Shown one piece after another: positions 1-15,824 of a DNA stretch of 15,824 bases (position 1 is the first letter of the stretch; the number at the start of each line of letters is the position of its first letter). The position numbers and the translations under genes were made by a program. The notes beneath the pieces were generated by a model, which had not been told where the DNA came from, did not search any database, and saw only the letters and a list, made by a program, of their open reading frames with translations. Origin of the DNA: Nitrososphaeraceae archaeon (GTDB lineage Archaea; Thermoproteota; Nitrososphaeria; Nitrososphaerales; Nitrososphaeraceae); contig DATFEP010000011.1 of the NCBI GenBank assembly GCA_035250975.1, positions 1-15,824 of the forward strand. The letters run 5' to 3'.

Positions 1-17
1 CATTTACTGGACATGCT
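1..17 (+). repeat. 17-bp terminal direct repeat, left copy (CATTTACTGGACATGCT)
   Basis: Identical to 15808..15824. Confidence 0.97.
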
Positions 18-883
18 TCAATACAAGCGCCGTCTCCTATACAAATATCAAAGTCAACACATACACTATCTCCCCATATTCCCAACTGTCCTGGTGCATC
101 TACAGGTCCCCAGACCGTTATTCCCTTGAATTTACCTGTTGTTTTACGTTTAGTTTTAAAGGAGGTATCTATTGGACCATCTACTTTTGAATAACTTGTT
201 CCCGAACCGGTAAGCGAGATTGACGTATCAGCATCTCTTGATGAAATCCCGGCTGGAGCAGCAGCGGATATAGAAGGTTGTGGGTAGGAGGTAACAATTT
301 CCTGAGATGAAACCGAAGCACCTGCTGGTGGTGGTGGAGGATTAAGGCTCCTGGTTTTTGGATTGATAGTCAGAGGAGTCAATTCACCCAACTTTTCTAT
401 AGATTTTTCAAGTGATAGTCTTTCAATTTTTTGATAATAAGAAATTAGCTTATCACCAATAGAAGAATTTCGTAGGATTGTATCTATTACCATTTTTGCA
501 TTATGATCAGCCTTCTGTCGATAATTCTTTATCCAATACACATCTCCAAATGTCTCTATAGGTCTGATTTGGTAAATTATATCGATTACCTCGCCGGTTA
601 CAATTTCTACTACAATATCAAGATCTGCAGAAACCGGTTTTGCAGTAATAGGGTCAACATCGTTTTCTTTCCAAGTATATTTAACATAGATTCTATCAGC
701 ATATCTATCTATATTAAATCCATTTTTCTTGATTTCGTTTGCTATATTGGTAATTGTTGATTCATCTGTTAAGTTAACGGGTAACCTATAGAGTCCCAAT
801 CTATAGCTATGGGTAGGATAAACACCTCTTTTTGCCACATCAGATAACATTGTCCACACCCTATCCCTCAATAAGACAGACAT
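1..883 (-). CDS. 5' part of a ferredoxin-domain protein: ~170-aa N-terminal domain, Pro/Ser/Ala linker, Zfx-like dicluster ferredoxin. Runs off the left edge and continues at 15807..15671 (339 aa if joined)
   Basis: Hand translation from ATG at 883 (in-frame TAG upstream at 896-898) is open to position 1: MSVLLRDRVWTMLSDVAKRGVYPTHSYRLGLYRLP...LNPPPPPAGASVSS...VWGPVDAPGQLGIWGDSVCVDFDICIGDGACIEACPVN. Absent from the ORF track because its stop is not reached on this side. Confidence 0.9.
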   Translation of the reverse strand, partial: MSVLLRDRVWTMLSDVAKRGVYPTHSYRLGLYRLPVNLTDESTITNIANEIKKNGFNIDRYADRIYVKYTWKENDVDPITAKPVSADLDIVVEIVTGEVIDIIYQIRPIETFGDVYWIKNYRQKADHNAKMVIDTILRNSSIGDKLISYYQKIERLSLEKSIEKLGELTPLTINPKTRSLNPPPPPAGASVSSQEIVTSYPQPSISAAAPAGISSRDADTSISLTGSGTSYSKVDGPIDTSFKTKRKTTGKFKGITVWGPVDAPGQLGIWGDSVCVDFDICIGDGACIEACPVN

Positions 884-899
884 TTTATAGAATATCTAG

Positions 900-925
900 A
901 AAAGAAAAAACCTAAAAGGGTTTCG
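900..925 (-). terminator. Possible terminator: short hairpin plus U-tract after the 930..1238 ORF
   Basis: Minus strand reads AAACCC-TTTT-AGGTTT followed by TTTTCTTTT directly after the stop at 930. Confidence 0.3.
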
Positions 926-929
926 CTTG

Positions 930-1238
930 TCAATCATCAGGACAGGTCAATTCTCTTATTGCTTTATATTTTTTTTCTAGTTCTTCCGCGAAATTTACAA
1001 CATAATCTATTTGAAATCTTTCCAGTGGAAAGTACCATCTGATTGGGACTTTATGTCCAATACCATCCATGTCATAAATGAGCCCGTTCTCAACATCAAC
1101 TGAATGTATTTCATCTTTTTTGATTTCTTTTGGTACCAATCCTCTTTTTGTCCTATCTTCCAGAATGAGAATCTCGCCATCTTTTTTCTTAAAAATGGCA
1201 TAAAACTGACCTTTTTTGACTATATTTTTATCATCCAT
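930..1238 (-). CDS. Hypothetical protein (102 aa), probably co-transcribed with the rhodanese
   Basis: ATG start, natural charged composition, 38 bp downstream of the rhodanese on the same strand. No motif recognised. Confidence 0.75.
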   Translation of the reverse strand: MDDKNIVKKGQFYAIFKKKDGEILILEDRTKRGLVPKEIKKDEIHSVDVENGLIYDMDGIGHKVPIRWYFPLERFQIDYVVNFAEELEKKYKAIRELTCPDD

Positions 1239-1276
1239 TTACATTTCCTTTTTTATTTTAAGTTAACATTAATTTC

Positions 1277-2128
1277 TTATTTTTCTATTGGGTTTCCTAT
1301 CATGTTTCCCCATTCTGTCCATGAACCATCATAGTTACTTACTGAAGGATATCCAAGTAAATATTTCAATACAAACCAACTATGTGATGAGCGTTCACCA
1401 ATCCTGCAATAGCAGATTACCTCTTTATCAGGCGTTACACCCTTATCTCGGTAAAGTTTATTCAGTTCATCTGGTGTCTTGAATGTACCATCATCATTTA
1501 CCGCTTGAAGCCATGGAATATTTTTAGCTCCTGGAATGTGACCGCTTCTTTGAGCATGTTCCATTGGATACTCTGGTGGAGCAGATATTTCGCCATTAAA
1601 TTCCTTGGGAGAACGTACATCAACAAGCACTGTTTCGACTTTTTCAAGCGATCTTCTAACATCAAATAGATAAGAGCGTATTCCTTCATCCGGAGGATCG
1701 GAAACATAATTTGAAGGCGGTACAGAAGGTTCTTCAGTAGTATAATTTCTATTTTCTAATTCCCATTTCTTTCTACCACCATTCATTAATTTTATTTTCT
1801 TGTGTCCATAATATTGAAATACCCAAAAAGCGAATGCCGCGAACCAATTATTAAAATCACCATATAGGACAAGAGTATCGCCTTTAGAAACTCCTATTCT
1901 AGACATTAATGATTCAAATTGCTTTTTATTAATAATATCTCTCCTAGTTTGATCATTGATGTCTTTTTTCCACCAAACCATGTGCGCACCATGAATGTGA
2001 CCACTTTTATAGGCATTTTCAACATCATAATCAACTTCCAAAATCTTTATTTCTGGATTATCCAAATTGTTCGCAACCCATTCTGTTTCGCAAAGCACCT
2101 CTGGATCAAAATATTTGACATTATTCAT
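1277..2128 (-). CDS. Thiosulfate sulfurtransferase (two-domain rhodanese, CysA/SseA type)
   Basis: Motifs Y..GHIHGA, LMNGGRKKW, DVRSPKEFNG, SGHIPGA, active-site loop YCRIGERS and C-terminal YDGSWTEW. Start placed at ATG 2128 (MNNVKY) rather than TTG 2185. Confidence 0.95.
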   Translation of the reverse strand: MNNVKYFDPEVLCETEWVANNLDNPEIKILEVDYDVENAYKSGHIHGAHMVWWKKDINDQTRRDIINKKQFESLMSRIGVSKGDTLVLYGDFNNWFAAFAFWVFQYYGHKKIKLMNGGRKKWELENRNYTTEEPSVPPSNYVSDPPDEGIRSYLFDVRRSLEKVETVLVDVRSPKEFNGEISAPPEYPMEHAQRSGHIPGAKNIPWLQAVNDDGTFKTPDELNKLYRDKGVTPDKEVICYCRIGERSSHSWFVLKYLLGYPSVSNYDGSWTEWGNMIGNPIEK

Positions 2129-2223
2129 TAAAATCTCAATAGATCTTTTATCTATTAAAACATATTGAAAAATATTAAAAAGCAATTAAACACTTAAATT
2201 ATCATAAAATAAGGTTTTTTAAA

Positions 2224-2317
2224 GGGCCGGTAGTTTAGCCTGGTAGAATACCTGCCTTGCATGCTTTCAAGGTAGAGGAAACGTAGGTGGTCGTGGGTTC
2301 AAATCCCACCCGGTCCA
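2224..2317 (+). tRNA. tRNA-Ala(TGC) with a 20-nt intron in the anticodon loop; CCA not encoded
   Basis: Acceptor stem GGGCCGG/CCGGTCC with the G3-U70 Ala identity pair and A73. D arm GTTT..GAAT. Anticodon stem CCTGC/GTAGG with TGC at 2258-2260. T arm GTGGG-TTCAAAT-CCCAC. Removing 2261-2280 gives a 74-nt tRNA. Confidence 0.93.
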
Positions 2318-2366
2318 CATACAGTTTCTTGTTGCCTTGAATTAAGCGAGCGAATTAGATAACTAA

Positions 2367-3302
2367 TTATTGCTGTCTTTCCATCAATTTGTGTATTATC
2401 TTTTCTGCTATCACATTTGATCCTAGTTCTTGTGCCTCTTTTGTTTGGGCTCCGATATGGGGAGAACAGATAACATTTGGTAAGTTGAGTAATGGACTAT
2501 TTGTAGGGGGTTCATTTTCAAATACATCTAGTGCCGCTCCAGCTATCTTCATATTTACCAATGCATCATACAATGATTTTTCATCAACAACATCGCCACG
2601 TGAAGCGTTGATAAAAAATGCTGACGGTTTCATTCTCGAGAAAAGTGTCTCATTGAACATGTGTTTTGTTTCAGGAGTGGAGGGTACGTGACATGAAATA
2701 AAATCGGAACTTTCTACAAGCGTCTGTAAATCGGTAGTTATCATACCAACTTCTTTAATAAATTGGCGATTTATTGGAATAAGATCATGTCCAATTAAAT
2801 TCATACGAAGGCCTCTGGCTATTCTTCCAAGATTTCTACCTATATTTCCCACTCCAACAATTCCAAGGTATTTGCCTTTTAATTCAGTTCCTTTCAATTC
2901 TTTTTTTAACCAGTTACCCTTTTTCATTTCATTATCTGCTAATAATATGTTTCTAGATAATAATAACATAAAGCCTATAACCAATTCAGATACTGCATTT
3001 ATTGCAGATTCTGGGGAATTCACTACTGAGATATTTTTCTGATCGGCTTCATCTATATCAATATTATCTAAACCAACTCCAACTCTTGCAATAACCTTTA
3101 CATTAGTAGCTGCCTGAATTACTTCTTTCGTGATTTTCGTCCTGCTCCTCACAACTAATACATCATATTTGTTAGCTTCTGTAAGTAGCTCAGCCGGAGT
3201 TATGGATGGTTTATTTATCACGTTAAGGCCTCTTTTTGACAAAATTGAAATTCCAATTTCATCAATTGGATCACATATCAATACATTTCCTTGTAATTGC
3301 AC
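2367..3302 (-). CDS. serA: D-3-phosphoglycerate dehydrogenase (short form, no ACT domain) / D-2-hydroxyacid dehydrogenase
   Basis: VVRSRTK, ARVGVGLDNID, GIVGVGNIG (NAD binding), INASRG, LDVFENEP, PHIGAQT.EAQ. GTG start. Confidence 0.88.
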   Translation of the reverse strand: MQLQGNVLICDPIDEIGISILSKRGLNVINKPSITPAELLTEANKYDVLVVRSRTKITKEVIQAATNVKVIARVGVGLDNIDIDEADQKNISVVNSPESAINAVSELVIGFMLLLSRNILLADNEMKKGNWLKKELKGTELKGKYLGIVGVGNIGRNLGRIARGLRMNLIGHDLIPINRQFIKEVGMITTDLQTLVESSDFISCHVPSTPETKHMFNETLFSRMKPSAFFINASRGDVVDEKSLYDALVNMKIAGAALDVFENEPPTNSPLLNLPNVICSPHIGAQTKEAQELGSNVIAEKIIHKLMERQQ

Positions 3303-3392
3303 ATGAAAAATCCTATCATATGCAAATATAATTATTACTTGAAATTATTTATCATCATCGAAACGAAGCATATATTACATTTAAGAAATAGT

Positions 3393-3773
3393 TTATTTGT
3401 TTGAGATTATCTCACCACTAACATGATCAACATAATACGTCTGATTGATTTGAGTTAATTTTATTTCCCAGGCAAAATGGTTACCGGTCGTAACAGTTGG
3501 AGAAGTAATTCCTATAAAATTTCCAATTTTTTTAGTTTTTTCATCTGATAGATACAAATTACCATTCGATTTTAAATAAACAAATTTAGACTGTATGTAG
3601 GTTACCTCATCTTTTGAAAGATTATTTTCTTTTAGAACTATTGATATAGCTGTACTATTTGGAATTGCTTGAAAATTCACAGACGATCTGGTTAAAGAAT
3701 CAATCAGACCGAAATATACCAATAATGCAAAAACTATTCCTATCCCAAGAGATACCGTAAATTTTACTGCCAC
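3393..3773 (-). CDS. Hypothetical membrane-anchored protein with PepSY-like C-terminus
   Basis: N-terminal hydrophobic segment (LGIGIVFALLVYFGLI) and C-terminal WEIKL...YYVDHVSGEII pattern. Confidence 0.7.
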   Translation of the reverse strand: MAVKFTVSLGIGIVFALLVYFGLIDSLTRSSVNFQAIPNSTAISIVLKENNLSKDEVTYIQSKFVYLKSNGNLYLSDEKTKKIGNFIGITSPTVTTGNHFAWEIKLTQINQTYYVDHVSGEIISNK

Positions 3774-3855
3774 AAAAAACCATATTGTAAATATTAATTT
3801 AATTCTAATCTTGAGTTAATAAGATTAATAATGACAATTTACCTTTACTGCAATA

Positions 3856-4341
3856 TTGATCACAGTCGAAGAAAAGCTCAAGGCTCTGGGGATTTCACTT
3901 CCTCCTCCACCTAAACCTGCCGGATCTTATGTTCCTCTAGTTCAAATTAATGATCTTATTTTTGTGTCAGGGCAGATTCCTCTCGACACAAATACTGAAC
4001 CGCCTTATGTAAAATTTAAAGGAAAGATAGGCGAAAATGCAACTTTTGAAGAAGGTCAAACGGCAGCTATTCTTTGCACTCTCAATTCTCTTTCGATATT
4101 AAAGAAGCATTTAAAAAGCTTGGATAAAATAAGACAAGTAGTAAAAGTTTCAGCCTTCATCAACTGTGCACCTACTTTTTCAGATCATCCCAAGGTAATT
4201 AACCCTGCATCCGAAATGCTAGTGAACATATTTCGAGATAAAGGTAAACACACAAGAATCGCTTTAGGTGTTGGAAGTTTACCATTAGATAGCATTGTAG
4301 AAATAGAATACATATTCCAAGTATACTTACAGAAAGAATAG
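3856..4341 (+). CDS. RidA/YjgF/YER057c/UK114 family protein (Rid1-like)
   Basis: EEKLKALGI.LP.PP.PAGSYVP, IFVSGQIP, HPKVINPAS, KHTRIALGVGSLP, VEIE. TTG start. Confidence 0.92.
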   Translation: MITVEEKLKALGISLPPPPKPAGSYVPLVQINDLIFVSGQIPLDTNTEPPYVKFKGKIGENATFEEGQTAAILCTLNSLSILKKHLKSLDKIRQVVKVSAFINCAPTFSDHPKVINPASEMLVNIFRDKGKHTRIALGVGSLPLDSIVEIEYIFQVYLQKE

Positions 4342-4460
4342 GATGTTAGTTTAAAGTATAAAGCAAAAATTTAACTTAAATATTATTATGTCAAAATCCT
4401 CAGGCGTAATAAAGCAAATTCTTAAATAACCTTTTCGAGGATTTTTATTGATACTATAAA

Positions 4461-4916
4461 ATGTACAAACATCTAGCTAAAACTTGGATTAACATGTGGA
4501 AAACCAATAGCGAACAATTAAAATCAAGAGCTATTGGCTGGAGAAGAGAACTTGCTATTCATAGAATTAACAGACCTAGCAGACTTGATAGAGCAAGAAG
4601 ACTGGGATACAAAGCCAAACAAGGGATTATTGTTATTCGTACTAGAGTAGGAAGAGGTGGAATGAGAAAGCAAAGACCGAGAGCTGGAAGAAGACAAAAA
4701 CACAGTGGTGTTGTACGTATCAAACAGGCAATGAATATGCGAATAGTTGCAGAAAGAAGAGTTAATGAAAGGTACCCTAACATGGAAATAATTGGTTCAT
4801 ATTTTCTATACAAAGATGGAAAACATTCATGGTATGAAGTAATTTTAGCTGATCCTAACCATCCATCTGTATCCAACGACAATGAAATGCGTGGAAAATT
4901 AAAGGCTTTTGCGTAG
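4461..4916 (+). CDS. rpl15e: 50S ribosomal protein eL15 (short form)
   Basis: RPSRLDRARRLGYKAKQG, RVGRGG, AERRV..RYPNMEIIGSY, DG.H.WYEVIL.DP.HP. Confidence 0.96.
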   Translation: MYKHLAKTWINMWKTNSEQLKSRAIGWRRELAIHRINRPSRLDRARRLGYKAKQGIIVIRTRVGRGGMRKQRPRAGRRQKHSGVVRIKQAMNMRIVAERRVNERYPNMEIIGSYFLYKDGKHSWYEVILADPNHPSVSNDNEMRGKLKAFA

Positions 4917-4980
4917 GAAAACTAAATTTATTATTTTTGTTTCGTTTATCACAAGATACTAATAAAGATAACACGTATGA

Positions 4981-6216
4981 CTATTTGAGACTGGATCATA
5001 ATTGAATATTCAATGAAATAAGTATCATGCTGCCAACAATAGAAGGATGCAATCAATGGTTATGTCCCTAACTTGTGTTTGATTGCTCTGAGATTATATC
5101 TTTTAGTTTTACAGTTATAATATACATTTATCCGGTATAGCAAGACTGACAATAGTACCGATCCACAAGTCTTATCATATCCTCTTAAAGGTAACGGATC
5201 TCTATCCCAAAAAGAGATATGATATGTTCTATCAGTCGTTTAATTGGCTTTAATTCTCAACGAGTAGATAGTCTTTGCAATATTAGATTGACAAAATTCA
5301 ACTAGTTTGATCCTAACATTAGGTATATTTTCATATCTTTATACTGTGCACTAACTCAGATCCCATATCTGTGCTTATTATACAGTTTATTATCATCAAT
5401 CATATCCAGGATCTGCAGACATATACGATCTTTTGCTGACGATTGTAACTGGTAGACTTAATGTTAATTTATCATACATGTTATTGTCTGCTATGTTGGC
5501 AGTTGTAAAATCTGCTGTTAATGATACAATAATAATAGCAGAACCACCAGTACTTGACGTCAGGTGTAATTTTTATCCAAATATTCAACCCTTTGTATGA
5601 CTAAATCCTCATCTTTAATCTGTATCAATATAAATGCCAGAACGTGATACTACTGCTACGCCTTCAGTTATAAATATAAGATTCGTGCGACATATCCTTT
5701 AGTCTTGATAAGGTACTGTTATCTGTTGAAACAATGTATGGATCAACTAAACTATTTTCTCTCATACAAAAAAGTTCTCTCATAGCAGTAATCCTGTTTT
5801 TTTATATCTCGAAATATTGTAGAGACATCTGTCAAATGTTATTCTACATGGTACTCCTGATAATCCACGCACTTTCATTACCTTTCTTTCTGTTATATTG
5901 CAGATGCATTTCAAGGTATTGATACAATGCTGTTGGAATCTAATCGAAACCATATACATAATGTAAAGCATCTTAATTAAGATAACAGTTAGAGAATAGA
6001 TATATGGTCTGCCACGTCTTTTGTTATTTTTATCTGGTCATGGCCACCTAATTAATCCAGTCAAATACAAAATATGATGAGAATAAATGTTGATCTATTT
6101 TGTGCTGGTTTGTTGGTTAGGATGATTGTTTTTCACCAAAACATCATACTCCAAGAGATAGCTTTATTTCTTGTTAAAATAAAATAAAAAAATAATTATG
6201 ATCCCGCCTCAACTAG
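4981..6216. mobile_element. Decayed insertion sequence (~1.24 kb, DDE_Tnp_1-type, IS5/IS982/IS4 clan) bounded by imperfect 23-bp inverted repeats
   Basis: 4981-5003 CTATTTGAGACTGGATCATAATT versus the reverse complement of 6194-6216 CTAGTTGAGGCGGGATCATAATT (20/23 identical), enclosing transposase remnants. Confidence 0.82.
5060..6136 (-). pseudogene. Transposase pseudogene with multiple stops and frameshifts
   Basis: Minus-strand fragments in the expected order: RRGRPYIYS (~5993-6019), RITFDR, SGIYIDTD*R*GFSHTKG*IFG*KLHLTSSTG (~5546-5640), ADFTTANIADN, YMSADPGYD (~5399-5425), LIEHI, DPLPLRGYDK..VLLSVLLY..VYYNCK, ending LGT* at 5060. The 63-aa ORF at 5780..5971 is one fragment. The 5' boundary is approximate. 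Confidence 0.82.
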
Positions 6217-6603
6217 CTAAAACTTAAGTTTCTCCTGAATTTTTTTTATAATACCATGTAATTCGTCGCTAGATATTTCTCTCTCTATCGTAAGATAATA
6301 GATTAATCCATTCCTCATAAAACTAACAATATTTACTTTGGAGCTCTGTAATAGAATAAGTTCTGTAGGTCCAATAGATTCCTCATAATTTTTTCTTATA
6401 TTGAATATCATTGAGTGAAGAAAAAATTCATTTCTTGCCTCTTCAGGCCTCAATAGTGGAACCAGTCCTGATTTCATCTTGCCAGCAAGCGTTCTACCAA
6501 ATTCGTTAGTGATACACACATAACGCACATTTAAAGATAGTTCAAGCAATTTCTTACAATACTCTCTTAGTTCGATAATTCTGTCATTATTTTTGCTGCT
6601 CAT
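6217..6603 (-). CDS. Roadblock/profilin-like small protein (DUF6659-like, common in Nitrososphaerota)
   Basis: Pattern CKKLLEL..NVRYVCITNEFGRTLAG...GLVPLL..EE and C-terminal beta strands followed by an amphipathic helix. Family assignment is from recall, not a search. Confidence 0.7.
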   Translation of the reverse strand: MSSKNNDRIIELREYCKKLLELSLNVRYVCITNEFGRTLAGKMKSGLVPLLRPEEARNEFFLHSMIFNIRKNYEESIGPTELILLQSSKVNIVSFMRNGLIYYLTIEREISSDELHGIIKKIQEKLKF

Positions 6604-6695
6604 ACTCTTTGTATTAAGAATTAGAATCTAAAATATCTTTGTAAATTTCAGTACGAAAGAAAACATGATGTAAATATGTTAATAATTTAAATCTA

Positions 6696-7352
6696 TTAAT
6701 CATATGAATTGTCGGCTATTTTCTTCAAAATCCCCATTGCATCTAATTCTTTGAGGCTTTGCCTTTGAGTAGAAACGAAATTGTGAAAGTCTTCTATACT
6801 ATCCCTTCTATCGGAATAGAGTTCAATAGATTTGTTAACTATATTTTCGTAACTCCTAAACGGAAAATAAATTTTCTTTGCAGTTCTGGTAATTAACTTC
6901 TTTGTTTCCTTATCAATTATTCCTTTTTTAAAAGCAAGAAATAAATTATATCTTATATCTATCATAGCCTCTGAAAGAAGGTTATAAGAGTTATCAAATG
7001 TTACCGCTACCTCGTCATCTGAATTTATTATATTCTTCTTGAATAGTTCAAAAACTCGTCCATATCCCTTCATTCCAAATTTTTCTAATTCAACTGCGCG
7101 TAAAGCCCCAAGACTCGAGGCGCCGTACACTTGAAAATTATTTTTATTTACTACCTGGAATACTTCTATGGGAGTAGGAGGATAATCTTGTAAGAATACA
7201 CCATCTATTAAAATAATTATCTTTTTTTCTGATATTAAACTTAGTTTAATGAAATCACCTTTTTTGGCAGGAGGTAGAAATTCTGCATTTATTATCTTTC
7301 TTGCTTTTTCTATAGAAAAACTGGGACCCAAAAAAACGACAGGAATGGTCAT
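6696..7352 (-). CDS. tfuA: TfuA-like protein (YcaO partner in thioamide formation)
   Basis: VFLGPS, PPAKKGD, LIDGVF, GASSLGALRAVEL, GMKGYG.VF, DDEVAV, LSEAMIDIR, YFPFRSY, LKELDA. Its start overlaps the ycaO stop (ATGA at 7349-7352). Confidence 0.95.
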   Translation of the reverse strand: MTIPVVFLGPSFSIEKARKIINAEFLPPAKKGDFIKLSLISEKKIIILIDGVFLQDYPPTPIEVFQVVNKNNFQVYGASSLGALRAVELEKFGMKGYGRVFELFKKNIINSDDEVAVTFDNSYNLLSEAMIDIRYNLFLAFKKGIIDKETKKLITRTAKKIYFPFRSYENIVNKSIELYSDRRDSIEDFHNFVSTQRQSLKELDAMGILKKIADNSYD

Positions 7353-8686
7353 CTAAAATATCTCCTTGCTCTCCATCCCATCATCGATTTTGTAAATTTA
7401 AATGTCTCCAAACCAGGTACAATTGCCCTAACCACAGGAACTTTTATCTTGTTATTAGTAAGATCTATTATTATGGCCTTGTTAAGGCCAACTCTCTTTA
7501 ATTTAGATATTATTAAATTTATATCATCAAGAATATCATCATTTTGATGTGTAATAATTTTAGAAAACCTAACAACGTCTTTAGATGGCATAAACTGCCA
7601 TGAGGATTTATCATCTGAATTATTTTCACCGTACTTTATTTTTCTTAAATCATCCCTTGCTCCTTGTATATTTGCTGCCCTAGTTTGAGATACCTCTGTA
7701 ATAGCTCGCAATAGAGCTATTCTTTTATCAGGATGAGTCCCATGTCCCTCAGCCAAATATCCATAGTTATCAGATACCCATTCCACACAGGCTACATTGA
7801 AGGTTGGAATTTCCAGATCTGATGTTACATTTTTCGTGATTAGACGAATATCATGTTTTTTGAATCTTTGTACAAGGTTCATTATTGGCTGAAAATGAAC
7901 ATCAGAAATATCAACATCTGGAAAGATCCTATAGTCATCAAAGAAATCATTTTTTGAAATTATTTTAACATCGAATCCATTATTTCTTAAAGTATTGGAA
8001 AGATTATATAATAGATGAAATGGAATAGCGCTGCATCTTAGTTCTGCTAGACTAACGGCATCTCTTTCAATTACCTCACACAATGAATGACAAACAGCTT
8101 CTTCAAATACGTTACCTGAAGCTAATCCGTTCGTATGGTGGAAGGCAAAGGGATTGACAGCTGGGTATGAAGGGCTATATCTAAATAATGCCAAAGAAGA
8201 AGGGACTAATACATTCTCTCTATTAATTATATCAAATCCTTCAACATAATCCATCACCATAGTATCTTGAAAATCGTATGATAGTGGTTCTACTAATTCC
8301 TCAGGATGTAAAATATTATACCTATGGGATAATTCTTTAAATGTTCCGCGAAACATTTTTTTTGTAAAGGAACTTGGTAACGATGAATACCTTTCAATAC
8401 TTTCCATTATTGCACTTGCTTTAGCATGAGCTTTAGTTGGACCTTTGCCACTATAGACCCAAATATAATCTTCAGTTCCAGGTAGAACAGATGAATAATT
8501 GGGTATATATAATTTATCCATGTATGTGATATCTGCTAATCTAGTGAGACCGATTTCTTTAGATAGATGGGAGACCTGCTGGAGCGTTTTTTCTACAGGA
8601 ATCGTTCTCGATGTTCCGTTTACGGTCCATTTTTTTTGACTCTTTAGATCCAATTTGAGAAAACTATCTTCGTAAGTTCTTATCAA
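7349..8686 (-). CDS. ycaO: YcaO-family ATP-dependent amide-activating enzyme, thioamide-forming (TfuA-associated) type
   Basis: GLTRLADIT.MD, SGKG...AKASAIMESIERYS, TNGLASGN..EA..H.L.EVIERDA, G.G.HPD..IAL.RAITEVSQTR...IQGARDD, VPVVRAIVPGLE. No C-terminal PxP motif of azoline-forming YcaOs. TTG start. Confidence 0.96.
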   Translation of the reverse strand: MIRTYEDSFLKLDLKSQKKWTVNGTSRTIPVEKTLQQVSHLSKEIGLTRLADITYMDKLYIPNYSSVLPGTEDYIWVYSGKGPTKAHAKASAIMESIERYSSLPSSFTKKMFRGTFKELSHRYNILHPEELVEPLSYDFQDTMVMDYVEGFDIINRENVLVPSSLALFRYSPSYPAVNPFAFHHTNGLASGNVFEEAVCHSLCEVIERDAVSLAELRCSAIPFHLLYNLSNTLRNNGFDVKIISKNDFFDDYRIFPDVDISDVHFQPIMNLVQRFKKHDIRLITKNVTSDLEIPTFNVACVEWVSDNYGYLAEGHGTHPDKRIALLRAITEVSQTRAANIQGARDDLRKIKYGENNSDDKSSWQFMPSKDVVRFSKIITHQNDDILDDINLIISKLKRVGLNKAIIIDLTNNKIKVPVVRAIVPGLETFKFTKSMMGWRARRYFR

Positions 8687-8707
8687 GCTTACGAATTATG
8701 CATTAAG

Positions 8708-8717
8708 AATATATATT
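8708..8717. promoter_or_regulatory. Palindromic TATA-like element shared by divergent ycaO and the 58-aa ORF
   Basis: AATATATATT is a perfect palindrome centred at 8712.5, ~26 bp from the ycaO TTG (8686) and ~27 bp from the small-ORF TTG (8740). This matches archaeal TATA spacing for leaderless mRNAs in both directions. Confidence 0.6.
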
Positions 8718-8739
8718 ACATGCAGCAAATTAAGATAGT

Positions 8740-8916
8740 TTGAGCTCTCGTCAGAAAGAAGCAGAAATAATTAGTGAGATTCTGCTGAAGGCTGCTAGTG
8801 AACCGGAGTTTCGAAATGTTCTTATCAAAGATTCTTCTTCAGTTCTAGAAAAATATGATATTTCGAATGAGGCAAAATACATAATTAAAAAGAGTATCAT
8901 AGATCTAACACAATAA
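8740..8916 (+). CDS. 58-aa NHLP/Os1348-like (RiPP-leader-like) small protein
   Basis: TTG start (in-frame TAA at 8731) gives MSSRQKEAEIISEILLKAASEPEFRNVLIKDSSSVLEKYDISNEAKYIIKKSIIDLTQ*, ending in three consecutive TAA codons. The segment ILLKAASEPEFR..LIKD...VLEKYDIS matches the KA..DP.FR..L..DP...L..Y.LS pattern of nitrile-hydratase-leader-like peptides. Not in the ORF track. Confidence 0.78.
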   Translation: MSSRQKEAEIISEILLKAASEPEFRNVLIKDSSSVLEKYDISNEAKYIIKKSIIDLTQ

Positions 8917-9803
8917 TAATAAAAGGTTGAAGAAAGCTTTGTTCTAAAGATTGGACTTTTAATTATCTCTAAAAATAAATAACATAAAATTGATTTATGA
9001 AGGCAAGATGAGGTAATTAGTTAGATAAATATGAACACATCATGAGTGTACCCCGCCTCTGACTCACAACTATTCACAGATAGCCTTACACACTTGGTGT
9101 AATCCTCCTAGCGTTTTTTAAACGGGGTTGACTTTAAGACGTATCGACGAATATATGAATCATTGTTATTTCTTCCTAATTCAACCATATGCTTAAAAGG
9201 CACTAAAGGTTATAATTAGAAGTATAAAATAATTATTAAAGATATTGGAAATTATTTTGGAGAATATTTTTTCCTTTTATAAAACAAGAAATAACATTGA
9301 AATTATAAAATTCTTAAACAGTTAAAACAAATGTAAAAAATAATTATTAAAACCCTTTACATTATTTGTCCGATATATCCATAACATTGAAAACGACTAA
9401 AACCCATCATAAAAGAATCTTATATTTTTGGCACGTTTGCGGGCATCAAAAGAAAGATGACAAATATGCAAAACACCTATATCAAACATGTGCAATGTAC
9501 TAACCGGCATATTCAAGTGATCTCAATAGACATCTTTTGAGCGATTCTGAGATTATTTTCATAAGTAAAAATGTCAATTATATTGTCAAGAAGAATACTG
9601 GCGACAGGACAAATACAATATACTTTTTAACTATTAACCTACACTTGAATCCCTAAAAGATCAACTAGTTTGTGTTATACAACGAAATATTATATGCACA
9701 CGTGACAAACTATCTTTTTAGGTCTTTGAATTATTGTTAGGCAGTATAACCATTATCTGTAACCAAATTAAGCGATAAGTTTCCGGTGCAAGGATCTTGT
9801 AAT

Positions 9804-11462
9804 TTAAAGTTTTAAAAAATCGCTTAGAACAATTTCAAATGCTGATACAGGTACTCTGATATTGAATTCACTTATTACCTTTGGAGAAACTTCTCCAATA
9901 ACTCCTATGAGACTATCTTTTATGTAAATATTTGCAGATCTTCCAGTAATAAAAAATTCATTTTCATATGATTTTGTACATATTTCCTCGCCAAAATTAA
10001 TTTTGATAATAGATCTTAACAAAGATCTAGTTTCGGTAAAACCGATATTGTTGGAGGACATAACAACACCAAGACACCATTTTTCTGCTATTTCCTTATT
10101 GATACTAAACACTTTTCCTATCTCGAATATTTTTTGTGGGTATTCTTCATGAATATTGTGTGACAAGTTATTCATAAGTGAGGGTATAATACTCGTTCTT
10201 AAAAATTCATGTTCAGAACTTTTACTTTCATTAACTTTCAATGAAAGGTGATTTATTGGCTTTGGTTTTATCGTATTATTACTCTTTTGATCGACTAAAC
10301 TAAAATTTACAACTTCAAGCAAACCAAATCCAATGATAGTTTTTCTTAATTCATTAAAAAATTCCATAAGCGGATTCTTTATTCCAGAGACAATTTTAAA
10401 TGAAGGCACACTTGGTTCCAAATTATAAATACCATAACCTAAAGCCACTTCTTCTACAACATCTATAGTATTAGTAATATCACTCCTATAATGAGGTATA
10501 ACACACTTTATATCATTACCTTTGATTTTCGATGCATCTAGTCTAACCTTTTTTAATGATTTTATTATTTCATTAGATGAAAGTTTTAACCCTAAAAGAT
10601 TATTTATGTAGTCTTTTTTAACAACCATAGATTCATTGCATAATTTCTTTAAAGGAAAGAAACTATCACTATTATTTTTGTATACTGACCCAGACACAAT
10701 TTCAAACCCTTCATCCAAAAAATAATGAGATAGAATGGACAAGACATCTAATGCAATTTCAGAATCCGTAGCAGTAACTTCTAATAATAAATTTTTACTT
10801 TGTTTTGTAATCTTCGTGGCATCACTATTTATTATTGGTGGAAAAGATACAATCATATTATTATTATCGAAAACAACAGGATATTTTGTAAATGATTCAA
10901 CTAGGTGCTTGTATTTTTGTCCTACTGTCAATTTATTCAATATTTCGTTGAAATCATATTTTTCAGACTGATCAAGCGGAACAAATTCTATATCAGGAGT
11001 CACAGCAGAATATCTCAAAGGAAATTCCATCTTATCTAGATCATGAATTCCTATACTTGCCTTCTTTCTTCCCCTTGCGATACCATTATGCAGATCTTCT
11101 TGCATGGAAATAATTTGTTCAAGTGAATCTGGAGTAAGTTTTTTGTTCTTTGCAATAAAAAAAAAGATGATTGGTCTTATCTTTTTAACTGAATTCTCTA
11201 CAATAATTCTATACTGTGGATCGGTTGAATATCTGAATTTTGGTATACCAAGTTCTTGACCTACCAAACCGTTTAACGCTCTAAAAATTCCAATATCACT
11301 TGAAAAATCGGGTCTGTTAGGATTATATTCAACTCTCACGATATTTTCATCAATACTTTCTATATCAAGCCCCAAAAATGGAAGTTGTTCTAGTATTTGT
11401 TGTAATAAATAATCAGGAAAGGATGATTTTATTCTAGACTTCTTTATCCTAACAACAGGCAT
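9804..11462 (-). CDS. pheT: Phenylalanine--tRNA ligase beta subunit (archaeal type)
   Basis: MPVV, EYNPNRPD, QEDLH..I.R.RKKASIGIHDLD, SFPPIINS, P.YRSDI....DVVEEVA.GYG, LRTSIIPSL, YPQKIFEIG. Confidence 0.96.
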   Translation of the reverse strand: MPVVRIKKSRIKSSFPDYLLQQILEQLPFLGLDIESIDENIVRVEYNPNRPDFSSDIGIFRALNGLVGQELGIPKFRYSTDPQYRIIVENSVKKIRPIIFFFIAKNKKLTPDSLEQIISMQEDLHNGIARGRKKASIGIHDLDKMEFPLRYSAVTPDIEFVPLDQSEKYDFNEILNKLTVGQKYKHLVESFTKYPVVFDNNNMIVSFPPIINSDATKITKQSKNLLLEVTATDSEIALDVLSILSHYFLDEGFEIVSGSVYKNNSDSFFPLKKLCNESMVVKKDYINNLLGLKLSSNEIIKSLKKVRLDASKIKGNDIKCVIPHYRSDITNTIDVVEEVALGYGIYNLEPSVPSFKIVSGIKNPLMEFFNELRKTIIGFGLLEVVNFSLVDQKSNNTIKPKPINHLSLKVNESKSSEHEFLRTSIIPSLMNNLSHNIHEEYPQKIFEIGKVFSINKEIAEKWCLGVVMSSNNIGFTETRSLLRSIIKINFGEEICTKSYENEFFITGRSANIYIKDSLIGVIGEVSPKVISEFNIRVPVSAFEIVLSDFLKL

Positions 11463-12997
11463 TTTTCTATACCTCTGAGCCAGCCAAGATTATTATTGTA
11501 TAAATCTCGAACATCAGATATATCGTATCTAAGCATTGCTATTCTTTCTATTCCTCCACCCCATGCAAGTACTGGATTTTTTATTCCTAAAGGACCTACT
11601 ACTTCTGGGCGGAATATCCCCATTCCGAAAAGTTCAATCCACTTACCTAGCCTTTGATTGTATATCATTGACTGCAACGAAGGTTCTGTATAAGGAAAAA
11701 AAGTAGGCCAAAACTTTACCTTTTTGATTCCAATTTTTTTGTAGAATTCGATCTGTATGCCCATCAGGTCTCTTAGTGTAATGTTTTTATCGGTAACTAC
11801 ACCTTCTATTTGATTAAATTCAACTAGATGTTTATACGAAACTTTTTCATTTCTAAATACCCTTCCTATAGTAAATATTTTGGTCGCTTCTGTAATATTA
11901 TCTGACAAATACTTGAGAGTTACAGGAGTAGTATGTGTCCTCAATACTAATTTTTTTGCTTGATTTCTATCCCATTTATAATGCCAACCATGTAAATGAG
12001 ATTTGGCAACATTTTGAATTACTTTGTTGGTAGATAGTTCAATGGTTGTTTGATCATTGATGTAAAATGTATCTTGCATATCTCGCGCGGCATGATCCTG
12101 CGGTGTAAATAATGCATCGAAATTCCAAAAACATGATTGCACATAATTGCCTTCTATTTCCGTAAATCCTAGACTTACAAATGCTTCTCGGATCTCTTCA
12201 ATAAGATCTGTAAGAGGATTAGTTCTTCCTGGAAACAATAATGGAGTATTAGCTTCAACATCGATTTCACGAAATTTGACGCTTTTCCATTTACCTGAAA
12301 CAATCATGTCAGATGTCAAGGCTTGAACATTGCTTTCATATTGTTGAAGGGCCATGTTTTCTTCTACATTGAAAAGTAAAGATTTAATTTTATTACCCTC
12401 TTCCGTCAAGGAAACTAGTTCTTCATTCTTCTTTAATAAAATTAAATCAGGTCTTTTCCTTAGTAACTGGAGGATTCCTATCTCATCTTTAGATAATTGT
12501 GATTGCTTTATATTATTTCCATTATCTTTTATTTTTTTTAATAAGATCTCCTCTCCGCTATTATATTTAGAATCATCAAGAATAGACAACATCATAGCAT
12601 TTTTTTTATCATGACCAATTTCAATCCATTTATTCATCTTTGATTTTGATATTGCTATATTTACCTCATTAACGGTCACTTTTCCGGTTTTTAATATTTG
12701 AGGAATTGTTGAATTTCCATTTTTTATTGCTTCTACTAATCTTCTTTCAGGAAGGCCGTTTTCAATTGATTGTTTTCCGGTTTCACCTAGTGAAATTCTT
12801 ACATCACCTGAATTTTGAAAAATAATCAAATTTTTAAATTTTAACCACTCTAATCCCCTTCTAATTTGGTCAACATGTAGATTTGTCAATCGTTTTAGTG
12901 AATTTATTGATATACTTTCTTTGGCTTTTAATGAATTTAATATTTTTTTTTCTATTGGATGTAAGATATTTAAATTAGCACCTTTAAATTCGCTCAA
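11444..12997 (-). CDS. pheS: Phenylalanine--tRNA ligase alpha subunit (archaeal type with N-terminal extension)
   Basis: GLPERRL, FWNFDALFTPQDHAARDMQDTFY, LRTHTT, RVFRNE...KHLVEFNQIEG, FFPYTEPS, GMGIFRPE, GGGIERIAM. Overlaps pheT by 19 bp. Confidence 0.97.
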   Translation of the reverse strand: MSEFKGANLNILHPIEKKILNSLKAKESISINSLKRLTNLHVDQIRRGLEWLKFKNLIIFQNSGDVRISLGETGKQSIENGLPERRLVEAIKNGNSTIPQILKTGKVTVNEVNIAISKSKMNKWIEIGHDKKNAMMLSILDDSKYNSGEEILLKKIKDNGNNIKQSQLSKDEIGILQLLRKRPDLILLKKNEELVSLTEEGNKIKSLLFNVEENMALQQYESNVQALTSDMIVSGKWKSVKFREIDVEANTPLLFPGRTNPLTDLIEEIREAFVSLGFTEIEGNYVQSCFWNFDALFTPQDHAARDMQDTFYINDQTTIELSTNKVIQNVAKSHLHGWHYKWDRNQAKKLVLRTHTTPVTLKYLSDNITEATKIFTIGRVFRNEKVSYKHLVEFNQIEGVVTDKNITLRDLMGIQIEFYKKIGIKKVKFWPTFFPYTEPSLQSMIYNQRLGKWIELFGMGIFRPEVVGPLGIKNPVLAWGGGIERIAMLRYDISDVRDLYNNNLGWLRGIEKCLLLG

Positions 12998-13019
12998 ATA
13001 GTCAAAATTAAAAATATTT

Positions 13020-13038
13020 TTTAAACGTTTAAACGTTT
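13020..13038. promoter_or_regulatory. Divergent pheS/trpS promoter with two TTTAAA boxes and a 16-bp palindrome
   Basis: AAACGTTTAAACGTTT (13023-13038) is a perfect palindrome. TTTAAA at 13020-13025 and 13028-13033 lie ~25-30 bp from the pheS and trpS starts respectively. Confidence 0.5.
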
Positions 13039-13059
13039 GTAATTTATCTTAATAAAAAA

Positions 13060-14271
13060 ATGGAGAGTCAAAATAACAAAAATGGCAATAAAGATAATTC
13101 TGTTAATAAATATAATAACAATAATAACACTTTTGAGGACAACAGCAACTTAGCTAATGATATTTTTGTCACTCCTTGGGAAGTACATGGGAAGCTTGCA
13201 GAAGAAAACTATGCCAAACTAATGGAAAAATTTGGGACTCAAGCAATATCTACGGAATTATTAGAAAAGATTAAAAAAATCGCTGGTGAAATTCATCCTC
13301 TAATTAAATTTCATTATTTTTTCTCACATAGAGATTTTGATTGGCTATTAAATAAATATGAAAACGGAGAGCCTTTTTATTTGTATACAGGAAGGGGACC
13401 ATCTGGACTTGTTCATATGGGACATATTCTACCGTGGATATTTACTAGATATATGCAAGATAAATTCAAGTCAAAATTACTTTTTCAAATAACAGATGAC
13501 GAAAAGTTTCTATATAATCCTGATCTTGACAGGGACAAAATTGCAGAATATACATATGAAAATATTTTAGACGTAATAGCAATAGGGTTTAAACCTGAGC
13601 TAACGAAAATAATAGTGGATACTAAACACATAAAACATCTATATCCAATAGCTACAGAAATTGCAAAAAAAATAACTTTTTCCACTGCCAAAGCCGTATT
13701 CGGATTTACGACCACGACAAATATTGGAATGATAGGCTTCCCTCCCATTCAGGCAGCTCCTTGCTTTCTTCCATCAATAATAGAAAAAAAACCAACGCCC
13801 GTCTTGATCCCTGCTGCTATAGATCAAGACCCATATTGGAGAATTACAAGGGATGTAGCAGAAAAACTTGGATTTTATAAACCTGCCCAAATACACAGTA
13901 AATTCTTACCAGCTTTATCAAATTCATCAAAAATGTCTTCATCTAAACCAGAAACTGCTATTTTTACAACTGATGAACCAGAAATAGTAGAAAAAAAAGT
14001 ATTATCTTCATATACAGGTGGTCAGCCAACAATAGAACTTCAAAAAAAATTAGGCGCAAATGCCAATATATGTCCTGTTTTTTGGTACTTAAAATATTTT
14101 TTTGATTCTGAAAAGGCGTCAACCGAGAGATATTATAGATGCAAGAGTGGAAATTTATTGTGTGGAGAATGCAAAAACCAACTGGCGGAAAAATCAAAGG
14201 AATTCATAATTGAATTTAAAAAAAGAAGAGAAAAAGCTCGAGACAAGATAGCTGATTTTATGTTCGAATGA
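13060..14271 (+). CDS. trpS: Tryptophan--tRNA ligase (archaeal/eukaryotic type)
   Basis: VTPWEV, FFSHRD, YLYTGRGPS..HMGH (HIGH motif), QITDDEKFL, IPAAIDQDPYWR, KMSSS, TGGQ.T. Confidence 0.97.
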   Translation: MESQNNKNGNKDNSVNKYNNNNNTFEDNSNLANDIFVTPWEVHGKLAEENYAKLMEKFGTQAISTELLEKIKKIAGEIHPLIKFHYFFSHRDFDWLLNKYENGEPFYLYTGRGPSGLVHMGHILPWIFTRYMQDKFKSKLLFQITDDEKFLYNPDLDRDKIAEYTYENILDVIAIGFKPELTKIIVDTKHIKHLYPIATEIAKKITFSTAKAVFGFTTTTNIGMIGFPPIQAAPCFLPSIIEKKPTPVLIPAAIDQDPYWRITRDVAEKLGFYKPAQIHSKFLPALSNSSKMSSSKPETAIFTTDEPEIVEKKVLSSYTGGQPTIELQKKLGANANICPVFWYLKYFFDSEKASTERYYRCKSGNLLCGECKNQLAEKSKEFIIEFKKRREKARDKIADFMFE

Positions 14272-14582
14272 GAATTGATAATATGAAGATAATCGAAAAG
14301 TATCTCTGTTCGGATGAATATGAGAAAGAGAAACTATGTAGACTCTTTTCAATTCAAAAGGATCAATCTATTTATATTTTGGATGTTATGGATGTTATTG
14401 AAAATGAGATAATAATTATGTTGAGAGATAGATCTTGCCATAGTGTGACTATGAAAGATAACCTTTTCGCATCAAATCTATCGAGATTAATTACAGATAT
14501 CAAGCAAAACAAAAGAAAATTTATAGAATTAATAAACTCTCCCTCTATAGAAGAAGTGGTAATAATTTCTTTGAGCAATTAA
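14268..14582 (+). CDS. Hypothetical protein (104 aa), translationally coupled to trpS
   Basis: ATGA start/stop overlap with trpS at 14268-14271 and plausible composition. Confidence 0.65.
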   Translation: MRIDNMKIIEKYLCSDEYEKEKLCRLFSIQKDQSIYILDVMDVIENEIIIMLRDRSCHSVTMKDNLFASNLSRLITDIKQNKRKFIELINSPSIEEVVIISLSN

Positions 14583-14609
14583 GAGCAATAATCTTTTTGA
14601 TATAGTAAA

Positions 14610-15071
14610 CTATTTCTCGTCGTTTGTTTCTTGTTTTCTTGCTTTTCGCTTGTTTCTTGTTTTCTTGCTTTTCGCTTGTTTCTTTATCTTTATACTTTTT
14701 AATTTAGATACATTTTTGTTAGTTGTGGATTCAACATTAATAGAAAATTTTAGCGAATCGATTAAAATTTCTTGAATTTTCCTAAAATATAATTCTGTCG
14801 AATATGGCATTAATGAAATATTTTCTTCTATAGAATCCAAAACAAAAGGAACCGCTCTTTTAGAAATATCTAATTTAAATTTCATCCATAACAAACGATC
14901 CTGTACAAAATGAATTTTATCTTTTAATTCCTGAGGAGCAGTTTCTTTTGACGATTCCTCAATTCTTTTGTACCAATAGGCCAGGGTTTCCGGTTCTAAT
15001 CCTGATCTGAGACCTTGAATATATTCGTCAATTTTGGACGAAGCAAAATTAACAGGATTATCGTAATGCAC
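14610..15071 (-). CDS. Hypothetical protein with Lys/Arg-rich C-terminal tail
   Basis: Globular core (GL.PETLAYWYKRIE...QDRLLWMKFKLDISKRAVP...MPYSTELYFRK) followed by a basic low-complexity tail. Same strand as and downstream of coaD. Confidence 0.8.
   Translation of the reverse strand: MHYDNPVNFASSKIDEYIQGLRSGLEPETLAYWYKRIEESSKETAPQELKDKIHFVQDRLLWMKFKLDISKRAVPFVLDSIEENISLMPYSTELYFRKIQEILIDSLKFSINVESTTNKNVSKLKSIKIKKQAKSKKTRNKRKARKQETNDEK
14624..14684 (+). repeat. 26-bp tandem repeat (2 perfect copies plus 9 bp)
   Basis: TTGTTTCTTGTTTTCTTGCTTTTCGC at 14624-14649 and 14650-14675, partial copy at 14676-14684. Confidence 0.9.
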
Positions 15072-15128
15072 TAATTTGAATAAAATGCAGTATGGATATA
15101 ATTGGATTGATTAAGAAAATTTGGCTTT

Positions 15129-15629
15129 TTAATCGCATAAAATATTTCCTTTTTCATCAATTTCACCATGTCTTATTCTTGTCGAAGAAAGTGGCCTTCC
15201 ATCCTTAGAATTTACCATTTTTATAACTACTACTTTCAATGGTTTCAGGTTTTTACTAACTCGTATCCTGTTTATTTCAGGAGTTTTAATATAAGTTTCT
15301 TCGCTTACCACGATTGCTTCAATTTTAACCGATGAGATTACAGGCCCAAAGTAATCTTCTAATTTTACTATTTCATAAGATGGATTTTCAAAATTATTGG
15401 AAATAGTTTGTTTCAGGTTTTCAAGACGTCTTTCATAATTATGTCGTATGTTAAATTCTGATTTAAATTTTTTTATAAATTCATCGCTAGTGAGACCAAT
15501 TATTGCATTTTGTCCTACACGAAATGTTTCGAATAATAATTTTAAGTGACCTTGGTGAATGCAATCAAATGTTCCACCAGTAGCTACTAAATTGAATTTT
15601 TTTTTCAATACAATCTCTACTTTTAACAT
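15129..15629 (-). CDS. coaD: Phosphopantetheine adenylyltransferase (archaeal/eukaryotic type)
   Basis: VATGGTFD.IH.GH (HxGH), IGLTSD, IVVSEET, IN.IR..KNL.PL, LSSTRIR.GEID. Start moved from GTG 15707, which lies inside the ferredoxin 3' end, to ATG 15629 (TTG 15608 is also possible). Confidence 0.88.
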   Translation of the reverse strand: MLKVEIVLKKKFNLVATGGTFDCIHQGHLKLLFETFRVGQNAIIGLTSDEFIKKFKSEFNIRHNYERRLENLKQTISNNFENPSYEIVKLEDYFGPVISSVKIEAIVVSEETYIKTPEINRIRVSKNLKPLKVVVIKMVNSKDGRPLSSTRIRHGEIDEKGNILCD

Positions 15630-15670
15630 AAAGAAGGATAACGTGATTATAGATATGATAGATTTTATGT

Positions 15671-15824
<154 letters not shown>

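Follow-up and report, generated by a model that had tools for sequence, protein, structure and literature searches.

A stretch of 15,824 nucleotides from a Nitrososphaeraceae archaeon (the window) carries three genes that may form a three-component thioamidation module, comprising a YcaO enzyme, TfuA, and a small protein of 58 residues that we consider, with even confidence for and against, to be a dedicated partner of YcaO and most likely its substrate. The module would belong to the ammonia-oxidising archaea of the terrestrial and thermophilic families, soil nitrifiers responsible for nitrification's initial step. In the account of a 2026 paper, as far as the portion used here goes (PMC13063428), a backbone thioamide is known in only two proteins, MCR and E. 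coli uL16, and more protein substrates of YcaO enzymes are expected. The locus offers a concrete candidate for a third thioamidated protein, with a 6.5-kDa protein, a predicted docking insert in the enzyme and a contrast class.

Table 1. Features of the ycaO-tfuA locus (positions in the window).
Feature	Positions	Strand	Product or content	Basis
tfuA	6696-7352	-	218 aa	Pfam TfuA 2.4e-35
ycaO	7349-8686	-	445 aa, TTG start at 8686	Pfam YcaO 1.7e-70
YcaO insert, codons 218-262	7901-8035	-	helix 220-235 + loop in the AF2 model	alignment vs MJ1094
Divergent spacer, 53 bp	8687-8739	.	AT-rich box aatatatatta 8708-8718
Small-protein gene	8740-8916	+	58 aa, TTG start, head to head with ycaO
ORF 3' of tfuA	6217-6603	-	128 aa, family unknown

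The gene layout is as an earlier note on this DNA had described it, with intact ycaO and tfuA coupled by an ATGA overlap and a divergent 58-aa ORF 53 bp away (Table 1). Positions 7349-7352 are tcat on the plus strand and hence ATGA on the minus strand, where the ATG of tfuA overlaps the stop codon of ycaO. Where ycaO starts is ambiguous. Initiation at an in-frame TTG, codon 12 (8653), would yield a protein of 434 aa, as long as most database homologues, and residues 1-9 fall below 50 in an AF2 model with a pLDDT of 84.2 overall. Both genes are intact in all 24 genomes of the genus that were searched.

Both enzymes score above the cut-offs of their Pfam families, YcaO with 238.3 bits against PF02624 (cut-off 25.7), in two stretches divided by the insert, and TfuA, the sole TfuA of the genome, with 121.4 bits against PF07812 (cut-off 30). 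The best-scoring curated families for both are the McrA-thioglycine models, and the scores lie below the cut-offs, at 270.8 bits for YcaO against TIGR03266 (the McrA-glycine equivalog, cut-off 365) and 203 bits for TfuA against NF033432 (ThioGly_TfuA_rel, cut-off 235.2). YcaO also falls below the cut-offs for SagD-type cyclodehydratases (TIGR03604, 133.7 bits against 219.25) and for the uL16-modifying enzymes (NF040716, 32.8 bits against 700), and M. jannaschii MJ1094 (PDB 6pe3, 7.9e-41) is the closest relative of known structure. Azoline-forming YcaOs carry a Pro-rich C-terminal motif. The lack of a C-terminal PxP claimed for this YcaO is borne out, the last 15 residues containing no Pro, and a Pfam search of 20 window ORFs found no azoline-type partner genes (E1-like or dehydrogenase). 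Its coupling to TfuA and its nearest families together suggest that YcaO forms thioamides.

The host is an ammonia oxidiser, because amoA is present (1.1e-118) and mcrA was undetected: PF02249 was not found in the host genome, which is 94.6% complete, while positive controls were detected. Together with the host (G000), two further genomes (G027 and G032) were checked, and all three have amoA and gave no match to PF02249. The suggestion that the genes belong to an ammonia-oxidising archaeon without MCR is therefore upheld, as is the check for a missing mcrA that had been proposed with it.

By analogy with the nearest families, YcaO would activate a backbone amide using ATP, and TfuA would supply sulfide. 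The sulfide would probably come from a thiocarboxylated carrier of ThiS type whose gene lies in another part of the genome, where ThiS and a ThiS-ThiF-like frame are indeed found. Amide activation and sulfide delivery would presumably be the same as in the McrA type; the TfuA/ThiS sulfur-delivery mechanism is summarised in the part of PMC13063428 used here.

The small ORF is no chance reading frame but a gene, since its pN/pS is 0.14 (231 pairs) and its conservation exceeds that of YcaO, at 79-98% identity across the genus loci compared with 66-95%. Its variable sites fall 20/11/51 by codon position, among 58 codons. The gene is present in the YcaO loci of 24 of 25 genus genomes, host included, and the one locus without it begins inside ycaO. 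Most genomes hold a single copy; four give 2-3 matches, some of them weak or partial. The protein has neither Gly nor Cys and no internal Met, and its computed monoisotopic mass is 6610.546 Da, or 6479.505 Da with Met removed. An McrA-like target motif was considered and rejected, as the McrA of f12, a family of the same order, reads RLGFYGYDAQD[QH] and Gly does not occur in the small protein. Its AF2 model (pLDDT 91.8) consists of four helices and is helical up to residue 57; across the family the length is 57-62 aa, and the chain ends immediately after the last helix, with no separate core. The most conserved motif is AASEPEFR, and from one family to another the C-terminal tail shows no conservation. 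When longer or fused forms were sought, just one protein of 138 aa turned up, probably an over-called frame, which hints that the small protein occurs without fusions.

The distribution of the genes was surveyed in 301 genomes of the order, with a threshold of E<1e-5 for the small protein. TfuA is present in 73/73 genomes of the host's family (f1), 9/9 of f4, 10/11 of f9 and 3/10 of f12, and in none elsewhere; the small protein is present in 72/73, 8/9 and 10/11 genomes of the first three and in none elsewhere. Two genomes in which TfuA and the small protein disagree are only apparent exceptions, because in both a contig ends inside ycaO. These three families, f1, f4 and f9, bear amoA, and the earlier view of the small ORF as a genuine gene tied to the enzymes gains from this shared distribution as it does from the pN/pS, with the proviso that three related families amount to few independent events. 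Six further profile matches in f13 and one in f12 were set aside as chance, being partial, with E-values of 5e-4 to 9e-3, inside frames of 140-467 aa. In 38 of 80 small-gene loci the small gene and ycaO-tfuA stand head to head, 52-109 bp apart, an arrangement also seen in f4 and f9. The gene lies apart from ycaO in 33/80, counting loci with at least 2 kb of upstream sequence, and the genus with unlinked genes keeps TfuA in 5/5 genomes checked.

The relatives that carry both YcaO-TfuA and mcrA (f12, 3/3; f26/f52, 5/5) provide the contrast. In the f12 and f26 loci the pair is adjacent, as here, and in the one mcrA-bearing f12 locus that was scored YcaO reaches 492.1 bits and TfuA 270.8 bits, above the McrA equivalog cut-offs that the enzymes of the ammonia oxidiser, a host without mcrA, fall short of. 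The small protein was found in 0/10 f12 genomes (E<1e-5) and beside 0/12 f26 loci, whereas the ammonia oxidisers have it as a putative dedicated partner. They also have an insert of about 38 residues in YcaO: residues 218-262 align opposite only about 11 residues of MJ1094, which is without the insert. It is present in the YcaOs of f1, f4 and f9 and in a second copy (against TIGR03266, f4, f9 and second-copy YcaOs reach 279-288 bits), and missing from 3/3 f12 and 12/12 f26 YcaOs. The phylogeny proposed as a check against MCR-type enzymes divides the insert-bearing and mcrA-type YcaOs into separate groups, with support of 100/100. Small protein and insert thus occur together, and both are missing from the mcrA-type systems examined.

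A predicted complex connects the two. Three runs with YcaO and the small protein gave ipSAE values, the model's own confidence score, of 0.79, 0.75 and 0.78, against 0.00 for the best of three controls; the runs share at least 95% of their contacts, and the pLDDT of the partner is at least 87. The mark was reached by 58/80 solved complexes and 2/110 mismatched pairs in the calibration of the tool, which is only a rough guide here because this complex was built on alignments made for the present analysis. The predicted contacts join YcaO residues 222-253 and 444-445 to small-protein residues 4-29 and 44-58, so the small protein is predicted to dock on the YcaO insert, with the AASEPEFR motif doing so in the proposed mechanism. 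Conservation of the small protein peaks at this predicted interface and is weak in the tail. The ATP-binding helices of YcaO lie outside the predicted contacts, and in the model the C-terminus of the small protein adjoins that of YcaO.

The description of the small protein as NHLP-like is weak for its single sequence, which scores 14.1 bits (E=0.032) against TIGR03793 (NHLP, cut-off 50.9) and 15.2 bits against NF038399 (Os1348, cut-off 40), and is sustained by the family profile. Compared with PDB, the profile matches nitrile hydratase alpha at 1.7e-5 to 0.01 and the NHLP leader 9cjx at 0.013; it was also run against 1.84 billion representatives, and among 10 of the resulting matches that were scanned, 7 passed the cut-off of TIGR03793 or NF038399. 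A helical motif, A-x-x-D/E-P-E-F-R...L, is common to the small protein and the NHLP clan, and in the Atlas the small protein neighbours Os1348 clusters (0.79-0.80), which is no more than a lead. Foldseek found no significant PDB match to the model (best E=1; the proteusin precursor 8tb1 at E=2.5). The profile comparisons support membership of the NHLP clan, at that level only. The small protein departs from NHLP/proteusin and Os1348 proteins in having no Gly-Gly cleavage site, no appended core peptide and no conserved C-terminal D-I-R (NDIRI-type) motif of the Os1348 relatives, and it is mostly single-copy and conserved throughout. Genes for a radical SAM enzyme and a methyltransferase adjoin the Os1348 relatives, together with an ORF of about 565-596 aa, which by eye reads as carbamoyltransferase-like; none of three such loci, drawn from a metagenome scan with a four-sequence alignment, has a YcaO.

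Among known thioamide-forming systems, thioamitide clusters (thioviridamide and relatives) resemble the locus in placing a TfuA-associated YcaO beside a small ORF. Such clusters also comprise further tailoring, protease and export genes, which are absent here, where the context is core genome, not a variable island, and the small protein is not rich in Cys, Ser or Thr and has no variable core. The E. coli YcaO that acts on uL16, to go by the part of PMC13063428 used here, offers a precedent for a cellular-protein target modified at a non-glycine residue, and differs from the present system in having no TfuA and a TPR-type extension on YcaO.

The preferred reading holds that the small protein is thioamidated at a non-glycine residue, probably near the C-terminus, where the peptide SIIDLTQ is the first suspect, and that the product would remain inside the cell as a modified mini-protein, neither cleaved nor exported. 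The C-terminal site is suspected because the model sets the C-terminus of the small protein against that of YcaO. Several observations tell against this reading: the AF2 helix that runs up to residue 57 leaves no free peptide for the active site, the predicted contacts miss the ATP-binding helices, the tail is unconserved between families, the residue modified in McrA, Gly, is absent, and the co-occurrence involves few independent events. The same compact fold without a free core, and the same concentration of conservation at the predicted interface, would suit a non-substrate subunit that sits on the insert and activates the enzyme or recruits another cellular target. A protein that is single-copy, part of the core genome and unlinked in one genus would fit a housekeeping factor of this kind, and the only proteins with a proven thioamide, MCR and uL16, are both large and cellular (PMC13063428, in the part used here). 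We regard this as possible though on balance unlikely, as the analysis yielded no candidate for a second substrate, the part of Haft 2010 (PMC2887384) drawn on here has NHLP-clan domains within substrates and not as enzyme subunits, and the modelled juxtaposition of the two C-termini speaks against it. A more specific and slightly more tentative proposal is that a free-standing 'leader' acts in trans as an obligate specificity or activation subunit that retargets an McrA-type thioamidase in ammonia oxidisers; the McrA-type enzyme may have been retargeted by acquiring the insert and the leader-like partner. If so, the enzyme would act either on some other core protein or on its small partner, at a residue that is not glycine, which would make the partner a thioamide-bearing mini-protein with a function in the cell. 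The system would then count as the third natural class of protein thioamidation, and the partner as the first leader of RiPP style to have become a separate housekeeping protein.

The separation of the small gene from ycaO in 33/80 loci and the want of a significant Foldseek match also count against the preferred reading. Small divergent genes beside operons are often regulators, and the small gene could be functionally unrelated to the enzymes, for instance a regulator that shares a divergent promoter, leaving YcaO-TfuA to modify another protein alone; the separation and the NHLP-family scores under cut-off would agree. This seems improbable to us, given that the small protein and the insert come and go together, that the predicted complex scored 0.78 against 0.00 for controls, and that no DNA-binding family was matched by the small protein (Pfam, E<=0.01) or by 20 members of its family (E<=1). 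A conventional thioamitide-like RiPP cluster, in which the 58-aa precursor is thioamidated, cleaved and released, would account for the leader-like NHLP-clan domain, and antiSMASH does label such loci 'TfuA-related' (eight in Thaumarchaeota, in the part of Malit 2021 used here, PMC8120280). The window, however, has no gene for a protease, an exporter or further tailoring, the small protein is without a Gly-Gly site or Cys and is under purifying selection from end to end, nearly all genomes of the three families have it, mostly in one copy, the surroundings are syntenic housekeeping genes, and in the Os1348 family, its nearest NHLP relatives among bacteria, the protein carries a C-terminal core and the enzyme set is a different one, with no YcaO in the three loci. 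We therefore find that route very hard to credit: a protein that is mostly single-copy, conserved throughout and compactly helical, and that in one genus is unlinked from ycaO-tfuA, is not what a minimal RiPP precursor looks like. Equally little weight goes to the idea that YcaO does chemistry other than thioamidation, or that the pair is a functionless relic. The scores below the McrA equivalog cut-offs would permit it, but tfuA is tightly coupled to ycaO, both genes are intact throughout the genus genomes searched, TfuA occurs in 73/73 genomes of the family, and RNA-library contigs cover both enzyme genes; a relic would also require a different explanation for the conservation.

That YcaO and TfuA exist in ammonia oxidisers is already published: in the parts of the two papers used here, YcaO homologues of ammonia-oxidising archaea fall in the methanogen YcaO clade (Nayak 2017, PMC5589413) and eight TfuA clusters were counted in Thaumarchaeota (Malit 2021, PMC8120280). 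Any novelty of the kind that the earlier note suggested would lie only in the partner, the substrate and the function. A literature search judged mostly by titles and abstracts, supplements to Nayak 2017 and Malit 2021 aside, turned up no account of either the insert or the partner protein.

The earlier picture of an islet without protease, transporter, dehydrogenase, ThiS/ThiF or mcr genes survives in part. A Pfam search of 20 window ORFs found no protease, transporter, ThiS/ThiF or MCR genes, but it did find a 2-hydroxyacid dehydrogenase (2367-3302) and a tandem rhodanese (1277-2185), both outside the trio. The locus is no islet, because its neighbourhood is syntenic core genome throughout the genus and its G+C is flat. 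The 128-aa ORF beyond tfuA, which has no match in Pfam or NCBIfam, is found in genus loci at 46-96% identity and is missing from the loci of other genera; its membership of the module is doubtful because the synteny holds within the genus only, and in locus L063 it is part of a four-gene block with swapped flanks. Rfam gave no match in 8900-9400 or 4900-6250. The AT-rich box of the spacer lies about 27 bp from each of the two TTG starts, and, from the general pattern of archaeal promoters, may be a shared TATA element serving leaderless transcripts. Contigs from soil RNA libraries (4 runs, 4 studies), which come from relatives 95-99% alike and may include DNA, cover portions of all three genes, one of them covering 8767-9184, which takes in part of the small gene, and give a faint indication that all three are transcribed.

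The ycaO-tfuA module lies on contig C8 (15,824 b), the whole of which makes up the window and which is one of 91 in the host genome (2.49 Mb, 94.6% complete), which has archaeal amoA (1.1e-118). The absence of mcrA, presumed in the earlier note, was borne out, as no MCR alpha domain was matched in the genome by a search that picked up control methanogens. Since amoA is present, the MCR alpha domain is not matched and related records carry names of Nitrososphaeraceae or Nitrososphaerales MAGs, the host is an ammonia oxidiser of the Nitrososphaeraceae. The overlap at 7349-7352 was read in the sequence as the ATGA proposed to couple tfuA and ycaO, and the divergent spacer to the head-to-head small ORF is indeed 53 bp. 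Pfam searches likewise agree that the module is unaccompanied, finding no protease, exporter, ThiS/ThiF or mcr gene anywhere in the window, where the remaining genes are housekeeping ones (eL15, PheS, PheT and a class I Trp/Tyr-type tRNA synthetase, together with a RidA-like protein, a 2-hydroxyacid dehydrogenase, a tandem rhodanese and a cytidylyltransferase) and G+C is flat (0.27-0.37). The true ycaO start may be a TTG at codon 12 instead of 8686, because homologues are mostly 434-435 aa and residues 1-9 model poorly.

Features of the module, its neighbours in the window and the second YcaO of the host
Feature	Position	Strand	Basis
tandem rhodanese	1277-2185	-	Pfam
tRNA	2224-2317	+	Rfam, 54.9 bits
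segment between inverted repeats	4981-6216		1,236 bp; 23-nt repeats, 87% complementary
tfuA	6696-7352	-	ORF list; Pfam TfuA 2.4e-35
ycaO	7349-8686	-	ORF list; Pfam YcaO 1.7e-70
small ORF, 58 codons	8740-8916	+	ORF list and sequence
conserved non-coding element	9047-9133		~70-87 nt, 130 nt 3' of the small ORF
second YcaO	G000:C87:46025-47395 (L035)		473 aa from longest ATG ORF; open frame 487 aa

All 24 other genus genomes searched have ycaO, and the small ORF was found at 24 of 25 genus loci (own genome included), the sole miss being a locus that begins inside ycaO. Its product is 79-98% identical across the genus, against 66-95% for YcaO and 65-96% for TfuA, and its TTG start is kept, with GTG in one case. 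Variable sites number 20, 11 and 51 at the three codon positions of the 58 codons (22 sequences), and mean pN/pS is 0.14 (231 pairs). Judged by these substitution patterns, the small ORF is a real gene under strong constraint. Both tfuA and ycaO are covered in part by contigs (95-99% alike) from four soil metatranscriptome runs of four studies, and one contig spans 8767-9184, taking in the small ORF from codon 10 to codon 58 and a further 268 nt downstream; as RNA libraries may contain DNA, this lends weak support to transcription of the three genes. The conserved element downstream lies in an otherwise unconserved spacer, shares 84-90% identity with its counterparts at 22 other genus loci and contains a hairpin in which 2 pairs are preserved via double changes; contigs of three RNA libraries cover it wholly or partly, and it has no match in Rfam and no further copy in the host genome.

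The AlphaFold2 model of the small protein (pLDDT 91.8) has four helices (3-20, 22-30, 32-36 and 43-57), and the sequence contains neither Gly nor Cys. The NHLP-like label given to it earlier is weak for the single sequence, which scores far under the NHLP cut-offs, and is supported by the family profile. Against the PDB this profile retrieved alpha chains of nitrile hydratase, at 1.7e-5 to 0.01, and, at 0.013, an 'NHLP leader peptide family natural product'; against 1.84 billion representatives it gave 147 matches at E<=1e-3, 29 of them at E<=1e-10, and 7 of 10 scanned matches passed the cut-off of TIGR03793 (NHLP leader) or NF038399 (Os1348 family). A fold search with the model returned nothing significant. 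Those core-family proteins that carry names all come from Nitrososphaeraceae, Nitrosocaldaceae, Nitrosopolaris or 'Thermoproteota' MAGs and are annotated as hypothetical, and one longer form was found in the search. From profile similarity, then, the small protein represents a new branch of the NHLP clan, one that is short and consists of the leader alone. Unlike it, the closest bacterial branch, the Os1348 family, has a conserved C-terminal core, and its loci hold a radical SAM enzyme, a methyltransferase and a ~565-596-aa ORF, carbamoyltransferase-like by eye, with YcaO in 0/3. On three metagenome contigs (L144-L146), Os1348-family proteins of 71-73 aa with a conserved C-terminal D-I-R motif are encoded directly 3' of a conserved cassette of an ABC ATPase gene, the carbamoyltransferase-like ORF, a methyltransferase-like ORF and a radical SAM gene (names by eye from ORF sequences; the shortest contig holds the cassette in part).

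Among the best 80 public loci encoding the small protein, ycaO stands head to head with the small gene at 52-109 bp in 38, with tfuA visible in 37 of these. YcaO is absent from the fetched flank of the other 42, 33 of them with 2 kb or more of upstream sequence and most of them labelled Nitrososphaera sp.; 5/5 such Nitrososphaera genomes checked carry TfuA elsewhere. Across 301 genomes sampled from the GTDB order, with the small protein counted at E<1e-5, TfuA and the small protein occur respectively in 73/73 and 72/73 genomes of family f1 (tallies that take in G281, an unpublished genome), 9/9 and 8/9 of f4, 10/11 and 10/11 of f9, and 3/10 and 0/10 of f12. Neither was found in the other families sampled, including f13, a large amoA-bearing family (0/73 each). 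Discordance is confined to G071 and G108, in which a contig end falls inside ycaO, and to G317 (88% complete) and G129 (67% complete). Because the families carrying both genes are related, the independent co-occurrence events are few. At one genus locus (L063) the block made up of the 128-aa ORF, tfuA, ycaO and the small ORF has its flanks swapped, apparently through inversion of all four genes together.

Representatives of f4 and f9 have amoA, and mcrA was not found in them. In f12, a family within the ammonia oxidisers' order, 3/3 TfuA-bearing genomes (L122-L124, L141-L143), which are small (1.0-1.4 Mb), have mcrA, and amoA was not found in the one tested. YcaO (492.1 bits) and TfuA (270.8 bits) of the one f12 locus scored both exceed the McrA equivalog cut-offs (TIGR03266, NF033432); neighbours of the f12 pair on its two sides are a conserved 370-380-aa ORF of unknown function and a NifB-like radical SAM gene. 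Outside the order, a 301-genome sample of the phylum showed TfuA in 24/24 f26 genomes, three f52 genomes and no other family, with mcrA in 5/5 TfuA-bearing f26/f52 genomes tested. The YcaO tree (26 rows; midpoint root, for drawing only) separates 11 enzymes with an insert from 15 of the MCR type at 100/100 support, and the f12 enzymes group with the latter despite their membership in the ammonia oxidisers' order. In the alignment this ~38-residue insert is present in all f1, f4, f9 and second-copy YcaOs and absent in f12; in the comparison with M. jannaschii MJ1094 (PDB 6pe3), the window YcaO has residues 218-262 where MJ1094 has ~11. Profile positions ~207-246 are skipped in 12/12 f26 YcaOs, and none of 12 loci has a small-protein match near f26 ycaO. 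The AF2 model gives the insert as a helix (220-235) followed by a loop, directly after the helix bearing the EVIERD motif.

When YcaO and the small protein were modelled as a complex, ipSAE was 0.79, 0.75 and 0.78 (best of three controls, 0.00), with partner pLDDT of at least 87 and contacts at least 95% alike between runs; the ipSAE mark, reached in the tool's calibration by 58/80 solved complexes and 2/110 mismatched pairs, applies only roughly here, as custom alignments were used. YcaO residues 222-253 and 444-445 are predicted to contact small-protein residues 4-29 and 44-58, so that the lineage-specific insert would meet the most conserved motif of the small-protein family, and the ATP-binding helices lie outside the predicted contacts. 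The modelling thus supports binding of the small protein by YcaO.

In the proposed mechanism, the small protein would dock on YcaO through its leader-like helices, YcaO would activate a backbone amide using ATP, and TfuA would deliver sulfide taken from a thiocarboxylated ThiS-type carrier, a supply outlined in PMC13063428. We favour the small protein as the substrate itself, at roughly even chances, because the NHLP domains known so far form parts of substrates (Haft 2010, PMC2887384) and its C-terminus is modelled beside that of YcaO. A serious rival, if a rather unlikely one, is an adaptor presenting another protein to YcaO: the small protein's tail is unconserved between families, and its modelled fold would leave no free peptide. 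Characterised thioamidated proteins are MCR and uL16 only, according to a 2026 paper (PMC13063428). YcaO enzymes of ammonia oxidisers were already noted by Nayak 2017 (PMC5589413) and TfuA/YcaO enzymes by Malit 2021 (PMC8120280). Literature searches turned up no account of the small partner, of the insert or of a substrate; the supplements of these two papers may list candidate precursors. The module lends itself to direct testing, which makes it fairly interesting.

The host has one TfuA and two YcaOs, with a ThiS-like gene on contig C44 and a ThiS-ThiF-like frame on C43. The second YcaO, on C87, is 53% identical to that of the window and has the same insert; no TfuA or small ORF lies within 1.5 kb, a phosphoribosyltransferase gene and a 342-aa ORF of no known function flank it, and only 2/25 genus genomes have such a copy. 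The tandem rhodanese, 4.5 kb from tfuA, is 3-mercaptopyruvate sulfurtransferase-like at 123.5 bits, below the cut-off of 250, and is a possible sulfur donor for the module; it is present in 2/38 YcaO-bearing loci, in most of which the fetched flank may stop short of it. The tRNA, in a window where ARAGORN reported none, probably has an intron, as it spans 94 nt against a 71-position model. The segment between inverted repeats explains why the stretch from eL15 to the 128-aa ORF is longer here than in other genus members, and it holds no ORF of at least 70 aa; with three near-full-length copies (~72% identity) and two partial ones elsewhere in the genome, it is probably a non-autonomous mobile element.
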